Positions 1-64,000 of a DNA stretch of 64,000 nucleotides are shown here, in pieces. The notes under the pieces were generated by a model. It was not told the DNA's origin. It was given only the letters and a program-made list of their open reading frames with translations, and searched no databases. Origin of the DNA: a virus; IMG/VR virus record IMGVR_UViG_3300032246_001180, positions 1 through 64,000 of that record. The stretch is one strand, 5' to 3'. The position numbers and the translations under genes were made by a program. How positions within the stretch are numbered: position 1 is the first letter of the stretch; each line of letters starts with the position of its first letter.

Positions 1-1
1 T

Positions 2-859
2 ATGGCCACACAAGTACAATTTAGAAGAGGTAATACTGCACAGACAGCCGCATTTACAGGGGTCGCTGGTGAAATTACCGTCAACACCACAAAGAATGTG
101 GTTGTAGTCCATGATGGAGTAACGGTTTCAGGCACGCCTATGATTAGTGGTCGTGGCGACACCATGACGGGTGTTTTAAATGTGGCAAACAACCTTATTG
201 TAACTGGTACTTTTGACGTAACAGGAACATCTAATGTAACAACTATTCAAAGTTCTGGTCGTGCAACATTAACCAACTTAACTGTAACATACGATGCCAA
301 CGTTGGTCAAAATCTTGTTGTAACTGGCGACTGTGCAATTAACGGTGGCGATATTGTTAGTACATCGTCAACATTCAATTTAATTGATGCAAATACGACA
401 ACAATTAATGCATTTGGTGCCGCTACAAATTTAAGATTTGGTGCAACAACGGGCGCCATGACGCTCCGAAATTCAACTATTGTACTTACAAATAACGGTA
501 TTATTGGCAATTTAAACGTCAACACCGTTATAACTTTTGCAAACGTAGCGTCTAGACGGACCTCAATTAATACTTCTACAAGTTCTGCCACAGTTGTTAT
601 TGATACATTTCCAACCACTAGTGTTCGAACTGCAAAGTATTTAATCTCGGTTGATTCTGGAACTAATTATCATGCCACAGAATTAATTGTATTGCATGAC
701 GGAACAACCGCATACATCACACAATTTGGTGATGTATGGACTAACAGCGCATTAGGATATTACGATGCAAGTATTGCTGGGGGAATTTGTAGTGTAACTT
801 TCGCTCCTGTAAACGCCACCTCAAACGTCAAAGTGCTAAGAGATGTGGTGTTTGTCTAA
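2..859 (+). CDS. Tail fibre / virion structural protein with Mtd-like N-terminal domain
   Basis: N-term MATQVQFRRGNT..FTG..GEITVNTTK..VVHDG typical of phage fibre N-domains; Thr/Asn/Val-rich beta repeats; C-term IDTF..VRTAKYLI..HDGTTAY module. Confidence 0.7.
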   Translation: MATQVQFRRGNTAQTAAFTGVAGEITVNTTKNVVVVHDGVTVSGTPMISGRGDTMTGVLNVANNLIVTGTFDVTGTSNVTTIQSSGRATLTNLTVTYDANVGQNLVVTGDCAINGGDIVSTSSTFNLIDANTTTINAFGAATNLRFGATTGAMTLRNSTIVLTNNGIIGNLNVNTVITFANVASRRTSINTSTSSATVVIDTFPTTSVRTAKYLISVDSGTNYHATELIVLHDGTTAYITQFGDVWTNSALGYYDASIAGGICSVTFAPVNATSNVKVLRDVVFV

Positions 860-900
860 ATAGAAATAGCAATTAACACAAGGGGAGAGTGAACCTTGCC

Positions 901-1218
901 ATGGCAAATACCAATTTTTTCATAGTAAGAAACGGACTACAAGTAGGTAATACTGCTGTGATGGACTCAAATGGATTTTGGGTCAATCCTAACCGTCTGA
1001 CAATTTCAAATACAAGCGTATCAACTTCGAATGTAACCGGAGCTTTAGTTGTTTCCGGCGGCGTTGGTATTAAAGGTGCTCAATACGTTGACAATATTTA
1101 CCTCTATGGTAGTTTGTATAACGCAGCATCTGGTGTTGCATATCAATTTGGCGGGTCAAGTGATCCTGGCCAAAGTTTATTTTTTGCAAGTTTAGTTTCA
1201 GGCGGAGATTTAATTTAG
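901..1218 (+). CDS. Short tail-fibre-like protein
   Basis: FIVRNGLQVG start and STSNVTGALVVSGGVGI fibre repeat; ATG 901 preferred over GTG 889. Confidence 0.55.
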   Translation: MANTNFFIVRNGLQVGNTAVMDSNGFWVNPNRLTISNTSVSTSNVTGALVVSGGVGIKGAQYVDNIYLYGSLYNAASGVAYQFGGSSDPGQSLFFASLVSGGDLI

Positions 1219-1231
1219 CTATTCCGTAATG

Positions 1232-1247
1232 TATAAATATATAAATA
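1232..1247 (+). promoter_or_regulatory. Two tandem T4-type late promoters (TATAAATA x2)
   Basis: TATAAATA at 1232-1239 and 1240-1247; gp55 is encoded in the window. Confidence 0.7.
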
Positions 1248-1278
1248 ATCTCAAGACGAGTTCACATAAAGGGCGAAG

Positions 1279-1470
1279 ATGTCTATCAAAATAAAAGGTA
1301 CTGATGTAATTGATGACGATAAAAATATTGTCAACGTAGTCGATATTACAAGTTCCAATCTCATTTCCGCTGTTTCTTATGCCGGCGATGGATCTGCCCT
1401 TACAGGTGTAACCGATTTAGGTAAATCACTATTCATAGCAAATATGATTAGTGGCGGTGATATATCATAA
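1279..1470 (+). CDS. Small fibre-like protein
   Basis: MSIKIKGTDVIDD and SYAGDGSALTGV motifs common in T4-like fibre modules. Confidence 0.55.
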   Translation: MSIKIKGTDVIDDDKNIVNVVDITSSNLISAVSYAGDGSALTGVTDLGKSLFIANMISGGDIS

Positions 1471-1495
1471 ATAATTAATAATAAGGAACACTATC

Positions 1496-1822
1496 ATGGC
1501 ATCAGGTATCTTGGGTCAGGTCAGCATCACTACGACCAACGTTCAGTCGGTCTACGGACCTTCTCCCGCAGGAAAAACAGCAACAGTCAACGTACTAGCT
1601 TGTAATTTGGCAAACACTATGGCCAGAGTGTATATGTCTGTAGCTAATACAACTTACGCCAGCCCTCCAGCAAACTCTTATTTGGAATTTAACACACCGC
1701 TTAATTCGGGTGATGTGTTTGAAAGAGGTGGTGTTGTTTTGGGGCAAGGTAGTTACATATATTTGTGGACTACTACGCCAACTCCAAATATTGCAATTAC
1801 AGTAACAGGATACGAGGTTTAA
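1496..1822 (+). CDS. Small beta-rich virion-associated hypothetical protein
   Basis: AAGGAA SD; late-promoter-like CATAAATA upstream; fibre-cluster context. Confidence 0.55.
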   Translation: MASGILGQVSITTTNVQSVYGPSPAGKTATVNVLACNLANTMARVYMSVANTTYASPPANSYLEFNTPLNSGDVFERGGVVLGQGSYIYLWTTTPTPNIAITVTGYEV

Positions 1823-1823
1823 T

Positions 1824-3080
1824 ATGTCTAGATATCTAAAAGACGTTTCTGCTGTTAAATATAGATTTAAAAAATTCTTTAACCAGCAAGGTTTATATTC
1901 AATTCAAATTCCAAACCCAATCAAAAACGTCAAATCGATTGTTTTTGGTGGCGGCGGATGTTCTTGTACATATAGTATTTGTTCTTGTACACTACCGCAA
2001 ACAGGACAATGTTGTTGTTATTGTTGCATAAGAGGACACTATTCGGGTGCTGGTGGCGGATTTACAGAAAAAGTATGGCCAAACGTTGGTGGTGCTTTTG
2101 CTTGTGTGTGCGTTGCTGGTGCTGAAGGAACATCATTTGTATGTTTTGCTGGTCAAGGTTGTATTATGGCAACAGGTGGTACCAGCGGCGTAACAGGCAG
2201 TTGTAACGCTGGTGGTTATAGAATTCAATGTGGCGGAACAGGTGTTGGTGGAGATATTAACACTTGCGGTTCACCAGGTTATTTCCGTTGTACAGGTTAT
2301 TTCTGTCGTAAAGACGTAATTGGTACTTGTTGTTGTGCCACAAACTGTGCAGGTTTCTGCGCTTCAGCGTGTTCATGTTTCTACTGCGACATTCAAGGTG
2401 TACATTTACCAGGTGGTGCTCCAGGCAATTCAATCTGTAATCAAACTTGTTTTAGCGACACAGGTAGTGCCTATGGTTCAGCTACTGCTTTACGTTGCTG
2501 CTGTTATTGGAATTGCTGGGGTTATAACGTTCCAGGTGCTAACAACGGCGGTGACCAACCTAGTATCTATTACTACCAAGCGTTTGCTGGATACTATTGT
2601 ACGAAGTGTGCTTACACAGGCGACTTAGTTTTATCTTGCACAAACTGTTCTATTCCAGGATTCTGTTGGGGATTCCCAATTTGGTATTGTACAACATCTT
2701 GGGTTGGTTCAAGTGATGGTCAATCAATTAGTGCAACTGATCCATATTACGATTATAGTTGGGACGTTTTCAATACTTGTTGTTGCGCTTGCTGTAGAGC
2801 TGCTTGCGGATCTGGTGTTGGTGCTTACGCTTCTTGTAACGCATCTTCAACCAGTTTTGGTACAGACAGATACTACTGCTGCTATTGGGCGTGTTATTGC
2901 TATGTCCAAAGAAATAATGAAACAGCTACATCAACTGCATTAGGTTCTCCTGGTTATGGATGTACATCACCTGGCCAAGTCGGTGGTGGCGGTGCTGGTA
3001 TGTGGAACGGCGATGAAACAAGGTCTGTATCTTGTTACGATAGAGCCGGTTCTTGCGGACTAGTAGTTTTACATTATTAA
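1824..3080 (+). CDS. Cys/Gly-rich protein, probable tail-fibre tip or receptor-binding protein
   Basis: 52 Cys in 418 aa; GGGG, GAGGGF and C-terminal GLVVLHY frame typical of glycine-rich fibre domains. Confidence 0.55.
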   Translation: MSRYLKDVSAVKYRFKKFFNQQGLYSIQIPNPIKNVKSIVFGGGGCSCTYSICSCTLPQTGQCCCYCCIRGHYSGAGGGFTEKVWPNVGGAFACVCVAGAEGTSFVCFAGQGCIMATGGTSGVTGSCNAGGYRIQCGGTGVGGDINTCGSPGYFRCTGYFCRKDVIGTCCCATNCAGFCASACSCFYCDIQGVHLPGGAPGNSICNQTCFSDTGSAYGSATALRCCCYWNCWGYNVPGANNGGDQPSIYYYQAFAGYYCTKCAYTGDLVLSCTNCSIPGFCWGFPIWYCTTSWVGSSDGQSISATDPYYDYSWDVFNTCCCACCRAACGSGVGAYASCNASSTSFGTDRYYCCYWACYCYVQRNNETATSTALGSPGYGCTSPGQVGGGGAGMWNGDETRSVSCYDRAGSCGLVVLHY

Positions 3081-3104
3081 ACAAAAAGATTAATAGGATT
3101 ACAA

Positions 3105-3695
3105 ATGAAAAAATTTAGAGTTATTCATTTTCACGATGAACCGGATCATTGGCAGATAGTGGAAGAAATTTCCATGGAAGCTGAACCACCAGAGAACTCT
3201 GCGTTTCTGTGGCGTGTATCTGATGTTGAAGGTTTGGAAAAAGGTGATATAATTAATGGTGATGGATCATTGTATAGAAAAAATGAAGTACCAGAAGGAA
3301 CTCCTTTTGGTAAAAAAGATGAATTAATTCAAATCAACATTGACAATTTAAAGATACAACTGACTCATCTATCTGACGATGCTAATACAGCTGAGTTAAT
3401 TACGGCATCTTGCAATACAGCTATCGCTAATCTTTCATCTTGGTTAACTGGTACTGAATGGAAAGATGGAAAAGGTCCAACATTGACGGCTGCTGCAGGT
3501 GGTGATCCTGAACTTGAAGGTAAAACTACTGAAGAAAGAATTGTAGTTTATCAAAATAGATTGGCTCAAGGCCTTGCTACAAAAGCTGAACTTGCTGCTA
3601 GACATACTGCATTGACAACTGAGATACATACTTTAGAACAAGAGTTAGCTGCAATAACACAAGCAAAAGCAGAATGGTTAGCTGCTAATAGTTAA
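3105..3695 (+). CDS. Hypothetical protein with coiled-coil C-terminus (possible fibre chaperone)
   Basis: AAGGA SD; helical C-terminal half; follows the fibre gene. Confidence 0.5.
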   Translation: MKKFRVIHFHDEPDHWQIVEEISMEAEPPENSAFLWRVSDVEGLEKGDIINGDGSLYRKNEVPEGTPFGKKDELIQINIDNLKIQLTHLSDDANTAELITASCNTAIANLSSWLTGTEWKDGKGPTLTAAAGGDPELEGKTTEERIVVYQNRLAQGLATKAELAARHTALTTEIHTLEQELAAITQAKAEWLAANS

Positions 3696-3719
3696 AATTT
3701 AATTGATTGAGGAGATATT

Positions 3720-4469
3720 ATGGAACATATTGAATTAGATATGAATGAAAAACACCATATGTTTGTATTATCTACGGACCTATTAGGTACAAAGTTAATA
3801 CATAAAGCTTTTGGTGATTGTGAAGATGTTGTATCATTACCTAGTGATTTGGAATTAATGCTTGATACGCAAACATTTCCACCTCCAATCTTCGATGATC
3901 CTAATTTTTTTATAAAAGAAAGAGAATTGTTGGAGAGTGGGAATGATGCCGCTTGGAATCATAATGCTTTAAATATGCAGTATACTTGGGATACACTCAA
4001 GCCTAATGCAAAGTATAGACTTGGAAAATCTTTATATGATTTTTTAAGACCACATATCTTAATGGATTATTTTCCGTTGATATGTTTTTTAATCATGGTA
4101 AAAAATCCATACGCTTGCGTAGCAGAGATTTTAGAAATAGACCCATCGTTGGAATCTGAAATAGAAAATATTGCTGAACAAGTAATGCATACTCTAATCA
4201 TTCAACGAAAAAACAACTACTTACTTGGTAATAATTTCGCATTTACTTACGAAGATATGTGTACCAAAACAGAATGGGTTGAAGAAAAAATTAAAGAACA
4301 GTACGGCATTGATGATTTTAAATTAGATGTTACAGATATTCCTTCATCCGAAGAACTAATAAATAAACTTACAGACTTTCAAATTGAAGTTATCAATGAA
4401 TCATTTAAGAAAGCTCATGATACCTTGCGGTATTGGGGTTATGAGTTGGTAACAAGAGATGAAGAATAG
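3720..4469 (+). CDS. Sulfotransferase-fold protein with degenerate PAPS-binding loop
   Basis: FVLSTDLLGTKLIHKAF where a ..RSGT.. loop is expected; YFP..FLIMVKNPYA and FTYEDMC match sulfotransferase layout. Confidence 0.5.
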   Translation: MEHIELDMNEKHHMFVLSTDLLGTKLIHKAFGDCEDVVSLPSDLELMLDTQTFPPPIFDDPNFFIKERELLESGNDAAWNHNALNMQYTWDTLKPNAKYRLGKSLYDFLRPHILMDYFPLICFLIMVKNPYACVAEILEIDPSLESEIENIAEQVMHTLIIQRKNNYLLGNNFAFTYEDMCTKTEWVEEKIKEQYGIDDFKLDVTDIPSSEELINKLTDFQIEVINESFKKAHDTLRYWGYELVTRDEE

Positions 4470-4498
4470 GCAAACTTAACACTTTTGTCATAGAGTGG

Positions 4499-4527
4499 TT
4501 GACAAATTGGTGATGTTGGTATACAAT
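4499..4527 (+). promoter_or_regulatory. Sigma70-type promoter
   Basis: TTGACA-17-TACAAT upstream of the GT9/carbamoyltransferase pair. Confidence 0.7.
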
Positions 4528-4554
4528 TGAATTTTTAATGATAAGGAAAATATT

Positions 4555-5490
4555 ATGTCTTTTACTGTTTTTATGATTGATGGTGGTGCGGGTAGGGCAA
4601 TCGCTGCTATTCCGGCATTACTAAAATACCATAGATTAAATCCAGATGATGATTTTAAAGTCTTAGTTCACGGTTGGGATACATTGTATTGGGGTATCCA
4701 AGAACTACAAGACCGTACCTTTAATCCCACAAACAAAGGTACATTTGAGAATGTCATATTAGGTTGCAAACGCATCGTTTCGCCAGAACCTTACAGATAT
4801 CCATCATACTTCACACAAAAAAAATCACTTGCAGAAACGTTTGATGAAATCATCAACGAAACAAATGACCATACCGATTTAGATATTCCCACACTTGTCA
4901 CCAGTAAAGGTGAAGAAAAAATGGCTTCTAATATTATCATGGAAGCCAAGAAGAAACAGAAAAAAGAATTTACTATTGTCATTCAACCATATGGTCGTGG
5001 TGCTAGGGTTGATAATGGTCATGTTATGGATGATGGTTCACGTTCTTTTGATCCAGACACATATCTTTTATTGGCCAAAAAATTGGCAACAAAATACAAC
5101 TTGATTTATTTTGGTGAAAAACAATTTGCTATTGACCAAGATACCTACACACACAAAGTAGAATTGGACTTAAGAGGTTGGGCAGCACTCATTCAATCTT
5201 CCGATTATTTTATTGGTTGTGATTCAGTTGGTCAATATATGGCTAGATGTTTTGATATACCAGGTACTGTGGTTTTTGGTTCAACATACCCAATCAATAC
5301 ATCATTCCCAAATCATTTTCAAATCATTCAAAAAGAAGGCGCAAAAAAGTATGCACCAATTCGTTTGGTTGATTTAGATTGCCACCTTGCAGATAGATAT
5401 AATGATAAACTTATGGACTTTGATGAAAGTGAAGTTCAAGAAATATTCCTAAAAATTGTAAAAGATATTGAAACTAAGGTGAAAAAATAA
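4555..5490 (+). CDS. GT9-like (heptosyltransferase-fold) glycosyltransferase
   Basis: IDGGAGRAIAAIPAL N-motif; DLRGWAALIQSSDYFIGCDSVGQYMA..PGTVVFGST C-motif. Confidence 0.7.
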   Translation: MSFTVFMIDGGAGRAIAAIPALLKYHRLNPDDDFKVLVHGWDTLYWGIQELQDRTFNPTNKGTFENVILGCKRIVSPEPYRYPSYFTQKKSLAETFDEIINETNDHTDLDIPTLVTSKGEEKMASNIIMEAKKKQKKEFTIVIQPYGRGARVDNGHVMDDGSRSFDPDTYLLLAKKLATKYNLIYFGEKQFAIDQDTYTHKVELDLRGWAALIQSSDYFIGCDSVGQYMARCFDIPGTVVFGSTYPINTSFPNHFQIIQKEGAKKYAPIRLVDLDCHLADRYNDKLMDFDESEVQEIFLKIVKDIETKVKK

Positions 5491-7202
5491 TGAATGTATT
5501 AGGAATTAATCCAGGACATAATGGTTCTGCAGCACTAGTATCTGATGGTAAGCTCATGTTCTACGTTGAAGAAGAACGATTGAGTCGAATGAAATATGAT
5601 GGCAATCCATTTCTTGGTATACTTCAAATCATGGAAGATTATCCATTAGATATTATTGCTATTGGTGGAACATTTGACAAAGAATCTTTAGGTGTTCTTA
5701 GTTGGACTGGCGGAGACCCGTTTAGTACACTCATTAGAAAAAAACTAAAAGATAACAGTATTAAAATATTTTACTGTGGTACAAACCACCACACTGGCCA
5801 TGCAGCCATGGCATTTTACAATTCAGGATTTGACAAAGCACTATCTATAGTTGTTGATGGTTGCGGATCTTTAACTAACGAAAAAGATACTAGTTTAACA
5901 GGTTTTGAAACTGATACCGTATTTGTATGTGAATATCCAAACACGTTTCAGATAGTAAGTAAGAAACTTTGTTATGGTTCACAACAACCAAATTCATATG
6001 AATATTATAATGGTACTGTGGAATATAGTACAGCAGCACCAACAGTAAAAGCTTATGAAGGTGTTACTGATTATTTGGGATTTGGTTTTATTGAAGCCGG
6101 TAAAACTATGGGTCTAGCACCATATGGCGAACATGATGATAATATTCCAAATATCTATATCAATGGTCGAGGCAATCAGAACCTATTCATTCCTTTGTAT
6201 CCTGCCGGCACCAAAATCAATCAGTTGTTAAACCCATATCTACGACAAGAGTTTGACCCTAAAGAATGGCATAGGGATCCTGAAAAAATTCCACAAGTAG
6301 CAAAAAATCTGGCATATGCAGTTCAAAAAGAATCTCAATCAATTGTTTTAAATTTGATTTTGGATTCTATTGAAAAAACAGGCATTAAAAAAGTTTGTAT
6401 CTCTGGTGGTTATGGATTAAATTGTACTGCAAATTATTTCTACAGAAAGAACCTTCCAGACGATGTTGAACTTTGGTGTGAACCAATTTCACATGACGGC
6501 GGTACTGCCATCGGATTGGCCATGGCAATTTGTAGAGGTGAAACACAGTCTACGGATATTATTCCGTGTACATCAATTTATTTGTCAAAACAATATGACC
6601 CATCTACTTACTTGAATGATGTGGATGATAAAGAATTTGATATCAAAAAAGTTAAACCAAAAGATGTTGCCAAATTAATTTCAGATAGAAATATTGTTGC
6701 TTTGTTTCAAGGTCGTGCAGAGGCAGGTCCTAGAGCTCTAGGTAACAGGTCGATTCTATATGACCCACGGGATCCAGATGGAAAACAATTTGTAAATATT
6801 GTTAAAGGCCGTGAATGGTTTAGACCGTTTGCTGGTAGTATTCTTAAAGAAGATGCCAAAGATTGGTTTGACATGGCAGGTATGGAAGAATCACCTTTTA
6901 TGATGTATGCTATTGATGTACAAGCAGACAAAGGTCATTTAATTCCATCTATTGTTCATGTGGATGATACTTGTAGAATTCAAACTGTATCAGAAGAACA
7001 AAATAAACACTATTACAATCTGATTAATGAATTTAAAAAGATTACTGGTGTACCAATTGTATTCAATACCAGTTTTAATTTGGGTGGAGAACCATTGGTC
7101 GAAACGATTGAAGATGCGTTGCACACCTTAAAAAGTTCTAAAATGAATTACTTGTATTTACCAGAGATTGAAACTCTTTTGATTAAGAAGGTAGAGAAGT
7201 AG
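5490..7202 (+). CDS. Carbamoyltransferase (NodU/CmcH family), full length
   Basis: LGINPGHNGSAAL, EEERLSRMK, HHTGHA, DGCG, GKTMGLAPYG, SGGYGLNC, GPRALGNRS, REWFRPFA, NTSFNLGGEP. Confidence 0.92.
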   Translation: MNVLGINPGHNGSAALVSDGKLMFYVEEERLSRMKYDGNPFLGILQIMEDYPLDIIAIGGTFDKESLGVLSWTGGDPFSTLIRKKLKDNSIKIFYCGTNHHTGHAAMAFYNSGFDKALSIVVDGCGSLTNEKDTSLTGFETDTVFVCEYPNTFQIVSKKLCYGSQQPNSYEYYNGTVEYSTAAPTVKAYEGVTDYLGFGFIEAGKTMGLAPYGEHDDNIPNIYINGRGNQNLFIPLYPAGTKINQLLNPYLRQEFDPKEWHRDPEKIPQVAKNLAYAVQKESQSIVLNLILDSIEKTGIKKVCISGGYGLNCTANYFYRKNLPDDVELWCEPISHDGGTAIGLAMAICRGETQSTDIIPCTSIYLSKQYDPSTYLNDVDDKEFDIKKVKPKDVAKLISDRNIVALFQGRAEAGPRALGNRSILYDPRDPDGKQFVNIVKGREWFRPFAGSILKEDAKDWFDMAGMEESPFMMYAIDVQADKGHLIPSIVHVDDTCRIQTVSEEQNKHYYNLINEFKKITGVPIVFNTSFNLGGEPLVETIEDALHTLKSSKMNYLYLPEIETLLIKKVEK

Positions 7203-7803
7203 CAAAATCAAGTAGGCTGTAGGCAGTTTTAGTTTTGCTTAATAGTTCTCGATTTGCAAACGTATTTAATTTTTCTTCAGTTTCTTGGTAATTACCAGTT
7301 TTAACAAACACAGGTATGCAACCTACAGAGTGTCCGGCTTTTAAGTTGCGTATTTTATTTCCTATAAAGTAACCACCTTTAAGTTTAACTCTAAAGTCTT
7401 TTTCGGCTTTCTTCATCATGCCTGTATTTGGCATAGAATAAATGTCTTGTTTCATATTGGTTGTGGCATATAGAACTCCATCAATATTTTGAATTCCATA
7501 TTCACCAAATAGTTGCATCATTTGGTTAATTGTAATGTCCACTTGGTCTGTAGTCATAACTCCTTGACTAATAAGTGGTTCGTTGAAAAAAATACACACT
7601 CTATAACCTTTTAGTCGCATCATTTTGATAGCGGCTAAAGCACCAGGAAGAGGCACAACATCTTCTGGTGTAATGATATCTCGATCCTCCAGTATTACAC
7701 CCGTTCTTTCAATAGACACAACACCTTTGTCAAAGGTGGTTGGCCAAAAATCAGAATTTACGGATCCAGACACCGTTGCAATTTTATTATCAAATCTTCC
7801 CAT
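7183..7803 (-). CDS. GmhB/HisB-like HAD phosphatase homologue with degenerate DxD motif
   Basis: SIERTGVI replaces xDRDGVI; LPGALAAI, MPNTGMM, FIGNKIRNLKAG follow the GmhB layout. Confidence 0.7.
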   Translation of the reverse strand: MGRFDNKIATVSGSVNSDFWPTTFDKGVVSIERTGVILEDRDIITPEDVVPLPGALAAIKMMRLKGYRVCIFFNEPLISQGVMTTDQVDITINQMMQLFGEYGIQNIDGVLYATTNMKQDIYSMPNTGMMKKAEKDFRVKLKGGYFIGNKIRNLKAGHSVGCIPVFVKTGNYQETEEKLNTFANRELLSKTKTAYSLLDFATSLPS

Positions 7804-7838
7804 CGTTTTTCCTTAAACATAAATAGTCTATACACCTC

Positions 7839-7867
7839 ATTATATTATATATTGATGCAAAAGTCAA
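7839..7867 (-). promoter_or_regulatory. Sigma70-type promoter for the minus-strand HAD gene
   Basis: Minus strand TTGACT-17-TATAAT. Confidence 0.65.
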
Positions 7868-7893
7868 ATAAATATTAACAAAATGGAATTCAA

Positions 7894-8667
7894 ATGGCCA
7901 TAATTACCACAAGAAACGATTTCAAAACCTACTGTTTACGCCGATTGGGGTTCCCTGTCATTGATATTAACGTAGATGATGACCAAGTGGAAGACCGAAT
8001 CGATGATGCTTTGCAGTATTGGCAAGACTACCATTTTGACGGTTTACAAAAAATTTATTATGTTAAACCAATTACACAAACGGATGTTAACCAGAGATAT
8101 CTGGACTTAAGCGATGTTAAAGATAGTTCCAACAATGCATTAGAAATTGTTGGTATCTCTCGTATCTTTCCAGTTGTAGATTCTCAGGCAACTGTAAATA
8201 TGTTTGACCTCAGATATCAATTACGTCTAAACGAACTCTACGACTTCACCTCCGCCTCATACGTCAACTATACCTTGACTCAACAGCACTTACGTTCACT
8301 AGAACTCATGTTCACTGGAGAGGTTCCTATTCGTTTCCAAAGACATATGCGTAGGCTATATATAGACTGGGGTTGGGGTGCTTCTGAAGCTCCAGTTGGT
8401 ACTGTGGTAGTTGCCGAAGCTTATGCAAATATTGACCCTACCATTTACACTAGAGTGTGGAATGACCGTTGGTTAAAAGAGTATGCTACCGCTTTAATCA
8501 AAAGAAGTTGGGGCAACAACATCAAAAAATTTAATGGCTTAATGTTACCAGGTGGAGTTACATTAAACGGTGATAAAATTTATGATGAAGCAGTTACAGA
8601 AATTGAAAAACTAGAACAAGAAATGCAAGTAGAATATGGTGCACCACTAGAATGGTTTATGAACTAA
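7894..8667 (+). CDS. gp13: Neck protein gp13
   Basis: YCLRRLGFPVIDINVDDDQVEDRIDDALQY; LPGGVTLNG; T4 synteny. Confidence 0.92.
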   Translation: MAIITTRNDFKTYCLRRLGFPVIDINVDDDQVEDRIDDALQYWQDYHFDGLQKIYYVKPITQTDVNQRYLDLSDVKDSSNNALEIVGISRIFPVVDSQATVNMFDLRYQLRLNELYDFTSASYVNYTLTQQHLRSLELMFTGEVPIRFQRHMRRLYIDWGWGASEAPVGTVVVAEAYANIDPTIYTRVWNDRWLKEYATALIKRSWGNNIKKFNGLMLPGGVTLNGDKIYDEAVTEIEKLEQEMQVEYGAPLEWFMN

Positions 8668-9564
8668 ATGGCAACCTCACCTTATTTTAATAACTATAAC
8701 TCTCAAGCCGAGCAGAGAGTTTACGAAGATATAATTGTTGAATCCATTAAGATAATGGGATTCGATGGTTACTATTTACCAAACAACAATGATGCAGCTC
8801 GTGACCTTTTATATGGTGAAGATCCAGTTAAAAAATTTCAAACAGCATTTCCTATTGAATTTTATTTGTCGAATGTATTGGAATATGGCGGTGAAAAAGA
8901 ATTCTTTTCTAAATTTGGTTTGGAAATTAAAAATGAAGTTTCGGTTATTGTTTCAAAAAGGTCTTTTGCACAAAGAGTTCCAGCTGGTTTAGTAAGACCC
9001 CGTGAGGGCGATTTAATTTATGTTCCATTTTTAAATGGTACAGGAGAACTCTACGAAATTAAATTTGCAGACCAAGACAAAGACTTCCATACATTAGGAA
9101 GAAAAGTGCCATTTTTCTATGAATTAAATTTAGAGAAATTCAAATATGGTCAAGAACTTATCGATACTGGTATTGGAGATATTGACCAAGTTATGACCGA
9201 CAATTCTTATGCTATTGATTTAAAAACAGGTCAAGGCACAGGAACATATCAATTACAAGAGGTTGTTTTTCAAACCACAACAGCAGTTGCAAACATAACT
9301 AGAGCTTATGCAAATGCGACAACAATAGCATCTGTTAAATCTTGGATACCTAGTACAAATACGTTATCTGTGATTGATATTGCTGGCGAATTCGTTAATG
9401 GAACAACGATTATTGGGTACACAAGTAATGCACGGTACACACTATCGACATACGATCCATTAAATATTAATGTTGCTCACGAAACATATGATAACTTATA
9501 CATTAAAAATCAAGCAAACTCTATTATTGATTTTTCAGAAACTAATCCTTTTGGTAGCATATAA
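8668..9564 (+). CDS. gp14: Neck protein gp14
   Basis: SKFGLEIKNE, RPREGDLIYVP, C-terminal DFSETNPFG. Confidence 0.92.
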   Translation: MATSPYFNNYNSQAEQRVYEDIIVESIKIMGFDGYYLPNNNDAARDLLYGEDPVKKFQTAFPIEFYLSNVLEYGGEKEFFSKFGLEIKNEVSVIVSKRSFAQRVPAGLVRPREGDLIYVPFLNGTGELYEIKFADQDKDFHTLGRKVPFFYELNLEKFKYGQELIDTGIGDIDQVMTDNSYAIDLKTGQGTGTYQLQEVVFQTTTAVANITRAYANATTIASVKSWIPSTNTLSVIDIAGEFVNGTTIIGYTSNARYTLSTYDPLNINVAHETYDNLYIKNQANSIIDFSETNPFGSI

Positions 9565-10562
9565 TGACCACAAATATACAATACAATCGTGTCATTAGAA
9601 AACTAGTTGTTGGTTTTGGCAACTTGTTTGATAACATTACTTTAGTAAAATATAATACAGATAATTCTGAAGCAGAAAGAATGATTGTTCCTATTGCATA
9701 TGCTTCAAAAGAATTGTATGTGATGAGATTGCAAGACGATCCAGATTTAAGTAAAAAAGTAATGATGGCATTACCTAGAATGTCATTTGAGATGACAGGA
9801 TTAACTTATGATGCCAGCAGAAAACAAAATACAAACATAAAACAATTTTCAAAAGTATCAAACAATGGTATAAAATCAATATATAATCCTGTACCATATG
9901 ATTTTGATTTTTCATTATATCTTTATGTACGAAACATTGAAGATGGTACACAATTAATTGAACATATCTTACCTTATTTTACACCAGATTACACCATCAA
10001 ATTGAATCTTATTCCTGAGATGGGAATAATTAAAGAAGTTCCAATAGTATTAAAAAATACAGAATATGAAGTGATGTATGAAGGTAATAAAGACTCCAGC
10101 ACAAGAACGATTGTTTGGACATTAAACTTTACTGTTAAAGGTTTCATATTTGGTAAAACAACTTCTACTGGATTGATTAAGACTTCTATCACAAATATAT
10201 ACAATGACTTCACAAATGAAGATGAAGTAAATTTTGTTGTTGCAAACAACGGTACAGGAATGTATCAAACAGGAGAACTGGTATATCAAGGTTATTCTCC
10301 TGGTACCGCAACAGCTACAGGCAAAGTGGTGTTCTTTGCAAACACAATTAATAAATTAACTCTTACTGAGGTCAATGGAAACTTTGTTTCAGGAAGTCCT
10401 ATTGTTGGAATGAAAACAAACGCAAACTATTCTTTCACATCATATCAAATTGGTCCACAAAAATTGGCCAGAATTGTTGTTACTCCTAATCCAGCTGATG
10501 CTAACGCCAATTCTAATTATACATACACCACCACTATAACAGAATCACCATACATAACTTAA
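9564..10562 (+). CDS. gp15: Tail terminator / sheath stabilizer gp15
   Basis: FGNLFDNI, VPIAYA, LPRMSFE, QLIEHILPYFTP. Confidence 0.92.
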   Translation: MTTNIQYNRVIRKLVVGFGNLFDNITLVKYNTDNSEAERMIVPIAYASKELYVMRLQDDPDLSKKVMMALPRMSFEMTGLTYDASRKQNTNIKQFSKVSNNGIKSIYNPVPYDFDFSLYLYVRNIEDGTQLIEHILPYFTPDYTIKLNLIPEMGIIKEVPIVLKNTEYEVMYEGNKDSSTRTIVWTLNFTVKGFIFGKTTSTGLIKTSITNIYNDFTNEDEVNFVVANNGTGMYQTGELVYQGYSPGTATATGKVVFFANTINKLTLTEVNGNFVSGSPIVGMKTNANYSFTSYQIGPQKLARIVVTPNPADANANSNYTYTTTITESPYIT

Positions 10563-10563
10563 T

Positions 10564-10977
10564 ATGAATACATTTGATAAGAAGATGGAAGAAGTTTTTG
10601 ATTTGGTACCACAAGAAGTAAAAAAAGAAAAACTTCCTACAGTATCGGTTAGTTACAACCAGCCAGATTTAAAGCAAGATTTGACTGATGCTTACCAACA
10701 GTCAAAAGAAAATCTACAAGGCATCATTGACCAAGGCCAAGAAGCAATGGAAGAAATACTTAATATTGCAAAAGCTGGCCAACATCCAAGAGCATTTGAA
10801 GTTTACGGTACATTACTAAAAAATATGGTAGATGCCAACAAAGAACTTTTAAACATTCAAAAACAAATGCGTGATATGGATGAAGAAAAGAAATCAAAAG
10901 CGGGTACAAATATTGACAAGGCCATTTTTGTAGGTTCTACAGCAGAGTTGAATAAACTCATCAAAGGCAAAGATTAA
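10564..10977 (+). CDS. gp16: Terminase small subunit gp16
   Basis: HPRAFEVYG and FVGSTAEL motifs; directly upstream of gp17. Confidence 0.9.
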   Translation: MNTFDKKMEEVFDLVPQEVKKEKLPTVSVSYNQPDLKQDLTDAYQQSKENLQGIIDQGQEAMEEILNIAKAGQHPRAFEVYGTLLKNMVDANKELLNIQKQMRDMDEEKKSKAGTNIDKAIFVGSTAELNKLIKGKD

Positions 10978-12662
10978 TGGCCGTACAAACTAAAGATTCG
11001 TATCGTGATAATCCTCTACTTAAAAAAGTAGGTGTTGAACATCAATATACGAAAGAACAAGTTGAAGAATATATGAAATGTGCCAAAGATCCGGTATATT
11101 TCTGTATGAACTATATTAAAATTGTTAACGTAGACGAAGGTCTGATTAACTTTAAGATGTGGGACTTTCAAAAAGAAATGATTAATCTATTTAAAGATAA
11201 TCGTTTCGTAATTACAAAATGTCCTCGTCAGGTTGGTAAAACTACTACAACCGTAGGTTATCTTCTTTGGGCAACCATTTTTACAGACTCTCAGAACGTA
11301 GCGGTTTTAGCCAACAAAGGTTCATTAGCAAGAGATATTTTAGCTAAGTATCAACTTGCTTATGAAAACTTACCACAATGGTTACAACAAGGTGTGGTTA
11401 CATGGAATAAAGGTAACGTAGAATTAGAAAACGGTTCTAAAGTTATCGCAGCATCGACCTCTAGTTCTGCAATCCGAGGAGGTTCATTTAACATTGTATT
11501 CTTGGACGAATTTGCTTTCGTACCAAACAATATTGCCAATGAATTCTTTAACTCGGTTTATCCTGTAATTTCTTCTGGTAAATCGTCAAAAATTATTATT
11601 GTTTCTACACCAAATGGTATGAATTTGTTTTACAAACTTTGGATGGATTCTATTGAAGGCAGAAATAACTATAAGAATTTTGAGATTCATTGGTCTATGG
11701 TACCAGGCCGTGATGAGGTATGGAAAGAAGAAACAATCCGCAATACTTCTTATCGTCAATTCCAACAGGAGTTTGAAACCGAGTTCTTAGGTTCTTCAAA
11801 TACATTAATTTCTGGTTATAAACTGCAACAATTAAGGTATACCGATCCTATTGCTGAACACGACAAGTTGAAGATATATGAGTATCCTATCAAAGAAAAT
11901 GGTGATGATATTAAAACGGACCACCTGTATGCAATTGCAGTTGACGTTTCAGAAGGTAAAAATTTAGACTCATCTGCGTTCTCTGTTTTTGATATTTCTA
12001 CCACACCTTACAAGCAGGTGGCAACTTATTCTAGTTCTTCAATATCACCAATCTTATTGCCTACTGTAGTGGTAAATGCGGCAAAACTATATAATGATGC
12101 GTACATCTTAGTTGAGATAAACAATAATCCGCAGGTTGCAGAATACATTCATTCAGATTTAGAATACGAAAACCTTTTAAAAGTATTTACAGGTAACAAA
12201 AAACCACAACAATTGTCGGCTGGTTTTGCAAGAGGCATACAGATGGGTCTGAAAATGTCGCCTCAAGTAAAACAAGTAGGTTGTTCGAACCTCAAAACCT
12301 TGATTGAAGGCGACAAGTTGTTAATTAATGATTTTGATACATACTCTGAACTGACTACATTTGAACAACACAAAGCATCTTTTGCTGCTGCGGACGGTGC
12401 AAATGACGATATGGCCATGACTTTGGTGATTTTTGCGTGGGCAACCACTCAAAAGTATTTCAGAGATATTGTCAACCATGATTTAAGAAAACAAATTCAG
12501 TTAGAAAACATGAATCAATATGATGAAGACGTATTACCCACTCCAATTATTGACGATGGTCTAGAACACGATTTCATGGTTGAAGGTGGTGATGTATGGG
12601 AAGTTGCGGGTGGTTCAAATACTTATGAGCAGTATACCAAAGATTTTTTCCGCAAGATGTAA
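10977..12662 (+). CDS. gp17: Terminase large subunit gp17
   Basis: PRQVGKTT Walker A; FLDEFAFV Walker B; STPNG; nuclease VDVSEG and DDMAM. Confidence 0.96.
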   Translation: MAVQTKDSYRDNPLLKKVGVEHQYTKEQVEEYMKCAKDPVYFCMNYIKIVNVDEGLINFKMWDFQKEMINLFKDNRFVITKCPRQVGKTTTTVGYLLWATIFTDSQNVAVLANKGSLARDILAKYQLAYENLPQWLQQGVVTWNKGNVELENGSKVIAASTSSSAIRGGSFNIVFLDEFAFVPNNIANEFFNSVYPVISSGKSSKIIIVSTPNGMNLFYKLWMDSIEGRNNYKNFEIHWSMVPGRDEVWKEETIRNTSYRQFQQEFETEFLGSSNTLISGYKLQQLRYTDPIAEHDKLKIYEYPIKENGDDIKTDHLYAIAVDVSEGKNLDSSAFSVFDISTTPYKQVATYSSSSISPILLPTVVVNAAKLYNDAYILVEINNNPQVAEYIHSDLEYENLLKVFTGNKKPQQLSAGFARGIQMGLKMSPQVKQVGCSNLKTLIEGDKLLINDFDTYSELTTFEQHKASFAAADGANDDMAMTLVIFAWATTQKYFRDIVNHDLRKQIQLENMNQYDEDVLPTPIIDDGLEHDFMVEGGDVWEVAGGSNTYEQYTKDFFRKM

Positions 12663-12734
12663 AACCGATGATTCATAAATATCCATATGGTATTTTAACT
12701 GCCAAGAACAAAATAATAATTCAAGGAGAATAAA

Positions 12735-14432
12735 ATGGCGTTTCAACTCTCTCCAGGCGTAAATGTTTCCGAAATCGATTTAACCACAATCGTTCCTTCG
12801 GTCGTTTCTAGTGCTGGTGCTTATGCTGGAATGTTTAATTGGGGTCCGGCCAATAAAGTTATACAGGTCGACAGCGAAAAAACATTATACAATATGTTTA
12901 CACCAGCTAATCCTAATTCAAATACAGCAACTTCGTTTTTTACTTGCGCTAGTTTCTTAGCTTATGGTAATAATTTAAATATTGTTCGTACCCTTGGTGC
13001 TAACAGTAGAAATGCTGATGCAAATACTTCAGCAAACAATGTACAAATTACTAATGAAGATGTTTTCCAAGCTAGTTATATGTTAACTAACAACGCAAAC
13101 ACTTTTGGACCTTTTATTGCAAGATATTCTGGTTCGTTAGGAAATGCTTTGACTGTTTCTGTATGCGATTCGGTAGGATTTACAAATTGGACATACAAAT
13201 CTTACTTTACCTCTGCACCAGGTACTTCAGAATTTGTATCAAATGCTGGTGGCTCAGGTGATGAATTGCACATTGTTGTTGTAGACTCAACAGGTGATTT
13301 TAGTGGTACAGCCGGAACAGTTTTAGAAACTTATCCATTTGTTTCAAAGGCATTTGATGCTACTTTAAATGGTCAAGCCAACTACTATAAGCAAGTAATT
13401 TTTAACAATTCAAATTACGTTTATGCAGTTGATCCTCCACAATATTCAGCCACTTATCAAACATGGGGTCAAGTAGCAGCTGGTAGAACTTTCCAAAACT
13501 TAACCGCTCCTGTTACTGTTTCATTAGCTGGCGGTACAGATGAAACTCCAACTGATGGTCAAATTGAATTAGGTTGGGATTTATTTGCAAACAAAGAAAC
13601 AATTGAAGTTTCATTGTTATTAACCGGTGGTCATTCTATTGCTGTTCAACAATATGTTATTGATAATATTGCAAACGCTCGTAAAGACTGCGTTGCATTT
13701 ATTTCGCCTCCTTATTCAGCAGTTGTTAATCAAAATGGTGGTGAAGCCGCTAATATTGTAACTTGGTTAGGAAGTTTATCACGTTCATCGTCTTACGCTG
13801 TTGCCGACTCTGGTTGGAAATATATGTACGACAAATATAACAGCACATATCGTTGGGTACCACTAAACGGTGATACCGCTGGTCTGTGTGCTTATGTTGA
13901 CACAATTCGTGATCCTTGGTGGTCACCTGCTGGTTTCAACCGTGGTAATATTAAAAACGCTATTAAACTGGCGTGGTCACCAAGTAAAACATATCGTGAT
14001 ACCTTGTACAATGCAGGTGTAAATCCTGTTTGTTCATTCCCTGGTAACGGTATCGTGTTGTTTGGAGATAAAACACTACAAGCAAAACCATCCGCATTTG
14101 ATAGAATTAACGTGCGTAGATTGTTTATTACGTTAGAGAAAGCAATTGCTAAGGCTGCACAATATTCATTGTTTGAATTCAATGATGAATTTACCCGTGC
14201 TCAGTTTGTTGCGTTAGTAACTCCATTCTTGCGTGAGGTTCAAGGTCGCCGTGGTATCACCGACTTCCGTGTTGTGTGTGATTCTACTAACAACACAGGA
14301 TACATAATCGACAGTAACCAGTTTGTTGGAGATATCTACATCAAGCCTGCTCGTTCAATCAACTTTATCCAATTGAATTTCGTTGCAGTTGGAACTGGTG
14401 TTGACTTCACAACAGTCGTTGGTCAGTTCTAA
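12735..14432 (+). CDS. gp18: Tail sheath protein gp18
   Basis: LSPGVNVSEIDLT; PWWSPAGFNRG; FDRINVRRLF; IKPARSINFI. Confidence 0.96.
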   Translation: MAFQLSPGVNVSEIDLTTIVPSVVSSAGAYAGMFNWGPANKVIQVDSEKTLYNMFTPANPNSNTATSFFTCASFLAYGNNLNIVRTLGANSRNADANTSANNVQITNEDVFQASYMLTNNANTFGPFIARYSGSLGNALTVSVCDSVGFTNWTYKSYFTSAPGTSEFVSNAGGSGDELHIVVVDSTGDFSGTAGTVLETYPFVSKAFDATLNGQANYYKQVIFNNSNYVYAVDPPQYSATYQTWGQVAAGRTFQNLTAPVTVSLAGGTDETPTDGQIELGWDLFANKETIEVSLLLTGGHSIAVQQYVIDNIANARKDCVAFISPPYSAVVNQNGGEAANIVTWLGSLSRSSSYAVADSGWKYMYDKYNSTYRWVPLNGDTAGLCAYVDTIRDPWWSPAGFNRGNIKNAIKLAWSPSKTYRDTLYNAGVNPVCSFPGNGIVLFGDKTLQAKPSAFDRINVRRLFITLEKAIAKAAQYSLFEFNDEFTRAQFVALVTPFLREVQGRRGITDFRVVCDSTNNTGYIIDSNQFVGDIYIKPARSINFIQLNFVAVGTGVDFTTVVGQF

Positions 14433-14460
14433 TAAATACTAACGAATAGGAGAAAACAAA

Positions 14461-15003
14461 ATGGCATTCAACGTAGCAGAATTTAGAAGTCAAATGGTTG
14501 GTGACGGTGCCCGTCCCAACTTATTTCAGGTAACTCTAACTTTTCCCGCAGTAGCTGCTGGGGGTTCAGTTGCAGGTCAAAAAGTAAGTTTCATGGCCAA
14601 AGCGGCACAACTACCAGGTTCTACTGTTGGTACTGTGCCTGTTTATTATTTTGGTCGTGAACTGAAATTTGCAGGTAACAGAACCTTTACAGATTGGACA
14701 TTGCAAATTATTAACGATGAAGATTTCGCAATCCGTAACGCATTAGAATCATGGATGAACGCAATTAATAGTCATGGTAGTAATGTACGCAACGCAGCTG
14801 CTGGTTCACCAGGAGGTTATACTGTTGACGCTTCAGTTGCACAATACAGCAAAACCGGAGATGTTTTAAAGTCTTATAAATTTGTTGGTTTGTTTCCACT
14901 TGATATTGCACCAATCGATTTGGATTGGCAAAGCAATGACTCGATTGAAGAATATTCAGCGACATTTGCTTATCAATGGTGGGAAGCTGATACAACAAGT
15001 TAA
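14461..15003 (+). CDS. gp19: Tail tube protein gp19
   Basis: GARPNLFQV; GRELKFAGNRTF; IEEYSATFAYQWW. Confidence 0.95.
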   Translation: MAFNVAEFRSQMVGDGARPNLFQVTLTFPAVAAGGSVAGQKVSFMAKAAQLPGSTVGTVPVYYFGRELKFAGNRTFTDWTLQIINDEDFAIRNALESWMNAINSHGSNVRNAAAGSPGGYTVDASVAQYSKTGDVLKSYKFVGLFPLDIAPIDLDWQSNDSIEEYSATFAYQWWEADTTS

Positions 15004-15012
15004 TTATTTTAT

Positions 15013-15036
15013 AAGAAGGATTTCGGTCCTTCTTTT
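15013..15036 (+). terminator. Intrinsic terminator after gp19
   Basis: AAGAAGGA-tTTCGg-TCCTTCTT followed by T-rich tract. Confidence 0.75.
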
Positions 15037-15066
15037 ATGTTTTTTTGAATTGGAAAAATAAACAAT

Positions 15067-16770
15067 ATGGCAGCTTCAAATAAATTCTCTCTCTTTGGGT
15101 TTACGATTGCACGAAACAAGTCTGAAGAAGACAATGCCGTGCAACAAACCTTTTCGCCTCCGTCTAACGATGACGGAGCTCTTACTATTACGTCAGCTGC
15201 ATATTATGGAACTTATGTTGACTTAGACGGTAGTGCAAAAAATGAAGTAGAAATGATTTCTCGTTATAGAGAAATGGCTATGCAGCCAGAAATTGAATCG
15301 GCTATAGATGATATTATGAATGAGGCTATCGTACAAGATGATGATGGCCGAATTACAAATATTGTTTTAGATAATCTGGATCAGCCAGATAAAATTAAAA
15401 AAGCCATTAAAGAAGAATTTAATACTGTTCTTCGTATGTTGAATTATAACAACATGGCACACGATATCTTCCGCAGATATTATATTGATGGTAGACTTTA
15501 TTACCATGTAATTATCGATAGAGATAACCCTACGCAAGGTGTCAAAGAATTAAGATATGTTGATCCACGAAAATTACGCAAAGTTCGTGAGATTAAAAAG
15601 AAAAAAGATGAACGCACAGGCGTAGAAATGATGGACGTGGTTAACGAATACTACGTTTATAACGATAAAGTGGTTACTGGAGGTTCTAGTAACTACGGTC
15701 CAATTGGTGTTCGTATTACAACAGATTCTATTATTGCTGTTGTATCAGGTTTAATGGACGCACGCCGTGCTGTTGTTCTGAGTTATCTACATAAAGCAAT
15801 CAAACCACTCAACCAATTAAGGATGATTGAAGATGCTACTGTCATATACCGAATTAGTCGTGCTCCTGAGCGCCGCATTTTTTATATCGATGTGGGTAAT
15901 CTCCCGAAATTAAAAGCCGAACAGTATCTTCGTGATATCATGGTCAAGTATAAAAACAAACTTGTCTATGATGCAAACACAGGTGAAGTTCGTGATGACC
16001 GTAAGTTTCTGTCTATGATGGAAGATTTTTGGTTACCTCGCCGTGAAGGTGGTAAAGGTACTGAGATTACTACATTGCCAGGTGGCCAAAACCTAGGTGA
16101 ACTGGAAGACGTTAAGTATTTCCAAAAGAAATTGTATGGTTCACTAAGTGTACCAATTTCTCGTTTAGAACCAAGTGAAGGATTTTCACTAGGTCGTTCT
16201 ACTGAAGTTACTAGAGATGAATTAAAGTTCTCTAAATTTGTTGATAGAATTAGAAACCGTTTTTCTGATTTGTTTAATCAAGCTTTGCGTGTACAGTTGG
16301 TACTTAAAGGTGTTTGTACGGCTGAAGAATTTGATTTATTTAAAGAAAACATCCATTATGATTTCATAAGGGACAACAACTTTAGTGAATTAAAAGAAGC
16401 TGAATTAATGACAAACCGTTTAGGTTTGTTGGGTCAAGTTGATCCATACACAGGTAGATATTTCTCTCAGAAATGGATTCAACAAAATGTCTTGCGTTTG
16501 AACGATGATGAAATCGATGAGATGCAGAAACAAATTGACCAAGAAAAGAAAGATGGCAATGGATTGCCAGTTGGTGTTATGAATGATGTTGCACAACAAC
16601 AAATGATGAGTCAAGTACCTGGTCAACCAGGAAATCCTGATGACCAACAACATCAAGCTGATATGCAACAAGCTCAATTAGACCATCAAGCTGATATGGC
16701 CAAATCGCAGAAAAAAGAAGAAGTTGTTATTGGTATTAATACTTTTGACAAATTGAAACGTATCTTATAA
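15067..16770 (+). CDS. gp20: Portal protein gp20
   Basis: YRISRAPERRIFYIDVGNLP; EDFWLPRREGGKGTEITTLPGG. Confidence 0.97.
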   Translation: MAASNKFSLFGFTIARNKSEEDNAVQQTFSPPSNDDGALTITSAAYYGTYVDLDGSAKNEVEMISRYREMAMQPEIESAIDDIMNEAIVQDDDGRITNIVLDNLDQPDKIKKAIKEEFNTVLRMLNYNNMAHDIFRRYYIDGRLYYHVIIDRDNPTQGVKELRYVDPRKLRKVREIKKKKDERTGVEMMDVVNEYYVYNDKVVTGGSSNYGPIGVRITTDSIIAVVSGLMDARRAVVLSYLHKAIKPLNQLRMIEDATVIYRISRAPERRIFYIDVGNLPKLKAEQYLRDIMVKYKNKLVYDANTGEVRDDRKFLSMMEDFWLPRREGGKGTEITTLPGGQNLGELEDVKYFQKKLYGSLSVPISRLEPSEGFSLGRSTEVTRDELKFSKFVDRIRNRFSDLFNQALRVQLVLKGVCTAEEFDLFKENIHYDFIRDNNFSELKEAELMTNRLGLLGQVDPYTGRYFSQKWIQQNVLRLNDDEIDEMQKQIDQEKKDGNGLPVGVMNDVAQQQMMSQVPGQPGNPDDQQHQADMQQAQLDHQADMAKSQKKEEVVIGINTFDKLKRIL

Positions 16771-16773
16771 ATA
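16766..16773 (+). promoter_or_regulatory. T4-type late promoter
   Basis: TATAAATA. Confidence 0.65.
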
Positions 16774-16790
16774 TTGAATTGGAGATAAAA

Positions 16791-16979
16791 ATGACAGACA
16801 CAACAAAAGCTATTATTGACTATGCATATGATGATAACGCTAAAGAAATGCGAGATGCATTGTATTCAGATATTCAAGATAGAGTTATGGCACATATTGA
16901 TGCCAAAAAACAAGAGATTGCTCGTACCTTAATCGCTAGGTCTGAAGATACAGAAGAAGAACAAGTTGAAAACACTTAA
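16791..16979 (+). CDS. Small acidic prohead core protein (gp67-like)
   Basis: Directly after gp20; acidic tail; GGAGA SD before ATG 16791. Confidence 0.55.
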   Translation: MTDTTKAIIDYAYDDNAKEMRDALYSDIQDRVMAHIDAKKQEIARTLIARSEDTEEEQVENT

Positions 16980-17196
16980 AGAATTTTTATCGGAAAAACG
17001 TTCGGTACCTAAACTACCAGCGGATCCTCCTAACGTTTTAATAATGAAACGTAAGGCGATTAGAAATTTTCCAAATGGCCAAAGAGTGGCATTATATCAT
17101 GTGGATAAAATTAATAAATACGTTACGATACCATACGAAGCTATGCATTGGTCTAGCTCAGTACCAGACGAATTCAAGAACATTACTTTAGGATAA
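16966..17196 (+). CDS. Hypothetical protein in head operon
   Basis: TTG start; DPPNVLIMKRKAIRNFPNGQRVALY. Confidence 0.55.
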   Translation: MKTLKEFLSEKRSVPKLPADPPNVLIMKRKAIRNFPNGQRVALYHVDKINKYVTIPYEAMHWSSSVPDEFKNITLG

Positions 17197-17199
17197 AAA

Positions 17200-17727
17200 A
17201 TGGCAATCGCAAATAGCACACAAATTTTAATTGATACAAATAAAAGAACCGTTATTAAACGTATCGGCGTTATAGACTCCGATGAAAATGAAACAGTTTT
17301 TATTGATCCTAGAGCTTTGGCGTATGCGTTGAATGCTAATGGTGCAATCTATCAAACCGGCAATACAGTTGCGACCGGTTTTGCAAACTCGGCTTTTACG
17401 ATTTCCAGAATTCTTGCTTCTGTTGATGCTGAAGTTGGTCATTTACAATTAAAATGGCAAGGTTCAAATGCTAAAACTATTGTTGCATATGGTGTAGGAT
17501 ATCATGATAGTAATCCCCAATATCAATTACCATCATTTCCAAATGATGCAACCGGTCCTTCAGGCAACGTAACAATTAAAACTGTTGGTACAACCGCTAA
17601 TGCAGCCTATACTGTTATTATTGAGTTACATAAGAATAATCAATTCTATAGCGCTGGACAGTTCCAAGAACCAGGTGCATTTAACTATCCACCATACAGT
17701 ATTACTCCTACACCATTTAATCCGTAA
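17200..17727 (+). CDS. Hypothetical virion protein
   Basis: AGGA SD; within head operon. Confidence 0.6.
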   Translation: MAIANSTQILIDTNKRTVIKRIGVIDSDENETVFIDPRALAYALNANGAIYQTGNTVATGFANSAFTISRILASVDAEVGHLQLKWQGSNAKTIVAYGVGYHDSNPQYQLPSFPNDATGPSGNVTIKTVGTTANAAYTVIIELHKNNQFYSAGQFQEPGAFNYPPYSITPTPFNP

Positions 17728-18131
17728 TGAAAGATTTTGTTTCAAGTATTTTTAATGGTGACCTTATTGAGGCACAAAGGATACTTGAGGAACGGATAGA
17801 ACAAATAGTAGAAGAAAAACTGCAACTGATTGGTATGAAAGTTGCAGAAGAATTAGATAGTGATTTAACTGAGGCAAACGTATTAAAACAAGGTAGAACC
17901 AAGTTAATACGATTGCGTATCAGAAAAGGTAAAGTACAACGTAGAGTTAAGAAGTCAGCAGTCAAAGGTTTTGTGTTTCGTTTTGGTAAATTAAGTCGTA
18001 TGACACCAATGGAACGTAGACACAGAAAAATGGGTGCAAGACGGGCCAAGATTAAACGTAAAGCAAAAATGGGGCAATCAATCCGTAAAAGGTTTAGAGC
18101 TCTACAAAGAAGAAAGTCGATGGGGGTATAA
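17727..18131 (+). CDS. Prohead core protein gp68-like
   Basis: Highly basic C-terminus; directly before gp21. Confidence 0.65.
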   Translation: MKDFVSSIFNGDLIEAQRILEERIEQIVEEKLQLIGMKVAEELDSDLTEANVLKQGRTKLIRLRIRKGKVQRRVKKSAVKGFVFRFGKLSRMTPMERRHRKMGARRAKIKRKAKMGQSIRKRFRALQRRKSMGV

Positions 18132-18775
18132 TGAAACTTATCAAAGAAGTTTTCGAAACAATCAACTATCTTGTCGAAGAAAAAGACGGCAAGAAATCGT
18201 TGTATATTGAAGGACCATTTCTACAATCAGAAGTGGTAAACCGCAATGGGCGTAAGTATATGAAAGAGTCCATGGCTAAAGAGGTTAACCGATATACACA
18301 AGAATATATTAATAAAAATCGTGCCTTTGGTGAACTCGGTCATCCCGATACACCATCAATCAATCTGGATAGGGTTTCTCATCTAACGACAAACCTTAGA
18401 CAAGAGGGGAATGATTGGATAGGCAAAGCAAAAATTCTTGAAACACCAATGGGAAACATTGTTAAGAGTTTGCTAGAGGGTGGCGCACAAATTGGAGTGT
18501 CGTCCCGAGGCATGGGTTCTCTTAAGACTGTCAATGGTGTACATATAGTTCAAGATGATTTTCATCTAGCCACAGCGGCGGATATAGTAGCAGACCCTTC
18601 AGCACCTAATGCTTTCGTGCAAGGCATTATGGAAGGAAAAGAATGGATGTTAGTAAATGGTGTATGGACCGAACAAGATTACTCTCAAGCGAAAACACAA
18701 ATTCGCAAGGCATCACAAAGAGAAATCGAGGAAGTAAGTCTACACATATTCGAAAACTTCCTGAAAAAACTTTAA
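18131..18775 (+). CDS. gp21: Prohead protease gp21
   Basis: NRNGRKY; GELGHP; GVSSRGMGS; DIVADPSAPNA. Confidence 0.95.
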   Translation: MKLIKEVFETINYLVEEKDGKKSLYIEGPFLQSEVVNRNGRKYMKESMAKEVNRYTQEYINKNRAFGELGHPDTPSINLDRVSHLTTNLRQEGNDWIGKAKILETPMGNIVKSLLEGGAQIGVSSRGMGSLKTVNGVHIVQDDFHLATAADIVADPSAPNAFVQGIMEGKEWMLVNGVWTEQDYSQAKTQIRKASQREIEEVSLHIFENFLKKL

Positions 18776-18776
18776 A

Positions 18777-18784
18777 TATAAATA
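18777..18784 (+). promoter_or_regulatory. T4-type late promoter for gp22
   Basis: TATAAATA 28 nt before the ATG. Confidence 0.7.
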
Positions 18785-18812
18785 TCCAATACAAATCAAG
18801 GAGATTTTCAAA

Positions 18813-20015
18813 ATGGCAAAATTTAATCTGTCCGAAGCCGCTAAAGACATCCTTTCAGGAAGCGTTTCTGCTAAGCAAGGTGGCCAAGATAAACCAGCTA
18901 AGTTGTCTGGCGATGTTGCATACGGCACTAAAGAAGCCGGCGACATTGGCACACAAGTAACTAAAACTACCGATGGTGGACCTGATGCTACCAAAGGCGC
19001 ACCTACAGCAACACCTCCTGGTGCAAAACCACCTGTTGGTTCTGAACCAATGAAGAAACTCAAAGGTCAGCCACAACAGACTGATGGTGTTTCCGCAGAA
19101 CAACCAGAAGGCAAACCAGGCAAACAAATGATGGATATGAACAAAGGTGCAACATTTCAACAGTACGAAGAAACTGAATCTGAAGACGAAGATGTTGTTT
19201 TTGAGGAAAAAGAAGAAGGTCATGAAGATGCTGCTCAAGACAAAGCCTTAATCAAAAAAGAAATTCAGAAAGAAAAAATGAAAGAAAAAATGAAAGAAGA
19301 TGTTGACGCATTGCTTTCTGGTGAAAATCTTTCCGAAGAATTTAAGACCAAAGCAACTACCATTTTTGAAGCTGCTGTTATTGCTCGTGCAGAAGAAGTT
19401 ATTGCTTCCGCTGAAGAACAATTAACAGAACAATTTGAAACTGCTATCGAACAAGTTAAAGAAGAATTGGCTGCTAAAGTCGATGACTACTTGAACTACA
19501 TGGTAGAAGAATGGATTAAAGAAAATGAACTCGCAATCGAAAAAGGTCTTCGTGCCGAAATTGTTGAAGACTTCATTTCTGGATTAAAAGGATTGTTCGA
19601 AGAACATTACATCGATATTCCTGAAGACAAAGTGGACGTTGTTGAAGAATTAACCAACAAGGTTTCCGAACTTGAAGACTCTTTGAATGAGCAAATTAAA
19701 ATTGCTGTTGAGATGAAGAAGTCTTTAAGCGAATCAAAAAAGATTGAGGCTATACACGCAGCGTGTGAAGGCCTGACGCAGACGCAAGTAGAAAAAATGA
19801 AATCACTCGCAGAGGGTGTAGATTTTACTACAGAAGAAGAATTTGTAACTAAACTTGACACATTGAAAGAATCATATTTCAAGTCTGATGTTAAAGTTGC
19901 AGACACTTCAGCTTTCGAAGAAGTTATTGTTGAAGAAGAAAAGAAAGGCGTTAAGTCTTCTGATCCTTCAATGGAAATTTACGCAAAGACAATCTCACAA
20001 ACTCTGAAATCATAA
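18813..20015 (+). CDS. gp22: Prohead scaffolding protein gp22
   Basis: LSEEFKTKATTIFEAAV; VDDYLNYMVEEW; acidic coiled coil before gp23. Confidence 0.92.
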   Translation: MAKFNLSEAAKDILSGSVSAKQGGQDKPAKLSGDVAYGTKEAGDIGTQVTKTTDGGPDATKGAPTATPPGAKPPVGSEPMKKLKGQPQQTDGVSAEQPEGKPGKQMMDMNKGATFQQYEETESEDEDVVFEEKEEGHEDAAQDKALIKKEIQKEKMKEKMKEDVDALLSGENLSEEFKTKATTIFEAAVIARAEEVIASAEEQLTEQFETAIEQVKEELAAKVDDYLNYMVEEWIKENELAIEKGLRAEIVEDFISGLKGLFEEHYIDIPEDKVDVVEELTNKVSELEDSLNEQIKIAVEMKKSLSESKKIEAIHAACEGLTQTQVEKMKSLAEGVDFTTEEEFVTKLDTLKESYFKSDVKVADTSAFEEVIVEEEKKGVKSSDPSMEIYAKTISQTLKS

Positions 20016-20054
20016 ATAAGATTTCATTCTAGATACTAACAAGGAGAAAAACTA

Positions 20055-21383
20055 ATGTATCTCACCGAAGAACTACAAAAGAAATGGGAACCAGTTTTGG
20101 ATCATCCAGAACTTGACTCCATCAAAGACCCATACAAGCGTGCCGTTACTGCCCTTGTTTTGGAAAACCAACAACAAGCTATGGCTCAAGACCGTAGACA
20201 GCTGAACGAAATCGCTGATGCTGGTCCTACAAACGCAACCGGTTCTGGTGTTGCTAACTTCGACCCAATCTTGATTAGTTTGGTTCGCCGTGCATTACCT
20301 AATCTTATCGCTTATGACGTTGCTGGCGTTCAGCCAATGACTGGTCCTACAGGTTTGATTTTCGCAATGCGTGCTCGTTACACAAACCAGTCTGGTACAG
20401 AAGCTTTCTACAACGAAGCCAACACTGCTTATACAGGCGTTACTTCTGTTAACAACCCATACGGTTTCCGTGGTACTGCTGTTACTGACGTTGCAACAAA
20501 CCCTGTTGCTGACTTCACTGCTAACGCTTTCACAACTGGTATTGCTCGCACTACTGCTACTGCTGAATTCTTAGGTTCAGATAGCAATGCAGACTTCCAG
20601 CAAATGGCTTTCTCTATTGAGAAAGTTACTGTAACTGCTCAAAGCCGTGCGTTGAAAGCAGAATACTCTTTAGAACTTGCACAAGACTTGAAAGCAATTC
20701 ATGGTCTTGATGCTGAAACAGAATTGTCTAACATTCTGTCTACAGAGATTCTTTCTGAAATCAACCGTGAAGTTATCCGTACAATCTATACTTGCGCTGT
20801 AACTGGTGCTCAGTATGGTACAACAACTGCTGGTTATTTCGACCTTGACACAGACTCTAACGGCCGTTGGTCTGTTGAGCGTTTCAAAGGTTTGATTTTC
20901 CAAATCGAACGTGATGCTAACGTAATCGCTAAGCAAACTCGTCGTGGCAAAGGTAACGTATTGATTGTTTCTTCAGACGTAGCATCTGCAATGGCTATGG
21001 CTGGCGTTCTTCAGTATACACCTGCTCTACAAGCTGACTTACAAGTTGACGATACAGGCAATACATTTGCTGGTTTGTTACACGGTCGTATCAAAGTTTA
21101 CATTGACCCATACTTCGGTGGCTACACAAGCAACCAAGAATTGGTAACTGTAGGCTACAAAGGTTCATCACCTTATGATGCTGGTCTGTTCTATTGCCCA
21201 TACGTTCCATTACAAATGGTTCGTGCAGTTGACCAGTTCACATTCCAACCAAAGATTGGTTTCAAGACTCGTTACGGCATGGTTGCAAACCCATTTGCCG
21301 AAGGTCAAGGCGCTGGTTCAGGTTTGTTGAATGCTCGCACCAACAAATACTATCGTATTTTCGGTGTAAAGAACTTGATGTAA
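20055..21383 (+). CDS. gp23: Major capsid protein gp23
   Basis: GVQPMTGPTGLIFAMR; SRALKAEYSLELAQDLKAIHGLDAE; FQPKIGFKTRYG. Confidence 0.98.
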   Translation: MYLTEELQKKWEPVLDHPELDSIKDPYKRAVTALVLENQQQAMAQDRRQLNEIADAGPTNATGSGVANFDPILISLVRRALPNLIAYDVAGVQPMTGPTGLIFAMRARYTNQSGTEAFYNEANTAYTGVTSVNNPYGFRGTAVTDVATNPVADFTANAFTTGIARTTATAEFLGSDSNADFQQMAFSIEKVTVTAQSRALKAEYSLELAQDLKAIHGLDAETELSNILSTEILSEINREVIRTIYTCAVTGAQYGTTTAGYFDLDTDSNGRWSVERFKGLIFQIERDANVIAKQTRRGKGNVLIVSSDVASAMAMAGVLQYTPALQADLQVDDTGNTFAGLLHGRIKVYIDPYFGGYTSNQELVTVGYKGSSPYDAGLFYCPYVPLQMVRAVDQFTFQPKIGFKTRYGMVANPFAEGQGAGSGLLNARTNKYYRIFGVKNLM

Positions 21384-21413
21384 TCAAGAAGTTCCCGTTA
21401 AGAGGAACGTTTG

Positions 21414-21442
21414 AAAGACCACCTTCGGGTGGTCTTTTTTTT
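21414..21442 (+). terminator. Intrinsic terminator after gp23
   Basis: AAAGACCACC-TTCG-GGTGGTCTTT plus T run; cUUCGg tetraloop. Confidence 0.88.
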
Positions 21443-21491
21443 GGCTCCTAAATAATGTTATGAGTGAAACATTAAAGGACTATCTTAATAA

Positions 21492-22028
21492 ATGACAGCT
21501 ACTAATAGAGCACCACAAAACAATAATTTGTTACAAGCCACTAAATTTTTGGTTTCTTTTAACAGAATACCCACCACAACATTTTACTGTCAATCTGTTA
21601 GTTTGCCGGGAGTAAGCGTTGGTCAAGCACCATTACCATTTTCAGGTATACAAGCGTATGCACCAGGTAATCAAATTACATATAACAACTTTAATATGGT
21701 ATTCACTATTGATGAAGAAATGAAATCATGGAAAGAAATATACAATTGGTTCCTTTCTTTTTCTTCACCTAAAGGTTCTGAGGAAAGAAACAGACAAACT
21801 TCTCAACAAAACCAATATAGTCTTTCTAAGAATTCTTCAGCAATGAAAGCATATTCGGATGGTACTTTGACTGTATTAAATGCCTTAAATAATCCTGTAC
21901 AAAGAATACAGTTCATTAATATGTTCCCCGTATCTTTATCCGATATTCAATTTGATACCAAATCTTCGGCAGATGATATCATTACTGGTGATGCCACTTT
22001 TGTATTTGAAAGGTTTGAGTTTATCTAA
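21492..22028 (+). CDS. gp3: Tail completion protein gp3
   Basis: FYCQSVSLPGVS; IDEEMKSWKEIYNW; FPVSLSDIQF. Confidence 0.8.
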   Translation: MTATNRAPQNNNLLQATKFLVSFNRIPTTTFYCQSVSLPGVSVGQAPLPFSGIQAYAPGNQITYNNFNMVFTIDEEMKSWKEIYNWFLSFSSPKGSEERNRQTSQQNQYSLSKNSSAMKAYSDGTLTVLNALNNPVQRIQFINMFPVSLSDIQFDTKSSADDIITGDATFVFERFEFI

Positions 22029-22035
22029 CATAGGC

Positions 22036-22065
22036 TTGACACGATAACATAAGATATGTTACCAT
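22036..22065 (+). promoter_or_regulatory. Sigma70-type promoter for uvsY
   Basis: TTGACA-18-TACCAT with extended -10 TG. Confidence 0.55.
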
Positions 22066-22096
22066 GTAGAATTAATGTTAGAATATTGAAAATATT

Positions 22097-22531
22097 ATGG
22101 AAAACTTAGAACAGGTATTAAAAAATTGGGAACGTGATGCGGAGATGGACCAGACTGAACCTGGAAAAGAACTCATTAAGATTCCTATCTTACATAACAA
22201 ATATCTTTCCATTCTTACAAAGCATAAGATTGCTTCTAAGAAGGCTCATTTCGATTTTCTCCGTATGAAAAAAATTAAATGGGAATATTACACAGGTAAA
22301 ATGTCCCGTGAAGACCTTGAACAGTATGGATGGGAACCATTTCAATTTACACTCAAGTCAGATATCACCACATATCTAGAAGCAGACTCCGACTTAATCA
22401 AATTATTAGAAAAAAAAACATACCACGAAGAAGTGGTTTCGGTTATTGAATCTATTATGCAGGAATTAAAATCTAGAACGTTCCAATTGAAAGATTTTAT
22501 TTCATGGGAGAAATTTATTGGTGGACAGTAA
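22097..22531 (+). CDS. uvsY: Recombination mediator UvsY
   Basis: KIPILHNKYL; KWEYYTGK; YLEADSDL; precedes uvsW. Confidence 0.88.
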   Translation: MENLEQVLKNWERDAEMDQTEPGKELIKIPILHNKYLSILTKHKIASKKAHFDFLRMKKIKWEYYTGKMSREDLEQYGWEPFQFTLKSDITTYLEADSDLIKLLEKKTYHEEVVSVIESIMQELKSRTFQLKDFISWEKFIGGQ

Positions 22532-24023
22532 TTTACTGAACAGTAAAGAACATCTTTTAATAGAAAAAGTAAATGAAGTATTTTTAAAGGTTGAATGTGA
22601 GAAACATTTGGCCAAAGAGTTATCTGAATTCTTTACGTTCTTTGTACCTGGTTATCAATTTGTACCAGCATATCGAAACAAGATATGGGATGGTAAGATT
22701 CGTTTGTTTGATTTAAGAAATAATAACCTGTATATTGGTCTGTTACCATACTTAGAACAGTTTTGTGTTGAAAGAGATTACACATACTCACACGATTTTG
22801 TTGAAGATGAGTTTTCAGTATATCACGCAAATAAGTTTATTGAAAGCCTTGATATACACGCAAGAGGTGAACAATTAGAAGTCCGTGAACATCAACTTAA
22901 TGCGTTTGTTCATTCCATGCAGTCCAAACGTGTATTGTTAGTATCTCCTACCGCATCTGGTAAATCTCTCATCATCTACTTACTGTTTAGACAACTACAT
23001 CAGTATCAAAACTTAAAAGGTCTGGTGATTGTTCCAACCACTTCTTTGGTTGAACAGTTGTATTCAGACTTTGCTGACTATAATAACGATAACATGGAAA
23101 CTTATCTCCATCGTATCTATCAAGGCAAAGACAAGAACACAGACAAAGCTTTGACCATCTCCACATGGCAATCTTTATACAAGATGCCTAAAGAATACTT
23201 TGAACAGTTTGATTATGTGATAGGAGATGAAGCTCACCTATTCAAAGCACAGTCTTTAACAACCATTCTTACATCTTGTGTTAATGCCAAATATAGAATT
23301 GGACTTACAGGAACGTTGGATGGAACAAAAACGCACAAGTTAGTATTGGAAGGGTTGTTCGGACCGGTAAAACAAGTTACTACCACTAAAGAATTAATTG
23401 ATAAGAAACAACTTGCAGACTTTGAGATTAAATGCCTAATACTTAAACACAATGATGATACTGCCAAGTTTTTAAAAGACAAAGAATACAACGATGAAAT
23501 TCAATATCTTATTTCTAATGAAAAAAGAAACAAATTTATTAAAAACCTTGCGGTAAGTTTAAACTCCAATACACTAGTTTTGTATCAAATGGTTGACAAA
23601 CACGGTAGAATACTGTATGATATGATTAGTCAAACAAAGAATATTGGCGATAGAAAAGTTTTCTTTGTCCACGGTGGTACAGACACCGAAGATAGAGAAG
23701 AAATTAGAAGAATTATGGAGATTGAAAATGATGCGATTGTTGTTGCTAGCTTTGGTACTTTTAGTACCGGTATTAACATACGAAATTTACACAACATCAT
23801 CTTTGCTAGTCCAAGCAAAAGCAGAATTAGAAATCTACAAAGCATTGGTCGAGGGTTGCGGCAATCTGAAGGAAAAGAAATTGCCACACTCTACGACATT
23901 GCAGATGATTTAAGAGTGGGAAAGCACATGAATTATACATTAAAACATTTCGTGGAAAGAGTTAAGATATATAATGAGGAGAGTTTCCCATTCAAAATTT
24001 ACAAAATAGGACTTAACAAATGA
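22518..24023 (+). CDS. uvsW: DNA helicase UvsW
   Basis: WDGKIRLF; SPTASGKS; GDEAH; QSIGRGLR. Confidence 0.95.
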   Translation: MVDSNLLNSKEHLLIEKVNEVFLKVECEKHLAKELSEFFTFFVPGYQFVPAYRNKIWDGKIRLFDLRNNNLYIGLLPYLEQFCVERDYTYSHDFVEDEFSVYHANKFIESLDIHARGEQLEVREHQLNAFVHSMQSKRVLLVSPTASGKSLIIYLLFRQLHQYQNLKGLVIVPTTSLVEQLYSDFADYNNDNMETYLHRIYQGKDKNTDKALTISTWQSLYKMPKEYFEQFDYVIGDEAHLFKAQSLTTILTSCVNAKYRIGLTGTLDGTKTHKLVLEGLFGPVKQVTTTKELIDKKQLADFEIKCLILKHNDDTAKFLKDKEYNDEIQYLISNEKRNKFIKNLAVSLNSNTLVLYQMVDKHGRILYDMISQTKNIGDRKVFFVHGGTDTEDREEIRRIMEIENDAIVVASFGTFSTGINIRNLHNIIFASPSKSRIRNLQSIGRGLRQSEGKEIATLYDIADDLRVGKHMNYTLKHFVERVKIYNEESFPFKIYKIGLNK

Positions 24024-24391
24024 ACGATATTAGAATAGTTCGATTAAAGAGTGGTGAAGATATTATTGGTAGTATATGTACTAAAGATGAATTCATTGAG
24101 ATGGCAGAACCGATGACTGTTGACATTGTGCATAACAGAGGTGAAAATGGATTGGTAATGAGTCATTGGTTGCCTGTACAACTAATTAAGAAAAATGAAA
24201 TCAAACTTAACAAAAATGATATTCTAACAACCTTTGAACCTAATGATGAATTCTGTGAATATTATTCAAATACGGTAAAGAAGATATCGATGCTGTTAAA
24301 AGCAAAAGAGATTGCAGACAAGATGACCGATGAAGAAGTTGAGGAAGTCATGGAAGCTTTACAAGAAGGTAATGGAGAAACAATTCATTAA
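24020..24391 (+). CDS. Hypothetical Sm-like protein
   Basis: IVRLKSGEDIIG N-terminus; between uvsW and gp55. Confidence 0.6.
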   Translation: MNDIRIVRLKSGEDIIGSICTKDEFIEMAEPMTVDIVHNRGENGLVMSHWLPVQLIKKNEIKLNKNDILTTFEPNDEFCEYYSNTVKKISMLLKAKEIADKMTDEEVEEVMEALQEGNGETIH

Positions 24392-24479
24392 ACATATTCA
24401 AAGGGGGACACACCGAACCTTACAGGTTGTCAAGCCCTTTGTCAAGCATTATTAATGGTATATTTTAAGTGAGATAATT

Positions 24480-25016
24480 ATGGCTAAACAAAAACACTAT
24501 ATTAACAACGCAGACTTTATGCAGGCTCTTGTAGCTTACAAAGAATCTTGTATCAAGGCTGAATCCGAGAAACGACCTGTACCAGCTATTCCTAATTATA
24601 TTGGTGAATGCTTTATGAAAATTGCAGAAGGTCTTTCACACAAGCCAAATTTCATTAACTATACTTATCGTGAAGATATGATATCGGATGGTATAGAAAA
24701 TTGTCTTCAATATTTTAATAATTTTGATCCTACAAAATCTAATAATCCGTTTGCCTATTTTACACAAGTAATATATTTTGCTTTTCTACGAAGAATACAA
24801 AAAGAAAAGAAACAACAATACGTCAAATACAAAGCAACAGAACAAATGGGTATACTTGATGAATTTGAAATGATGGAATTTGAAGATGGTTCTTCTAAAC
24901 AATTTCAACTGTATGATAATATTGCCGAATTTATAGAAAACTATGAAGTTGCCAGAGAAACTAAAAAGGCAGCAACCAAAAAAATAAAAGGTATTGAAAA
25001 ATTCTTGGGAGAATAA
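24480..25016 (+). CDS. gp55: Late-transcription sigma factor gp55
   Basis: HYINNADF; NFINYTYREDMISDGIENC; NPFAYFTQ. Confidence 0.95.
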   Translation: MAKQKHYINNADFMQALVAYKESCIKAESEKRPVPAIPNYIGECFMKIAEGLSHKPNFINYTYREDMISDGIENCLQYFNNFDPTKSNNPFAYFTQVIYFAFLRRIQKEKKQQYVKYKATEQMGILDEFEMMEFEDGSSKQFQLYDNIAEFIENYEVARETKKAATKKIKGIEKFLGE

Positions 25017-25017
25017 T

Positions 25018-25443
25018 ATGGCTATGAGAGTTGGATTTACTTGTTCTACATTTGATTTGTTTCATGCAGGACACATGATGATGTTGAAAGAGGCAAAAGA
25101 ACAATGTGATTATCTTATAGTAGGACTACAAACCGACCCTACCATAGATAGGCCAGATACCAAAAACAAACCGGTACAAACACTCTTTGAACGATTTGTT
25201 CAGTTGGACTCTTGTAAGTATGTGGATGAAATCATTCCTTATTCTACCGAAAAAGAATTGACGGACATATTGCTTTCTTATCCAATTGATGTTAGAATAG
25301 TAGGAGAAGAATACAAAGATAAAGAATTTACAGGTCGAAATTTGGATATTGATTTATTTTTTAATTCTCGCAAACACAGTTTTAGTACCACATCTTTGCG
25401 TAAAAGAGTTAAAGAAGCCGAGGAGAGAAAACAAAATGTATAA
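25018..25443 (+). CDS. Cytidylyltransferase (TagD-like)
   Basis: GFTCSTFDLFHAGH (HxGH); RKHSFSTTSLR. Confidence 0.85.
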   Translation: MAMRVGFTCSTFDLFHAGHMMMLKEAKEQCDYLIVGLQTDPTIDRPDTKNKPVQTLFERFVQLDSCKYVDEIIPYSTEKELTDILLSYPIDVRIVGEEYKDKEFTGRNLDIDLFFNSRKHSFSTTSLRKRVKEAEERKQNV

Positions 25444-25603
25444 AGTTTGCTATTACCCAACCAACACAGAAACATCAGTTTTTTTTAAGTGGTTTAAATC
25501 ATTACATGAAGCAATTCTTTTTGCAAACGACAGACCTATGAATTCAGTTTTAGAAATTAAATACTATGACGATGTTGACCACAAAAAACCAGACCGAAAC
25601 TAA
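25436..25603 (+). CDS. Small hypothetical protein
   Basis: AGGAGAG SD; ATG 25436 (MYKVCYY...). Confidence 0.5.
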   Translation: MYKVCYYPTNTETSVFFKWFKSLHEAILFANDRPMNSVLEIKYYDDVDHKKPDRN

Positions 25604-26681
25604 AGTAGCAATCATTACTGACCAACACTTTGGTGCCAGAAATGATTCTACACACTTTTTAGATTATTATGAGAAATTTTATAGAGATATTTTCTTCCCA
25701 ACCATTGACAATAGTGGCATTAATACTGTTCTTATACTCGGTGATACGTTTGATAGGCGTAAATATATAAACTTCTTTTCTCTCAAAAGAACCAAAGAAA
25801 TGTTCTTTGACAAGTTGGCAGAGAGAAATATTCAAGTACATATGTTGGCAGGTAATCACGATACCTATTACAAGAACACCAACGATGTTAACTCTGTAGA
25901 CCTATTGTTGCGTGAATATACAAACATTAATGTTATTGATACTCCACAAACAATACATTTAAACTATGAGGACACAGCTGCGGATATTTGTATGATTCCT
26001 TGGATTTGTGCAGAGAATTATGATAACAGTTTGTCAGAAATTAAAAATACTTCAGCCACACTTTGCATGGGGCATTTTGAAATTGCAGGTTTTGCAATGC
26101 ATCGAGGTATGCCATCACAAGAAGGATTAAGTCGTGAACTTTTTAGAAAATTTGATTATACTTTCAGCGGTCATTATCACCACAAATCTAGCTCTGATGG
26201 CATATATTATCTCGGTAATCCATACGAACTTACTTGGCAAGATTATAATGATATCCGTGGTTTCCATCTTTTTGATATCGCTTCTAGGGAACTTGAGTTT
26301 ATTCCTAATACGAATGTGATGTTTCATCGTATTGTATATGATGATAAAGAACAATCGATTACCGAAATTACCAACAAAGACTTAACAGGTTATACCAACA
26401 CCTATGTTAAAGTTGTGGTACTAAACAAAACTAATCCTTATCTGTTCGATAAGTTTATGAATAATCTTTACAATGTTAATCCAATCGATATTACCATTGC
26501 AGAAGATTTTACAGACTTGACAGAAGGTGTCGAAGATGATATGATAGACCAAGCAGAAGATACTATCACCATTATTAATAAGTTTGTGGATGGTATTCAA
26601 GAAGACCACATTGACAATGAAAAACTAAAAACTGTTTTGCGTGGACTTTATGTTGAGGCATTGAATTTGGAACAAGCATGA
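25566..26681 (+). CDS. gp47: Recombination nuclease subunit gp47 (Mre11/SbcD-like)
   Basis: ITDQHFGAR; LGDTFDRRK; GNHD; SGHYHH. Confidence 0.94.
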   Translation: MTMLTTKNQTETKVAIITDQHFGARNDSTHFLDYYEKFYRDIFFPTIDNSGINTVLILGDTFDRRKYINFFSLKRTKEMFFDKLAERNIQVHMLAGNHDTYYKNTNDVNSVDLLLREYTNINVIDTPQTIHLNYEDTAADICMIPWICAENYDNSLSEIKNTSATLCMGHFEIAGFAMHRGMPSQEGLSRELFRKFDYTFSGHYHHKSSSDGIYYLGNPYELTWQDYNDIRGFHLFDIASRELEFIPNTNVMFHRIVYDDKEQSITEITNKDLTGYTNTYVKVVVLNKTNPYLFDKFMNNLYNVNPIDITIAEDFTDLTEGVEDDMIDQAEDTITIINKFVDGIQEDHIDNEKLKTVLRGLYVEALNLEQA

Positions 26682-27247
26682 ACTCGTTAGTTGTAGAAAA
26701 TGTTTTTAGTGATGAAGAACTTAAAACTATGTGTGAGTATTTTGATAGTCATGGTGAATTAAAATCTGGCAACACACTCACTATGGAAAATAATTCTGCA
26801 ACAACAAATACCAGTTCATGGAGAATTTCTGAAGTATCTTTCTTTGAAAGACGTAACACAGAAATCAAATGGATTTTTGATAGGTTGGATAAGAAGATAC
26901 TGGCTGTTAACAAAGATACATTTAAATTCAAATTGAATGGTTATGATGGTTTTCAATATGGCGTATATCCTGTAAACGGTGAATACAAATTTCATCCTGA
27001 TACTATGCAAGGACGATTAGGTGTTAGAAAACTTTCTATATCATTGTTGTTAAATGAACCAGGTATAGATTTTGAAGGTGGTGAATTGTTGTTTAATACA
27101 GGTAGTGAAAACAAACCCGAAATTGTAGACTTAAAAAAAGGTTCGATGATTTTATTTCCGTCTTATTTACTTCATGCGGTATCACCTGTAAAAAAAGGAA
27201 CAAGAAAATCTCTTGTTATTTGGGTTGAAGGACCAAATTTTATATGA
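26678..27247 (+). CDS. 2OG-Fe(II) oxygenase
   Basis: HPD...RKLSISLLL...FEGG...FPSYLLHAVSPV..GTRKSLVIW. Confidence 0.88.
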   Translation: MNSLVVENVFSDEELKTMCEYFDSHGELKSGNTLTMENNSATTNTSSWRISEVSFFERRNTEIKWIFDRLDKKILAVNKDTFKFKLNGYDGFQYGVYPVNGEYKFHPDTMQGRLGVRKLSISLLLNEPGIDFEGGELLFNTGSENKPEIVDLKKGSMILFPSYLLHAVSPVKKGTRKSLVIWVEGPNFI

Positions 27248-28959
27248 TTATTTTTCAATGTGTTCGGTGGAAAAACTTTCTTTCCACAGGGAACAATTTT
27301 ACAGAAATTAATTTTCTCAAATCACAAAACACACTCATCATTGGTAACAATGGTGCAGGTAAATCCACAATTTTGGATGCATTGTGTTTTGGTTTATTTG
27401 GAAAACCTTTTCGTAAAATCAACAAACCTCAGTTATTAAATTCTATTAACCAACAAAATTGTGTGGTTGAAATTGAATTCTCTATTGGTAAAAAACAATA
27501 CAAAATCATTCGTGGTATTAAACCAAATATGTTTGAAGTGTATTGTAACGGCGTTATGGTCGACCAAGATGCCAAGGCAAAAGACTATCAAGAACATCTA
27601 GAGAAGTTTATTCTCAAATTAAATTATAAGTCTTTCACGCAAGTTGTCATCCTTGGTTCGGCTTCTTTTGTTCCTTTTATGCAATTGTCACCAGCTGACC
27701 GCAGAACAATCATAGAAGACTTGTTGGATATTGGAATTTTCTCATCAATGAATACCATTGTAAAAGAGAAAATGGCTATCATTAAAGATACTTCCGGCAA
27801 ACGTAAGTATTCTATGGACTTAACGTCTGAAAAAATTAAGATGCAACAAAGTGCAATCGAAGAACACAAGAAACACAATGATGCTGAGATTGAAAAGAAA
27901 CAAAAAGAAATCGAAGAATCACAGACACAAGTTAATCAGTTGACCACAGACATTAAATTAATTCAAAAACATATTGATAGTTTGAATAATAAAATTTCTG
28001 ATAAGTTGTTAATAGAAAAGAAAAGTTCTAAACTAGTACAATTAGAATCTAAACTTGAAACCAAATTACGAAAATTAGAAAAAGAAGAAAAATTCTATGA
28101 AGAAAACCACGACTGCCCAACCTGTAAACAAAGTATCGATGACACATTCAGAAGTAATCAACTTGGTGGAATCAATCAAACAAAAGGAGAAGTTGGAGTT
28201 GCAGTTAAGGATATCGAAACTAAAATCCAAGAAACAAACCAACGCATCGAAGAAATCCAAAAAATAGTTAAACACATTCAGGCACATAACAATGAAATTG
28301 TCAAACACACCTCTACAATTTCCGCCGTCAACACCTACATTGGCAAACTCAACTTGGAAATCCAAAATCTTTCAACGCATAAGAATAGCTTGGAAGATGA
28401 GAATGAGAAACTTAAGGAACTCAAAGGAGAGTTGTCCGTGTTGCTCAGACAGATGGAAGAACTATCGATAGAGAAACAATACTATGAGTTTGCTGGTAAT
28501 CTATTGAAAGATACTGGCATTAAAACAAAAATCATTCGTCAGTATTTACCTATTATGAACAAGTTAATCAACAAGTACCTGACTGCCATGGACTTCTTTG
28601 TTAACTTTAATATCAATGAATCTTTTGAAGAAACAATTAAGAGTAGACACCGTGATGAATTCTCATATGCCAATTTCTCCGAAGGTGAGAAGATGCGTAT
28701 TGATTTGGCATTGTTGTTCACATGGCGACAAATAGCAAAATTAAAAAATTCAACAAACACCAACTTGTTGATTTTAGATGAAGTATTTGATTCATCTTTG
28801 GATGGTGTTGGTACAGAAGAATTTTTGAAATTAATACATGAGATGGGTTCAGACACAAACGTGTTTGTTATCTCACACAAAGGTGACCTATTATTTGATA
28901 AATTTAGGTCAATCATTAAATTTGAAAAGAAAAATAACTTTAGTCAGGTGGCAAAATGA
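27244..28959 (+). CDS. gp46: Recombination ATPase gp46 (Rad50/SbcC-like)
   Basis: GNNGAGKST; CPTC zinc hook; FSEGEKMRIDL; LDEVFD. Confidence 0.95.
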   Translation: MIIFQCVRWKNFLSTGNNFTEINFLKSQNTLIIGNNGAGKSTILDALCFGLFGKPFRKINKPQLLNSINQQNCVVEIEFSIGKKQYKIIRGIKPNMFEVYCNGVMVDQDAKAKDYQEHLEKFILKLNYKSFTQVVILGSASFVPFMQLSPADRRTIIEDLLDIGIFSSMNTIVKEKMAIIKDTSGKRKYSMDLTSEKIKMQQSAIEEHKKHNDAEIEKKQKEIEESQTQVNQLTTDIKLIQKHIDSLNNKISDKLLIEKKSSKLVQLESKLETKLRKLEKEEKFYEENHDCPTCKQSIDDTFRSNQLGGINQTKGEVGVAVKDIETKIQETNQRIEEIQKIVKHIQAHNNEIVKHTSTISAVNTYIGKLNLEIQNLSTHKNSLEDENEKLKELKGELSVLLRQMEELSIEKQYYEFAGNLLKDTGIKTKIIRQYLPIMNKLINKYLTAMDFFVNFNINESFEETIKSRHRDEFSYANFSEGEKMRIDLALLFTWRQIAKLKNSTNTNLLILDEVFDSSLDGVGTEEFLKLIHEMGSDTNVFVISHKGDLLFDKFRSIIKFEKKNNFSQVAK

Positions 28960-29531
28960 GTGATACAATCGTTTTTAATACAACAGATACCTTAAAAGGT
29001 AAAAACTATGTCAAAACCTATTCAATACCAAGATTTGATTTGGTGGGTGAAAACAATCCAATCTTGTTGGAGGTAATGCCTGAATTTGATTTCAGTAATC
29101 CTTCAGTCGATCCATCTGAGTTTGCTTCATCATTGGTTGAAACTTGCAAAGACAATAAAGGATATGGACTATCAGCCAATCAATGTGGTTTTAGATATCG
29201 AGTGTTTGTTATGGGTGCCAATGATGATTATGTTGCATTTTTTAATCCTAAGATTATAGCCTCTTATGACGAAGCACACATGGTAGAAGGATGTCTTTCT
29301 TTTCCATTATTAGGTTTAAGAATTACCAGGCCTGCGGCCGTGGATGTAGAGTATCAGGACTACAATGGTGAAAAGAAAACGGCACACTTTACTGGCATAT
29401 CTGCTCGTTGTTTTCAACATGAGCTTGACCACATGAACGGAATAGTATATACTAAGAGAGTGAAACCACTTGCATTGCAAATGGGTATGCAGAAACGTAA
29501 CAAACTAATTAAGAAATTGCGTATAAGATAA
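28956..29531 (+). CDS. def: Peptide deformylase
   Basis: GLSANQCG; EGCLSFP; QHELDH. Confidence 0.93.
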   Translation: MSDTIVFNTTDTLKGKNYVKTYSIPRFDLVGENNPILLEVMPEFDFSNPSVDPSEFASSLVETCKDNKGYGLSANQCGFRYRVFVMGANDDYVAFFNPKIIASYDEAHMVEGCLSFPLLGLRITRPAAVDVEYQDYNGEKKTAHFTGISARCFQHELDHMNGIVYTKRVKPLALQMGMQKRNKLIKKLRIR

Positions 29532-30796
29532 TGGCGACACCAATTGAATTTGTAGACAAACAATGGGCTGAATGGCAAGAAGCCAATCCTGTTTCTAAGT
29601 TTGAACACATAGACAAAGAAGAATTAACCAAGACCTTAATTGAGGACTTAACCAAAGCTTCTCAGATGGATGTTCGTGAATATACTTTATACCAAAAATG
29701 GTGTGAAGTTAAAGAACGATATCCGGTCTTTGAAGCCTCAACTCTTTGGGGTACAGAAGTTCAGATGGTTAATCCCGAGCAAAAAGAACTTATCGATAAA
29801 GTTAAGGCCAATTTTTGGATGCCAGAATCTCCTGATGATTATGAGAAATTAAAGCCTGTAATGAAATTGCATAATGGCGAACTTGCAGAAACATGGAATG
29901 CCATTCGTACATTTTCATCTACAATGAAAAACAATTCTAATATTGGACGTAATTTGTTTTATACTGTTACGGATGATGTAACAGGTAAGTATCTTGGTGT
30001 CATTTGTATATCGTCAGATTTCTTGGATTTAACTCCAAGAGATAAGGCAATTGGATGGCCAAGAGAAGTTAAGACACAACAAGGCATGATTAACCATACC
30101 GCTATTGGCTCTACTATAGTACCGTTACAGCCGTTGGGTTACAATTATATGGGCGGAAAACTATTAGCTTTGTTGTGTCTTTCCGATACAGTACAAAAAG
30201 ACTGGAAATCAAGATACGATGATGTACTAGTTGGTGTAACAACCACATCTCTTTATGGTGCCACGAAGGCAGGAGGCCTGTCCCAATACGATGGATTAGA
30301 ACATTGGAACAAGATGGGTTTTAGTTCAGGTTCGGTTGCATTTGAACCATCCAGAAAAACTATGAATATGGTATTTGATTGGATTAAAGAAAATCATACC
30401 AGAAAATATTTTGAATGGTGGGAAGCCAAGAACTTGAATGGTCTGCCACTTAAACGTGACCACAAGAATCGGTCTTTAAACTTTGCCTATCCAAAACTAG
30501 GCATCGATAAAAAATTGATTCGTACCGAACATCAGCGAGGAATTTATTTTTCTCCGCTGTATGAGAACACCAATGAATTCTTGCGGAAAGAAATTGGTGA
30601 AGATAAACTGGTAAAGTTATTCGATACCAGTGAGGAAGCTCTTGCCAATATTTGGAAAACCAAGTATGCTAAGGGTCGAATTAGGCAATTACAGAAAAAG
30701 AATACCGTTTCTTACGATTCTCTTTTCTATGATGACCTGATTTATTTGTCTTGGGAAGAAACCAAGGCAAAGTATTTGCCACAAGTTGGCAGATAA
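29531..30796 (+). CDS. DUF4338-like protein, copy 1
   Basis: PLQPLGYNYMGGKLLALL; TTTSLYG; SQYDG. Confidence 0.6.
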   Translation: MATPIEFVDKQWAEWQEANPVSKFEHIDKEELTKTLIEDLTKASQMDVREYTLYQKWCEVKERYPVFEASTLWGTEVQMVNPEQKELIDKVKANFWMPESPDDYEKLKPVMKLHNGELAETWNAIRTFSSTMKNNSNIGRNLFYTVTDDVTGKYLGVICISSDFLDLTPRDKAIGWPREVKTQQGMINHTAIGSTIVPLQPLGYNYMGGKLLALLCLSDTVQKDWKSRYDDVLVGVTTTSLYGATKAGGLSQYDGLEHWNKMGFSSGSVAFEPSRKTMNMVFDWIKENHTRKYFEWWEAKNLNGLPLKRDHKNRSLNFAYPKLGIDKKLIRTEHQRGIYFSPLYENTNEFLRKEIGEDKLVKLFDTSEEALANIWKTKYAKGRIRQLQKKNTVSYDSLFYDDLIYLSWEETKAKYLPQVGR

Positions 30797-30817
30797 TACA
30801 AGTATACCGCAATATGC

Positions 30818-30847
30818 TTGACACACACACATATATAATGTTATGAT
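30818..30847 (+). promoter_or_regulatory. Sigma70-type promoter
   Basis: TTGACA-18-TATGAT with extended -10 TG. Confidence 0.6.
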
Positions 30848-30900
30848 GTGAGAACTTGCAATAACGCAAGGAATTTTTTAATTTAATATGGAGTTTTATA

Positions 30901-31167
30901 ATGAAACAATCAGCCAAGCAAAAGATCCTCAATTACTTGAGCAAGAGCGAAGGTTACAACACCTTGACCACAGCACAAGCACGTGCTCGTTTCGGCATCA
31001 CTAACGTGTCAGCTCGTATCGATGAATTGCGCCAAGAAGGCCATTGCATCTACACTAACACCGTTAGTCGTGGTGATGGTTCTAAAGTTAAGGCCTATCG
31101 CATGGGCAAGCCAACCAAATCTTTGGTTCGTGCAGCTATCAAGTCTGGTTTCAGCTTTGCCGCTTAA
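30901..31167 (+). CDS. Small winged-HTH DNA-binding protein
   Basis: LTTAQARARFGITNVSARIDELRQEGHCI pattern; basic. Confidence 0.65.
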   Translation: MKQSAKQKILNYLSKSEGYNTLTTAQARARFGITNVSARIDELRQEGHCIYTNTVSRGDGSKVKAYRMGKPTKSLVRAAIKSGFSFAA

Positions 31168-31182
31168 TCTGACTTAATTCTG

Positions 31183-31218
31183 AGGGGTTCGTCTTATAAA
31201 AGGCGAGCCCCTTTTTTT
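31183..31218 (+). terminator. Intrinsic terminator
   Basis: AGGGGTTCGTC...GGCGAGCCCCT followed by a T run. Confidence 0.75.
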
Positions 31219-31238
31219 ATTACATCATTGGAGTCCAA

Positions 31239-32057
31239 ATGGAAATCTCAATCAAAAAAGAAGAACTACAAAAGAAAAGCATATTTGTTGCTACCCCAAT
31301 GTATGGCGGTATGAACCACGGATTATATGCAAAAGCCTGCCTTGATTTACAAGGTCTTTGTATGCAATATGGCGTTAATATTAAATTCTCATTTCTATTT
31401 AATGAGTCCCTAATTACTCGAGCAAGAAATTATCTTGTTGACGAATTTATCCATCGTTCAGACTGTACACATATGTTGTTTATTGATTCTGATATTCATT
31501 TTAATCCACAAGATGTTATTGCTTTGTTAGCATTAGACAAAGATGTTATTGGTGGTCCTTATCCTAAGAAAGCCATCAAATGGAAAAACATCGCAACCGC
31601 ATTTAGAAAAAATCCTGAAATTGATCCTGGCGAATTAGACAAACTTACTGGTGATTATGTTTTCAATCCAGTTAAAGGCACATCACAATTTTCTGTAACC
31701 GATCCATTAAGTGTCATGGAAATTGGTACTGGTTACATGATGATTAAGCGTGAAGTCTTTACGAAAATGACTGAGGCTTATCCTTCAATTAAATACAAAC
31801 CAGACCATGTTGGCCAAGCACACTTTGACGGTACTCGTTACATTCACGCTTTCTTTGATACAGTAATTGACACCAAAGAATCTATCACAGGTGGTGGTTC
31901 TGACCGTTATCTTTCAGAAGATTATATGTTCTGTCAGATGTGGCGTAAGATTGGTGGAGAAATTTGGTTATGTCCTTGGATGAAAACCGCACACATCGGA
32001 ACATATCACTTCCAAGGAGATATGCCGGCTGTGGCTAATTTTGTCGGAGAAATGTAA
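31239..32057 (+). CDS. GT-A fold glycosyltransferase-like protein
   Basis: VATPMYGG; NESLITRARN; FIDSD (DxD); YLSEDYMFC. Confidence 0.7.
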   Translation: MEISIKKEELQKKSIFVATPMYGGMNHGLYAKACLDLQGLCMQYGVNIKFSFLFNESLITRARNYLVDEFIHRSDCTHMLFIDSDIHFNPQDVIALLALDKDVIGGPYPKKAIKWKNIATAFRKNPEIDPGELDKLTGDYVFNPVKGTSQFSVTDPLSVMEIGTGYMMIKREVFTKMTEAYPSIKYKPDHVGQAHFDGTRYIHAFFDTVIDTKESITGGGSDRYLSEDYMFCQMWRKIGGEIWLCPWMKTAHIGTYHFQGDMPAVANFVGEM

Positions 32058-32473
32058 TGAGTGATGGCTATGATTCTGTCAATACTGAGTATGATAGACA
32101 ACAAGCATGGATTAAAAAACAAATGAAATCTTCCGATACTGGATTCGTTGATGAGGTTTTAGCATCACAAACGGCAACTACTGGCGGTAGAAAATTTGAT
32201 GGTAACAAATTAGAATATGGTTTGTTACCTCCTTTAGCGCTTGAAGAAACTGTTAAAGTTTTAACTTTTGGTGCTCAGAAATATGAACGTGATAATTGGC
32301 AAAAAGTACCTGATTCAAAACGCAGATACTTTGATGCATTACAACGGCATATGTGGTCATGGAAACAAGGCGAACAAAATGACCAAGAGTCTGGTATTAA
32401 TCATCTAGCACACGCAATGTGTTGTTTGATGTTTTTGTATGAACATGATGTTAAGTATTCGAAAGACGCTTGA
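32057..32473 (+). CDS. dATP/dGTP diphosphohydrolase-like protein (DUF5664)
   Basis: KFDGNKLEYGLLP; GAQKYERDNW; DQESGINHLAHA. Confidence 0.75.
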   Translation: MSDGYDSVNTEYDRQQAWIKKQMKSSDTGFVDEVLASQTATTGGRKFDGNKLEYGLLPPLALEETVKVLTFGAQKYERDNWQKVPDSKRRYFDALQRHMWSWKQGEQNDQESGINHLAHAMCCLMFLYEHDVKYSKDA

Positions 32474-32498
32474 CATTCAGTTCAAATTGTTATATACT
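32470..32498 (+). promoter_or_regulatory. Sigma70-type promoter for the gp45 operon
   Basis: TTGACA-17-TATACT. Confidence 0.75.
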
Positions 32499-32527
32499 GT
32501 TGAAACATTTACATAATGGAGAAATAA

Positions 32528-33199
32528 ATGAAACTTTCAAACGAAACACTTTCCGTGTTAAAAAACTTTGCTGGCATCAATTCTGGCATCGAATTCAAAA
32601 AAGGAAACAAACTTACCACGATTTCATCTGGTAAAACTGTTCTCGCAAAAGCGATTCTCAAAGATGAGTTTCCACAAGACTTTTGTGTATATGATTTAAA
32701 TCAATTTTTAAACATTCATTCTTTGAATAAAGATACTGAGATTGATTTTGACGAAGCAAACATTATTTTCAAATCTGGCCGCAGCAAAGCGAAGTATCGT
32801 AAAACTGCGAAAGAAATGATTGTAACTGCACCAGATAAAGCATTGAGTCTTCCCTCAGTTGATGTTGAATTTACATTGACAGAAGAAGATTATGCGTCAA
32901 TCCTTAAGAGCGCTAACATTCTACAGTCGCCTAATATTGCAGTTGAGTCTGTGGGTGAAAAGATTGTATTGACGGCATTTAGTGCAGTTGATGATTCTGC
33001 ACACACAAACTCTATTGAAGTTGCTGCTGGTAATGGTAGTAAATTTAAAATGGTTTTTTTGACCGAAAACTTGAAAATGATTTCAGGTTCTTATGATGTT
33101 GAGATTTCTTCAAAAGGTCTTGCCTCGTTCAAAAATAAGAATGTTGACATTCAATATTGGGTTGCAACAGAATCTAAGTATTCTAAATTTGGAGAATAA
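32528..33199 (+). CDS. gp45: Sliding clamp gp45
   Basis: MKLSNETLSVLKNFAGINS; YDLNQFL; ENLKMISGSYDV. Confidence 0.93.
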   Translation: MKLSNETLSVLKNFAGINSGIEFKKGNKLTTISSGKTVLAKAILKDEFPQDFCVYDLNQFLNIHSLNKDTEIDFDEANIIFKSGRSKAKYRKTAKEMIVTAPDKALSLPSVDVEFTLTEEDYASILKSANILQSPNIAVESVGEKIVLTAFSAVDDSAHTNSIEVAAGNGSKFKMVFLTENLKMISGSYDVEISSKGLASFKNKNVDIQYWVATESKYSKFGE

Positions 33200-33201
33200 A
33201 A

Positions 33202-33399
33202 ATGCTGGTCTATTTGAATGAATCTACTACAGGTCAAGCTTTAGCAATTAATCCTGACCATATCATCACTTGCTTTGAAGCCGCTGAAGGCGAGTTAGAA
33301 GGAAAAACAATTGTGGTTTTAACACAAGGCAGTTGGACAGTTAGTCAATCTCAACTTGAAGTGGTTGGAATGATTAATGGCCTTGCTTCAACTAACTGA
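33202..33399 (+). CDS. Small hypothetical protein
   Basis: GGAGA SD; AINPDHI motif. Confidence 0.55.
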   Translation: MLVYLNESTTGQALAINPDHIITCFEAAEGELEGKTIVVLTQGSWTVSQSQLEVVGMINGLASTN

Positions 33400-33513
33400 T
33401 AAAAATTGACCACCGTTAATCCTGGTGTGTCGTTTTTTTCTGAAAGACCATACTCCTGGTCTATATTGATTTGATTTGATTTTTTATTATGTTTTATATT
33501 ATGGGAGTTTTAT

Positions 33514-34446
33514 ATGTCGCAACACGTTTTGTGGGTGGAGAAGTATCGTCCAGCTAAGGTAGAAGATTGTATTTTACCTGAACTAGTTAAAAATACTTTT
33601 CAGCAGTATGTCAATAAAAAAGAAATTCCCAACCTTCTTCTGTCGGGTGGAGCTGGCGTAGGTAAAACTACAATTGCTAAAGCTCTATGTGAAGAAGTTG
33701 GTTGTGATTACATTGTCATCAACGGTTCAGATGAGAATGGTGTTGACACTATTCGTATTAAAATTAAAAACTATGCCTCGTCAGTAAGTCTGATGGGTGG
33801 TCGTAAGGTCATCATTCTAGATGAGGCAGACTATCTAACGCCTAATGCACAGGCTATTCTTCGTGCATCGATTGAAGAATTTGCAAGTAATTGTTCTTTT
33901 ATCTTTACTTGTAACTTCAAGAACCGAATCATCGACCCTATTCATTCACGTTGTACCGTTATTGACTTCCGAGTTAACGGCCAAAAGGCCAAACTTGCAA
34001 CTCAATTTTTCAAACGTGTTGAATGGATACTTGCACAGGAGAAAATCACATATGACAAAGAGGTTGTTGCTGCTGTTATTACTAAGCACTTTCCTGACAA
34101 TCGTAGAATACTCAATGAACTACAAAGATATTCGGTATCAGGAGTCATCGACAAAGGTATTCTTGCAGCCGTAAGTGATATTCAATTAAATGAACTCACT
34201 AAAGCCTTGAAAGAGAAAGACTTTGCATCATGTCGTAAATGGGTCACCAATAACTTGGACAATGATCCTGCACGAATCTTCCGTAAACTATATGATGGTC
34301 TGTATGAACTATTGAAACCAGACACCGTACCCGCACTGGTTCTTATTCTTGCTAAGTATCAGTATCAAGTAGCTTTTGTTGCTGATTCTGAGATTAACTT
34401 GATTGCTTGTTTGACAGAAATTATGGTGGACTGTGAGTTCAAGTAA
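33514..34446 (+). CDS. gp44: Clamp loader large subunit gp44
   Basis: LWVEKYRP; GGAGVGKTT; ILDEADYL; SRC motif. Confidence 0.95.
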   Translation: MSQHVLWVEKYRPAKVEDCILPELVKNTFQQYVNKKEIPNLLLSGGAGVGKTTIAKALCEEVGCDYIVINGSDENGVDTIRIKIKNYASSVSLMGGRKVIILDEADYLTPNAQAILRASIEEFASNCSFIFTCNFKNRIIDPIHSRCTVIDFRVNGQKAKLATQFFKRVEWILAQEKITYDKEVVAAVITKHFPDNRRILNELQRYSVSGVIDKGILAAVSDIQLNELTKALKEKDFASCRKWVTNNLDNDPARIFRKLYDGLYELLKPDTVPALVLILAKYQYQVAFVADSEINLIACLTEIMVDCEFK

Positions 34447-34832
34447 TGCCAGACCTATTCAAAGAAATCATTCCATCCATACTCACGACTAAAAAATCTG
34501 TTATACATGATGAGTTGGATGCTAAAGACTATACTCCGTTTGTAGTCAATCGAGCCTTGTCTTATCATATGGACTGTGTTCTGTATGCTAATGAGATTAA
34601 TCTACACCCACATCTAGACAAGGACCTTCAATATCACTATCTTCTAAATACCGTAAGGTCTATGAAACGGAAATTTCAACCGTGGCAGAAATCATCGACC
34701 GATAAAGATATAGAATCCGTTAAAACTTATTTTGGTTACTCGAATGAGAAGGCCAAAGAAGCATTGCGTATTCTAAATGAAGACCAAATCGCTGACATAA
34801 GAAAAAGAACAGATAAAGGCGGAATGAAGTGA
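34446..34832 (+). CDS. gp62: Clamp loader small subunit gp62
   Basis: YTPFVVNRALS; YFGYSNEKAKEAL; synteny. Confidence 0.9.
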   Translation: MPDLFKEIIPSILTTKKSVIHDELDAKDYTPFVVNRALSYHMDCVLYANEINLHPHLDKDLQYHYLLNTVRSMKRKFQPWQKSSTDKDIESVKTYFGYSNEKAKEALRILNEDQIADIRKRTDKGGMK

Positions 34833-35239
34833 TGATTACTATAGCAGATTTAGTTGAGGTAACACTCAAAGAACAGGACGACTTCCTCAAGGTTCGTGAA
34901 ACTCTAACCCGAATCGGTGTTGCTTCCAAAAAAGAAAATATTCTATATCAGTCTTGTCATATACTACACAAACAGGGAAAATACTATATCGTACATTTCA
35001 AAGAACTCTTTGCTTTGGATGGTAAACCTTCTGATATATCAGAAAATGATTTATCCCGTAGAAATGCCATTACCAAGTTATTACAAGATTGGGGACTTTG
35101 CAAAGTGGTAAATATGAAACAGATTGAAACACCGGAACCAATCTTTTTATCTCAGATTAAGATACTATCCCATAAAGAAAAGAACGATTGGAATTTAGTA
35201 CCAAAATATAATATTGGTAAAAAACCAGGATCTTATTGA
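34829..35239 (+). CDS. regA: Translational repressor RegA
   Basis: DDFLKVRETLTRIGVAS; LYQSCHILHKQGKYYIVHFKELF. Confidence 0.95.
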   Translation: MMITIADLVEVTLKEQDDFLKVRETLTRIGVASKKENILYQSCHILHKQGKYYIVHFKELFALDGKPSDISENDLSRRNAITKLLQDWGLCKVVNMKQIETPEPIFLSQIKILSHKEKNDWNLVPKYNIGKKPGSY

Positions 35240-35324
35240 CTTTCTCTGACGTTTAGTGTATAAATATAGGTGTAGATGCCTTCGGGGTCTACATTTATTA
35301 ACTCGCTTAACTAAGGAGAAATCT
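35236..35324 (+). promoter_or_regulatory. hsp20 promoter (overlapping sigma70-like and late) and ROSE-like 5' UTR
   Basis: TTGACT-17-TATAAA overlapping TATAAATA (35259-66); TTCG-loop hairpin; CTCGCT paired to AAGGAG SD. Confidence 0.6.
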
Positions 35325-35783
35325 ATGACAAGCATATCCCTATTCCCGCAATGGGAACAACTCCATAAGTCTTTGGATCCTTTCACCGTTGGTTTCAATG
35401 ATGTATTTGACCAACTACAGGACGTGTCTAAAACAATCACCAAAGGCGTACACAACTACCCTCCATATAATATCAAACAAGTCAAAGATAACAAATTCGT
35501 TATCGAAATGGCTGTTGCAGGCTTTGCTAAAACTGATATTGAAGTAACTTTGGAAGGTAATAAATTGGTTATCAAAGGTGAAACCAAAGATTCAGAACCA
35601 GAAGAAAACTTCATTTTCAAAGGTATTGCTAACCGCAATTTTATCCGTCAATTTACATTGGCAGACAAGATTGAGATTAAAGATGCCGAAATTGCAAATG
35701 GTATGTTAAAAGTTTGGTTGGAAAATATTGTGAAAGCCCAAGACGCAGTAAAGAAAATTACTGTAAAAGAAAAGGGTGAATAA
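35325..35783 (+). CDS. Small heat-shock protein Hsp20 (IbpA-like)
   Basis: NYPPYNI; IEMAVAGF; KGIANRNF..FTLA; NGML; ATG 35325 after AAGGAG. Confidence 0.92.
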   Translation: MTSISLFPQWEQLHKSLDPFTVGFNDVFDQLQDVSKTITKGVHNYPPYNIKQVKDNKFVIEMAVAGFAKTDIEVTLEGNKLVIKGETKDSEPEENFIFKGIANRNFIRQFTLADKIEIKDAEIANGMLKVWLENIVKAQDAVKKITVKEKGE

Positions 35784-35942
35784 ATGGCTAAAATGTTAAA
35801 AAGGCTAGCGAAGTTATTTGAAGCCAATAAAAGTTCGCCATTAGAAAGATTCATTAATAGCAAGTATCCTCAAAATGCTTCTGATGTTGAGTATTGGACA
35901 AAACAATACCAACAATCACAGTATTGGTCGAGAGGTCTATAA
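35784..35942 (+). CDS. 52-aa ORF (not in ORF track)
   Basis: MAKMLKRLAKLFEANKSSPLERFINSKYPQNASDVEYWTKQYQQSQYWSRGL; abuts the hsp20 stop. Confidence 0.55.
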   Translation: MAKMLKRLAKLFEANKSSPLERFINSKYPQNASDVEYWTKQYQQSQYWSRGL

Positions 35943-36031
35943 TGAAGAAATTTTTCAAACAAATGTATGAAGCTTGGGTTGAAGCTCGTAAGATGCAAGC
36001 CGAACACGTTATTCGTAGCCGTAGAGGCTAA
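35942..36031 (+). CDS. 29-aa ORF (not in ORF track)
   Basis: MKKFFKQMYEAWVEARKMQAEHVIRSRRG; TAATG overlap; GAGGT SD. Confidence 0.5.
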   Translation: MKKFFKQMYEAWVEARKMQAEHVIRSRRG

Positions 36032-36032
36032 T

Positions 36033-36107
36033 ATGAATAATTGGTGGCCTGTATCGGACGAAGAATGGGAAAATTTAAATTTTCCCAAAAAACAACCAAC
36101 TAAGTAA
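36033..36107 (+). CDS. 24-aa ORF (not in ORF track)
   Basis: MNNWWPVSDEEWENLNFPKKQPTK; GAGG SD; 1 nt after previous stop. Confidence 0.45.
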   Translation: MNNWWPVSDEEWENLNFPKKQPTK

Positions 36108-36116
36108 GTGGTAAAC

Positions 36117-36158
36117 AAATAGGGGGTTGTTGCCGATCCCCTATTTTATCTGTATAAT
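36117..36158 (+). terminator. Terminator hairpin overlapping a sigma70-type promoter
   Basis: AAATAGGGG...CCCCTATTT hairpin; TTGCCG-17-TATAAT (36130-36158). Confidence 0.5.
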
Positions 36159-36167
36159 GGACACATT

Positions 36168-36362
36168 ATGAAAACTTTGAACAGACAAATACTAAAAAAA
36201 GTTCGTTCTCACACGAACCATGATATCTATTATACCTTTTCTCATTGGGAACCTAAAGAGATTGAAGGTGTAAAGTTTATTCCTGTAGTAAAAAATCCTC
36301 CTAATAATCAAACCCAAACCATACACTATATGCGTAAAGATAGTTTGGAGTATGTTAAATGA
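36168..36362 (+). CDS. Small hypothetical protein
   Basis: Follows promoter; ATGA overlap with next gene. Confidence 0.5.
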   Translation: MKTLNRQILKKVRSHTNHDIYYTFSHWEPKEIEGVKFIPVVKNPPNNQTQTIHYMRKDSLEYVK

Positions 36363-37291
36363 AGGTGTTGGGAATAAGCACTTCACATAATGCATCCATC
36401 TGCCAAGTTACAGATGGTAAAATTGATTTTTACCTTGAAGAAGATAGATTCAACAAAAGAAAAAATTGGAATCCAAATATAAAAGAACAAGAATATCTTT
36501 CTATTAAAGAACGGGCTAACATTGAATATGATAAAGTAATTATTGCTTCCTTTGATAGACGATTTCCTAATAATTATACTGGTGATTTAGATAAAAATAT
36601 TAACTCTAATATTTTGAAACAATTAAAAGGAAATCCTCAATTTTATTTTTTTTCTTATTATCATCATTTATATCATGCATATTCAGGATTTTATTTTTCA
36701 AATTTTGAAGATGCCATCTGTATTGTGATGGATGGTGCTGGCGCTCAACCATATTTCTCTCATAGAAAATTCTGTCCAGAAGTAGAGAGTATCTATTACT
36801 TAAATAAATTTGAACATAAATTGCTATGCAAACATTTATCAAATGCTAGATATGTTCATAGTAAAGATGATGTAATACATCCAGCAGAATATATTAATAT
36901 TGATGGAGTAGATTTACAATTTGGATCAGCACCTAGTAGTGGCCATAAATTTGGAGCTCTAACACATAGACTAGGATTAGGTGATGGTAATGAAGCAGGT
37001 AAAACTATGGGTCTTGCCAGTTATGGTAATCTAACTGGTGATAGACCAGAAGACTTAGCAAGACAACTACAAGAAGAAACTAAGTTGGATACAATTGAAT
37101 TAATTAAAAAAGCAATTTCATATAACGATTGCAAGAATATTGTGTTGTCTGGTGGTTATGCTTTAAATTGCGTTAACAATTATGAATATTTAAAAGAATT
37201 TCCTGACCACAATTTCTTTGTGGATCCTGTTGCACATGATGGCGGTACTGCCATTGGTGCTGCTTTATGGGCTTATCACCATGCAAAGTAA
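36359..37291 (+). CDS. Carbamoyltransferase N-terminal (Kae1-like) half
   Basis: LGISTSHNASIC; EEDRF; HHLYHA; DGAG; GKTMGLASYG; SGGYALNC; DGGTAIGAA. Confidence 0.85.
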   Translation: MKVLGISTSHNASICQVTDGKIDFYLEEDRFNKRKNWNPNIKEQEYLSIKERANIEYDKVIIASFDRRFPNNYTGDLDKNINSNILKQLKGNPQFYFFSYYHHLYHAYSGFYFSNFEDAICIVMDGAGAQPYFSHRKFCPEVESIYYLNKFEHKLLCKHLSNARYVHSKDDVIHPAEYINIDGVDLQFGSAPSSGHKFGALTHRLGLGDGNEAGKTMGLASYGNLTGDRPEDLARQLQEETKLDTIELIKKAISYNDCKNIVLSGGYALNCVNNYEYLKEFPDHNFFVDPVAHDGGTAIGAALWAYHHAK

Positions 37292-37817
37292 AATTATACA
37301 CAATAAAGAAAAAGTTGTTGAGCATTTACTTGACCAAAAAGTTGTTGCTATTTTTCAAGGACAATCTGAATGGGGTCCTAGAGCTCTAGGCAATCGTTCT
37401 ATTCTTTTTGATCCACGAAATCCAAAAGGCAAAGATATTATTAATGGTATCAAAAAACGTGAATGGTTTAGACCATTTGCTGGAACAATCATGTTAGAGT
37501 ATGTACATGATTATTTTGAAATGTTAACATTGAAAGAATCTCCTTATATGTCTTTTGCCATTCAAGCAAAAGAAAAAGCAAAAAAAGAAGTGCCATCAAT
37601 TATTCACGTTGACAATACTTGCAGAATACAAACAGTAACTAGAGAACAGAATAAACATTTCTACGAACTGATTGAAGAATTTTATAACAAAACTGGAGTA
37701 CCAATTCTATTCAATACCTCGTTTAATTTGGCCGGCGAACCATTGGTAGAAACTCTTGCAGATGCTATAGATACCGTTAACAGGTCAGAAATTGATTACA
37801 TCTATGTACCAAAATAA
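37281..37817 (+). CDS. Carbamoyltransferase C-terminal (YrdC-like) half
   Basis: EWGPRALGNRS; KKREWFRPFA; HVDNTCRIQTV; NTSFNLAGEP. Confidence 0.85.
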   Translation: MQSKIIHNKEKVVEHLLDQKVVAIFQGQSEWGPRALGNRSILFDPRNPKGKDIINGIKKREWFRPFAGTIMLEYVHDYFEMLTLKESPYMSFAIQAKEKAKKEVPSIIHVDNTCRIQTVTREQNKHFYELIEEFYNKTGVPILFNTSFNLAGEPLVETLADAIDTVNRSEIDYIYVPK

Positions 37818-37902
37818 ATATTTACGTCAACTCGTTAATGCACCATCAAAGGATGCCGTGGAATTTATTTTGTGCATTTCTACCACAAGGCCAAATTTGG
37901 AG

Positions 37903-37931
37903 TTGACATGAACACAAAAAACTTTTATAAT
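37903..37931 (+). promoter_or_regulatory. Consensus sigma70 promoter upstream of the ADP-heptose genes
   Basis: TTGACA-17-TATAAT. Confidence 0.75.
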
Positions 37932-38096
37932 TATTTTAAATACTCTGGTATCAATATCACTTTAAAATTAAATCCATTTCATTGGAGAATCAGTTGTGCA
38001 TACAACAAAACTAATGATGTTTGGGAAGCAGATGCTTTTGTTTTAGAACTTTTGCCTTTGACGTTGCGAGTTTGGTTTGATAATGGTGATTGGTAA
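37908..38096 (+). CDS. Small hypothetical protein
   Basis: GGAG SD; MNTKNF...WFDNGDW. Confidence 0.45.
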   Translation: MNTKNFYNYFKYSGINITLKLNPFHWRISCAYNKTNDVWEADAFVLELLPLTLRVWFDNGDW

Positions 38097-38496
38097 GAAA
38101 ATAATTGTTAATGGTACATTCGATATACTTCACGTTGGCCACATTGCACTTTTAGAATATGCTAGAAGTCTTGGTGACCAACTATTGGTGTGTATAGATA
38201 GTGATAGGCGAGTAAAAGAACTCAAAGGAGAATCTCGTCCAATCAATAATCAATATGACCGAATCAGAATGTTGTGTGCGTTGAGAAGCGTTGACATGGT
38301 TTGGGTATTTGATACAAAAGAAAAACTGATTGAACAAATTAAATTGTATCAACCAGATATTATGGTAAAAGGTTCCGACTACAAAGGTAAATCTGTGGTT
38401 GGAGAATCTTTATGTAAAGAGGTAATTTATTATGACAGAACAGAACACTCAACAACAAACACAATTCAGAATATTATTGATAGGCGACCATTGTGA
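38083..38496 (+). CDS. Heptose-1-phosphate adenylyltransferase (HldC / RfaE domain II-like)
   Basis: NGTFDILHVGH; KGESRPIN; VKGSDY; STT. Confidence 0.85.
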   Translation: MVIGKKIIVNGTFDILHVGHIALLEYARSLGDQLLVCIDSDRRVKELKGESRPINNQYDRIRMLCALRSVDMVWVFDTKEKLIEQIKLYQPDIMVKGSDYKGKSVVGESLCKEVIYYDRTEHSTTNTIQNIIDRRPL

Positions 38497-39193
38497 AGAT
38501 GTTTATCAATATGGTATCGTTGACAGAATAAGTCCTGAAGCTCCTGTTCCTGTTTTTCTCCAACAAAACCATGTTATAAAACCAGGCATGGCCGGCAACG
38601 TCTGTGAAAACTTTAAAGCTTTAGGCTGCGATGTTAATTATATACACGGCATGACTTCTGTTAAAACTAGATTGATTGACAGTAGAAGCAAACAACATAT
38701 TGTGCGTATTGATGATGACGTTTTATCAGAACCCATCAGATTTTGGACTGTTGTTCCGCCTGGTTATGATGCAATTGTTATTAGTGATTATAATAAAGGT
38801 ACAATAACTTACGAATTGATTGAAGAATTACGAAAAGACTTTAAAGGTCCTATATTTGTTGACACCAAAAAAACAGATTTAAGCCGAATGGAAGGTTGCT
38901 TTGTCAAGATTAATTCGTTAGAATATTCCAGAATAACTTCAAAGTGTAACAATTTAATTGTTACGGCCGGTGCAGAAGGTGCTTACTATAATGGCACAAG
39001 GTACCCAACAATGAAGGTAGAAGTTGCTGATGTGTGTGGTGCAGGTGATACTTTTCTAGCAGCACTCACATATCAATATTTGTTATGCAAAGATATAACA
39101 CGTTCAATTCCTTTTGCAATAAGGGCATCTGAAATAACTGTTCAACATATAGGTGTTTATGCACCAGATTTAGGAGAAATAAATGCGCCTTGA
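38432..39193 (+). CDS. Heptose-7-phosphate kinase (HldA / RfaE domain I-like, PfkB fold)
   Basis: RISPEAPVPV; SDYNKG; DVCGAGDTF. Confidence 0.85.
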   Translation: MTEQNTQQQTQFRILLIGDHCEDVYQYGIVDRISPEAPVPVFLQQNHVIKPGMAGNVCENFKALGCDVNYIHGMTSVKTRLIDSRSKQHIVRIDDDVLSEPIRFWTVVPPGYDAIVISDYNKGTITYELIEELRKDFKGPIFVDTKKTDLSRMEGCFVKINSLEYSRITSKCNNLIVTAGAEGAYYNGTRYPTMKVEVADVCGAGDTFLAALTYQYLLCKDITRSIPFAIRASEITVQHIGVYAPDLGEINAP

Positions 39194-39539
39194 AGGATTT
39201 GTAGAAAAAGGTTGGGGCCACGAATTAATTTGGGCAACCAACGAACACTATTGTGGCAAATTGTTGAAGTTCAATAAAGATGCTAGATTCAGTATGCACT
39301 TTCATGCTCAGAAAGATGAGAGTTGGTATGTGTTAGATGGACTATTTAAAATTGTATTCATCGAAACAAATGATGCTTCATTACACGATATCACGTTGAA
39401 ATCTGGTGATGTGTGGCGCAATCGACCACTACAACCACATCAAGTAATTTGTTTGGAAGAAGGAACAATTATTGAAGTGAGTACGCCAGATTCAGTAGAA
39501 GATAACTATCGAGTTATGAAAGGCGATAGTCAAAAGTGA
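39183..39539 (+). CDS. Cupin sugar isomerase-like protein
   Basis: KGWGHE; SMHFHAQKDESW; EVSTPD. Confidence 0.7.
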   Translation: MRLEGFVEKGWGHELIWATNEHYCGKLLKFNKDARFSMHFHAQKDESWYVLDGLFKIVFIETNDASLHDITLKSGDVWRNRPLQPHQVICLEEGTIIEVSTPDSVEDNYRVMKGDSQK

Positions 39540-40318
39540 ATATCTTATTAACAGGTCACCGTGGCTTTATCGGTTCACACTTGCTTAAAGCATTAGAAGA
39601 AAAAGAACATAATGTATCAACCTATGAGTGGGATGATGGCAATATGCCTAGTATCATGGAACAAGATTGGGTAATCCATGTTGGTGCCATTAGTTCTACA
39701 GCCGAAAGAGATGTGGAAAAAGTGATGCGACAAAATGTGGATTTTACCACACAACTATATGACGCTTGCAAAACTTTTGGAGTTAACTTCCAATTCTCTA
39801 GTTCTGCATCTGTCTACGGTTCAGTAAGCACGTTTAAAGAAGATGCTCCTGTTGATCCTAGAACGCCCTACGCATGGTCCAAGTATCTGTGTGAGCGACA
39901 TATCAACAGACATATGGGTGGAAATGTAACTCAGATGTTTAGGTATTTTAATGTATACGGACCTGAAGGTGAAGAACACAAAGGCGACCAAGCCAGTCCA
40001 TATTATAAATTTACCAAACAGGCAAAGTATGGCGAAAAAATTAAAGTATTTGATGGTAGTGGAAAATTTCATAGAGATTTTATCCATGTCAGTCAAATCG
40101 TGGATATGCACCTTAGATTCTTAGATATTAAAGAATCTGGTACATGGAATTTTGGCACAGGTTCAACTAGAACATTTTTAGAAGTTGCGAATGAAATAGG
40201 ACAAAAATATCCATCTGTGATAGAATATGTTACTATGCCAAAAGAACTTGAACAATCATATCAAAAGTACACTTGTGCTGATATGACAAAAACTAATAAC
40301 ACACTAAACGAAAGGTAA
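39536..40318 (+). CDS. ADP-L-glycero-D-manno-heptose 6-epimerase-like (HldD/RfaD)
   Basis: TGHRGFIGS; HVGAISST; SSASVYG; YAWSK; RYFNVYGP..EHKG; YQKYTCAD. Confidence 0.82.
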   Translation: MNILLTGHRGFIGSHLLKALEEKEHNVSTYEWDDGNMPSIMEQDWVIHVGAISSTAERDVEKVMRQNVDFTTQLYDACKTFGVNFQFSSSASVYGSVSTFKEDAPVDPRTPYAWSKYLCERHINRHMGGNVTQMFRYFNVYGPEGEEHKGDQASPYYKFTKQAKYGEKIKVFDGSGKFHRDFIHVSQIVDMHLRFLDIKESGTWNFGTGSTRTFLEVANEIGQKYPSVIEYVTMPKELEQSYQKYTCADMTKTNNTLNER

Positions 40319-40321
40319 ATT

Positions 40322-40771
40322 ATGTCTATTACAATTAAAAATCTTGAGAGTGCTTTGGCTGGTGAGTCAATGGCACATATTAAGTATCGCTACTTTGCGA
40401 AGATTGCGATGGAAGAAGGATTTGAAGATGTTGCAAAACATTTTTGGCACACGGCAGACCAAGAATTACTTCATGCATGGGGTCATCTTGAGTTGTTGAT
40501 TGGTAAGCCTTCAACAAAAGAATGTCTTGAAAAGGCAATCGAAGGTGAAACCTATGAGTATACAGAAATGTATCCTAAGTTTGAAGAAGAAGCCGAATTA
40601 GAAGGCAATGATGATGCCATGCTTGAAGCTAGATTACAGGCTGCTGAAAGCAAGGAACACGCCGAACAGTTCAAACAAATTTTAATTAAAGCAGAGAAAC
40701 GATTCAACGCTTTGAAGAAAATTGAAGAACGTCATGCTAACGCATATAAACAAAAATTAGGAGAACTATAA
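40322..40771 (+). CDS. Rubrerythrin (diiron domain only)
   Basis: NLESALAGESMA; QELLHA; AIEGETYEYTEMYP; ESKEHA. Confidence 0.88.
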   Translation: MSITIKNLESALAGESMAHIKYRYFAKIAMEEGFEDVAKHFWHTADQELLHAWGHLELLIGKPSTKECLEKAIEGETYEYTEMYPKFEEEAELEGNDDAMLEARLQAAESKEHAEQFKQILIKAEKRFNALKKIEERHANAYKQKLGEL

Positions 40772-40911
40772 TGGAAATCGAAAATCAATATGTTTGTATT
40801 GTTTGTGGCCATGTTCACCACGAACAAACTGAAGGTCGTTGGGAAGATTTACCTGATGATTTCACTTGTCCAGAATGTGGTTGTGGTAAAGAAGATTACG
40901 AATTACTGTGA
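40771..40911 (+). CDS. Rubredoxin (46 aa, not in ORF track)
   Basis: MEIENQYVCIVCGHVH...WEDLPDDFTCPECGCGKEDYELL; two CxxC; AGGAG SD. Confidence 0.88.
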   Translation: MEIENQYVCIVCGHVHHEQTEGRWEDLPDDFTCPECGCGKEDYELL

Positions 40912-41465
40912 AACAAAAATTCATTAACGCTTACATGGATGTTGCCCGCCGTTTTGCACAGTTATCTAGTGCAAGACGATTAAAGGTGGGTGCCATCATT
41001 GTCAAAGACGATAGGATTATTTCTATTGGTTACAATGGTATGCCTGCCGGTTGGGACAATAATTGTGAACATAAAGAATATATGGATCCAGATGCTGGTG
41101 GTTGGTTAAGTCCGGATGAAATTGAACAACGATGGCCTAACCAAGAACAACAATTACCAAAAGAATCAAATATTTGGAAACGATATTCTCTTAAAACCAA
41201 AGATGAAGTCATTCATGCCGAAGCTAATGCGATTGCCAAACTTGCTAAGTGTACCGAATCAGGGGACGGATCCACCATGTTCCTGACCCATGCACCGTGC
41301 ATACATTGTGCCAAACAGATTTATACCGCAGGCATTAAAACGGTATATTTTGGTTCGGCATATAGGGACGATATAGGCTTGACATTTCTGAAAAAGTGTG
41401 ATATACTAGTACATCAAGTGAATAGAGATGTTTCACCTGGTGAAATTGACACTATCGCTAAATAG
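40908..41465 (+). CDS. dCMP deaminase
   Basis: VGAIIVKD; GYNGMP; HAEANA; PCIHC. Confidence 0.9.
   Translation: MKQKFINAYMDVARRFAQLSSARRLKVGAIIVKDDRIISIGYNGMPAGWDNNCEHKEYMDPDAGGWLSPDEIEQRWPNQEQQLPKESNIWKRYSLKTKDEVIHAEANAIAKLAKCTESGDGSTMFLTHAPCIHCAKQIYTAGIKTVYFGSAYRDDIGLTFLKKCDILVHQVNRDVSPGEIDTIAK
41379..41407 (+). promoter_or_regulatory. Sigma70-type promoter inside the 3' end of dCMP deaminase
   Basis: TTGACA-17-TATACT with extended -10 TG. Confidence 0.65.
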
Positions 41466-41515
41466 AAAAGGGTGTCAGTCGTACTATAGTCTTAATTGTG
41501 CAAGGATAAGGCAAA

Positions 41516-42085
41516 ATGAAACTGAGCATAATTGGTTGTCCTGATAAAAAAAGATTTCGTCCGTATATCAAAAGAGCAGCATTGTTTTATGCTGGAGAAT
41601 TGCTTACGCCGAAAATGAGAGAAAACGTTTATATAAAAATTAAGTTTAATAGTAAGATTGATGCTTTTGGTTATGCCTCTGTAGAAGATTATAATGATAG
41701 CGGTAAACCTAGAGATTTTTTAATTGAGTTGTATCCGCATCTAGCTGCATATGATATATTGAAAACTCTAGCACATGAAATGGTTCATGTAAAGCAATAT
41801 GCATATTCAGAAATGAATGAAGAAGGAAATAGATGGAAAGGCAATCGTGTGGATTTATCAACGATTGATTACTGGACTGAACCGTGGGAAATAGAAGCAC
41901 ACGGAATGGAACCAGGATTATTTACAAAGTTTGCAATCAAGGAAAAGTTGTGGGAAGTTTTTGACTATGTGCAGAATCCAGATAGTCCAATAGTACCTGA
42001 AATGTTAGGATTTAAAGAAGATAAGTCGGAAAATATTGTAATCACAACATTAGAAACAGAAGATAACACCTATATACAATTATGA
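41516..42085 (+). CDS. Zincin-like metallopeptidase
   Basis: TLAHEMVHVKQ (HExxH) and PWEIEA. Confidence 0.7.
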   Translation: MKLSIIGCPDKKRFRPYIKRAALFYAGELLTPKMRENVYIKIKFNSKIDAFGYASVEDYNDSGKPRDFLIELYPHLAAYDILKTLAHEMVHVKQYAYSEMNEEGNRWKGNRVDLSTIDYWTEPWEIEAHGMEPGLFTKFAIKEKLWEVFDYVQNPDSPIVPEMLGFKEDKSENIVITTLETEDNTYIQL

Positions 42086-42156
42086 AAAATACAAATTACA
42101 CATCACTACCAACAAATTTATGGCTCTTGAGTTTAGCCAGAATGGGGTTCGTGTAA
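42082..42156 (+). CDS. Putative Leu-rich attenuator leader peptide (24 aa)
   Basis: MKNTNYTSLPTNLWLLSLARMGFV; ATGA overlap with upstream gene; 3' end complementary to terminator arm. Confidence 0.6.
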   Translation: MKNTNYTSLPTNLWLLSLARMGFV

Positions 42157-42181
42157 ACAATTCGTTGAGAATTACATACAG

Positions 42182-42212
42182 AACCCTAGACTAAACATCT
42201 AGGGTTTTTTTT
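42182..42212 (+). terminator. Intrinsic terminator of attenuator 1
   Basis: AACCCTAGA-ctaaaca-TCTAGGGTT within an 8-T tract. Confidence 0.82.
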
Positions 42213-42226
42213 CGTTTATGTTTTTT

Positions 42227-42303
42227 GCCCCGATGACGGAATTGGTATACGTGCTGGTCTTAGAAACCAGATTTTGCGAGTTCGACTCTCGCTTGGGGCA
42301 CCA
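42227..42303 (+). tRNA. tRNA-Leu (anticodon TAG), short variable region
   Basis: GCCCCGA/TTGGGGC acceptor; CTGGT-ct TAG aa-ACCAG; TTCGA; CCA. Confidence 0.85.
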
Positions 42304-42371
42304 ATAAAAAAGTCTTGGACACGCAGACTTTAAAGAGAAGTGGGAGTAGGTGGAAACCCTACACCGAATTT

Positions 42372-42454
42372 GCGGGTATGGTGAAATAGGTAAACACAGC
42401 AGACTTAAAATCTGCCGCTTCGGCTTGCCGGTTCGATTCTGGCTACCCGCACCA
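42372..42454 (+). tRNA. tRNA-Leu (TAA)
   Basis: GCGGGTA/TACCCGC; GCAGA-ct TAA aa-TCTGC; long variable arm; CCA. Confidence 0.9.
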
Positions 42455-42512
42455 AGTTTGTTGTTTTTTTGCAACAGTTGTTGTTTTTTTATTAAATTTT
42501 TATGAAAAGTGC

Positions 42513-42541
42513 TTGACATTTAAGAAAATATCCTATATACT
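42513..42541 (+). promoter_or_regulatory. Sigma70 promoter with predicted +1 at the ATG of leader 2
   Basis: TTGACA-17-TATACT; AT-rich upstream region; ATG begins 7 nt after the -10. Confidence 0.8.
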
Positions 42542-42547
42542 ATCACT

Positions 42548-42691
42548 ATGTTAAATTTTAAATCACACTCCTTTTTTAGAACGCCTGATGCCATGTCAAC
42601 AACATGGCAGGCTAACTATCGCTCACCGAAATGTGAGAATCCAGGTAGTATTGTCGGCAAGGGGTTTTGTGATGGAGATGGATGCTGTTAA
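42548..42691 (+). CDS. Putative all-20-amino-acid attenuator leader peptide (47 aa)
   Basis: MLNFKSHSFFRTPDAMSTTWQANYRSPKCENPGSIVGKGFCDGDGCC; contains antiterminator strand GGGTTTTGTG. Confidence 0.62.
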   Translation: MLNFKSHSFFRTPDAMSTTWQANYRSPKCENPGSIVGKGFCDGDGCC

Positions 42692-42718
42692 GTAACTAAT
42701 CTCAAAGAATACAAACAC

Positions 42719-42756
42719 AAAACCCTAGACCTAAAAAATCTAGGGTTTTTTGTTTT
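42719..42756 (+). terminator. Intrinsic terminator of attenuator 2
   Basis: AAAACCCTAGA-cctaaaaaa-TCTAGGGTTTT then TTGTTTT. Confidence 0.82.
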
Positions 42757-42784
42757 CGTTCTTACGAAAATTGCTCTTTAAAAA
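42754..42784 (+). promoter_or_regulatory. rrn-type boxB-like hairpin and boxA
   Basis: TTTCGT-tctt-ACGAAA then TGCTCTTTAAAAA (E. coli rrn boxA is TGCTCTTTAACA). Confidence 0.65.
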
Positions 42785-42799
42785 CTTATATTGCTTTGT

Positions 42800-42873
42800 T
42801 GGGACATTGTGTAGTGGTAGCACAGCAGACTTTGACTCTGTTAGTCTAGGTTCGATTCCTAGTGTCCCTGCCA
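42800..42873 (+). tRNA. tRNA-Gln (TTG)
   Basis: GCAGA-ct TTG ac-TCTGT; GGTTCGATTCC; CCA. Confidence 0.9.
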
Positions 42874-42878
42874 AAAAT

Positions 42879-42970
42879 GGAAGGTAATGCAGCGGGGTTG
42901 GTCCTGCGACTGGCCTTGAAAACCAGGTTCTGAGAAATCGGATGGGGTTCGACTCCTCTGCCTTCCACCA
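42879..42970 (+). tRNA. tRNA-Ser (TGA)
   Basis: GGAAGGT/GCCTTCC; ct TGA aa; long variable arm; CCA. Confidence 0.88.
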
Positions 42971-43095
42971 TATAAAAGCTCTTTGTGTAACTACAATGGA
43001 ACACCGAAATACTTGTCAATGTCGACCACGAACAAGGACCGGCCATGAAGAAGGGGTTATGTTCGGTTCAATTCCGTCAGAGAGCTTCTATATGG
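42968..43095 (+). ncRNA. Stem-enclosed structured RNA A (unknown)
   Basis: CCATATAAAAGCTCTTTG / CAGAGAGCTTCTATATGG 18-bp stem; internal CGG-TTCAATT-CCG T-loop. Confidence 0.55.
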
Positions 43096-43182
43096 GAGGG
43101 TTGGGTGAGTGGTTAAACCAGCGGTTTGCTAAACCGTCATCCAGAAATGGGTGCATCAGTTCGAATCTGATACCCTCCGCCA
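43095..43182 (+). tRNA. tRNA-Ser (GCT)
   Basis: GGAGGGT/ACCCTCC; GCGGT-tt GCT aa-ACCGT; long arm; CCA. Confidence 0.9.
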
Positions 43183-43187
43183 ATTTT

Positions 43188-43262
43188 CTCGCCATCGTTC
43201 AACGGATAGGACAGCATTCTTCTAAAGTGCGAATGGGGGTTCGATTCCCTCTGGCGAGGCCA
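43188..43262 (+). tRNA. tRNA-Arg (TCT)
   Basis: CTCGCCA/TGGCGAG; GCATT-ct TCT aa-AGTGC. Confidence 0.88.
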
Positions 43263-43268
43263 ATTTGT

Positions 43269-43345
43269 GTGGGCGTGCAGCTGAATGGTTAGGCACCGGA
43301 TTGCAAATCCGTATTATGCAGGTTCGAATCCTGTCGCCCACTCCA
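43269..43345 (+). tRNA. tRNA-Cys (GCA)
   Basis: GTGGGCG/CGCCCAC; U73; tt GCA aa. Confidence 0.9.
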
Positions 43346-43382
43346 AGACTGTTGTATTTTTACAACACATCGAAAATAGTGC

Positions 43383-43452
43383 TTGACTATTTCTGTGGTT
43401 CGTGTAGAATACGTTCTATCGATTGAGAAATTAATCGATTCTTTAAAAATTT
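43383..43452 (+). promoter_or_regulatory. Internal sigma70 promoter with hairpin and boxA-like element
   Basis: TTGACT-16-TAGAAT; ATCGATT..AATCGAT hairpin; TTCTTTAAAAATTT. Confidence 0.6.
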
Positions 43453-43467
43453 GATGTAGTTTTTGAT

Positions 43468-43543
43468 GCACCTATCGTCTAACGGTTAGGACGCTGCCCT
43501 TTCAAGGCGGAAACGTAGGGTTCGATTCCCTCTAGGTGTACCA
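43468..43543 (+). tRNA. tRNA-Glu (TTC)
   Basis: GCACCTA/TAGGTGT; CTGCC-ct TTC aa-GGCGG. Confidence 0.88.
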
Positions 43544-43758
43544 TACTAAAACATATTGGGTTACCAACTCCAGTAGGTACCTAGGAGAGATAATATCTGT
43601 GGCCGCACAGACTCTCGCTAGTAGTACATGAAGCAATCCGACTGTGCTGGAATCAGTTGAACCGTAATGTGGAAGTTGTCTTATCGGTAGACGAAACCGT
43701 GAGAAGCCAGATGAAGTTCTGGAACGACAACGACACCCCAATGTGTTTTAGTATGGTA
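43539..43758 (+). ncRNA. Stem-enclosed structured RNA B (unknown, about 220 nt)
   Basis: 22-bp closing stem TACCATACTAAAACATATTGGG / CCCAATGTGTTTTAGTATGGTA; several internal hairpins. Confidence 0.6.
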
Positions 43759-43780
43759 TTTTTTAAACAAGGAGAAAGTA

Positions 43781-43822
43781 ATGAAACGAAAATTAAAACC
43801 TCGAAAGATTATGGGGGTATAA
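43781..43822 (+). CDS. Lys/Arg-rich 13-aa micro-ORF overlapping tRNA-Lys
   Basis: AAGGAGA SD; MKRKLKPRKIMGV. Confidence 0.45.
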   Translation: MKRKLKPRKIMGV

Positions 43823-43887
43823 CTTAACGGCTAAAGTAGTAGGCTTTTAACCTATTAATCAGAGTTCGATTCTCTGTACCCCTACCA
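43813..43887 (+). tRNA. tRNA-Lys (TTT)
   Basis: GGGGGTA/TACCCCT; GTAGG-ct TTT aa-CCTAT. Confidence 0.9.
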
Positions 43888-43982
43888 TATAAAAACACTC
43901 TAAACTGGACGCAGGTTCTATGAAGCAAGACCTCGGGGTCATGTCCGAGAAGGTGTGGAGAATGAGAGTGTTTCTATATGGT
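43884..43982 (+). ncRNA. Stem-enclosed structured RNA C (unknown)
   Basis: ACCATATAAAAACACTCT / AGAGTGTTTCTATATGGT 18-bp stem with one A-C mismatch. Confidence 0.55.
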
Positions 43983-44054
43983 GATGTAGCACAACGGTAG
44001 TGCATCTGCTTCATACGCAGGAGGTTAGTGGCTCGATTCCACTCATCACCACCA
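43980..44054 (+). tRNA. tRNA-Met (CAT), probably elongator
   Basis: GGTGATG/CATCACC; tt CAT ac loop. Confidence 0.8.
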
Positions 44055-44060
44055 GATTTT

Positions 44061-44135
44061 GCCCCGTTAATATAACGGCTATTATGCCCGCCTGTCCAGC
44101 GGAGAACAGGAGTTCGACTCTCCTACGGGGCGCCA
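44061..44135 (+). tRNA. tRNA-Asp (GTC)
   Basis: GCCCCGT/ACGGGGC; G73; ct GTC ca. Confidence 0.87.
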
Positions 44136-44142
44136 AGTTTAT

Positions 44143-44217
44143 TCCAGAGTAGCACAGCGGTAGTGCAGTTGACTGTTAATCAATTGGTCGTAGGTTCGAT
44201 CCCTGCCTCTGGAGCCA
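44143..44217 (+). tRNA. tRNA-Asn (GTT)
   Basis: TCCAGAG/CTCTGGA; ct GTT aa. Confidence 0.92.
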
Positions 44218-44230
44218 GTTAGTAAGTTTA

Positions 44231-44319
44231 GGAAGTGTGCGCTGAATTGGTTGAAGGCAACGGACTGTAAATCCGCCACATAAGAAACATTGTAGGTTCG
44301 AATCCTACCACTTCCACCA
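44231..44319 (+). tRNA. tRNA-Tyr (GTA)
   Basis: GGAAGTG/CACTTCC; ct GTA aa; long variable region. Confidence 0.9.
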
Positions 44320-44323
44320 AATA

Positions 44324-44397
44324 GCCTCTTTAGTTTAATGGTAGAACTCCGCTTTTACACAGCGGGTACGGCAGTTCGATTCTGTCAAGAGGCACCA
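44324..44397 (+). tRNA. tRNA-Val (TAC)
   Basis: GCCTCTT/AAGAGGC; CCGCT-tt TAC ac-AGCGG. Confidence 0.88.
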
Positions 44398-44399
44398 AT

Positions 44400-44475
44400 G
44401 CCAAGATAGCTCAGTTGGTAGAGCACCTGTCTGAAGAACAGGGTGTGGTTGGTTCGATCCCAACTCTTGGTGCCA
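44400..44475 (+). tRNA. tRNA-Phe (GAA)
   Basis: GCCAAGA/TCTTGGT; CCTGT-ct GAA ga-ACAGG. Confidence 0.9.
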
Positions 44476-44483
44476 AATTTTTT

Positions 44484-44557
44484 GCCCTATTAGTTAAATG
44501 GTAGAACATCGGTTTTGTAATCCGAGGACGGGAGTTCGATTCTCTCATGGGGCACCA
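44484..44557 (+). tRNA. tRNA-Thr (TGT)
   Basis: GCCCTAT/ATGGGGC; tt TGT aa. Confidence 0.9.
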
Positions 44558-44571
44558 TTTAAAGGAATACG

Positions 44572-44817
44572 ATGTTAGATTATATCGTAACATTTTTAGC
44601 AATATTTTTACTTGATGTAGTGTACACTTATTATTTACGTTGTGTACAAAATAACAATGTCTTAGGTGCCAGTATATGGTCTATCGCTTGTTATTTGTTA
44701 GGCAGTTTAGCAGTAATTAATTATACAACAAATCATTGGTTGTTATTGCCAGCAATAGCAGGTGCTTTTTGTGGCACTTATGTGGGTATGACAATTAAAA
44801 AGAATAACGGAGTATAG
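44572..44817 (+). CDS. Small membrane protein (about 3 TM segments)
   Basis: AAAGGA SD; hydrophobic segments; stop falls inside tRNA-Pro. Confidence 0.6.
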   Translation: MLDYIVTFLAIFLLDVVYTYYLRCVQNNNVLGASIWSIACYLLGSLAVINYTTNHWLLLPAIAGAFCGTYVGMTIKKNNGV

Positions 44818-44884
44818 CACAGCCAGATAGTGCGCTCGGTTTGGGACCGAGAGGTCGCAGGTTTGATTCCTGCTACTCCGACCA
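44808..44884 (+). tRNA. tRNA-Pro (TGG)
   Basis: CGGAGTA/TACTCCG; CTCGG-tt TGG ga-CCGAG. Confidence 0.9.
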
Positions 44885-44889
44885 TTTAA

Positions 44890-44964
44890 GGGGGATTGGC
44901 GTAATTGGGAACGCAGTAGCTTTGCAAGCTTCAGTCGGGAGTTCGAATCTCCCATTCTCCACCA
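44890..44964 (+). tRNA. tRNA-Ala (TGC)
   Basis: GGGGGAT/ATTCTCC with G3-U70; tt TGC aa. Confidence 0.9.
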
Positions 44965-45021
44965 TTTTAAGTTTACAATAAAGTTTTTTAAGTTTACAAT
45001 AAAGTTTTTTAAGTTTACAAT
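44965..45021. repeat. 21-bp tandem repeat, about 2.7 copies
   Basis: Unit TTTTTTAAGTTTACAATAAAG; GTTTACAAT at 44971, 44992, 45013. Confidence 0.9.
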
Positions 45022-45096
45022 CGGTCCTTAGTAAAATGAATATTACACAGCGCTACGAACGCTGAAGTGGGAGTTTGATTCTCTCAGGACCGGCCA
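45022..45096 (+). tRNA. tRNA-Arg (ACG)
   Basis: CGGTCCT/AGGACCG; CAGCG-ct ACG aa-CGCTG. Confidence 0.85.
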
Positions 45097-45098
45097 TC

Positions 45099-45172
45099 AC
45101 TCGCATAGCTCAAAGGTAGAGCACTCGCTTGATAAGCGATAGACGAAGGATCGTTACCTTCTGTGAGTACCA
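45099..45172 (+). tRNA. tRNA-Ile (GAT), atypical T-loop
   Basis: ACTCGCA/TGTGAGT; tt GAT aa; T-loop ATCGTTA. Confidence 0.8.
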
Positions 45173-45175
45173 TGT

Positions 45176-45250
45176 ATCTCGCTGGTGTTAACGGCAGCAT
45201 AGCGGTCTCCAAAACCGAAGGACGGGGTTCGAATCCCTGGCGGGGTGCCA
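45176..45250 (+). tRNA. tRNA-Trp (CCA)
   Basis: ct CCA aa; GGTTCGAATCC; G73; CCA. Confidence 0.88.
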
Positions 45251-45272
45251 ATTATAATAAAAAGGTGTAATC

Positions 45273-45746
45273 ATGCGTAAATTAAATTTAGATGAAGTCA
45301 TTTCGTTTATCGAACAACAATCTCCAGAAAGTAAAGTTTATATTGGTTGTGATTCAGAGCGAGTTATTGTTGACGGCGTACCTTATGCTGATTATGTTCT
45401 TGCAATTGTAGTACACATCAATGGCAACAATGGTTGCAAATTATTTGGTGAAGTTAGTAGAGAAAGAGATTACGACCAGAAAAGAAACAAGCCTAGATAT
45501 AGGTTGATGAATGAAGTTTACAAGGTTTCAGAATTATATTTAAACCTTGTTAAAGTTTTAGTTGACCGTGATATTCAAGTTCACCTAGATATTAATCCAG
45601 ATGAAATGCACGGTTCATCTTGTGTTATCAATGAAGCGATTGGCTATATTAAAGGAACTTGCAATGTAATACCTCTGGTTAAACCAGAAGCGTTTGCGGC
45701 CTCTTATGCAGCTGACCGTTTTAAAGGACTAAAAAAGGCAGCTTGA
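45273..45746 (+). CDS. RNase H-like YkuK (DUF458) family protein
   Basis: YIGCDS; RLMNEV; VHLDIN; KPEAFAASYAADR. Confidence 0.75.
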   Translation: MRKLNLDEVISFIEQQSPESKVYIGCDSERVIVDGVPYADYVLAIVVHINGNNGCKLFGEVSRERDYDQKRNKPRYRLMNEVYKVSELYLNLVKVLVDRDIQVHLDINPDEMHGSSCVINEAIGYIKGTCNVIPLVKPEAFAASYAADRFKGLKKAA

Positions 45747-45763
45747 ACATATGAGAGATTACA

Positions 45764-46210
45764 ATGATATCAACAATAAAAACAATAACAGAACAATTTC
45801 TTTCTCTTTTACTTGATGATCCAGTAAGACCATCAATACCACATCTCGACCGTGTAGGTGAGAACAAGGATATTTTTGTTTTTCGGGGAGAAGATGATTC
45901 TATAAAAGCAATTACTTGCGTTAGTTACCAAGTAACTGTACCAACATCAGAGGCGGAATTATTTGAAAGATGTTCCACTCCGACTGTGGCAGTATTCTAT
46001 ACAATTTGGAGTTATGCGCCAGGTGCTGGTCGCCAATTGATATTCGATGCTGTACAATACATAAAAGAAAATAGAAAAGATATTAACAGATTTGTAACAC
46101 TTTCACCTAAAACTCATATGGCACGAAAGTTCCATACAAGAAACGGTGCAATGGTGTTTCGTGATAATCCTGAAACGGTGAATTACGAATACAAGAATGT
46201 AGTTCTTTAA
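45764..46210 (+). CDS. Hypothetical protein, possible GNAT-like fold
   Basis: DDPVRP; FYTIWSY..GAGRQLI; VTLSPKT.MARKFH.RNGA. Confidence 0.5.
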   Translation: MISTIKTITEQFLSLLLDDPVRPSIPHLDRVGENKDIFVFRGEDDSIKAITCVSYQVTVPTSEAELFERCSTPTVAVFYTIWSYAPGAGRQLIFDAVQYIKENRKDINRFVTLSPKTHMARKFHTRNGAMVFRDNPETVNYEYKNVVL

Positions 46211-46284
46211 GCGGGATTAGTTTAATGGTCAAACGAAACCTTGCCAAGGTTTAGTCAGGAGTTCGATTCTCCTATCCCGCTCCA
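46211..46284 (+). tRNA. tRNA-Gly (GCC)
   Basis: GCGGGAT/ATCCCGC; U73; tt GCC aa. Confidence 0.9.
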
Positions 46285-46366
46285 TTTAAGAGTGCAGGCT
46301 CTTTTTAAATCCTGCCTTTGTGTGGTACCGAACATCGCTACTGCTTGGATAAGCATCGGTACATTT

Positions 46367-46440
46367 GCAGGGTTAGTTTAATGGTAAAACTCCATCCTTC
46401 CAAGTTGGTGTCGTGAGTTCGATTCTCACACTCTGCTCCA
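46367..46440 (+). tRNA. tRNA-Gly (TCC)
   Basis: GCAGGGT/ACTCTGC; U73; ct TCC aa. Confidence 0.9.
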
Positions 46441-46446
46441 GTTTAT

Positions 46447-46521
46447 GGAGAAATTAGTTTAGTGGTAAAACCACGGGTTGTGATTCCGTTATCACGGGTT
46501 CGATTCCCGTATTTCTCCCCA
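46447..46521 (+). tRNA. tRNA-His (GTG)
   Basis: G-1:C73 pair; tt GTG at. Confidence 0.9.
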
Positions 46522-46525
46522 ATTT

Positions 46526-46600
46526 GGGCCAATAGCTTAATGGTAAAGCAATCGACTCATAATCGATTGAGTCTTGGTTCAATTCCAAGTTGGCCCACCA
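46526..46600 (+). tRNA. tRNA with CAT anticodon, probably Ile2 (lysidine)
   Basis: GGGCCAA/TTGGCCC; ATCGA-ct CAT aa-TCGAT; Ile2 identity inferred. Confidence 0.7.
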
Positions 46601-46618
46601 AGTTTGCCATAGATAGTG

Positions 46619-46647
46619 TTGACAAAGCAATATAAGTATAGTAGAAT
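46619..46647 (+). promoter_or_regulatory. Sigma70 promoter
   Basis: TTGACA-17-TAGAAT. Confidence 0.72.
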
Positions 46648-46655
46648 GATTAAAT

Positions 46656-46722
46656 GCGGTGTGTGATAGCACGACATTCGGTTCCCCCGATTGTTATCTG
46701 AGCAAAGCAGACCACCGCTCCA
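46656..46722 (+). ncRNA. Minimal 67-nt tRNA-Gly-like RNA
   Basis: GCGGTG/CACCGC-T-CCA; mini D arm; central TCC loop; non-canonical T arm. Confidence 0.6.
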
Positions 46723-46746
46723 TTTTATATATTAAAGGCATCTGTA

Positions 46747-46992
46747 ATGATTTTAAAACCAACTGCATCAAATGTTCATATCACCAGAGTTGCCGCAGAG
46801 AAGCAAACTAAATCTGGTATTATTTTAAAAAACACGGAAGAACCTGACAAAGCAAAAGTTGAATCAATAGGTAAAGACGTAACCGACCTTGAAGTTGGTG
46901 ATGTTGTTTTGGTTAACTGGAATAAAGCAATCAAAGTTGATGTTGATTCATACATCATTCCGGAATCAGACATTATTATGGTATTCGAATAA
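46747..46992 (+). CDS. GroES-like co-chaperonin
   Basis: LKPTASNV; KQTKSGIIL; VESIGKDV..LEVGDVVL; ESDII. Confidence 0.8.
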   Translation: MILKPTASNVHITRVAAEKQTKSGIILKNTEEPDKAKVESIGKDVTDLEVGDVVLVNWNKAIKVDVDSYIIPESDIIMVFE

Positions 46993-46997
46993 TTTAT

Positions 46998-47071
46998 AGC
47001 GGATTAGTGAAACGGTATCACAGAGGACTCATAATCCTCAGTTCCTAGTTCGAATCTAGGGTCCGCAACCA
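46998..47071 (+). tRNA. tRNA-Met (CAT), initiator-like
   Basis: A1/A72 mismatch; 3' CCGCAACCA like fMet; GAGGA-ct CAT aa-TCCTC. Confidence 0.72.
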
Positions 47072-47087
47072 ACAAGAAAGGTATATT

Positions 47088-47399
47088 ATGCAAGTGTTAG
47101 CATTGAAATTAGTTACAGGTGAAGACGTTCTTGGAGAACTAGAATCACAATCAGAAACAGAATATGTTATTTGTAATCCAGTAGGTATCTCTATTGTTCG
47201 TGGTAAAGACGGACAACCCAATGTTGGATTCTCACCCTTTCCATTACACTCAGAACAAAAGTCCGGCACAACACTTGCCTTGGCAAAGAAAAATGTAGTA
47301 TACTCTTATACTCCTGCGGAAGATTTTGTTTCAAACTACAATCAAATTTTTGGTTCTGGCATCGTTCTTCCGCCAACTAAATCATTGATTACAGGTTAA
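47088..47399 (+). CDS. Hypothetical Sm-like protein
   Basis: LKLVTGEDVLGE; YNQIFGSGIVLP. Confidence 0.6.
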   Translation: MQVLALKLVTGEDVLGELESQSETEYVICNPVGISIVRGKDGQPNVGFSPFPLHSEQKSGTTLALAKKNVVYSYTPAEDFVSNYNQIFGSGIVLPPTKSLITG

Positions 47400-47401
47400 A
47401 C

Positions 47402-49936
47402 TTGAGTACATTTTACACAAACGTTCAAAGCTTCGGCAATAACATACTGTATCGAGGCATCAAAGACGGCAAGAGAGTAAAAGAGAGGGTCGAGTATTCG
47501 CCTTCTCTTTATATTCCTTCCAAACGTATTACTAATTTTACCACACTAGAAGGCGACTATCTCGACCAAAAGATTTTTGGTTCGATTCGTGAAGCTCGTG
47601 ATTACATCAAACAGTTCGACAAAGTTCAAAATGCTCCGAAGATTTATGGTCAAACTCGGTTTGAATATGCGTTTATTGCGGATGAGAATCGAGGTATGGT
47701 GGATTATGACCAAGATAAAATCTCGGTTGCGGTAGTTGATATTGAAGTTGGTTCAGAGAATGGATTTCCTGATCCATATGAAGCGAACGAACCTATCACA
47801 GCTATCTGTATCAAATACTTGAACGGTGAAACCTATGTCTTTGGTTGCGGCATTTATGAAACTCAAGGCAACGAAATTTATGTCAAGTGTAGAGATGAAT
47901 GGACACTCTGTAAGCGTTTTATGGAATTGTGGACTAAGAAATGTCCCGATGTACTTACTGGTTGGAACACTAAGTTCTTTGATGAACCTTATATCATAAA
48001 TCGTTTCCGTAAAATTCTTGGTGAAGATGAAACCAAGAAATTGTCGCCATGGAATTATATTGGTGAGCGTGAAACTTTCGTCAACAATCGCCGTATGATT
48101 GCTTACAATTTGATGGGTGTTGAATCACTCGACTACATCGAACTATACAAATGGTATGCGCCAGGTGGTAAATCACAAGAATCATATCGACTAGATGCCA
48201 TTGCTCAAGTCGAATTGGGTGAAGGCAAAATTTCATATGACGAATACGATAATCTACATTCACTCTATCGTTTGAACTTTCAAAAGTTTATTGAGTATAA
48301 CATCAAAGACGTTGAACTCATTATCAAACTAGAAGAAAAACTTAAACTCATTGAACTGGCAATTACTCTTGCGTATGATACCAAGACAAATTATCAAGAT
48401 GTATTTGCACAAACTCGTATGTGGGATTCAATGACATATGCCTATCTTTTTGAGAAAGGCATTATTGTTCCACCAAGAGTTACTAAAGAGAAAGATTCCG
48501 CATTTGAAGGTGCATATGTAAAGATTCCACAAGTTGGTTTACATAATTGGGTTGCATCGTTTGACTTGAATAGTTTGTATCCTCATTTGATGATGCAATA
48601 TAATATCTCACCTGAAACATTGATTGAACCACAAGACTATACGGATGAAATGCGTAATGTTCTTTCACAAGGTGTATCTGTTGAAAAACTCTTGAAAAGA
48701 CAAATTGACACTTCAAGTTTGAAGAATGTAACTGTAACTCCTAATGGACAATTCTTCCGTACAGACATTCAAGGCTTCTTACCTAAGATGATGGAAGAAA
48801 TGTATACTGACCGTAGCAAATTCAAGAAGATGATGTTGCGAGCAAAGCAGACGTATGAAGATGAAACAGACGAATCGAAAAAATATGAAATTGAAAAACG
48901 AATTGCCAAGTATAACAACATACAACTTGCAAAGAAGGTTTCTCTTAATTCTGCTTATGGTGCTCTTGGTAGCCAGTATTTCCGCTTTTATGATTTGCGA
49001 ATGGCTCTTGGCGTTACTTCTGCTGGCCAGTTGTCTATTCGGTGGATTGAAAATAAAATAAATGAATACATGAACAAACTTCTCGGTACTGAAAGTGATT
49101 ATGTAATTGCATCTGATACCGATTCAATCTATCTCCGTATGGGTGAATTGGTCAATAAATTCATCAAAGATACCTCAGACAAACAAAAGGTAATCTCACT
49201 CATGGATAAAATCTGTGAAGAAAAGATACAACCTTATATTGACAAATCGTATCAAGAACTGGCTGATTATGTTCACGCATATGACCAGAAGATGCAGATG
49301 AAGCGTGAAGGTCTATCTGACAAAGGTATTTGGACTGCCAAGAAACGATACATTCTAAATGTATATAATAATGAAGGCGTTCAATACAACGAACCACAGA
49401 TGAAGGTAATGGGTCTAGAGATGATTAAATCATCAACACCATCATCTATTCGTGAGAAGATGAAGAAGGCTATTGAATTAATGGTGAACGGAACACAAGA
49501 AGATATTCATACATTCATTGCCGATTTCAGGAAAGAATTCAAGACGTTACCCGCTGAAGAAATTTCTTTTCCTCGGGGTTTGAACGGGCTAAATACCTAT
49601 TCCGATGCGGCGACCTTATACAAAAAAGGTACACCAATTCATGTTAAAGGTGCGATATTATATAATCATTACCTTAAACAGAAAAACTTAACCAAGAAGT
49701 ACCCGCTCATACAAGAAGGTGAGAAGTTAAAATTCACCTATCTGAAAATGCCTAATCCATTTAAAGATACTGTCATTTCGTATCCACAACGATTACCAAA
49801 AGAATTTGAATTGCAAGAGTATATCGATTATGATATGCAGTTTGATAAGGCCTTTTTAGAACCAATCAAAGTAATTTTGGACTGTATGGGTTGGTCAACA
49901 GAAAAAACTAGTTCTATAGAGGATTTCTTCACATGA
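47402..49936 (+). CDS. gp43: Family B DNA polymerase gp43
   Basis: DIEV exonuclease; SFDLNSLYP; KVSLNSAYG; SDTDS; KKRY. Confidence 0.97.
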   Translation: MSTFYTNVQSFGNNILYRGIKDGKRVKERVEYSPSLYIPSKRITNFTTLEGDYLDQKIFGSIREARDYIKQFDKVQNAPKIYGQTRFEYAFIADENRGMVDYDQDKISVAVVDIEVGSENGFPDPYEANEPITAICIKYLNGETYVFGCGIYETQGNEIYVKCRDEWTLCKRFMELWTKKCPDVLTGWNTKFFDEPYIINRFRKILGEDETKKLSPWNYIGERETFVNNRRMIAYNLMGVESLDYIELYKWYAPGGKSQESYRLDAIAQVELGEGKISYDEYDNLHSLYRLNFQKFIEYNIKDVELIIKLEEKLKLIELAITLAYDTKTNYQDVFAQTRMWDSMTYAYLFEKGIIVPPRVTKEKDSAFEGAYVKIPQVGLHNWVASFDLNSLYPHLMMQYNISPETLIEPQDYTDEMRNVLSQGVSVEKLLKRQIDTSSLKNVTVTPNGQFFRTDIQGFLPKMMEEMYTDRSKFKKMMLRAKQTYEDETDESKKYEIEKRIAKYNNIQLAKKVSLNSAYGALGSQYFRFYDLRMALGVTSAGQLSIRWIENKINEYMNKLLGTESDYVIASDTDSIYLRMGELVNKFIKDTSDKQKVISLMDKICEEKIQPYIDKSYQELADYVHAYDQKMQMKREGLSDKGIWTAKKRYILNVYNNEGVQYNEPQMKVMGLEMIKSSTPSSIREKMKKAIELMVNGTQEDIHTFIADFRKEFKTLPAEEISFPRGLNGLNTYSDAATLYKKGTPIHVKGAILYNHYLKQKNLTKKYPLIQEGEKLKFTYLKMPNPFKDTVISYPQRLPKEFELQEYIDYDMQFDKAFLEPIKVILDCMGWSTEKTSSIEDFFT

Positions 49937-50901
49937 TATACTTAACGCTTTTATCAGCATTATTATTATCAGGTATCGCCGCATACTATTCAGTTATTGG
50001 CCTTGCCGCAATCTTTACAGGTGCGTTTTGGCCAATTGTCTTTATGGGTTCCGTCCTTGAAATGAGTAAGTTGGTAACTACGTCATGGTTATATCGTAAT
50101 TGGAAAACTTGTCCGTTTCTCCTAAAAACATATCTGACGACCGCAGTTGTTATTCTAATGTTAATTACCAGTATGGGTATCTTTGGTTTCTTATCGAAGT
50201 CCCATATTGATTCAACACTAGATGCTGGTGCCAATTCGGTTGAAATCAAAACACTATCTCAGCAAGAGAAGATTGCCAAAGAACGATTGGACTATCTACT
50301 TGCTCGTGCCAAAGATCCATCTACAGCAAGTAATAAATTAGACAAACAGATACAAGAAACACAAAAAGAACTGAAAGAAATTTCTAACAAAAAATTGCCA
50401 CTATTGCGTGAAGAAAATAAATTGATTGCCGAAGTTGGACCAATTAAATATGTTGGTGAAATGGTTTATGGTAGTGAAGACGATAATGCTATTGACAAAG
50501 CTGTTCGTTTGGTAATTATGTTAATCATGGTTGTATTTGACCCGTTAGCTGTGTTATTATTGATAGCAGCAAATATGTCTATGAATCGAAAACGCAAAGA
50601 AGAAGAAAATGGTGTCATTCAATTCTTTGAGAGGGCAAGAAGTCATGCACAAGAACTTGACCGTGATGCGGCCGAATTAAAAGTTGAAGAACCAAAAGTT
50701 GATGAGTCTATTAAAGTAGAGAAAGAAAATTTGGCTACAATGGATGAAAAATCTGAAAGCATTGTTATAGATGAAGCCTCAGGTGAAAGTATTCCACCAT
50801 TAGGTAAAACTAAACGTGGATTTCCCAATAGAAAATCAAAAGAACTTGGACCAAATTATGATTATAATGCTGAGTATGCTTTTAAAGAAAAAGAAAAATG
50901 A
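49933..50901 (+). CDS. Membrane protein with coiled coil
   Basis: N-terminal TM segments; ITSMGIFGFLSK; VGPIKY; VVFDPLAV. Confidence 0.6.
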   Translation: MIYLTLLSALLLSGIAAYYSVIGLAAIFTGAFWPIVFMGSVLEMSKLVTTSWLYRNWKTCPFLLKTYLTTAVVILMLITSMGIFGFLSKSHIDSTLDAGANSVEIKTLSQQEKIAKERLDYLLARAKDPSTASNKLDKQIQETQKELKEISNKKLPLLREENKLIAEVGPIKYVGEMVYGSEDDNAIDKAVRLVIMLIMVVFDPLAVLLLIAANMSMNRKRKEEENGVIQFFERARSHAQELDRDAAELKVEEPKVDESIKVEKENLATMDEKSESIVIDEASGESIPPLGKTKRGFPNRKSKELGPNYDYNAEYAFKEKEK

Positions 50902-51500
50902 CATTTCAAAAACACGGATTTGAAGTCGTTCCTAATGCGGTTGGTTCGGAAACTTGTGATTTGTTATCAAGAAATATAAGACAGATTGCAAATAATTACA
51001 GGTTTATAACCAAATCTGGTTTGTATCAAAGCGATGATTTGGTTGAAAAGTGTTACAGTAAATATGGCGTAGAATCTTTAGAGGTATTATCAGAAATGTT
51101 AATACCAAAAATTGAAAAGGTTGTCAATAAAGTATTGGTACCAAGTTATACATATTGTAGAATATATTATAATGAAGCAGAAATGCCAGAACATTTGGAT
51201 AGACCTAGTTGTGAGTATTCAGTAACACTTACACTATCGGTAACCGATGAACCTTGGGAAATTTGGTTTAAAGATTTAACAGGAAACACACAAGCACTAA
51301 GTCTTGATGTAGGTTCTATGTGTGTATACGAAGGTGCCAAAATTCCACATTGGCGTACTAAGTATAAAGGCAAAGAACAAATTCAAGCCTTTCTACACTA
51401 TGTTGATGTAAATGGTTCATTTGCAGATTTTAAGTATGATGGTCGTCCTATGATGGGATTACATCCTAGTATGAGGCGTAAAAATTTTAACATAAGGTGA
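50898..51500 (+). CDS. 2OG-Fe(II) oxygenase-like protein
   Basis: PSYTYCRIY; HLDRPSCEYSVTL; HWR; QAFLHYV. Confidence 0.75.
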   Translation: MTFQKHGFEVVPNAVGSETCDLLSRNIRQIANNYRFITKSGLYQSDDLVEKCYSKYGVESLEVLSEMLIPKIEKVVNKVLVPSYTYCRIYYNEAEMPEHLDRPSCEYSVTLTLSVTDEPWEIWFKDLTGNTQALSLDVGSMCVYEGAKIPHWRTKYKGKEQIQAFLHYVDVNGSFADFKYDGRPMMGLHPSMRRKNFNIR

Positions 51501-51504
51501 TTAT

Positions 51505-52578
51505 ATGAGTATTCTAGACAAAATTAAAAAGAACAGCAGTATCAAAGAGTCTGCAATTCTATCAAAATCAAAATTCTTCACACAGAAGGATATGATACCC
51601 ACAGCGATTCCAATCATCAACGTGGCTTTATCAGGAAAACTAGACGGTGGTTTGACACCAGGTCTTACAATGTGGGCAGGTCCTTCTAAACACTTTAAGA
51701 CGGCCTTTAGTTTATTGATGGCCAAATCTTACTTGGACAAATATCCAGATGCAGCACTATTATTCTATGATTCGGAGTTTGGTACTCCGCAGTCTTATTT
51801 TGATTCTTTTAATATCGACACAAACAGGGTGCTCCATACTCCTCTTACAGATATTGAACAACTCAAGTTCGACATAATGCAACAGTTGACTAGTTTAGAA
51901 CGTGATGATAAATTGATTATTGTTATTGATTCTATTGGTAACTTGGCCTCAAAGAAAGAAGTTGATGATGCACTTGAAGGCAAATCTGTTGCAGATATGT
52001 CCCGAGCTAAACAAATTAAATCGTTGTTTCGTATGGTAACTCCACACTTAACAATGAAAGATATTCCAATGATTGTTGTTAATCATACATACAAAGAAAT
52101 TGGTATGTTCCCAAAAGATATTGTTGGTGGTGGTACAGGTTCATATTACTCCGCAGACAACATCTTTATTCTTGGTCGTCAACAAGAAAAAGAAGGCACA
52201 GAAGTTGTTGGTTATAATTTTATTATTAATGTAGAAAAATCCCGTTATGTTAAAGAAAAATCTAAAATTCCTGTTACTGTATCTTTTGATGGCGGCATCA
52301 GCAAGTGGTCTGGCCTTTTGGATATTGCAATTGAATCCGGACACGTTATCAAGCCTAGCAATGGTTGGTATTCAAAAGTAGATAAAGATTCAGGTGAAGT
52401 TGAAGACAAGAAGTATCGCATCAAAGATACGGACACTAAAGAATTCTGGATGCCAATTCTCAAACAAGAAACTTTCCGTGATTTTGTAGAAGACAAATAT
52501 AGTATCTCTACAGGCAACATTATGAAACCTGAAGATGTGGCAGAAGCTTTTGATATTGAAACAATGAATGGTGCATAA
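51505..52578 (+). CDS. uvsX: RecA-like recombinase UvsX
   Basis: AGPSKHFKT; YDSEFG; DSIGNLAS; VGGGTG. Confidence 0.95.
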   Translation: MSILDKIKKNSSIKESAILSKSKFFTQKDMIPTAIPIINVALSGKLDGGLTPGLTMWAGPSKHFKTAFSLLMAKSYLDKYPDAALLFYDSEFGTPQSYFDSFNIDTNRVLHTPLTDIEQLKFDIMQQLTSLERDDKLIIVIDSIGNLASKKEVDDALEGKSVADMSRAKQIKSLFRMVTPHLTMKDIPMIVVNHTYKEIGMFPKDIVGGGTGSYYSADNIFILGRQQEKEGTEVVGYNFIINVEKSRYVKEKSKIPVTVSFDGGISKWSGLLDIAIESGHVIKPSNGWYSKVDKDSGEVEDKKYRIKDTDTKEFWMPILKQETFRDFVEDKYSISTGNIMKPEDVAEAFDIETMNGA

Positions 52579-52580
52579 AA

Positions 52581-53219
52581 ATGGAAATTGTCTATTCAGA
52601 TAATTTGCCTCATGTTTTAATTATTAAAAATTTTTATTCCGAAGAAGAGGTGAATACTATATGGAAAGAATTAGAAACTGTGCATCTGATGGACAAAACA
52701 CAATCTAAGAAAATTGGTGGAGCAGAATCAGAACACGGACCACTTAAAAAAGCTATAGGTAAATGGATATATTATGAAGAAACTCCTGATAACGAATTAC
52801 TAAAAATATCTCACAAGGTTAAAAATCATGCGGATATTTTTACAGAATATAGTGATTACTATAAAGATTTGAAATTGGACTTGTGTGTGTCTAATGTTTT
52901 AATTTCATATTATTCTAATGGTGGTTTTTATAAACCACATACAGACTTTAGTTACATAACAGCTTGCTCTTATTTTTTCAAAGAACCAAAAAAGTTTTCT
53001 GGTGGAAATTTTCTAATAAAACAAAGAGAAAAAACATATGTTTCGGATCCATCTAAATTTGATGCAGACATAGAAATTGAAAATAATATGATTGTTATTT
53101 TTCCAGGACATTATTTACATCAAGCGAAAAAAGTTGAAATGAATAGTAAAGACTTTGGTTATGGTAGATATTGTATATCACAATTTTATAACGTTTTTAA
53201 AAGAAAAGAAAATGATTGA
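52581..53219 (+). CDS. 2OG-Fe(II) oxygenase
   Basis: YKPHTD; FSGG; FPGHYLH; GRYCI. Confidence 0.8.
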   Translation: MEIVYSDNLPHVLIIKNFYSEEEVNTIWKELETVHLMDKTQSKKIGGAESEHGPLKKAIGKWIYYEETPDNELLKISHKVKNHADIFTEYSDYYKDLKLDLCVSNVLISYYSNGGFYKPHTDFSYITACSYFFKEPKKFSGGNFLIKQREKTYVSDPSKFDADIEIENNMIVIFPGHYLHQAKKVEMNSKDFGYGRYCISQFYNVFKRKEND

Positions 53220-53610
53220 TTGTTTAATTATGGGCGACAGCATTGCTGTAGGCACACATATGTTTAGTAAGCAATGTGCTGTAATTGCTAAAGGCGGTAT
53301 CAATAGCTATCAATGGGTTAATAAAAATCTTGACAAGGCGCCTTATCAAGCAAAAACTGTTATCATCAGTTTAGGAAGTAATGACCATCAATATGTTAAA
53401 ACCGAAAATGAATTGCACACCATTCGTCAGTTAACCAAAGCAGATAGAGTTTATTGGATTCTACCAGCTATCAAACCTGATATACAAGAAACGATTAAAA
53501 AAGTTGCCGCATATTATGGAGATATAGTATTGCCCATCACCAAATTACAACCCGATGGCATACATCCATCATGGGCGGGTTATAAAGAAATAGTGGAGAA
53601 GACAAAATGA
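53212..53610 (+). CDS. SGNH/GDSL hydrolase
   Basis: GDSIA; LGSND; DGIHP. Confidence 0.8.
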   Translation: MIDCLIMGDSIAVGTHMFSKQCAVIAKGGINSYQWVNKNLDKAPYQAKTVIISLGSNDHQYVKTENELHTIRQLTKADRVYWILPAIKPDIQETIKKVAAYYGDIVLPITKLQPDGIHPSWAGYKEIVEKTK

Positions 53611-53927
53611 TTGAAGGTATAGATTTCTGTTTCATTTATCCTAAAGATGATAAGACTACAGTACATATCAAACTATTAGATGGACCTTATAAAGATACCA
53701 CATTCAAATATGGTAAGGTAAAGTTTGAAGAAAAAAATGAACAAATGTATTTACTTTTTGGTTACGATGTGTTAGAATCTACTGTGAGCAAGCCAAAGAA
53801 GCTAGAAAAAGATAGCGACTTTAAAAACCATATTGGTGACCTATTGGTAGAAATTATGTCATCTAACATTGAACAGGAAATTATTGATGAAGTTGGAACT
53901 GACAATATTAAAGAATCTAGTCTATAA
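53607..53927 (+). CDS. gp40-like head assembly chaperone
   Basis: Located between uvsX and gp41 as in T4; size consistent. Confidence 0.45.
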   Translation: MIEGIDFCFIYPKDDKTTVHIKLLDGPYKDTTFKYGKVKFEEKNEQMYLLFGYDVLESTVSKPKKLEKDSDFKNHIGDLLVEIMSSNIEQEIIDEVGTDNIKESSL

Positions 53928-55275
53928 TGAAGACTATCTCAGAAAAGTATTACCGTTTTTAAAGACCGAATATTTTTCATCCAACGTTGAAAGGGTGTTG
54001 TTTAGTGAAATTACATCATTCACAGAATCTTATAATAATACACCAACGATTGAAGCACTTGCATTGGCCGTCAAAGAGAGGCGTAATCTTACGGATGATG
54101 AAGTGGAGAAGTGCCAAGAATATCTTAAAGACATTGCAGCTTCTAAAGAAGAGCAATCCGAAGTTCAATGGCTTACTGATAAGACCGAAAAGTTTTGTCA
54201 AGAGAAAGCCATATACAATGCAGTATTGGGGTCTATTTCTATTCTCGATGGAAAAGACAAAACGAATGACAAAGGTGCGATTCCCAAGATACTATCGGAC
54301 GCCTTGGCGGTAAGTTTCGATAACTCTGTTGGCCATGATTATTTGGAGAACTCTGATGAACGATATGAATTCTATCACAGAAAAGAAGAACGAATCCCAT
54401 TCGACTTGGACCTCTTTAACAAGATTACAAAAGGTGGCCTACCTGCCAAAACTCTTAATATTGCTCTTGCTGGCACCGGTGTTGGCAAGTCTTTGTTTAT
54501 GTGCCATGTTGCCGCTTCGTGTATGTCTTTGGGTAAAAATGTATTGTACATCACCCTTGAGATGGCTGAAGAAAAAATTGCTGAACGTATTGATGCTAAC
54601 TTGCTCAATGTTTCTTTGGATGATTTGATTGAATTACCAAAAGATATGTATGATAGGAAAGTACAGAAGGTCCGTGAAAAGACTACAGGCAAACTTATCA
54701 TTAAAGAGTATCCAACCGCAGCTGCTTCCACAACACATTTCAGAACATTATTAAATGAACTTAATCTCAAACGCAATTTTGTACCTGATATTATCTTTAT
54801 TGATTATCTTAACATCTGTTGTAGTTCTCGTATTAAGGCTGGTGCAAATATTAATTCATACACCTACGTTAAGTCGATTGCAGAAGAGCTTAGAGGCTTG
54901 GCTGTTGAGCATAATGTTCCTATTGTATCTGCGACACAAACTACCAGATCCGGATTTACATCAAGTGATCCAGGACTTGAAGATACGTCTGAGTCGTTCG
55001 GACTTCCCGCCACCGCAGACTTGATGTTTGCTTTGATTTCTTCTGAAGAACTGGAAGAACTTGGACAGATTATGGTCAAACAGTTGAAGAACAGATATAA
55101 TGATCCAACATATTTCAAAAGATTCACCGTTGGTATTGACAGGTCAAAAATGAAACTGTATGATATTGAACAATCTGCTCAAACAGGTCTTGCAGATGCT
55201 GGCCACGATAAACCATTAAATACTTTTGGTGAACGTGAAAGACAACCTAAGAAGTTTAGTGGATTTAAAGTATGA
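53887..55275 (+). CDS. gp41: Replicative helicase gp41
   Basis: AGTGVGKS; ITLEMAEE; IDYLN; SESFGLPATAD; KQLKNRY. Confidence 0.95.
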   Translation: MKLELTILKNLVYNEDYLRKVLPFLKTEYFSSNVERVLFSEITSFTESYNNTPTIEALALAVKERRNLTDDEVEKCQEYLKDIAASKEEQSEVQWLTDKTEKFCQEKAIYNAVLGSISILDGKDKTNDKGAIPKILSDALAVSFDNSVGHDYLENSDERYEFYHRKEERIPFDLDLFNKITKGGLPAKTLNIALAGTGVGKSLFMCHVAASCMSLGKNVLYITLEMAEEKIAERIDANLLNVSLDDLIELPKDMYDRKVQKVREKTTGKLIIKEYPTAAASTTHFRTLLNELNLKRNFVPDIIFIDYLNICCSSRIKAGANINSYTYVKSIAEELRGLAVEHNVPIVSATQTTRSGFTSSDPGLEDTSESFGLPATADLMFALISSEELEELGQIMVKQLKNRYNDPTYFKRFTVGIDRSKMKLYDIEQSAQTGLADAGHDKPLNTFGERERQPKKFSGFKV

Positions 55276-56375
55276 ACCTAACACATGAAGATGCTTTAGT
55301 TTGTGCCAAGGCGTTTGAAGATTATTTTGGCAATTTTGAACGCATCGATGAATATATGCGTGACCAAAAGTTAAATTCATTATCAGAAATTCCAACTTCT
55401 TTATTTCCACCAGAGGACGATTTGTTCTCTGATTTTTCTATGCATCCAAATGATATGGATTTAGAAGTGGTTGAAATACCAACCGAAACATGGGAAACAT
55501 TACTTGCCATTACCAGTTCACATATTAACATTGCGCCTGTAGGTCGTAATCTTAAAGTGGCAGTTAGGGAAAAGAACACAGGAAAGTTTGTAGGATTCAT
55601 TCGGTTAGGTTCACCTGTCATCAACTGCAAACCTCGTAATGAGATGCTTGGACAAGTGTTTACGCAAGATCCAGACCGTGCTAGACGATTCAATGATTCA
55701 TCTATGATGGGATTTGTTATTGTACCATCTCAGCCGTTTGGTTTTAATTATCTTGGTGGTAAACTTCTAGCTGCCATTTGTTGTTCACATACTATTCGTG
55801 AAATGGTAAACAAGAAATACAACATGAATATGTGCCTATTTGAAACTACCAGTTTGTATGGTTCTTCTAAACAATCATCACAGTATGACGGAATGAAACC
55901 ATATATTCGTTATAAAGGTTTAACTGATTCAGATTTTCTACCAATGATGCATGGAAAACCTTATGAGAATTTGCGTGATTTTGTTGAAAGTAAAGTTGGT
56001 AAGATTGTAGATGATGATATCTCCAGTAGAAAATTAAAAATCTCAATGAAGATTATTTCTCTAACTAAGGCCGCACTTAAAGGAAAGCCAGAGTTTACCA
56101 AGTTTATGGAAACAATCACCAACGCAAAGAAATTGACTGAACAGAAAAGATATTATACTTCAAATTATGGTTTTAAAAACTCGGTAGATTATATTAACTG
56201 TGCAACCGATACTCTGATTAGAGATGAATCGTATGACAAATATAACTTAGAGAATGTTATTGCTTGGTGGAAAAATAAGGCAACTAATCGTTATGAAACT
56301 TTAAAATCTGAGGGTCGTTTGAGGAGTGAATTGGAAATTTGGACAAATGATACTAACATAGATATCATCAGATAA
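55272..56375 (+). CDS. DUF4338-like protein, copy 2
   Basis: PSQPFGFNYLGGKLLAAI; FETTSLYG; SQYDG. Confidence 0.6.
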   Translation: MNLTHEDALVCAKAFEDYFGNFERIDEYMRDQKLNSLSEIPTSLFPPEDDLFSDFSMHPNDMDLEVVEIPTETWETLLAITSSHINIAPVGRNLKVAVREKNTGKFVGFIRLGSPVINCKPRNEMLGQVFTQDPDRARRFNDSSMMGFVIVPSQPFGFNYLGGKLLAAICCSHTIREMVNKKYNMNMCLFETTSLYGSSKQSSQYDGMKPYIRYKGLTDSDFLPMMHGKPYENLRDFVESKVGKIVDDDISSRKLKISMKIISLTKAALKGKPEFTKFMETITNAKKLTEQKRYYTSNYGFKNSVDYINCATDTLIRDESYDKYNLENVIAWWKNKATNRYETLKSEGRLRSELEIWTNDTNIDIIR

Positions 56376-56383
56376 ATAGAATC

Positions 56384-57640
56384 ATGGCAACCAAAATACA
56401 TCCTGTAATTAAGATACTCAATAAATTTCCTTACGAACTAAAGAAAAAAAGTCGTAATAAGGAAGTATATGTTGTGCGTGCCAGTAACAGAATGGCCACA
56501 CAAAAAGAAATTGAAGATTTATTGACTAAAGTTAAAATCTACAATTTTAGAAAAAAAGAACCTTCATTATCTGGTAGCACAGAAGTTACAGTAATTGATG
56601 ACCCGCAAACAAAAGGTAACCAGATATTTTTGGTATTCAAGCCTGCCGCTGGTGGTATGCAAGAAACAACCTTAAATTCTACTATTACAGAACTTGCACC
56701 TGCTGTTGGATTTACACAGAAAATATCACCTAAAGATTGGAAAGATTTTTACGACAAAGTTAAGGCTACCGATCCTAAAAAATTAACAGTCTATGTAAAT
56801 GATAAAGACAGAAAGTCTGGTACTGAATTCATTAATAATTTCCCAAAATCTTCTAAATTTCAAACTAAGATGGAAAATGCCATTGGTGTTTTGAATTGGT
56901 TAAAAGATGAAAACAAAAAGAAACCAATTGCAAATGTAATTTGGGGATATCGTGCTAAACCTGATGGTGTAGATTCTAAACACAAAGGTGATTTGTTTGT
57001 AGAGTATAAAGATGGCAAGATGTTGGGTGTATCTCTAAAAGCTGGTGATGAAAACTCTAGTGAACCTAAACTAAACACCTATGTCAATCCTATTCTAGAG
57101 AAATTGGATAAGAATGACGTAGAGAAGTTGAGATATAAATTATATGATGAGGTATATAAAAAATTTAGTACGTCTAAAGATGGTTACGATAAAATAGCTA
57201 AAAGACAAACAATAAGCAAATTAGCTGAATTGGAAAAAATTGATCCAAAAGGTTACAATGATTTATATGATAAAGGTTTGACTATTATTAGAGATACATT
57301 AATTGATGCTTTTCCTAGAGATGTTAAAAAGACAGTAAAATATTTAAGAGAAGCAATCACAGGCGAAGCAGGTGATGTTCCTCTACTTGTTTTAAAAGCA
57401 TTCAATACAAGTGTTAAAGTGTTAACAGATGAAGATGATGTTGGTGTATTCTTAGCTAAAACAAAATCAATTAAATGTTACGCTTCAACAACATCGAAAC
57501 AAGATTTCTTTATTGAATTGGTTGCAACATCCTCAGACAAATTAGTTATGAAATTTTCAGTAAGAACAAACAAAACAGGTGATGACCACAAGTTGGGTCA
57601 ATTTTATAATTTAGCAGTCAAGTTCAACGGAGTTAAATGA
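56384..57640 (+). CDS. Basic protein with PD-(D/E)xK-like nuclease motif
   Basis: HKGDLFVEYKDGKMLGVSLK; Lys-rich; GATAAATA late-like motif upstream. Confidence 0.45.
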   Translation: MATKIHPVIKILNKFPYELKKKSRNKEVYVVRASNRMATQKEIEDLLTKVKIYNFRKKEPSLSGSTEVTVIDDPQTKGNQIFLVFKPAAGGMQETTLNSTITELAPAVGFTQKISPKDWKDFYDKVKATDPKKLTVYVNDKDRKSGTEFINNFPKSSKFQTKMENAIGVLNWLKDENKKKPIANVIWGYRAKPDGVDSKHKGDLFVEYKDGKMLGVSLKAGDENSSEPKLNTYVNPILEKLDKNDVEKLRYKLYDEVYKKFSTSKDGYDKIAKRQTISKLAELEKIDPKGYNDLYDKGLTIIRDTLIDAFPRDVKKTVKYLREAITGEAGDVPLLVLKAFNTSVKVLTDEDDVGVFLAKTKSIKCYASTTSKQDFFIELVATSSDKLVMKFSVRTNKTGDDHKLGQFYNLAVKFNGVK

Positions 57641-57921
57641 TGGCATTAATAGATTTTGATAAACTTGCAAAAGAGTATGACAATATAGAAGATGATTTTG
57701 GATTCTCTGCTGTATCGGAAGAAGAATATAATTCAGTCATAAATAAATCAGCTGAAACAGCCGATGATTATAAACTAAGATTGAACGAAGTTGAAAAGAT
57801 AGTTATTCCTTTTCTAACCAAACTACATTCGACCGGAGATAAAGAATACATATATTGGCCGAATCGTAAACCTTTAATTGAAAAACAAATCGAGAAGATA
57901 CTTAAACTGACTAGGAATTAA
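57637..57921 (+). CDS. Hypothetical protein
   Basis: DDFGFSAV; EYIYWPNR. Confidence 0.55.
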   Translation: MMALIDFDKLAKEYDNIEDDFGFSAVSEEEYNSVINKSAETADDYKLRLNEVEKIVIPFLTKLHSTGDKEYIYWPNRKPLIEKQIEKILKLTRN

Positions 57922-57923
57922 TT

Positions 57924-58637
57924 ATGAGTGCAACGGTGATTATACCGACCACAGGATCCCCTGAGGTTAGAGATGCGATTGAGTCTGTACTAAATCAGAC
58001 TATGGAAACACATTGTTATGTTGTTGGTGATGGAAATGATTTTACACCAAAAGTCAAAGCTATCGTTGATAGTTATGCAGGTAATCCTTTTCTAAAAGTT
58101 TGTTATTTACCCATCAATGTCGGTGGCAACGGATTTTATGGCCATCGTGTCTATGCAGCTTTCACACATCTAATTAATACTGATTATGTATTCTATCTTG
58201 ACCAAGATTGTTGGCTCGAAAAGAATCATGTTGAAGAATGTATTAAAACTATTGAACAAGATGACTTGAACTGGTCATACTCTCTCAGAAGAATTGTTGA
58301 TAAAGAAGGCGAATATATATGTAATGATGATTGTGAATCTTTAGGTAAATGGAAAACATATCACGGAATCAATCATATAGATACTAACTCTTATTGCCTT
58401 AAAACAGATGTTGCGATAAAATTAGCACAGGTGTGGCACGGAGGTTGGGGCCAAGATAGAGTATTTTTATCGGCTCTAGCACAAAACTTTCAAAGATTCC
58501 ATTGTACAGGTTTGTACACAGTCAACTATCGTGTTGATGGTAATCCGGGTTCTGTTAATGCGGAATTCTTTTTGAATGGTAATGAAATAATGAAACAAAA
58601 ATATAATGGAGAATTCCCATGGCAAAGAAAAATTTAA
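57924..58637 (+). CDS. Family 2 glycosyltransferase
   Basis: VIIPTTG..AIESVLNQT; YLDQD; WGQDR. Confidence 0.8.
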   Translation: MSATVIIPTTGSPEVRDAIESVLNQTMETHCYVVGDGNDFTPKVKAIVDSYAGNPFLKVCYLPINVGGNGFYGHRVYAAFTHLINTDYVFYLDQDCWLEKNHVEECIKTIEQDDLNWSYSLRRIVDKEGEYICNDDCESLGKWKTYHGINHIDTNSYCLKTDVAIKLAQVWHGGWGQDRVFLSALAQNFQRFHCTGLYTVNYRVDGNPGSVNAEFFLNGNEIMKQKYNGEFPWQRKI

Positions 58638-59551
58638 TTATCGGTGGTTTTACAGGATACAATTATAACCAACTCAAACCTTGGGTTGAATCTATTTGTG
58701 AAGTTATGCCTGATGCAGCTAAAGTATTGATTGTTGGTGAAGCATCATCAGAAACAAAATCAATACTAATCAATAAAGGATTTTCCCTTTTTGATATGGC
58801 CAAAGCCAATATTCCTGTTCATGTATTGCGTTTTCTCTCAATATATGATTTCTTAAGGACTCGTTGGCAAGATTATAATTATGTAATTACAACAGACGTT
58901 AAAGACGTTTATTTCCAGACCGACCCATTTGAATTTTTAAAACAACGGGGTATTGGTTTAGAGGGAAAGCCAAGTCTGGTTGCTGGTTCTGAAAGTCTGT
59001 TATATAAAGATGAACCTTGGGGAAAAGAAAATTTGAATCAGGCATATGGACCATACATATATGACCAATTTAAAGATAATGAAATTTATAATGTAGGGAC
59101 TATTGGTGGTACAGCTGAATATGTAAAAGATATGGTCTTTAATATTTTTACCAATGCAGTCAATAGACCAATTCAAATTTGTGACCAAGCAGTATATAAT
59201 ATACTGATTAACACTCAACCTTATAAATCTCAAACTTTATTCTGTAAACAAGCAGATGCATGGGCTTGTCAGGCAGGTACAACAGTTGATCCTTCCAAGA
59301 TTCAATCTTTCAGACCATTCTTAACAGAAGCTGAACCTGTTTGGAAAGACGGACTTATGAGAACTGGATTGAATTCATTTTTAGATAATAATATTATTGC
59401 TGGAACGCCACCAGGAACTCCTTTTTGTATAGTGCATCAATACGACCGTGTTCCTGAATGGAAAAAAGTTGTGGCGCAAAAGTTCAAACAAGAAGAATCA
59501 TCAACAACGTCTAAAGATAAAACTGAAGACTATTTTGTATACAGGACTTAA
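58619..59551 (+). CDS. GT-A fold glycosyltransferase-like protein
   Basis: TDVKDVYFQTDPF; NVGTIGG; DQAVYN; IVHQYDR. Confidence 0.7.
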   Translation: MAKKNLIIGGFTGYNYNQLKPWVESICEVMPDAAKVLIVGEASSETKSILINKGFSLFDMAKANIPVHVLRFLSIYDFLRTRWQDYNYVITTDVKDVYFQTDPFEFLKQRGIGLEGKPSLVAGSESLLYKDEPWGKENLNQAYGPYIYDQFKDNEIYNVGTIGGTAEYVKDMVFNIFTNAVNRPIQICDQAVYNILINTQPYKSQTLFCKQADAWACQAGTTVDPSKIQSFRPFLTEAEPVWKDGLMRTGLNSFLDNNIIAGTPPGTPFCIVHQYDRVPEWKKVVAQKFKQEESSTTSKDKTEDYFVYRT

Positions 59552-59553
59552 CA

Positions 59554-60132
59554 ATGGAGTGGCCACCTATTATGCCTTTTGAAAGAGAATACCAAGATGC
59601 TTGTGCAGGTAAATATGGATCCGATATGGTTGAACACCTATCTTGGATTTCTGAAATAGCCGCTAAAGGCGATTCTGCTTGTGAACTAGGCGTTGGCCGT
59701 GGCGAATCAACCAGAGCTTTATTACGACATGATATTGAGATTCATAGTTATGAAATTAAACCGCAAGCAGGTTGTATTGAATGGTTTGAAGAAGCCAGAA
59801 AACTAGGACGTAACATCACCTTACACCTAGAAAGTAGTAGAGTAGCTAGAATTAAACCTACAGATTTTTTATTCTTAGACAGTTATCATTCATATGAACA
59901 AGTTAGAATAGAGTTAGCTCTACATTCTCCAAAAACAAGAAAATATATGATGTTACACGATACAACTTTATTTGCTGACAATGACCAAAACGAAGAAGAT
60001 TTAATTCTTCCAGGTCCTCCGCCTGGTATTTGGCCAGCGATTGAGGAATTCTTAGAAGACAATCCTCATTGGAAGTTAGTTGAAAGAAGACACAATAATA
60101 ATGGCATGACTCTACTTGAAAGAATAACATGA
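59554..60132 (+). CDS. Class I SAM methyltransferase
   Basis: ELGVGRGEST; FLFLDSYHSY; LHDT; NNGMT. Confidence 0.75.
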   Translation: MEWPPIMPFEREYQDACAGKYGSDMVEHLSWISEIAAKGDSACELGVGRGESTRALLRHDIEIHSYEIKPQAGCIEWFEEARKLGRNITLHLESSRVARIKPTDFLFLDSYHSYEQVRIELALHSPKTRKYMMLHDTTLFADNDQNEEDLILPGPPPGIWPAIEEFLEDNPHWKLVERRHNNNGMTLLERIT

Positions 60133-60692
60133 AGACTTTAGTTGATATTATGATTGATAAGAATTTGCGTAATGATTTAAATTATGAGTTTGGAACAGAC
60201 AAAGAGTTTAATCACAAATATTGTACAGCATTTTATGATAAAGAGTTTGCAAAATATCGCAATAAAAGAATTCGACTATTAGAAATAGGCGTACATAGAG
60301 GTGGTGGCCTTGCTGTTTTCCATGAGTATTTCCCTGATGCGGACATTTATGGAATTGATCCAGTAGACTTTGGTGCTATGCAAAAATGTTTACCTTACCC
60401 AAGAGTTAAAGTAATCTATGCAGATGGTTACAATAAAGATTTTGCTGAAGTTTTACCAAAGTTTGATATCATCATTGACGATGGTCCTCATACAAAAGAA
60501 AGTCATCTAAAATCACTCGACATTTACCTAGACAAATTAAATGAAGGTGGTGTATTTGTGATTGAAGATATTTCAGAAATGGAATGGACAGAAGAATACA
60601 AATTAAAAGTTCCGCCTTGGATGACATATGAGATTATTGATGCTCGTGAAATTTCAGGTATGTCGGACAGTATTATGTTTGTGGTAAGATAA
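60129..60692 (+). CDS. Class I SAM methyltransferase (sugar O-methyltransferase-like)
   Basis: GTDK..H.Y; LLEIGV; DIIIDDGPH; GGVFVIED. Confidence 0.8.
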   Translation: MKTLVDIMIDKNLRNDLNYEFGTDKEFNHKYCTAFYDKEFAKYRNKRIRLLEIGVHRGGGLAVFHEYFPDADIYGIDPVDFGAMQKCLPYPRVKVIYADGYNKDFAEVLPKFDIIIDDGPHTKESHLKSLDIYLDKLNEGGVFVIEDISEMEWTEEYKLKVPPWMTYEIIDAREISGMSDSIMFVVR

Positions 60693-61420
60693 TGTCTACA
60701 TTGTCGTTCTTACACCTTGCTTCCGCTGGCAAAAAAGTATCTACTGGTCATATTGTATCGAATATAAGAAAGCATTACCCAAATGCATTTTATTTCTTAG
60801 GTTCGGATGCGGCAGATGACTTGTCAAGTATTGCTATTTCAAACATTACAGACTATAATTACTATACGGAAAAGATTGGTTATCCAAGTTACAAGTGGGA
60901 TAAACTCTCACGTTGGTTAGAAAGATTTAAAGAAGCTTGCCAACAATGTAACACCACACATATAATGATGGTTGAAGATGATGTTTGGATTAAAAAACCA
61001 ATAACAGTAATTGATGAATGGGAAATGTCCTGTCATCACATCACTCATGGGAATATTATTCCTGCACAAGTGATAGATATGATTGAAGAATTTTCTGGCA
61101 AAAAACCTAAGACCAATTACTATGGTGGCGGTGGAGGCTCAATATATAAAGTAGATACGTTTTTAAATAATTATGAAAGAGTGTATGCTTGGTTTGAAAA
61201 GAACCACGACACAATTCAAAGTTATTATGAACCGTTTGGATTTATGGATTGTTATATGGTTGTATATTATATGTTGTGTGGTAAAGACTATACAACTAAT
61301 CCATATTTGACAGACACACATCATCATGCGAATGACGGATATGATTGGGATAAATTTGTTGATGATTGTATTCCAACAATTGAAATTGTAAACAACTATA
61401 AGAAATACTATTGGGTATGA
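60692..61420 (+). CDS. Glycosyltransferase-like protein
   Basis: MMVEDDV motif; cluster context. Confidence 0.5.
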   Translation: MSTLSFLHLASAGKKVSTGHIVSNIRKHYPNAFYFLGSDAADDLSSIAISNITDYNYYTEKIGYPSYKWDKLSRWLERFKEACQQCNTTHIMMVEDDVWIKKPITVIDEWEMSCHHITHGNIIPAQVIDMIEEFSGKKPKTNYYGGGGGSIYKVDTFLNNYERVYAWFEKNHDTIQSYYEPFGFMDCYMVVYYMLCGKDYTTNPYLTDTHHHANDGYDWDKFVDDCIPTIEIVNNYKKYYWV

Positions 61421-62211
61421 ATAATATAAGCATTGTGACCGCCTTCTTCGACATTGGCCGAGGCGATTGGACACCAGACAAAGGCCTGCCTCATTATCTC
61501 CAAAGAACCAATCAAACTTATTTTGATAGGTTTTCTGAACTGGCTAAACTAAAAAATAATATGGTTATCTTCACTTCAAAAGAATTTGTTGAAGATATTA
61601 AGAAAATCCGTGGAAACAATCCCACTCAGATAATCAGAATTGATTTTGATGACTCGTTTGAAACACTTCGTAGTGAAATCAAAAGAGTTCAAAGAATGCC
61701 AGAATATCAAGCTAAAATTAATCCACTTCAGATAAAGAATCCAGAATACTGGAATGCTGATTATGTCCTTGTCAATCTTTTAAAATCTTCTTTTGTTACA
61801 AAAGCTATAGAAGCAGGAAATGTTCCTAATGAATTGGTGGCATGGATTGATTTTGGTTATTGTAGAAAACCCCTAGAAATATCTGAGTGGTCTTATAATT
61901 TTGATCCAGAAAAAATGCATTTCTTTAATATTAAAGATTGGGTTGAAGGTACATACATTCAAGATGTAATTGCTAATAATGATGTACACATTACCGGTCC
62001 TTGTATTGTTGGCGGCAAGAAGTCTTGGTATATACTTGAAAATCTGGTTCATCATTCAACAAAAGAATTACTCAAAAATAATTTGATTGATGATGACCAA
62101 ACTTTGTTATTAATGTCGTATCTATATAAACCAGATATGTTTGAATTGCATAAGGTTTCTCCAGACAATTGGTTTGTAGCTTTTGAGGATTATAATGAGA
62201 ATTTATCTTAA
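61417..62211 (+). CDS. HtrL/YibB-family glycosyltransferase-like protein
   Basis: IVTAFFDIGRGDW; WIDFG; IDDDQ. Confidence 0.75.
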   Translation: MNNISIVTAFFDIGRGDWTPDKGLPHYLQRTNQTYFDRFSELAKLKNNMVIFTSKEFVEDIKKIRGNNPTQIIRIDFDDSFETLRSEIKRVQRMPEYQAKINPLQIKNPEYWNADYVLVNLLKSSFVTKAIEAGNVPNELVAWIDFGYCRKPLEISEWSYNFDPEKMHFFNIKDWVEGTYIQDVIANNDVHITGPCIVGGKKSWYILENLVHHSTKELLKNNLIDDDQTLLLMSYLYKPDMFELHKVSPDNWFVAFEDYNENLS

Positions 62212-62932
62212 TGGTACATCTAATCTAGGTGATTTTTTGAATGGTATGCCCGTTATGTCGGGTATTTGTAAACACTATGGCAAATATTCTTTAACTATTA
62301 AAAAAGAAATGAAGAAGTTTAAAGGCCTTGTCGAATTTCTTATGTACCAAGATTTGTTTACTGAGGTTGTATTTGATGATGAGGTGTTTATGTATGGTGA
62401 TATCATACAAATGAGTTCTTGGCCTATCAGAGAAGACAAGAATGATCCAAACAGACCAACCGAAACTTGTCGTTATGAAAACTTTATAAAAGATAATTTC
62501 GGAATGATGTTTGATGTGGACGATAATTTTACAATAAAAACACCAGACTATGATATTAAGGTGAAAGATACTTATTATGTTGGCGATAGATGGTCTGTTG
62601 GTGAGATTGATACTCGCAGAGAAACACATATTCTATCACACTTAACAAATTGTGAGTTTATTGATTTTGAAAGACCTATGTTGGAGAATGCTTATATCAT
62701 TAAGAATCTAACAAAGCCTTTCATCACAAATTTTACAGGTGTTGGTATGTTGGCGGACCTACTCAATAAAGAATTGTATTGTGTATGGAAAGCAGAAGAT
62801 TGGAGACCTGAACACCGAGTTGGTGATAACATTTCTTGGGACAATGGTAAGAACATTAATCAAATATTTGAAAAACACTTTTACTTGAATCGTAAAGCAA
62901 AATTGGTTCACGCTTCAGAACTATCACTATGA
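62195..62932 (+). CDS. GT-B-like hypothetical protein
   Basis: NLGDFLN N-motif; TGVGMLADL; cluster context. Confidence 0.45.
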   Translation: MRIYLNGTSNLGDFLNGMPVMSGICKHYGKYSLTIKKEMKKFKGLVEFLMYQDLFTEVVFDDEVFMYGDIIQMSSWPIREDKNDPNRPTETCRYENFIKDNFGMMFDVDDNFTIKTPDYDIKVKDTYYVGDRWSVGEIDTRRETHILSHLTNCEFIDFERPMLENAYIIKNLTKPFITNFTGVGMLADLLNKELYCVWKAEDWRPEHRVGDNISWDNGKNINQIFEKHFYLNRKAKLVHASELSL

Positions 62933-63630
62933 CAACAATTATTAATATTGAACCAGATACCTTTGGTGGTCCTTTACGCAATGGTGATATGCTTGGTGTT
63001 GCAAATGTTGTAGAACATCTTAGAAATAGTAACAAAGATCCAAATATAAAATTCTACATCGAATCTCATGGTATAAACCCAGCAGAATACAACAAACAAT
63101 TTTACGAATTTCTATTAGAGAAAACAAATTACTTTACTACTATTCCTGGTAAACAATCTTTATCGTGGCGCAAAGTTAATGTTTGGGATTTCAGAGATGT
63201 GTGTGGTGATTTGGTTAAAATAAAAAACACACATACAAAAGAAAAAAAGATAGTAATATCTCCACTATTTGATGCACCATATAATCAATACAGAAATTGG
63301 CCAACAGAGTTATTTCTCCAATTAGTTAAAAAATATGATAACTTTTACGGTGAAAAAATTATTGTCAATCCTAAACCTTTTAACATTATTGGTTGGAAAG
63401 ATAGTGTAGATTTTAAAGAAAGTTTAAAACATATTATGACGGCTGAGATTTATATTGGTGGTGATACTGGACTATCTCATTTCGTTGGCGCCTTAGACCG
63501 AGGACCAGAACCAATTTATTATTACTCCAGCCGAGGCCTTCTACATACTACACCCCTTTATTGGATGACGGAGAAAAAGGGAACGATGAAAACATATTGG
63601 TTAGATTTTGAAGGAACAAAATGGCAATGA
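62929..63630 (+). CDS. GT9-like glycosyltransferase
   Basis: RNGDML; RNWP; YIGGDTGLSHFVGAL. Confidence 0.65.
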   Translation: MTTIINIEPDTFGGPLRNGDMLGVANVVEHLRNSNKDPNIKFYIESHGINPAEYNKQFYEFLLEKTNYFTTIPGKQSLSWRKVNVWDFRDVCGDLVKIKNTHTKEKKIVISPLFDAPYNQYRNWPTELFLQLVKKYDNFYGEKIIVNPKPFNIIGWKDSVDFKESLKHIMTAEIYIGGDTGLSHFVGALDRGPEPIYYYSSRGLLHTTPLYWMTEKKGTMKTYWLDFEGTKWQ

Positions 63631-64000
63631 AAAAAGTATTCATAACAGGTGTTGCAGGATTTTTAGGTAGTCATTTGGCTGACGCATTTTTGGCCAAAGG
63701 TTATCAAGTCGCAGGCATTGATAATTTATTAGGAGGTTATCGTGATAATGTGCCTGATAATGTTGAATTTTATGATTGCGATTTATTGCATCTCAACCGA
63801 CTAAAAGATATGATGGCAGATTGTGATGTTGTATATCATACAGCCTGTACTGCATATGAAGGTCTATCAGTATTTTCTCCATCTCTTATTGTACAGAACA
63901 CAACACAAATTGCTGTCAATGCAATGACTGCCGCTATTCAAGCGGGTGTTCCCAAGTTTGTACATTGTTCTTCTATGGCAAGATATGGTACACAAGAAAT
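63627..64000 (+). CDS. NAD-dependent epimerase/dehydratase (truncated by window end)
   Basis: MKKVFITGVAGFLGSHLA; IDNL; CSSMARYG. Confidence 0.85.
   Translation, partial: MKKVFITGVAGFLGSHLADAFLAKGYQVAGIDNLLGGYRDNVPDNVEFYDCDLLHLNRLKDMMADCDVVYHTACTAYEGLSVFSPSLIVQNTTQIAVNAMTAAIQAGVPKFVHCSSMARYGTQE

Follow-up and report, generated by a model that had tools for sequence, protein, structure and literature searches.

How might a virus decide when to transcribe its own tRNA genes? The question is raised by a locus in which a short open reading frame containing five leucine codons, followed by an intrinsic terminator, stands directly upstream of two tRNA-Leu genes. The window, i.e. the whole stretch of DNA that was analysed, spans 64 kb from the start of an IMG/VR virus record of 168 kb. 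The leader and attenuator lie among genes for rubrerythrin, rubredoxin, dCMP deaminase, a Cpn10-like protein and a family-B DNA polymerase, and the tRNA array (42227-47071) contains 24 genes according to ARAGORN and 26 according to Rfam. Proteins 45-71% identical to the 189-aa protein encoded immediately upstream of the leader occur in more than 580 viral contigs, usually with a tRNA region downstream of the gene, while more distant relatives were found in T4-like phages that infect Caulobacter, Methylophilales, Sinorhizobium and cyanobacteria. The contigs carrying relatives of this protein appear to be mostly from freshwater. No close deposited phage was found (megablast gave no match, and blastn gave tRNA matches only, with no relative of the element). 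On the evidence set out below, we consider it fairly probable that a leader-peptide transcription attenuator sensitive to the decoding of leucine gates both tRNA-Leu genes. The features of the locus are collected in Table 1.

Table 1. Features of the leader, attenuator and gated tRNA genes in the window.
Feature	Position	Strand	Remarks
Promoter-like site TTGACA-17-TATACT with TG	41379..41407	+	Consensus scan, 11 of 12 matches; ahead of the 189-aa gene
189-aa ORF upstream of the leader	41516..42085	+	Without Pfam family
CCTATATAC box	42069..42077	+	4 nt before the leader ATG; poor -35 (TAGAAA)
Leader ORF, 24 codons plus TAA	42082..42156	+	ATG at 42082, TAA at 42154-56
Segment 1 (TTACAC)	42095..42100	+	Pairs with GTGTAA at 42151-56; weak anti-antiterminator here
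Segment 2, antiterminator 5′ strand	42143..42155	+	Spans the final four codons and extends partway into the stop
Small hairpin AATTC / GAATT	42159..42173	+	In the antiterminator loop; folding
Segment 3, antiterminator 3′ strand	42177..42188	+	Overlaps the left arm of the terminator
Intrinsic terminator	42180..42212	+	11-bp G+C-cored stem, 7-nt loop, eight T
tRNA-Leu, anticodon UAG	42227..42303	+	ARAGORN; Rfam tRNA 61.4 bits
Spacer between both tRNA-Leu genes, 68 nt	42304..42371	+	No promoter-like site found
tRNA-Leu, anticodon UAA	42372..42454	+	ARAGORN; Rfam tRNA 59.7 bits
A+T-rich palindrome (TGTTG...CAACA) and two T-runs	42455..42495	+	Putative end of the unit
Next strong promoter-like site TTGACA-17-TATACT	42513..42541	+	Start of the attenuator 2 unit

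The five leucine codons of the leader are CTA (42106-08), TTA (42118-20), CTC (42124-26), TTG (42127-29) and TTA (42133-35), all of them present in the sequence where the original prediction had placed them. CTC is not decoded by the UAG anticodon through standard wobble. At the phage leucine frequency of 7.7%, the probability of at least five leucines in 23 codons is about 0.03, which is weak when taken alone, and the case for leucine sensing therefore has to be built on the contrast within a family of such leaders and on RNA structure. A point absent from the first reading of the locus is an ATGA in which the stop codon of the 189-aa ORF (TGA) and the leader ATG overlap. Given this overlap, termination-reinitiation is the probable route by which ribosomes reach the leader, which has no Shine-Dalgarno sequence and is reliant on coupling. 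Start signals are also conserved in relatives, either as a leaderless ATG at the +1 of a predicted promoter or as TAA-ATG stop/start coupling. In relatives the box upstream of the leader reads CCTATATAA(T) and forms the -10 of a promoter whose +1 is the ATG of a leaderless leader. Judged by its sequence, the CCTATATAC box of the window is a remnant of such a -10 element, and the leader here seems to be fed by translational coupling, not by its own promoter. The promoter-like site ahead of the 189-aa gene would be the probable origin of the transcript that runs into the attenuator.

The extent of the unit was examined with ARAGORN, Rfam and a promoter scan, which agreed with the expectation that tRNA-Leu(UAG) and tRNA-Leu(UAA) are the sole genes up to the next promoter. 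The palindrome that appears to close the unit (TGTTG...CAACA) is also found before internal promoters in relatives. Downstream of it lies a second leader and terminator (attenuator 2), which had been proposed to be paralogous to the first. This proposal is supported: the stem core is common to the two terminators, and CCTATATAC precedes both ATGs (42069-77 and 42532-40, 4 and 7 nt ahead). As had also been noted, leader 2 contains one Leu codon only. A sub-threshold match to the Rfam family Thr_leader was seen on the second terminator.

Folding of the window RNA identified two structures that compete for the same bases. The antiterminator (-17.9 kcal/mol, z -3.7) was equalled by none of 200 shuffled sequences. 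The predicted pairing between the 3′ end of the ORF and the terminator's left arm was recovered, in a register slightly shifted from the one first given: 42143-50 pairs with 42181-88 and 42152-55 with 42177-80, around the small hairpin. The terminator (-13.7 kcal/mol, z -4.9) consists of a stem formed by 42180-90 and 42198-42208, a loop at 42191-97 and a T-run at 42205-12, and it ends 14 nt before the tRNA-Leu gene. Because the two structures have bases 42180-88 in common, they are mutually exclusive. A third helix, between segments 1 and 2, is made of TTACAC/GTGTAA plus a few further pairs; it is present in the minimum free energy fold, but the fold of 42082-42160 (z -0.4) is no better than that of shuffled sequences.

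Units of this kind were gathered from two sources, the region behind the 189-aa gene and pattern matches elsewhere. From related viral and metagenome contigs, 22 distinct leader and attenuator units were obtained, each no more than 35 nt before a tRNA run, and their carriers are related uncultured freshwater T4-like phages. The layout consists of a short ORF with its stop in a G-rich strand, a complementary strand that overlaps the left arm of the terminator, and then the tRNA run, which begins no further than 35 nt past the T-run; in every leader of the family the frame is open and its end lies inside the antiterminator strand. Three types were distinguished by eye: type A, to which attenuator 2 of the window belongs; type B, with a 30-codon leader before Ser/Trp/Cys runs; and type C, the type of the window unit, with three Leu-rich leaders (window:42082-42156, L016:1336-1404 and L084:9820-9885, the last being identical to L018). 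In the type C leaders, frame 0 contained no stops (19 of 19 open), while the other two frames contained 37 and 25. A search with the segment 2 motif gave the same picture, as all 16 matches carried an ATG-started ORF of 22-26 codons that ended in the motif. One of these 16 ORFs is extended by an in-frame upstream ATG. When metagenomes were scanned with a broader terminator pattern, 6 of 120 loci had a downstream tRNA among the matches listed, and a pattern that combined the terminator with the 5′ end of tRNA-Leu matched L084 only. Segments 2 and 3 of the window itself, used as a search pattern, gave no matches, and the Leu-type thus rests on three units and two strain variants.

Base pairing was then compared across the family. 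In 19 relatives the terminator was paired in 100% of cells, and two of its columns are compensatory. For the antiterminator, 87.7% of cells were paired versus approximately 50% when the partner strand was slid, and the Leu-type relatives contain a compensatory change from G-C to U-A. The helix between segments 1 and 2 was paired in 68-74% of cells, again versus approximately 50% in slid controls. Pairing in the family beat all shuffle controls, although the sequences are related and the counts are to be read as supportive, not as proof.

If the leaders act as sensors, their codons would be expected to correspond to the tRNAs behind the terminator. The gated set of each unit was defined as the tRNAs that follow the terminator with gaps of no more than 30 nt, after which come internal promoters or inserted ORFs. 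The set of the window unit, two tRNAs for a single amino acid, is the narrowest one encountered. The match of the variable leader residues to the gated set was reached by none of 20,000 label shuffles, a result that held for 17 as well as for 22 units, whether or not Trp was included, when each distinct set was represented by a single unit (16 sets) and when the Leu-type was removed, but whose significance the shuffles overstate because the units are related and the independent events few. The mean number of leader residues, with the tRNA in the gated set versus not in the set, was 4.3 versus 0.5 for Leu (range 4-5 versus 0-1), 1.8 versus 0.2 for Ala (1-2 versus approximately 0), 2.2 versus 0.6 for Cys (2-3 versus 0-1), 2.0 versus 0.9 for Pro, 2.9 versus 1.8 for Ser and 1.5 versus 0.7 for His. 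Ser, Thr, Asn and a single His do not discriminate between sets, the first three being common throughout the leaders. The original prediction had asked whether leader codon bias tracks the identity of the downstream tRNA in homologues, and it does: the Leu-rich leaders (window, L016 and L084) are those of tRNA-Leu-first runs, and where a run begins with the tRNA for Ala, His, Ser, Cys or Trp, it is those residues that the leader contains in place of Leu. The only leader without Trp, that of L084, also belongs to one of the few units without a gated tRNA-Trp. There are exceptions to the correspondence, namely the Ala codons of L110, which has no tRNA-Ala, the one Ala codon (GCC) of the window leader, likewise without a gated tRNA-Ala, and the Trp codon of the window leader, which has no gated tRNA-Trp. 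The association with Leu may go back to one or two events in evolution; past a shared Leu-Pro-Thr motif, the positions of the Leu codons differ between the window and L016/L084, a hint of separate enrichment.

The influence of a ribosome on the switch was modelled by masking the RNA from its 5′ end to a point 8-14 nt beyond the A-site codon's first base. Here, equilibrium folding was used and the transcript ended at the terminator stem. Masking the 3′ end of the ORF flipped the antiterminator to the terminator, as anticipated by the original prediction. Across the family, a stall anywhere from approximately codon 5 to the codon before the conserved Trp gave a terminator probability of 0-0.2, whereas in relatives a stall on the conserved Trp gave 0.7-0.8 and one at later codons or at the stop gave 0.9-1.0. 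As modelled, the logic of the family would be of the trp type, with a stall at the variable codons leading to read-through and a ribosome at the stop leading to termination. In the window, the terminator probability was approximately 0 for stalls at codons 3-13, whatever the residue, 0.1-0.9 at codons 14-17 and 0.6-1.0 at codon 18, depending on the footprint, and 0.9-1.0 from codon 19 onward. Only Leu codons 9 (CTA) and 13 (TTA) lie fully within this read-through zone, and each is an exact cognate, the former of anticodon UAG and the latter of UAA; Leu codons 15 and 16 take an intermediate place, and codon 18 (TTA) falls beyond the modelled zone. With no ribosome on the RNA, most relatives had a terminator probability of approximately 0.97, because segment 1 holds segment 2. 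For the window, modelled termination without a ribosome was 0.3-0.8, varying with the transcript end. Together with the weak helix between segments 1 and 2, this suggests that the window copy may leak when it is untranslated.

Natural variants of the window unit were found in contigs from three freshwater DNA runs, representing two strains of approximately 95-96% identity, and these contigs bridge the leader, the terminator and both tRNA-Leu genes. All five Leu codons are kept in both strains, a sample too small for a test. In strain A, 42104 C>T converts codon 8 from TCA to TTA and thereby creates a sixth Leu inside the read-through zone, and strain B changes TTG to TTA (42129). The strain leaders contain four other coding changes, all of them non-synonymous and at non-Leu codons. 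Changes within the RNA switch fall in loops or convert C-G to U-G, and the same is true of the strain B changes at the small hairpin within the antiterminator loop. At the box upstream of the leader, the strain variants read CCTATATAA (42077 C>A). RNA-labelled runs contained only short tRNA-like pieces that continue into unlike sequence, and these were uninformative on expression.

We infer from these observations that the leader is translated, that ribosomes stall within it and that stalling changes read-through. According to the model, RNA polymerase coming from the 189-aa gene would transcribe the leader, and ribosomes would enter it by termination-reinitiation at the ATGA. If leucine is read fast, the ribosome would arrive at the last codons or the stop and cover segment 2 (42143-55), segment 3 would pair with segment 4, and the terminator would form and stop transcription at the T-run. 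If instead the ribosome is slow at the Leu codons, above all at codons 9 and 13 and in part at 15 and 16, segment 2 would remain free. Its pairing with segment 3 would then block the terminator, and polymerase would run into tRNA-Leu(UAG) and tRNA-Leu(UAA). More tRNA-Leu would speed up decoding and so close a loop of negative feedback. Comparative and structural evidence both support the cognate feedback that had been proposed for this locus, in which a shortage of tRNA-Leu induces tRNA-Leu.

In the models, however, any slow translation of the window leader, and not just slow reading of leucine, may open the switch. The element could thus be a real ribosome-dependent attenuator that senses general translation speed or ribosome availability, with slow passage through codons 2-16 opening the switch and the Leu enrichment being incidental or a mere bias. 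We regard this as doubtful, though worth serious attention: it would accommodate the weak window helix between segments 1 and 2 (z -0.4), the modelled read-through for any stall at codons 3-13 regardless of the residue, and the presence in the leader of three Thr, three Asn and one Trp codon with no matching gated tRNAs in the window. Against a sensor of general speed stand the family-wide match of residues to tRNAs, including the contrast of 4-5 versus 0-1 for Leu, the strain variants that retain or add Leu codons, and the exact cognate match between both anticodons and the two codons lying furthest inside the read-through zone. A simpler explanation would treat the hairpin as a plain terminator of the upstream operon and the ORF as a chance frame, with tRNA-Leu arising from constitutive leakage or from a weak promoter that overlaps the hairpin (TTGAGA-16-TAGACT, 42165-92). 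This promoter-like site scores 9 of 12, L094 and L074 have a terminator of the same family after the 189-aa gene and no leader, and the Leu excess alone reaches a P of only approximately 0.03. Nevertheless, 22 diverged units have kept the ORF, its stop in segment 2 and the antiterminator, relatives contain no comparable promoter in the corresponding loop, and the TTGAGA hexamer (42165-70) is disrupted in strain B by an AAC insertion together with a G>A change, which weakens the case for a promoter dedicated to tRNA-Leu. We therefore consider a plain terminator improbable.

The conservation of N- and C-terminal leader residues throughout the family could also suggest that the ORF encodes a functional micro-protein to which the RNA pairing is secondary. 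The conserved ends, however, coincide with segments 1 and 2 and are conserved at synonymous sites, such that the columns of segment 2 are invariant including the third codon positions, whereas the middle of the ORF is free to change in both residues and length. Invariance of synonymous sites at the ends combined with a variable middle is the signature of a leader and not of a functional peptide, and makes a micro-protein very unlikely. Finally, a terminator/antiterminator pair upstream of genes for the translation apparatus resembles T-box leaders, and a protein-independent riboswitch or a T-box-like RNA might bind tRNA-Leu directly. We find this scarcely credible, since an Rfam search of 41000-48000 with E values up to 1 returned no T-box, no other riboswitch and no family for the element, the element of approximately 130 nt has no specifier-loop or T-box motif, and a conserved, open, start-equipped ORF spans it.

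Returning to the leucine-sensitive attenuator, a broader reading can be offered tentatively. The tRNA blocks of these phages might constitute an on-demand supply, each placed behind a test ORF written in its own codons, with the window as the leucine version. Such a sensor would report a shortage of particular tRNAs and allow the phage to replace exactly the missing species. The shortage could stem from phage codon usage being out of step with the tRNA pool of the host or, more speculatively, from host defences that cleave or deplete tRNA. If leader-peptide attenuation does control these viral tRNA genes, it would provide a direct mechanism for the regulation of phage tRNA arrays, which are usually treated only through codon usage, and would mean that the pace of ribosomes over selected codons can serve to sense tRNA supply. 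It would also supply compact natural parts (approximately 130 nt) that report the decoding of a chosen codon set. Because many natural variants with different residue sets exist, the idea is directly testable.

No description of tRNA genes attenuated by cognate-codon leaders was found in the published literature. Escherichia coli pheV was considered as a precedent and rejected, as the MG1655 sequence upstream of pheV has no such ORF or terminator. T-box leaders bind uncharged tRNA directly and involve no ribosome or ORF. The window element would resemble T-box riboswitches in sensing the state of a specific tRNA and in using a terminator/antiterminator switch upstream of translation-related genes, but it contains an ORF and has no match to the T-box model in 41000-48000. 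Another parallel is the pheM leader of E. coli pheST, which encodes phenylalanyl-tRNA synthetase and is controlled by an attenuator with cognate codons. Both would be cognate-codon attenuators acting on a component of the translation apparatus for the same amino acid; pheM, however, gates a synthetase on a cellular chromosome, whereas the phage unit would gate the tRNA itself.

Leader-peptide attenuators are best known from enterobacterial amino-acid operons, where they include leuL of leuABCD, trpL, hisL and pheL, as well as the multivalent thrL and ilvL. The phage element has every sequence-level feature of leader-peptide attenuators except a convincing helix between segments 1 and 2. Like the enterobacterial examples, it combines a short ORF containing clustered codons for the controlled end product with overlapping helices (the 2:3 antiterminator, the 3:4 intrinsic terminator and a 1:2 helix that stands out in most relatives), it places the leader stop in or next to segment 2 so that a ribosome at the stop would favour termination, and it has a length of approximately 130 nt. 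Members of the family with several residue types are similar to the multivalent thr and ilv leaders. Unlike the enterobacterial attenuators, the element is phage-borne, its leaders are leaderless or coupled to an upstream ORF where theirs have a Shine-Dalgarno sequence, the Leu codons of the window are a mix of five with no single-codon run, and its 1:2 helix is weak. Moreover, the genes under control are tRNA genes here and biosynthetic enzymes there, so the signal would be tRNA supply and not amino-acid supply. Leader-peptide attenuation is the textbook mechanism for amino-acid biosynthesis, and a switch of this kind seems here to act on tRNA genes in a virus.

The two tRNA-Leu genes that follow the leucine-rich leader are separated by a 68-nt spacer, which contains small hairpins and no promoter-like site and differs at three to four positions in the strain variants. 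The paralogous next unit, attenuator 2, is composed of a promoter, a leaderless ORF of 47 codons and a terminator, and within it GGGTTTTGTG can pair with CACAAAACCC. Units of this type are common to many related phages, where they precede tRNAs for Gln, Ser, Ile, Cys or Glu and begin translation either from a Shine-Dalgarno sequence with GTG or TTG or from a leaderless ATG. The internal hairpin is kept in these relatives, and a second promoter is frequently found 3′ of the terminator.

Coordinates of features in the window and in the related contig L009
Feature	Sequence	Positions
Spacer between tRNA-Leu genes	window	42304-42371
Palindrome TGTTGT-N-ACAACA	window	42455-42495
Attenuator 2	window	42513-42760
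Attenuator 2, pairing strand GGGTTTTGTG	window	42664-73
Attenuator 2, pairing strand CACAAAACCC	window	42719-28
BoxA-like motif	window	42772-42784
Long-arm tRNA-like gene	window	42879-42966
tRNA-Cys(GCA)	window	43271-43340
BoxA-like motif	window	43439-43452
RNA of ~70 nt	L009	1075-1150

In two contigs of related phages, L091 and L165, the terminator family of the attenuators closes not a mini-ORF but a longer frame (54 codons or more), which has a GGGTT strand directly 5′ of its stop codon. The tRNA gene downstream is tRNA-Trp in L165, starting 9 nt after the terminator, and tRNA-Glu in L091, at a distance of ~80 nt. In this arrangement, the 3′ end of a genuine gene may have been made into an attenuator.

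Directly 3′ of the 189-aa gene, many relatives (L009, L022, L024 and others) encode a promoter-driven RNA of ~70 nt with tRNA-like acceptor ends (GCGGT at the start, ACCGCTCCA at the end). It occurs as two sequence variants and is followed by a small lysine-rich ORF and then by tRNA-Thr or tRNA-Met.

With its default settings, ARAGORN missed two tRNA-like genes in the window. The first, a long-arm tRNA whose anticodon loop carries UGA (Ser), matches only the tRNA-Sec model, at a sub-threshold 36.8 bits; the second, tRNA-Cys(GCA), was detected by Rfam (43.2 bits). Downstream of attenuators in L194, L088, L146 and L087, the tRNA runs are interrupted by ORFs whose cysteine-pair motifs are of the kind usual in homing endonucleases of the HNH or GIY-YIG type; the tRNA sets divided in this way are contiguous in sister contigs.

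Within tRNA arrays, the palindrome TGTTGT-N-ACAACA recurs directly 5′ of promoters; in relatives such as L092, L083 and L100 these are internal promoters with TTGAC(T/A). The palindrome could act as a weak terminator, as an UP-like element or as a binding site for a regulator. Downstream of the tRNA-block promoters are BoxA-like motifs (TGCTCTTTAAAAA / TGTTCTTTAAAAATT), which also follow internal promoters in relatives (e.g. L056, L070, L081); their position after these promoters suggests that the tRNA transcripts, which are not translated, undergo antitermination as in rrn operons.

Follow-up and report, generated by a model that had tools for sequence, protein, structure and literature searches.

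Genomic setting and anatomy of the leader region

The DNA analysed here (the window) comprises the first 64 kb of a 168 kb IMG/VR virus record. Among the products encoded on the window are a family-B DNA polymerase, a tail sheath, a major head protein and an SbcC-like nuclease subunit, a gene set that was read as that of a T4-like myovirus, the phage itself being uncultured. Twenty-four tRNA genes were identified with ARAGORN between 42227 and 47071, on the + strand throughout. Two additional tRNA genes missed by this program were identified with Rfam, at 42879-42966 (best score tRNA-Sec-like, 36.8 bits) and at 43271-43343 (43.2 bits). These were read as tRNA-Ser(UGA) and tRNA-Cys(GCA), respectively, with the anticodons taken by eye from the letters, and once both are counted the phage tRNAs cover all 20 amino acids. 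Promoter-like sites were found inside the array at 43383, 44972/44993 and 46619. Long structured spacers are present between tRNA genes at 42968-43095 and 43539-43758, and neither contains a credible ORF.

Directly upstream of tRNA-Gln lies a unit consisting of a promoter (P1), a short leader ORF and an intrinsic terminator, with a smaller sister unit further upstream. The features of this region are as follows.

42082..42208, + strand: sister unit, with a 24-codon leader rich in Leu (5 Leu) and a separate terminator, before two tRNA-Leu genes
42513..42541, + strand: promoter P1, with -35 TTGACA (42513-18), a 17-nt spacer and -10 TATACT (42536-41)
42548..42691, + strand: leader ORF of 47 codons plus stop, with its ATG at the predicted +1
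42562..42576, + strand: Region 1, codons 5-10, 5' strand of the anti-antiterminator helix 1:2
42615..42649, + strand: central hairpin, homologue of the family-conserved UAUCGC...GCGAUA
42661..42672, + strand: Region 2, codons 39-42, 5' strand of the antiterminator, which mimics the right arm of the terminator
42689..42691, + strand: leader stop codon, 27 nt ahead of the terminator stem
42716..42729, + strand: Region 3, the 3' strand of the antiterminator (42716-25) overlapping the left arm of the terminator (42719-29)
42719..42756, + strand: intrinsic terminator with an 11-bp stem, a 9-nt loop and a T-run
42752..42784, + strand: small hairpin and boxA-like word (42772-84), behind the terminator and ahead of tRNA-Gln
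42800..43343, + strand: tRNA genes before the next promoter, for Gln, Ser(UGA), Ser(GCU), Arg(UCU) and Cys(GCA)

Promoter P1 was found where the original prediction had placed it, as TTGACA-17-TATACT. It gives a match of 11/12, is the top promoter-like site across 41400-47500 and has conserved homologues in relatives. Seven bases past the -10 hexamer, at the canonical +1 position, lies the A of the start codon (ATG, 42548), and the mRNA is thus predicted to be leaderless or nearly so, the start site being inferred. The extended -10 word of P1 has a single other copy in the 168-kb genome, within a long ORF; it is thus no general promoter motif of this genome, and P1 is not simply the standard late promoter of the phage.

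The ORF that follows had been described as a 47-codon frame containing all 20 amino acids within codons 1-36. This was confirmed, with Val being the last type to appear, at codon 36. Both serine boxes (TCA, TCC, AGT) and both arginine boxes (AGA, CGC) are sampled, as had been noted. No amino acid is represented by a run of codons, high diversity being found instead; there is only one Leu codon, and no tRNA-Leu gene lies behind this leader. The chance of all 20 amino acids occurring, which the original prediction had proposed to compute, is approximately 2e-3 for 36 codons, rising to 2e-2 for 47, given the composition of the phage proteome. The use of many G/C-ending codons, also described earlier, held in part: GC3 is 0.35 in the leader compared to 0.25 in the genome, but this excess alone was not significant (P=0.10). 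The codons of the leader were found to be rarer than synonymous recoding predicts (P=0.0075). Taken alone, the window is thus only suggestive, being moderately unlikely by chance, and it is the comparative data that render the case solid.

The terminator stem is formed by 42719-29 with 42739-49, with the T-run starting at 42746. The inverted repeat at 42719-42749 was listed under the - strand only, and the T-run on the + strand was read from the letters. The 10-mers GGGTTTTGTG (42662-71) and CACAAAACCC (42716-25) are exact reverse complements, and the latter has 7 nt in common with the left arm of the terminator; the complementarity and overlap on which the original prediction rested are therefore present in full. 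When the ORF was shuffled with its dinucleotides preserved, 0.13% of the shuffles gave a duplex of equal strength with the terminator flank, and the leader transcript folds far below its shuffles (z=-5.0). In the minimum-energy fold, Region 1, in the 5' part of the ORF, is paired with the Region 2 10-mer. The stop codon, said to lie about 18 nt past the antiterminator strand, was measured at 17 nt, and tRNA-Gln starts at 42800 as reported, 44 nt past the terminator.

Known RNA families were searched for with Rfam. A T-box riboswitch, with its specifier loop and the T-box sequence that binds the acceptor end of a tRNA, was not matched in a scan of 41000-48000 (E<=1). A weak match to Thr_leader (RF00506) was obtained at 42685-42754, and membership of this family was rejected as the score of 29.7 bits is below the gathering score of 55 and the match is confined to the terminator. 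No Rfam family reached threshold on the leader RNA.

Between the terminator and the first tRNA gene, a boxA-like word was observed behind a small hairpin (42752-42784), and a similar arrangement occurs at 43411-43452, after the internal promoter at 43383 (TGCTCTTTAAAAA, TTCTTTAAAAA). We take the word at 42772-84 to resemble the boxA of rrn operons, a likeness only. A near-identical word was found ahead of the first tRNA gene in most relatives, often behind a second promoter.

Homologous units and covarying pairings in related phages

Relatives were found through the upstream gene, which encodes a protein of 189 aa; eighty metagenomic loci were fetched in this manner and scans for DNA patterns added more. 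Approximately forty distinct versions of the unit (promoter, short ORF and terminator) were identified among metagenomic T4-like phages, always directly upstream of the tRNA array and on the same strand. No cultured phage was found to carry the unit, as DNA and protein searches of 50,697 GenBank phage records returned only tRNA-Gln or noise. A profile search of 5.8 billion proteins returned 12 unnamed small ORFs and no annotated family, and a few gene callers had called the leader ORF as a hypothetical protein. All of the comparative statistics given below treat related phages as partly independent.

As the original prediction had anticipated for homologous loci, an open ORF of variable sequence was retained upstream of the tRNA arrays. 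It is open in all of the approximately forty versions, at lengths of 30-47 codons, with the other two frames of the leader RNA containing means of 1.9 and 3.7 stops. Three kinds of start signal were identified that differ by lineage, namely an ATG 6-7 nt past the -10 hexamer (the type found in the window), a GGAG 7-8 nt ahead of a GTG or TTG, and an A-rich stretch ahead of a GTG or ATG, and one of these was always present. The retention of the frame despite this exchange of start signals is the strongest sequence-level sign that the leader is translated. Substitutions by codon position (64/58/82, p=0.10) provide a weak coding signature, and it seems to be the residue set that is conserved, and not the sequence of the peptide. 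The distance from the stop codon to the terminator stem is 23-31 nt in all units, with the extended antiterminator ending a median of 4.5 nt before the stop; the 17 nt that separate Region 2 from the stop in the window are further than in most relatives. Many relatives possess a second promoter and a boxA-like word between the terminator and the tRNA genes. In the L073 clade, the terminator lies 7-17 nt from the first tRNA gene without a second promoter.

In most of the closest relatives as judged by the upstream gene (L006-L027, e.g. L012:4540-4620), a different element occupies the slot behind that gene. Here, a strong promoter leads immediately into a conserved RNA of ~75 nt, which begins ATGCGG and ends CCGCTCCA, and which looks tRNA-like in having a paired 5'/3' stem and a CCA end. 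At most of these loci, a small basic ORF lies behind this RNA, with the tRNA genes next.

The pairings of the unit were compared across its versions. The best duplex between the ORF and the 5' flank of the terminator (taken as the 17-23 nt bordering and entering the left arm of the terminator) was always found at the 3' end of the ORF, at -11 to -23 kcal/mol. Cognate Regions 2 and 3 were found to pair better than swapped ones among 13 terminator types (sum -208 vs -149 +/- 11, p ~1e-5), and paired changes in both regions were seen between the close relatives L084 and L103, as well as in L053, L078, L083 and L204. RNAalifold, applied to a MAFFT alignment of the whole unit, recovered the terminator and nothing else, and for this reason structures from single sequences were projected onto unfitted alignments and the pairs counted. 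For helix 2:3, 79% of cells were paired, compared to 24-68% when the partner was slid, and its covariation score was reached by none of 500 shuffles (0/500). The terminator was paired in 89% of cells and displayed compensatory changes (35 units). As helices 2:3 and 3:4 occupy the same alignment columns, the two folds are mutually exclusive. The covariation of antiterminator and terminator pairs in homologues, which had been put forward as a check, was thus obtained. The mutually exclusive layout attributed to this region is likewise supported, with a terminator, an overlapping antiterminator and an ORF with a credible start all being present; translation of that ORF is inferred.

The remaining helices are supported to differing degrees. 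A helix between codons 3-10 and Region 2 was formed in single-sequence folds of nearly all units, and 73% of its cells were paired in the unfitted alignment compared to 32-55% when slid; the permutation of duplex energies was not significant (p=0.25, z ~-0.6). The sequence-based support for helix 1:2 must therefore be described as mixed, with folds and pair counts in its favour and the duplex permutation not. The central hairpin was paired in 69% of cells (27-41% slid) and carries an A-U in place of a G-C pair in the L073 clade; it is possibly a pause hairpin. This hairpin dictates the most conserved residues of the peptide, so that much of the peptide core is dictated by the RNA.

A block of 52 nt (42704-42755), covering Region 3 and the terminator with its 9-nt loop, was observed to be 94-100% identical between phages (L047, L051, L063 and others) in which the neighbouring 189-aa protein is only ~50% identical. 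This degree of identity exceeds what pairing needs, and an added constraint is therefore possible, for instance a site bound by a protein or a role of the RNA in trans.

Amino-acid composition of the leaders and the tRNA genes behind them

All 20 amino acids were found in 20 of the 36 distinct leader peptides (30-47 aa), with at least 19 in 29 of the 36; near-complete coverage is accordingly retained in ORFs of variable sequence, as had been proposed. The mean number of distinct amino acids among these peptides is 19.2, compared to a random expectation of ~16, under which a complete set would arise with P ~2e-3. Permutation of the residues in each column of the alignment left 2.8 complete peptides on average, with a maximum of 10 in 20,000 trials. 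With conserved columns fixed, 0.3-0.7 of 14 clade representatives were expected to be complete and 9/14 were observed to be so, these representatives not being fully independent. The best control is the comparison with the other frames of the same RNA, as it is internal: the read frame encodes 18.9 distinct residues and the other two 15.3 each, and in 37/38 units the highest diversity is that of the read frame. On the tree of the units, completeness spans paths of approximately one substitution per site or more, and all nine leaders with 19 residues are single tips, six of them beside complete relatives (five with a complete leader as the nearest row) and three on isolated long branches. Such tip-only losses of completeness are the pattern expected under purifying selection against loss.

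It was also considered whether the amino acid missing from main leaders with 19 of the 20 corresponds to a missing tRNA. This was rejected, as no match was found; L154 has no Gln in its leader and yet possesses tRNA-Gln, and L204 has no Cys and yet possesses tRNA-Cys.

The sister unit of the window begins with a leader at 42082-42156, whose start overlaps the stop of the upstream gene (ATGA) and which contains 5 Leu codons drawn from both Leu boxes. Its terminator lies at 42180-42208, the pairing of its Region 2 with the terminator flank reaches -12.2 kcal/mol, and it is followed by exactly tRNA-Leu(UAG) and tRNA-Leu(UAA), in a span to 42454. Homologous Leu-rich leaders ahead of tRNA-Leu were identified in L018/L205 and L020/L203. 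Among 17 distinct short leaders, the three located before tRNA-Leu contain 5-6 Leu codons and the other 14 contain 1-2. Residues with a cognate tRNA in the adjacent block numbered 127 over the 17 leaders, compared to 92 +/- 7 when blocks were shuffled among leaders (P<1e-5), and 99 compared to 80 +/- 5 with the Leu-type units excluded (P=1e-4). Twelve amino acids are found in short leaders and vary in tRNA presence; for all of these except Asn (2.60 with the tRNA present vs 2.58), hence for 11, the count of the residue was clearly higher when its tRNA was present. Shared ancestry inflates these figures, the direction of which is consistent. The match between short leaders and the adjacent tRNA blocks supports the reading of these units as sensors of tRNA supply.

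A probable translation-dependent attenuator of tRNA genes: model, alternatives and significance

The feature is real and conserved, and its anatomy, the co-variation of its pairings and the frame-specific diversity of its amino acids were observed directly. That the element is a translation-dependent attenuator is considered highly likely. A more specific reading, in which a ribosome-mediated attenuator with a pan-amino-acid leader raises read-through from P1 into the tRNA genes when decoding is slow, is regarded as probable with some reserve. No expression data are available, and the translation of the leader, the start and termination of transcription, the direction of the response, its physiological trigger and the link to anticodon nucleases are inferred.

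Under this reading, the RNA would begin at P1, at or next to the ATG of the 47-codon leader. During fast translation, the lead ribosome would cover Region 2 and its extension while the polymerase makes regions 3 and 4, allowing the terminator to form and yielding a transcript of ~205 nt that ends at ~42752. Should a scarce, uncharged or cleaved tRNA hold up the ribosome at an earlier point of the leader, Region 2 would be left free to pair with Region 3, in which case no terminator would form and the polymerase would proceed into tRNA-Gln and beyond. In the absence of a ribosome, helix 1:2 would probably sequester Region 2, with termination as the predicted outcome. The ribosome footprint was assumed to reach from ~12 nt upstream to ~15 nt downstream of the P site, on which basis a ribosome at the stop codon leaves a linker too short for helix 2:3. 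As almost all amino acids and many rare codons are represented in the leader, it would report general decoding capacity and not the supply of one amino acid. In the window, the switch would directly gate the tRNAs for Gln, Ser, Ser, Arg and Cys, and in P1 transcripts only; the attenuator is bypassed by internal promoters in the window and by the second, post-terminator promoter in many relatives.

The original prediction held that stalling at any missing tRNA would induce read-through, which proved too strong. An A-site stall within ~5 codons of Region 2 should mask Region 2 itself, and Trp, Val, His, Ala or Gly are often encoded in or next to it, where a stall should favour termination. By the footprint rule, the inducing stretch of 19-34 codons holds 16-19 amino-acid types per leader, where 12-15 were expected, so that induction is predicted for a shortage of most tRNAs and not for the rest, whose amino acids are encoded in or next to the antiterminator strand. 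The leader is therefore a broad sampler and not strictly a complete one. With these qualifications, the interpretation given in the original prediction is supported.

Other explanations for the unit must be weighed against this. It is conceivable, though unlikely, that a true translation-coupled attenuator is present that senses bulk translation only (ribosome availability, leaderless initiation or the coupling of ribosome and polymerase), with the amino-acid set being a side effect. This explanation would accommodate the frequent placement of set-completing amino acids within or beside Region 2 (outside the inducing stretch), the many residues dictated by the central hairpin and Region 2, and the failure of the missing amino acid of main leaders to track a missing tRNA. 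It does not account for a diversity that is specific to the read frame (18.9 vs 15.3), that lasts over more than one substitution per site with losses only at tips, and that remains above expectation even with conserved columns fixed, nor for short sister leaders that match the tRNA blocks adjacent to them.

The unit could also be a small gene in its own right, or a small RNA of dual function, that has a promoter and terminator of its own and only happens to lie next to the tRNA genes; it would act in trans, as a micro-protein or as the ~205-nt RNA, with read-through being incidental. A precedent exists in Sinorhizobium, for which trans roles of an attenuator-derived small RNA and a leader peptide have been described (PMC7968998). 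The separate promoter between terminator and tRNA genes in many relatives would suit such a gene, as would the calling of the ORF as a hypothetical protein by a few gene callers, and the identity of the 52-nt block of Region 3 and terminator (94-100%, compared to ~50% for the neighbouring protein) hints at an added constraint. Nevertheless, the 3' end of the ORF changes together with the left arm of the terminator in a pairing that excludes the terminator, which is of no use to a plain gene; moreover, the unit always lies directly upstream of tRNA genes on the same strand, selection at the peptide level is weak, and the terminator of the L073 clade is 7-17 nt from the first tRNA gene with no second promoter, which leaves this explanation improbable. 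Still harder to sustain is a non-coding structured leader RNA, whether an element of processing or stability or an unknown riboswitch, in which the open frame is accidental. Folding below shuffles (z=-5.0), the conservation of helices and the weak third-position excess are all compatible with it, but the frame is open in ~40 divergent versions, with means of 1.9 and 3.7 stops in the other frames, and is kept while lineages switch between a leaderless ATG and a Shine-Dalgarno with GTG/TTG. In addition, no Rfam family was matched at threshold. This last possibility is regarded as very remote.

Returning to a ribosome-mediated attenuator, the main and short leaders may together represent modular 'test-translation' attenuators, in which the leader of each tRNA block mirrors the tRNAs behind it, such that the phage autoregulates its tRNA supply and could also activate this supply in response to the depletion, degradation or cleavage of host tRNAs by tRNA-targeting defences. 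This broader proposal is tentative, and is regarded as nearly as likely as not. Sister leaders before smaller tRNA blocks would be composed to match those blocks, as in Leu-rich leaders before tRNA-Leu and leaders containing Ala, Ser or Pro before those tRNAs, and the all-20 leader would be the limiting case for a near-complete array.

The unit resembles the leaders trpL, hisL, leuL, thrL and pheL, with a short promoter-proximal ORF, a terminator before the regulated genes and, by inference, a fold set by the position of the ribosome, and shares with the attenuators of enterobacterial amino-acid operons a layout of four segments with the mutually exclusive pairings 2:3 and 3:4, the support for a corresponding 1:2 pairing being mixed. 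Unlike trpL-type leaders, the phage leader does not repeat the codons of any one amino acid in a run and instead encodes nearly every amino acid, mostly once or a few times; its ORF takes in everything from region 1 to region 2 and has its end behind the latter. The phage element is also viral, targets tRNAs and not biosynthetic enzymes, and has a predicted leaderless start in several lineages. Multivalent attenuation of ilvGMEDA and ilvBN (Ile, Leu, Val) is similar in that one leader responds to several aminoacyl-tRNAs, but involves three related amino acids and clustered codon repeats in comparison to the 16-20 amino acids of the phage leaders. The T-box of Firmicutes likewise couples a shortage of charged tRNA to antitermination upstream of genes of the translation apparatus; however, it binds uncharged tRNA directly and has no ORF. 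In having a boxA-like word after the terminator and, in many relatives, a second promoter, the phage region recalls the tandem promoters and boxA antitermination of rrn operons, although the rrn system makes the polymerase resistant to termination without a leader-peptide switch, and the boxA-like word of the phage lies downstream of the attenuator.

Genes for tRNAs are known to be controlled at their promoters, through growth rate and the stringent response. A full-text literature search found no published case, cellular or viral, of tRNA genes placed behind a leader-peptide attenuator, and the statement of the original prediction that none was known for phage tRNA operons agrees with the outcome of this search. 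If the switch works as read here, a textbook mechanism would be extended to a new class of target, namely tRNA genes, with a new design of sensor in which the leader samples the whole amino-acid alphabet and does not repeat one codon. The element is compact (~250 nt), and a portable reporter of decoding capacity could be made from it. Phage tRNAs have been described to evade host defences that cleave tRNAs (PMC10264068, PMC11555353, PMC11464382). An attenuator of this kind would account for the way in which large phages set the dose of their tRNA arrays, and would provide a direct and testable link between the expression of phage tRNAs and the tRNA-cleaving defences of their hosts.

What the first reader, a model, noticed from the sequence alone, without database searches (positions are those of the whole stretch)
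42968..43982. Family of three structured RNAs enclosed by related long stems between tRNAs
Seen: elements A (42968-43095), B (43539-43758) and C (43884-43982) are each closed by an 18-22 bp helix that starts in the CCA of the upstream tRNA (CCATA.../...TATGG). A and C share an A-C mismatch at the same position (CCATATA[A]AA / TT[C]TATATGG). The interiors differ in size but all contain ATGAAG (A catgaagaa; B catgaagca and gatgaagtt; C tatgaagca), mostly in hairpin loops, similar to the tRNA-Phe loop CTGAAGA. Inference: RNase III-type processing stems that release unknown small RNAs, possibly tRNA mimics or nuclease decoys.
Basis: partly seen in the sequence, partly recalled or inferred. Interest (0 to 1): 0.75.

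Follow-up and report, generated by a model that had tools for sequence, protein, structure and literature searches.

The report
Stem-caged small RNAs between phage tRNAs
Three spacers in this lake phage's tRNA operons are genes for folded small RNAs held in one shared, conserved 18-base-pair hairpin "socket" that starts at the CCA end of the preceding tRNA; hundreds of related phages use the same socket for over a hundred different RNA inserts, and I found no published or Rfam description of it.

Summary
Elements A (42968-43095), B (43539-43758) and C (43884-43982) each fold with a 17-22 bp closing helix. The helix starts in the CCA of the upstream tRNA and ends in the first bases of the next tRNA.

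They belong to a large family confined to phages:
- 258 distinct copies in 165 IMG/VR loci of uncultured freshwater T4-like phages.
- Only 1 hit in 185,579 bacterial and archaeal genomes, and that hit is a phage tRNA fragment.

The stem sequence is conserved (CCAUAUAAAAACACAUU / AGUGUGUUUCUAUAUGG, with an A·C mismatch at pair 8). It shows compensatory changes and a clear sense-strand RNA signature: G·U pairs far outnumber A·C mismatches, and no copy is inverted.

The interiors fall into at least 134 unrelated sequence clusters. The A, B and C families each show internal covariation. The same tRNA junction carries many different interiors, or an empty hairpin, in related phages.

The commonest interior motif is a tRNA T-loop, not ATGAAG. 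AUGAAGYA recurs in a few cargo families and in these phages' two-piece tmRNAs.

No Rfam family matches A, B or C. I think tRNA-processing enzymes most likely release these RNAs; RNase III is the main rival. What the inserts do is unknown.

Earlier notes of this scan describe the same stem family on other genomes.

The parts
42513..42541 (+). Promoter-like site (TTGACA-17-TATACT) of the first tRNA operon, which contains element A
   Evidence: 11 of 12 consensus matches. This is a consensus match only.
42879..42970 (+). tRNA-Ser(UGA)-like RNA whose CCA (42968-42970) forms the first 3 bp of the stem of A
   Evidence: tRNA-Sec model 36.8 bits (gathering score 47). It is conserved at 83-95% in 17 related loci. 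ARAGORN does not call it.
42968..42985 (+). Element A, 5' arm of the closing stem (A.C mismatch at 42975)
42986..43077 (+). Element A cargo: structured interior with AUGAAG at 43045-43050 and a T-loop-like GGUUCAAUUCC at about 43064-43075
   Evidence: 5-member family (L176, L090, L120, L175) in which 9 predicted pairs keep pairing through changes on both sides. locate the motifs.
43078..43095 (+). Element A, 3' arm; its last G is nt 1 of tRNA-Ser(GCU)
43383..43410 (+). Promoter-like site (TTGACT-16-TAGAAT) of the second tRNA operon, which contains B and C
43468..43543 (+). tRNA-Glu(UUC), whose ACCA starts the stem of B
43539..43560 (+). Element B, 5' arm (22 nt, no mismatch at pair 8)
43561..43736 (+). 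Element B cargo: a conserved multi-helix RNA of about 176 nt with conserved blocks GGGUUACC..CCAGUAGGU, ACAYGAAR, GCUGGA and GUAAUGUG
   Evidence: 8-member alignment with 15 compensated pairs; nhmmer homologues in L018, L006, L176, L141, L043, L058, L112.
43737..43758 (+). Element B, 3' arm
43813..43887 (+). tRNA-Lys(UUU), whose ACCA starts the stem of C
43884..43901 (+). Element C, 5' arm (A.C mismatch at 43892)
43902..43964 (+). Element C cargo: invariant AACUGGACGCAGG, then UAUGAAGCAAGA, then a covarying hairpin CUCGG..CCGAG
   Evidence: 10 compensated pairs; 11-member cluster, found after six different tRNAs.
43965..43982 (+). Element C, 3' arm; G43980-G43981 are nt 1-2 of tRNA-Met

Best explanation
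A, B and C are three members of a phage-specific family of 'stem-caged' RNA cassettes.

Where they sit. Each cassette fills the spacer between a mature CCA 3' end and the next RNase P site in the tRNA operons of uncultured freshwater T4-like phages. The CCA end can belong to a tRNA or, in relatives, to a two-piece tmRNA acceptor piece or a GOLLD RNA.

What is shown. The module is a conserved 17-18 bp helix that is weak in its lower half: the lower half is A-U only and usually has a mismatch at pair 8. The helix folds in the sense-strand RNA and encloses an insert that ranges from a 3-nt loop ('empty socket') to about 280 nt.

What is inferred.
- The helix keeps the insert from disturbing the folding of the flanking tRNAs.
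- It brings the two processing sites together. Ordinary tRNA maturation then frees the insert as a small RNA with base-paired, exonuclease-resistant ends. That maturation is RNase P at the 3' boundary and an endonucleolytic cut plus trimming at the CCA.
- The inserts are independent, selected, structured RNAs that phages exchange like cassettes. Many carry a tRNA-type T-arm next to the 3' arm. A, B and C share the AUGAAGYA block found in the phages' own tmRNA acceptor pieces. They probably act on the translation or tRNA machinery of the host. What each one does is not known.
For: Family size and restriction to phages:
- 258 distinct elements in 165 of 281 fetched loci.
- The exact two-arm pattern is in at least 120 IMG/VR stretches. 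It occurs in 1 of 185,579 GTDB species genomes, and that hit is a 1.5-kb contig with nine tRNAs.
- In the window's own genome the arms occur only in the tRNA array.

Exact registration with tRNA ends:
- 101 of 102 tRNA-adjacent copies start exactly at C74 of the CCA.
- The 3' GG is nt 1-2 of the next tRNA in 50 of 76.

RNA-level selection:
- Stem pairing is 97.5% against 88.7% when the 3' arms are shuffled (maximum 89.9% in 1000 shuffles). Changes on both sides keep pairs 6, 7, 11, 15 and 18.
- Outside pair 8 there are 108 G.U pairs against 14 A.C or C.A mismatches.
- No copy is in reverse orientation.
- The sense strand folds more stably than the antisense strand in 73 of 97 cluster representatives, p about 7.5e-8.

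Cargo is selected:
- Compensated pairs: 9 in the A family, 10 in C, 15 in B.
- The T-loop motif GGTTCRA is in 15 of 97 interior clusters against 0.75 expected, usually 6-11 nt before the 3' arm. The MFE folds of these elements resemble cloverleaves.

Cassette behaviour:
- The Lys-Met and Lys-His junctions each carry a dozen or more unrelated interiors between identical stems.
- Empty hairpins of 37-44 nt exist. Relatives without an element have 4-7 nt spacers.
- The C cargo is found after Lys, Arg, Gly, Thr, Glu and Val tRNAs.

Same architecture in a spacer known to be removed by tRNA-processing enzymes:
- The intervening sequences of two-piece tmRNAs in related loci are also closed stems. The inner stem in L098 equals the family consensus.
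- PMC11915505 states that permuted tmRNA transcripts are cleaved by tRNA-processing enzymes.

Operon context:
- A, B and C lie inside promoter-driven tRNA operons and have no promoter-like or terminator-like site of their own.
Against: - No expression or end-mapping data exist, so release and stability are inferred.
- A strong helix that abuts the RNase P site and sequesters the CCA could hinder rather than help RNase P and the 3' exonucleases. That would favour a first cut by a double-strand-specific enzyme.
- The near-invariant stem sequence goes beyond what pairing alone needs and suggests a sequence-reading factor I could not identify.
- My harvest required at most 3 mismatches per 14-nt arm, which inflates the apparent conservation.
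- The sequences are phylogenetically related, so the counts are not independent events.
- The function of the cargo is unknown.
Confidence: 0.55

Rival explanations
1. RNase III processing stems. The 17-22 bp helices are substrates of host RNase III. RNase III cuts both strands, which separates the flanking tRNAs and releases the interior with a shortened stem and 2-nt 3' overhangs. The remaining few bases are then trimmed at the tRNA ends.
For: - The helix length (17-22 bp) is in the range of bacterial RNase III substrates.
- A conserved internal imperfection at pair 8 recalls the internal loops of phage T7 RNase III sites (own knowledge).
- T4 species 1 RNA from the T4 tRNA cluster is a classical in-vitro RNase III substrate (own knowledge; not checked in the held library).
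- A helix that sequesters the CCA and the -1/+1 bases may need to be opened first.
Against: - The stem ends coincide with the mature tRNA ends to the nucleotide, which RNase III cutting inside the helix does not require.
- The lower 11 pairs are A-U rich with a mismatch. Total stability of an empty hairpin is only about -13 kcal/mol.
- The phage encodes no RNase III of its own.
- The analogous tmRNA intervening sequences are attributed to tRNA-processing enzymes.
Confidence: 0.2
2. DNA-level mobile element. The arms are terminal inverted repeats or recombination sites of a miniature mobile or homing cassette that targets the 3' end of tRNA genes. In this view the RNA structure is a by-product.
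For: - Close relatives differ in presence or absence of the element.
- Different interiors sit between identical arms at one junction, and the same cargo sits at different junctions.
- tRNA order is heavily shuffled among relatives.
- T4-type phages are known to shuffle modules at short conserved motifs and by homing endonucleases (PMC2988022 was listed but not read in detail).
Against: - The elements are confined to tRNA arrays, with no dispersed copies in the 168-kb genome.
- Orientation is always sense, and the cargo is never inverted.
- G.U pairs far outnumber A.C mismatches, and the sense fold is more stable.
- No target-site duplication is seen at filled versus empty junctions.
- No transposase or integrase is evident near the array.
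- The cargo has its own covariation.
- Exchange by ordinary homologous recombination at the arms is compatible with the main explanation.
Confidence: 0.1
3. Pure spacer hairpins. The stem is a tRNA-precursor processing or insulating hairpin, and the interiors are neutral filler or decaying tRNA remnants with no function of their own.
For: - Empty hairpins exist at the same junctions.
- Interior diversity is very high: 134 clusters among 258 copies.
- The T-arm-bearing interiors could be decayed tRNAs.
Against: - The A, B and C cargo families are conserved across phages whose flanking tRNAs differ, and they keep their helices through compensatory changes.
- The interiors match tRNAs only in the T-arm, not along their length.
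- B is an RNA of about 180 nt with several invariant blocks.
Confidence: 0.1

Closest known systems
Intervening sequence (IVS) of circularly permuted two-piece tmRNA genes (Rfam RF04321, RF01849-RF01851; PMC11915505)
   Same: It lies between an encoded CCA 3' end and the 5' G of the next tRNA-like domain and is removed by tRNA-processing enzymes. In phages related to this one the IVS is also a closed stem, and in L098 it uses the family's inner stem sequence.
   Different: A, B and C lie between ordinary tRNAs, not between tmRNA pieces. As far as I found, the IVS is described as discarded. It is not described as a conserved socket carrying selected RNAs.
Phage T4 stable RNAs rnaC and rnaD (species 1 and 2) in the T4 tRNA cluster
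   Same: They are small stable RNAs of unknown function, co-transcribed with phage tRNAs directly after a tRNA. rnaC has a tRNA-type T-arm near its 3' end, like many cargoes here.
   Different: There is no sequence similarity. There is no 17-18 bp conserved closing stem that starts in the preceding CCA. T4 has one fixed pair, not a swappable repertoire.
GOLLD and ROOL large ornate RNAs of phages, found next to tRNA islands (RF02032; PMC12286853)
   Same: They are phage non-coding RNAs of unknown function embedded in tRNA arrays. A GOLLD RNA in related locus L023 ends in CACCA and runs directly into a stem-caged element.
   Different: GOLLD and ROOL are single RNA families of 400-800 nt with their own folds. 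Here the shared part is only the closing stem, and the inserts are small and diverse. This genome has no GOLLD.
RNase III processing stems flanking 16S/23S rRNA and phage T7 early RNAs (own knowledge)
   Same: A long helix formed by sequences on either side of an RNA that is to be excised from a polycistronic precursor.
   Different: Here the helix boundaries coincide with tRNA ends. The stem sequence itself is conserved across unrelated cargoes. RNase III cleavage is untested.
Bacterial and phage Y RNAs (YrlA) with Ro/Rsr
   Same: A conserved closing stem plus a variable module that can mimic tRNA (own knowledge).
   Different: The genome has no Ro/TROVE gene, and A, B and C have no Rfam match of any kind, Y-RNA families included. 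The T-arm lies next to the 3' strand of the stem, as in a normal tRNA, not in the permuted YrlA order.

Membership tests
Any Rfam 15 family | Covariance-model score at or above the gathering score | tested here: not met
   only tRNAs reach threshold. Even at E<=10 nothing covers A, B or C apart from an 11-nt tmRNA T-loop fragment at 43065-43075 (6.7 bits).
tRNA | Cloverleaf with a 7-bp acceptor stem, an anticodon arm with a 7-nt loop, and a free 3' end | tested here: not met
   ARAGORN and RF00005 do not call A, B or C. Some family members have a T-arm and four-way junctions, but with a 17-18 bp 'acceptor' stem and aberrant anticodon arms.
T4 rnaC/rnaD stable RNAs | Sequence or structure homology to T4 species 1 or species 2 RNA | tested here: not met
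   blastn with word size 7 against the window and 281 loci gave no hits. The folds differ.
T4 rnaC/rnaD stable RNAs | Small non-tRNA RNA gene inside a phage tRNA operon, directly after a tRNA | tested here: met
Two-piece tmRNA intervening sequence | Lies between the CCA of the acceptor piece and the 5' end of the coding piece | tested here: not met
   A, B and C lie between tRNAs. ARAGORN finds no tmRNA in the window. Relatives do have such intervening sequences, with similar stems.
Two-piece tmRNA intervening sequence | Excised by tRNA-processing enzymes | not testable with these tools
   This needs RNA end mapping or in-vitro processing.
RNase III substrate | Double-stranded helix of about two turns that RNase III cleaves on both strands | not testable with these tools
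   The helix length is compatible. Cleavage cannot be computed.
MITE-type mobile element | Terminal inverted repeats | tested here: met
MITE-type mobile element | Target-site duplication and copies dispersed through the genome in both orientations | tested here: not met
   No duplication at filled versus empty junctions. Copies occur only in the tRNA array. All copies are in sense orientation.
Y RNA / YrlA | Co-occurring Ro/Rsr (TROVE) protein | tested here: not met
   no PF05731 match in the 168-kb genome.
Intrinsic terminator or attenuator | G+C-rich hairpin followed by a U tract | tested here: not met
   no plus-strand terminator-like site at A, B or C. The 3' arms run directly into the next tRNA.

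The most novel reading that the evidence does not exclude
The conserved stem is a universal plug-in socket for a fast-turning-over pan-repertoire of phage accessory RNAs. There are at least 134 families, many of them tRNA or tmRNA look-alikes. They would be produced in tRNA-like amounts and would act as decoys or modulators of host tRNA-, tmRNA/SmpB- or ribosome-directed factors, including tRNA-targeting defence nucleases. This would be an RNA counterpart of the hypervariable protein 'accessory gene' islands of phages. The strong preference for the site after tRNA-Lys(UUU) would then reflect a link to the tRNA most often attacked by anticodon nucleases.
Probability: 0.25. Interest if true: 0.85.

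Novelty: new variant of a known kind. Interest (0 to 1): 0.68.

Why it matters
Phage tRNA arrays are usually read as lists of tRNAs with meaningless spacers. Here the spacers hold a large, apparently uncatalogued class of structured RNAs that share one conserved hairpin scaffold.

If the reading holds, it gives three things:
- A simple sequence handle (two 14-17-nt arms) for mining hundreds of new phage small RNAs from metagenomes.
- A natural design rule for expressing stable foreign RNAs from tRNA operons.
- A set of tRNA-like and tmRNA-like RNAs that could be tested for roles in host takeover or counter-defence.

It also links three things that have been described separately: small stable RNAs of T4, tmRNA intervening sequences, and GOLLD-type RNAs in tRNA islands.

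Tried and rejected
- **Known RNA family.** Rfam at gathering score and at E<=10 finds nothing for A, B or C.
- **Relatives among cultured phages.** megablast and blastn of 42800-44100 hit only tRNAs. A 37-nt empty hairpin gave only chance-level hits.
- **Arms as processing stems around tRNAs, as in rRNA operons.** Only 2 of 76 downstream tRNAs have an element on both sides.
- **Late-promoter reading of TATAAAAA.** Rejected because arm variants that break it are compensated in the other arm.
- **Inversion by recombination between the arms.** No cargo is found in reverse orientation.
- **Cargo as recent tRNA pseudogenes.** Only the T-arms match tRNAs.
- **Antisense targets of the invariant C block in the phage genome.** None found.
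- **Phage-encoded RNase III or Ro.** Absent.
- **GOLLD in this genome.** Absent, although the control genomes for that search also gave no signal.
- **Cargo shared between tmRNA intervening sequences and tRNA spacers** (a claim in earlier scan notes). Not seen in my loci. One intervening-sequence cargo recurs only in another permuted tRNA-like gene.
- **ATGAAG as an anticodon-loop mimic.** Not supported by the consensus folds.
- **PF04308 RNase H-like gene travelling with the elements.** Inconclusive, because the fetched loci are short.
- **Literature.** Two searches timed out. The others found no description of the stems.
Full report
**Setting.** The window is the first 64 kb of a 168-kb IMG/VR virus record rated complete. 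Its DNA polymerase is about 51% identical to those of T4-like cyanomyophages. Positions 42.2-47.1 kb hold 24 ARAGORN tRNAs, one more tRNA seen only by Rfam, and one tRNA-Ser(UGA)-like RNA. Two sigma-70-like promoters (42513-42541 and 43383-43410) drive the stretch that holds the three elements. None of the elements has a promoter-like or terminator-like site of its own on the plus strand.

**Observation.** All three elements fold as described.
- A (42968-43095): 7 bp, an A·C mismatch, then 10 bp.
- B (43539-43758): 22 contiguous pairs.
- C (43884-43982): 8 bp, the same A·C mismatch, then 9 bp.
- Z-scores are -3.1 to -5.5, and no shuffle folds as well.

Each 5' arm begins in the (A)CCA of the upstream RNA. 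The 3' arms of A and C end in nt 1 or nt 1-2 of the next tRNA. No Rfam family matches A, B or C, even at E<=10.

**A large family.** I fetched 80 related loci through the conserved ORF inside the array and more through arm patterns.
- Among 321 distinct inter-tRNA spacers of the first set, terminal pairing is bimodal. About 35 spacers are closed by 14-25 bp that start at the CCA. Most of these share one sequence: CCAUAU(A/U)(A/G)AA(A/G)CACAUU ... AGUGUGUUUC(U/A)AUAUGG.
- A systematic harvest gives 258 distinct elements in 165 of 281 loci.
- It occurs once in 185,579 GTDB species genomes. That hit is a 1.5-kb contig with nine tRNAs, binned into a Planktophila MAG, so it is a phage fragment.
- In the window's own genome the arms occur only at A, B and C.
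- I found no homologues in 50,697 deposited phage records.

**The stem is an RNA-level feature.**
- Of the copies next to a detectable tRNA, 101 of 102 start exactly at C74. In 50 of 76 the terminal GG is nt 1-2 or nt 1 of the next tRNA.
- In 100 distinct arm pairs, 97.5% of positions are paired, against 88.7% after shuffling the 3' arms (maximum 89.9% in 1000 shuffles). Changes on both sides keep pairs 6, 7, 11, 15 and 18.
- Pair 8 is special: A·C in 86 of 147 copies, A-U in 27, G-C in 20, U·U in 8.
- Outside pair 8 there are 108 G·U pairs against 14 A·C or C·A mismatches.
- No element lies in the opposite orientation to the tRNAs, and no cargo is inverted.
- The sense strand folds more stably than the antisense strand in 73 of 97 cluster representatives.
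- The arms bracket spacers, not tRNAs: only 2 of 76 downstream tRNAs have an element on both sides.
- Caveats: the harvest allowed at most 3 mismatches per 14-nt arm, and the sequences are related by descent. The conservation is therefore overstated and the counts are not independent.

**The interiors.** They fall into 134 BLAST clusters, and sampling is not saturated (97 clusters at the first harvest).
- A has four homologues, with 9 predicted pairs kept through changes on both sides.
- C belongs to the largest cluster, with 11 members and 10 compensated pairs in the five aligned.
- B has at least 7 homologues, 15 compensated pairs and several invariant blocks.
- The same cargo sits after different tRNAs in different phages. 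C follows Lys, Arg, Gly, Thr, Glu or Val.
- One junction (Lys-Met, Lys-His, Ser-Ser) carries many unrelated cargoes between identical stems, or an empty hairpin of 37-44 nt. In other relatives it is just a 4-7 nt spacer.
- More than half of the tRNA-adjacent copies follow tRNA-Lys(UUU): 100 of 177.

**Motifs.**
- The most enriched interior motif is the tRNA T-loop. GGTTCRA is in 15 of 97 clusters against 0.75 expected. It usually lies 6-11 nt before the 3' arm, and several of these elements fold into cloverleaf-like four-way junctions closed by the long stem. They match real tRNAs only in the T-arm.
In A and C it is conserved as RUGAAG, with single exceptions, and it sits in junctions. In B only one copy is conserved, as ACAYGAAR.
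- A lead that came out of this work: the two-piece tmRNA acceptor pieces of related phages carry GUAUGAAGC about 22 nt before CUGGACGCGGG and the T-loop. AUGAAGYA is in 5 of 134 cargo clusters against 0.53 expected. C alone has both blocks (CUGGACGCAGG and UAUGAAGCAAGA), in swapped order. I could not turn this into a homology statement. Rfam tmRNA models do not score C.

**Related contexts.**
- In 14 related loci ARAGORN finds permuted tmRNAs. Their intervening sequences, between CCA and the 5' GGG, are also closed stems, and the inner stem in L098 is AAACACAUU/AGUGUGUUU, the family consensus. Permuted tmRNA transcripts are stated to be cut by tRNA-processing enzymes (PMC11915505).
- In L023 a GOLLD RNA (188.6 bits) ends in CACCA and runs into an element. 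GOLLD and ROOL are known to lie near tRNA islands (PMC12286853).
- T4 rnaC and rnaD occupy an analogous place, and rnaC has a T-arm. They share no sequence with the elements and have no long closing stem.

**Mechanism.**
- Shown: a conserved sense-strand RNA helix registered on tRNA ends, and selected, swappable structured inserts.
- Inferred: the helix isolates the insert and juxtaposes the CCA end and the RNase P site, so that normal tRNA maturation frees a stem-closed small RNA.
- I prefer this to RNase III for four reasons. The helix boundaries coincide with mature tRNA ends. The lower stem is deliberately weak: A-U only with a mismatch, and about -13 kcal/mol for a whole empty hairpin. 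The tmRNA intervening sequence is a precedent. The phage has no RNase III of its own.
- RNase III remains a serious rival, because a helix abutting the cleavage sites could hinder RNase P and the exonucleases.
- A purely DNA-level mobile element is unlikely given the strand signature, the confinement to arrays and the lack of target duplications. Exchange of cargo by recombination at the arms fits the data, however.
- What A, B and C do is unknown. Likeness to tRNA or tmRNA in part of the family makes the translation or tRNA machinery the most plausible target.

**Prior notes of this scan.** After forming my reading I looked them up. They report the same closing stem, including the A·C mismatch and T-loop-bearing inserts, on other phage genomes. 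They also gave me the tmRNA intervening-sequence lead, which I checked in my own loci. I did not reproduce their claim that identical cargoes occur in both tmRNA intervening sequences and tRNA spacers.

**Verdict.** This is a real RNA family restricted to phages, and as far as I could find it is undescribed. Its organisation, one conserved socket with many cargoes, is new. The general kind is known: small RNAs that ride in phage tRNA operons and are freed by tRNA processing.

Noticed in passing
window 42879-42970: A 92-nt class-II tRNA-Ser(UGA)-like RNA is missed by ARAGORN and by the Rfam tRNA model (tRNA-Sec model 36.8 bits, below threshold). By eye it has a C31.A39 mismatch. It is conserved at 83-95% in 17 related loci. 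It is 91% identical over about 78 nt to an unannotated stretch of Pseudomonas phage PHB09.
   Followed up: partly
L023:880-1345: GOLLD RNA (RF02032, 188.6 bits) with an embedded tRNA (944-1016) in a related phage. Its 3' end ...CACCA is followed directly by a stem-caged element (1351-1422). The same GOLLD 3' end precedes elements in L155 and L052.
   Followed up: partly
L023:1-2100: A dense RNA island with at least six stem-caged elements. It also has a repeated unit of about 45 nt (GTTCAAGTTCAATGGTCACACGCCCTTGCTTGAATTAGAAGTCGCCA at about 172-225 and 1432-1476) that ends in GCCA and precedes elements.
   Followed up: no
window 45273-45746: The ORF inside the tRNA array is a PF04308 RNase H-like (YkuK/DUF458) protein (60 bits). 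Homologues lie in tRNA arrays of 331 related viral contigs. Whether it acts on the array RNAs is unknown.
   Followed up: partly
L120:10230-10450: An apparent circularly permuted tRNA-like gene: T-arm and 3' acceptor strand first, then a stem-closed spacer, then the 5' acceptor strand and D-arm. Its spacer cargo is 83% identical to the intervening sequence of the two-piece tmRNA in L098.
   Followed up: no
L098:13937-14332, L048:7103-7592 and 12 other loci: Related phages encode two-piece (permuted) tmRNAs with tags such as ANDERFALAA, ANDNTYALAA and a long ANVNKTVTVSGKN.KFSAR.AKEALAV. Their intervening sequences vary from 20 to about 115 nt and are closed stems.
   Followed up: partly
L210 (CAZQNP010000058.1): A 1478-bp contig in a 'Candidatus Planktophila' MAG consists of nine tRNA genes plus a stem-caged element after tRNA-Lys. 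It is almost certainly a mis-binned phage fragment.
   Followed up: yes
window 43271-43340: A tRNA found by Rfam (43.2 bits) but not by ARAGORN, lying between tRNA-Arg(UCU) and the second promoter.
   Followed up: no
L073, L019, L010, L008 Ser(UGA)-Ser(GCU) spacers: At the same junction where the window has element A, other relatives carry a small Shine-Dalgarno-led ORF for a hydrophobic peptide of about 30 aa instead. So tRNA spacers also host mini protein genes.
   Followed up: no
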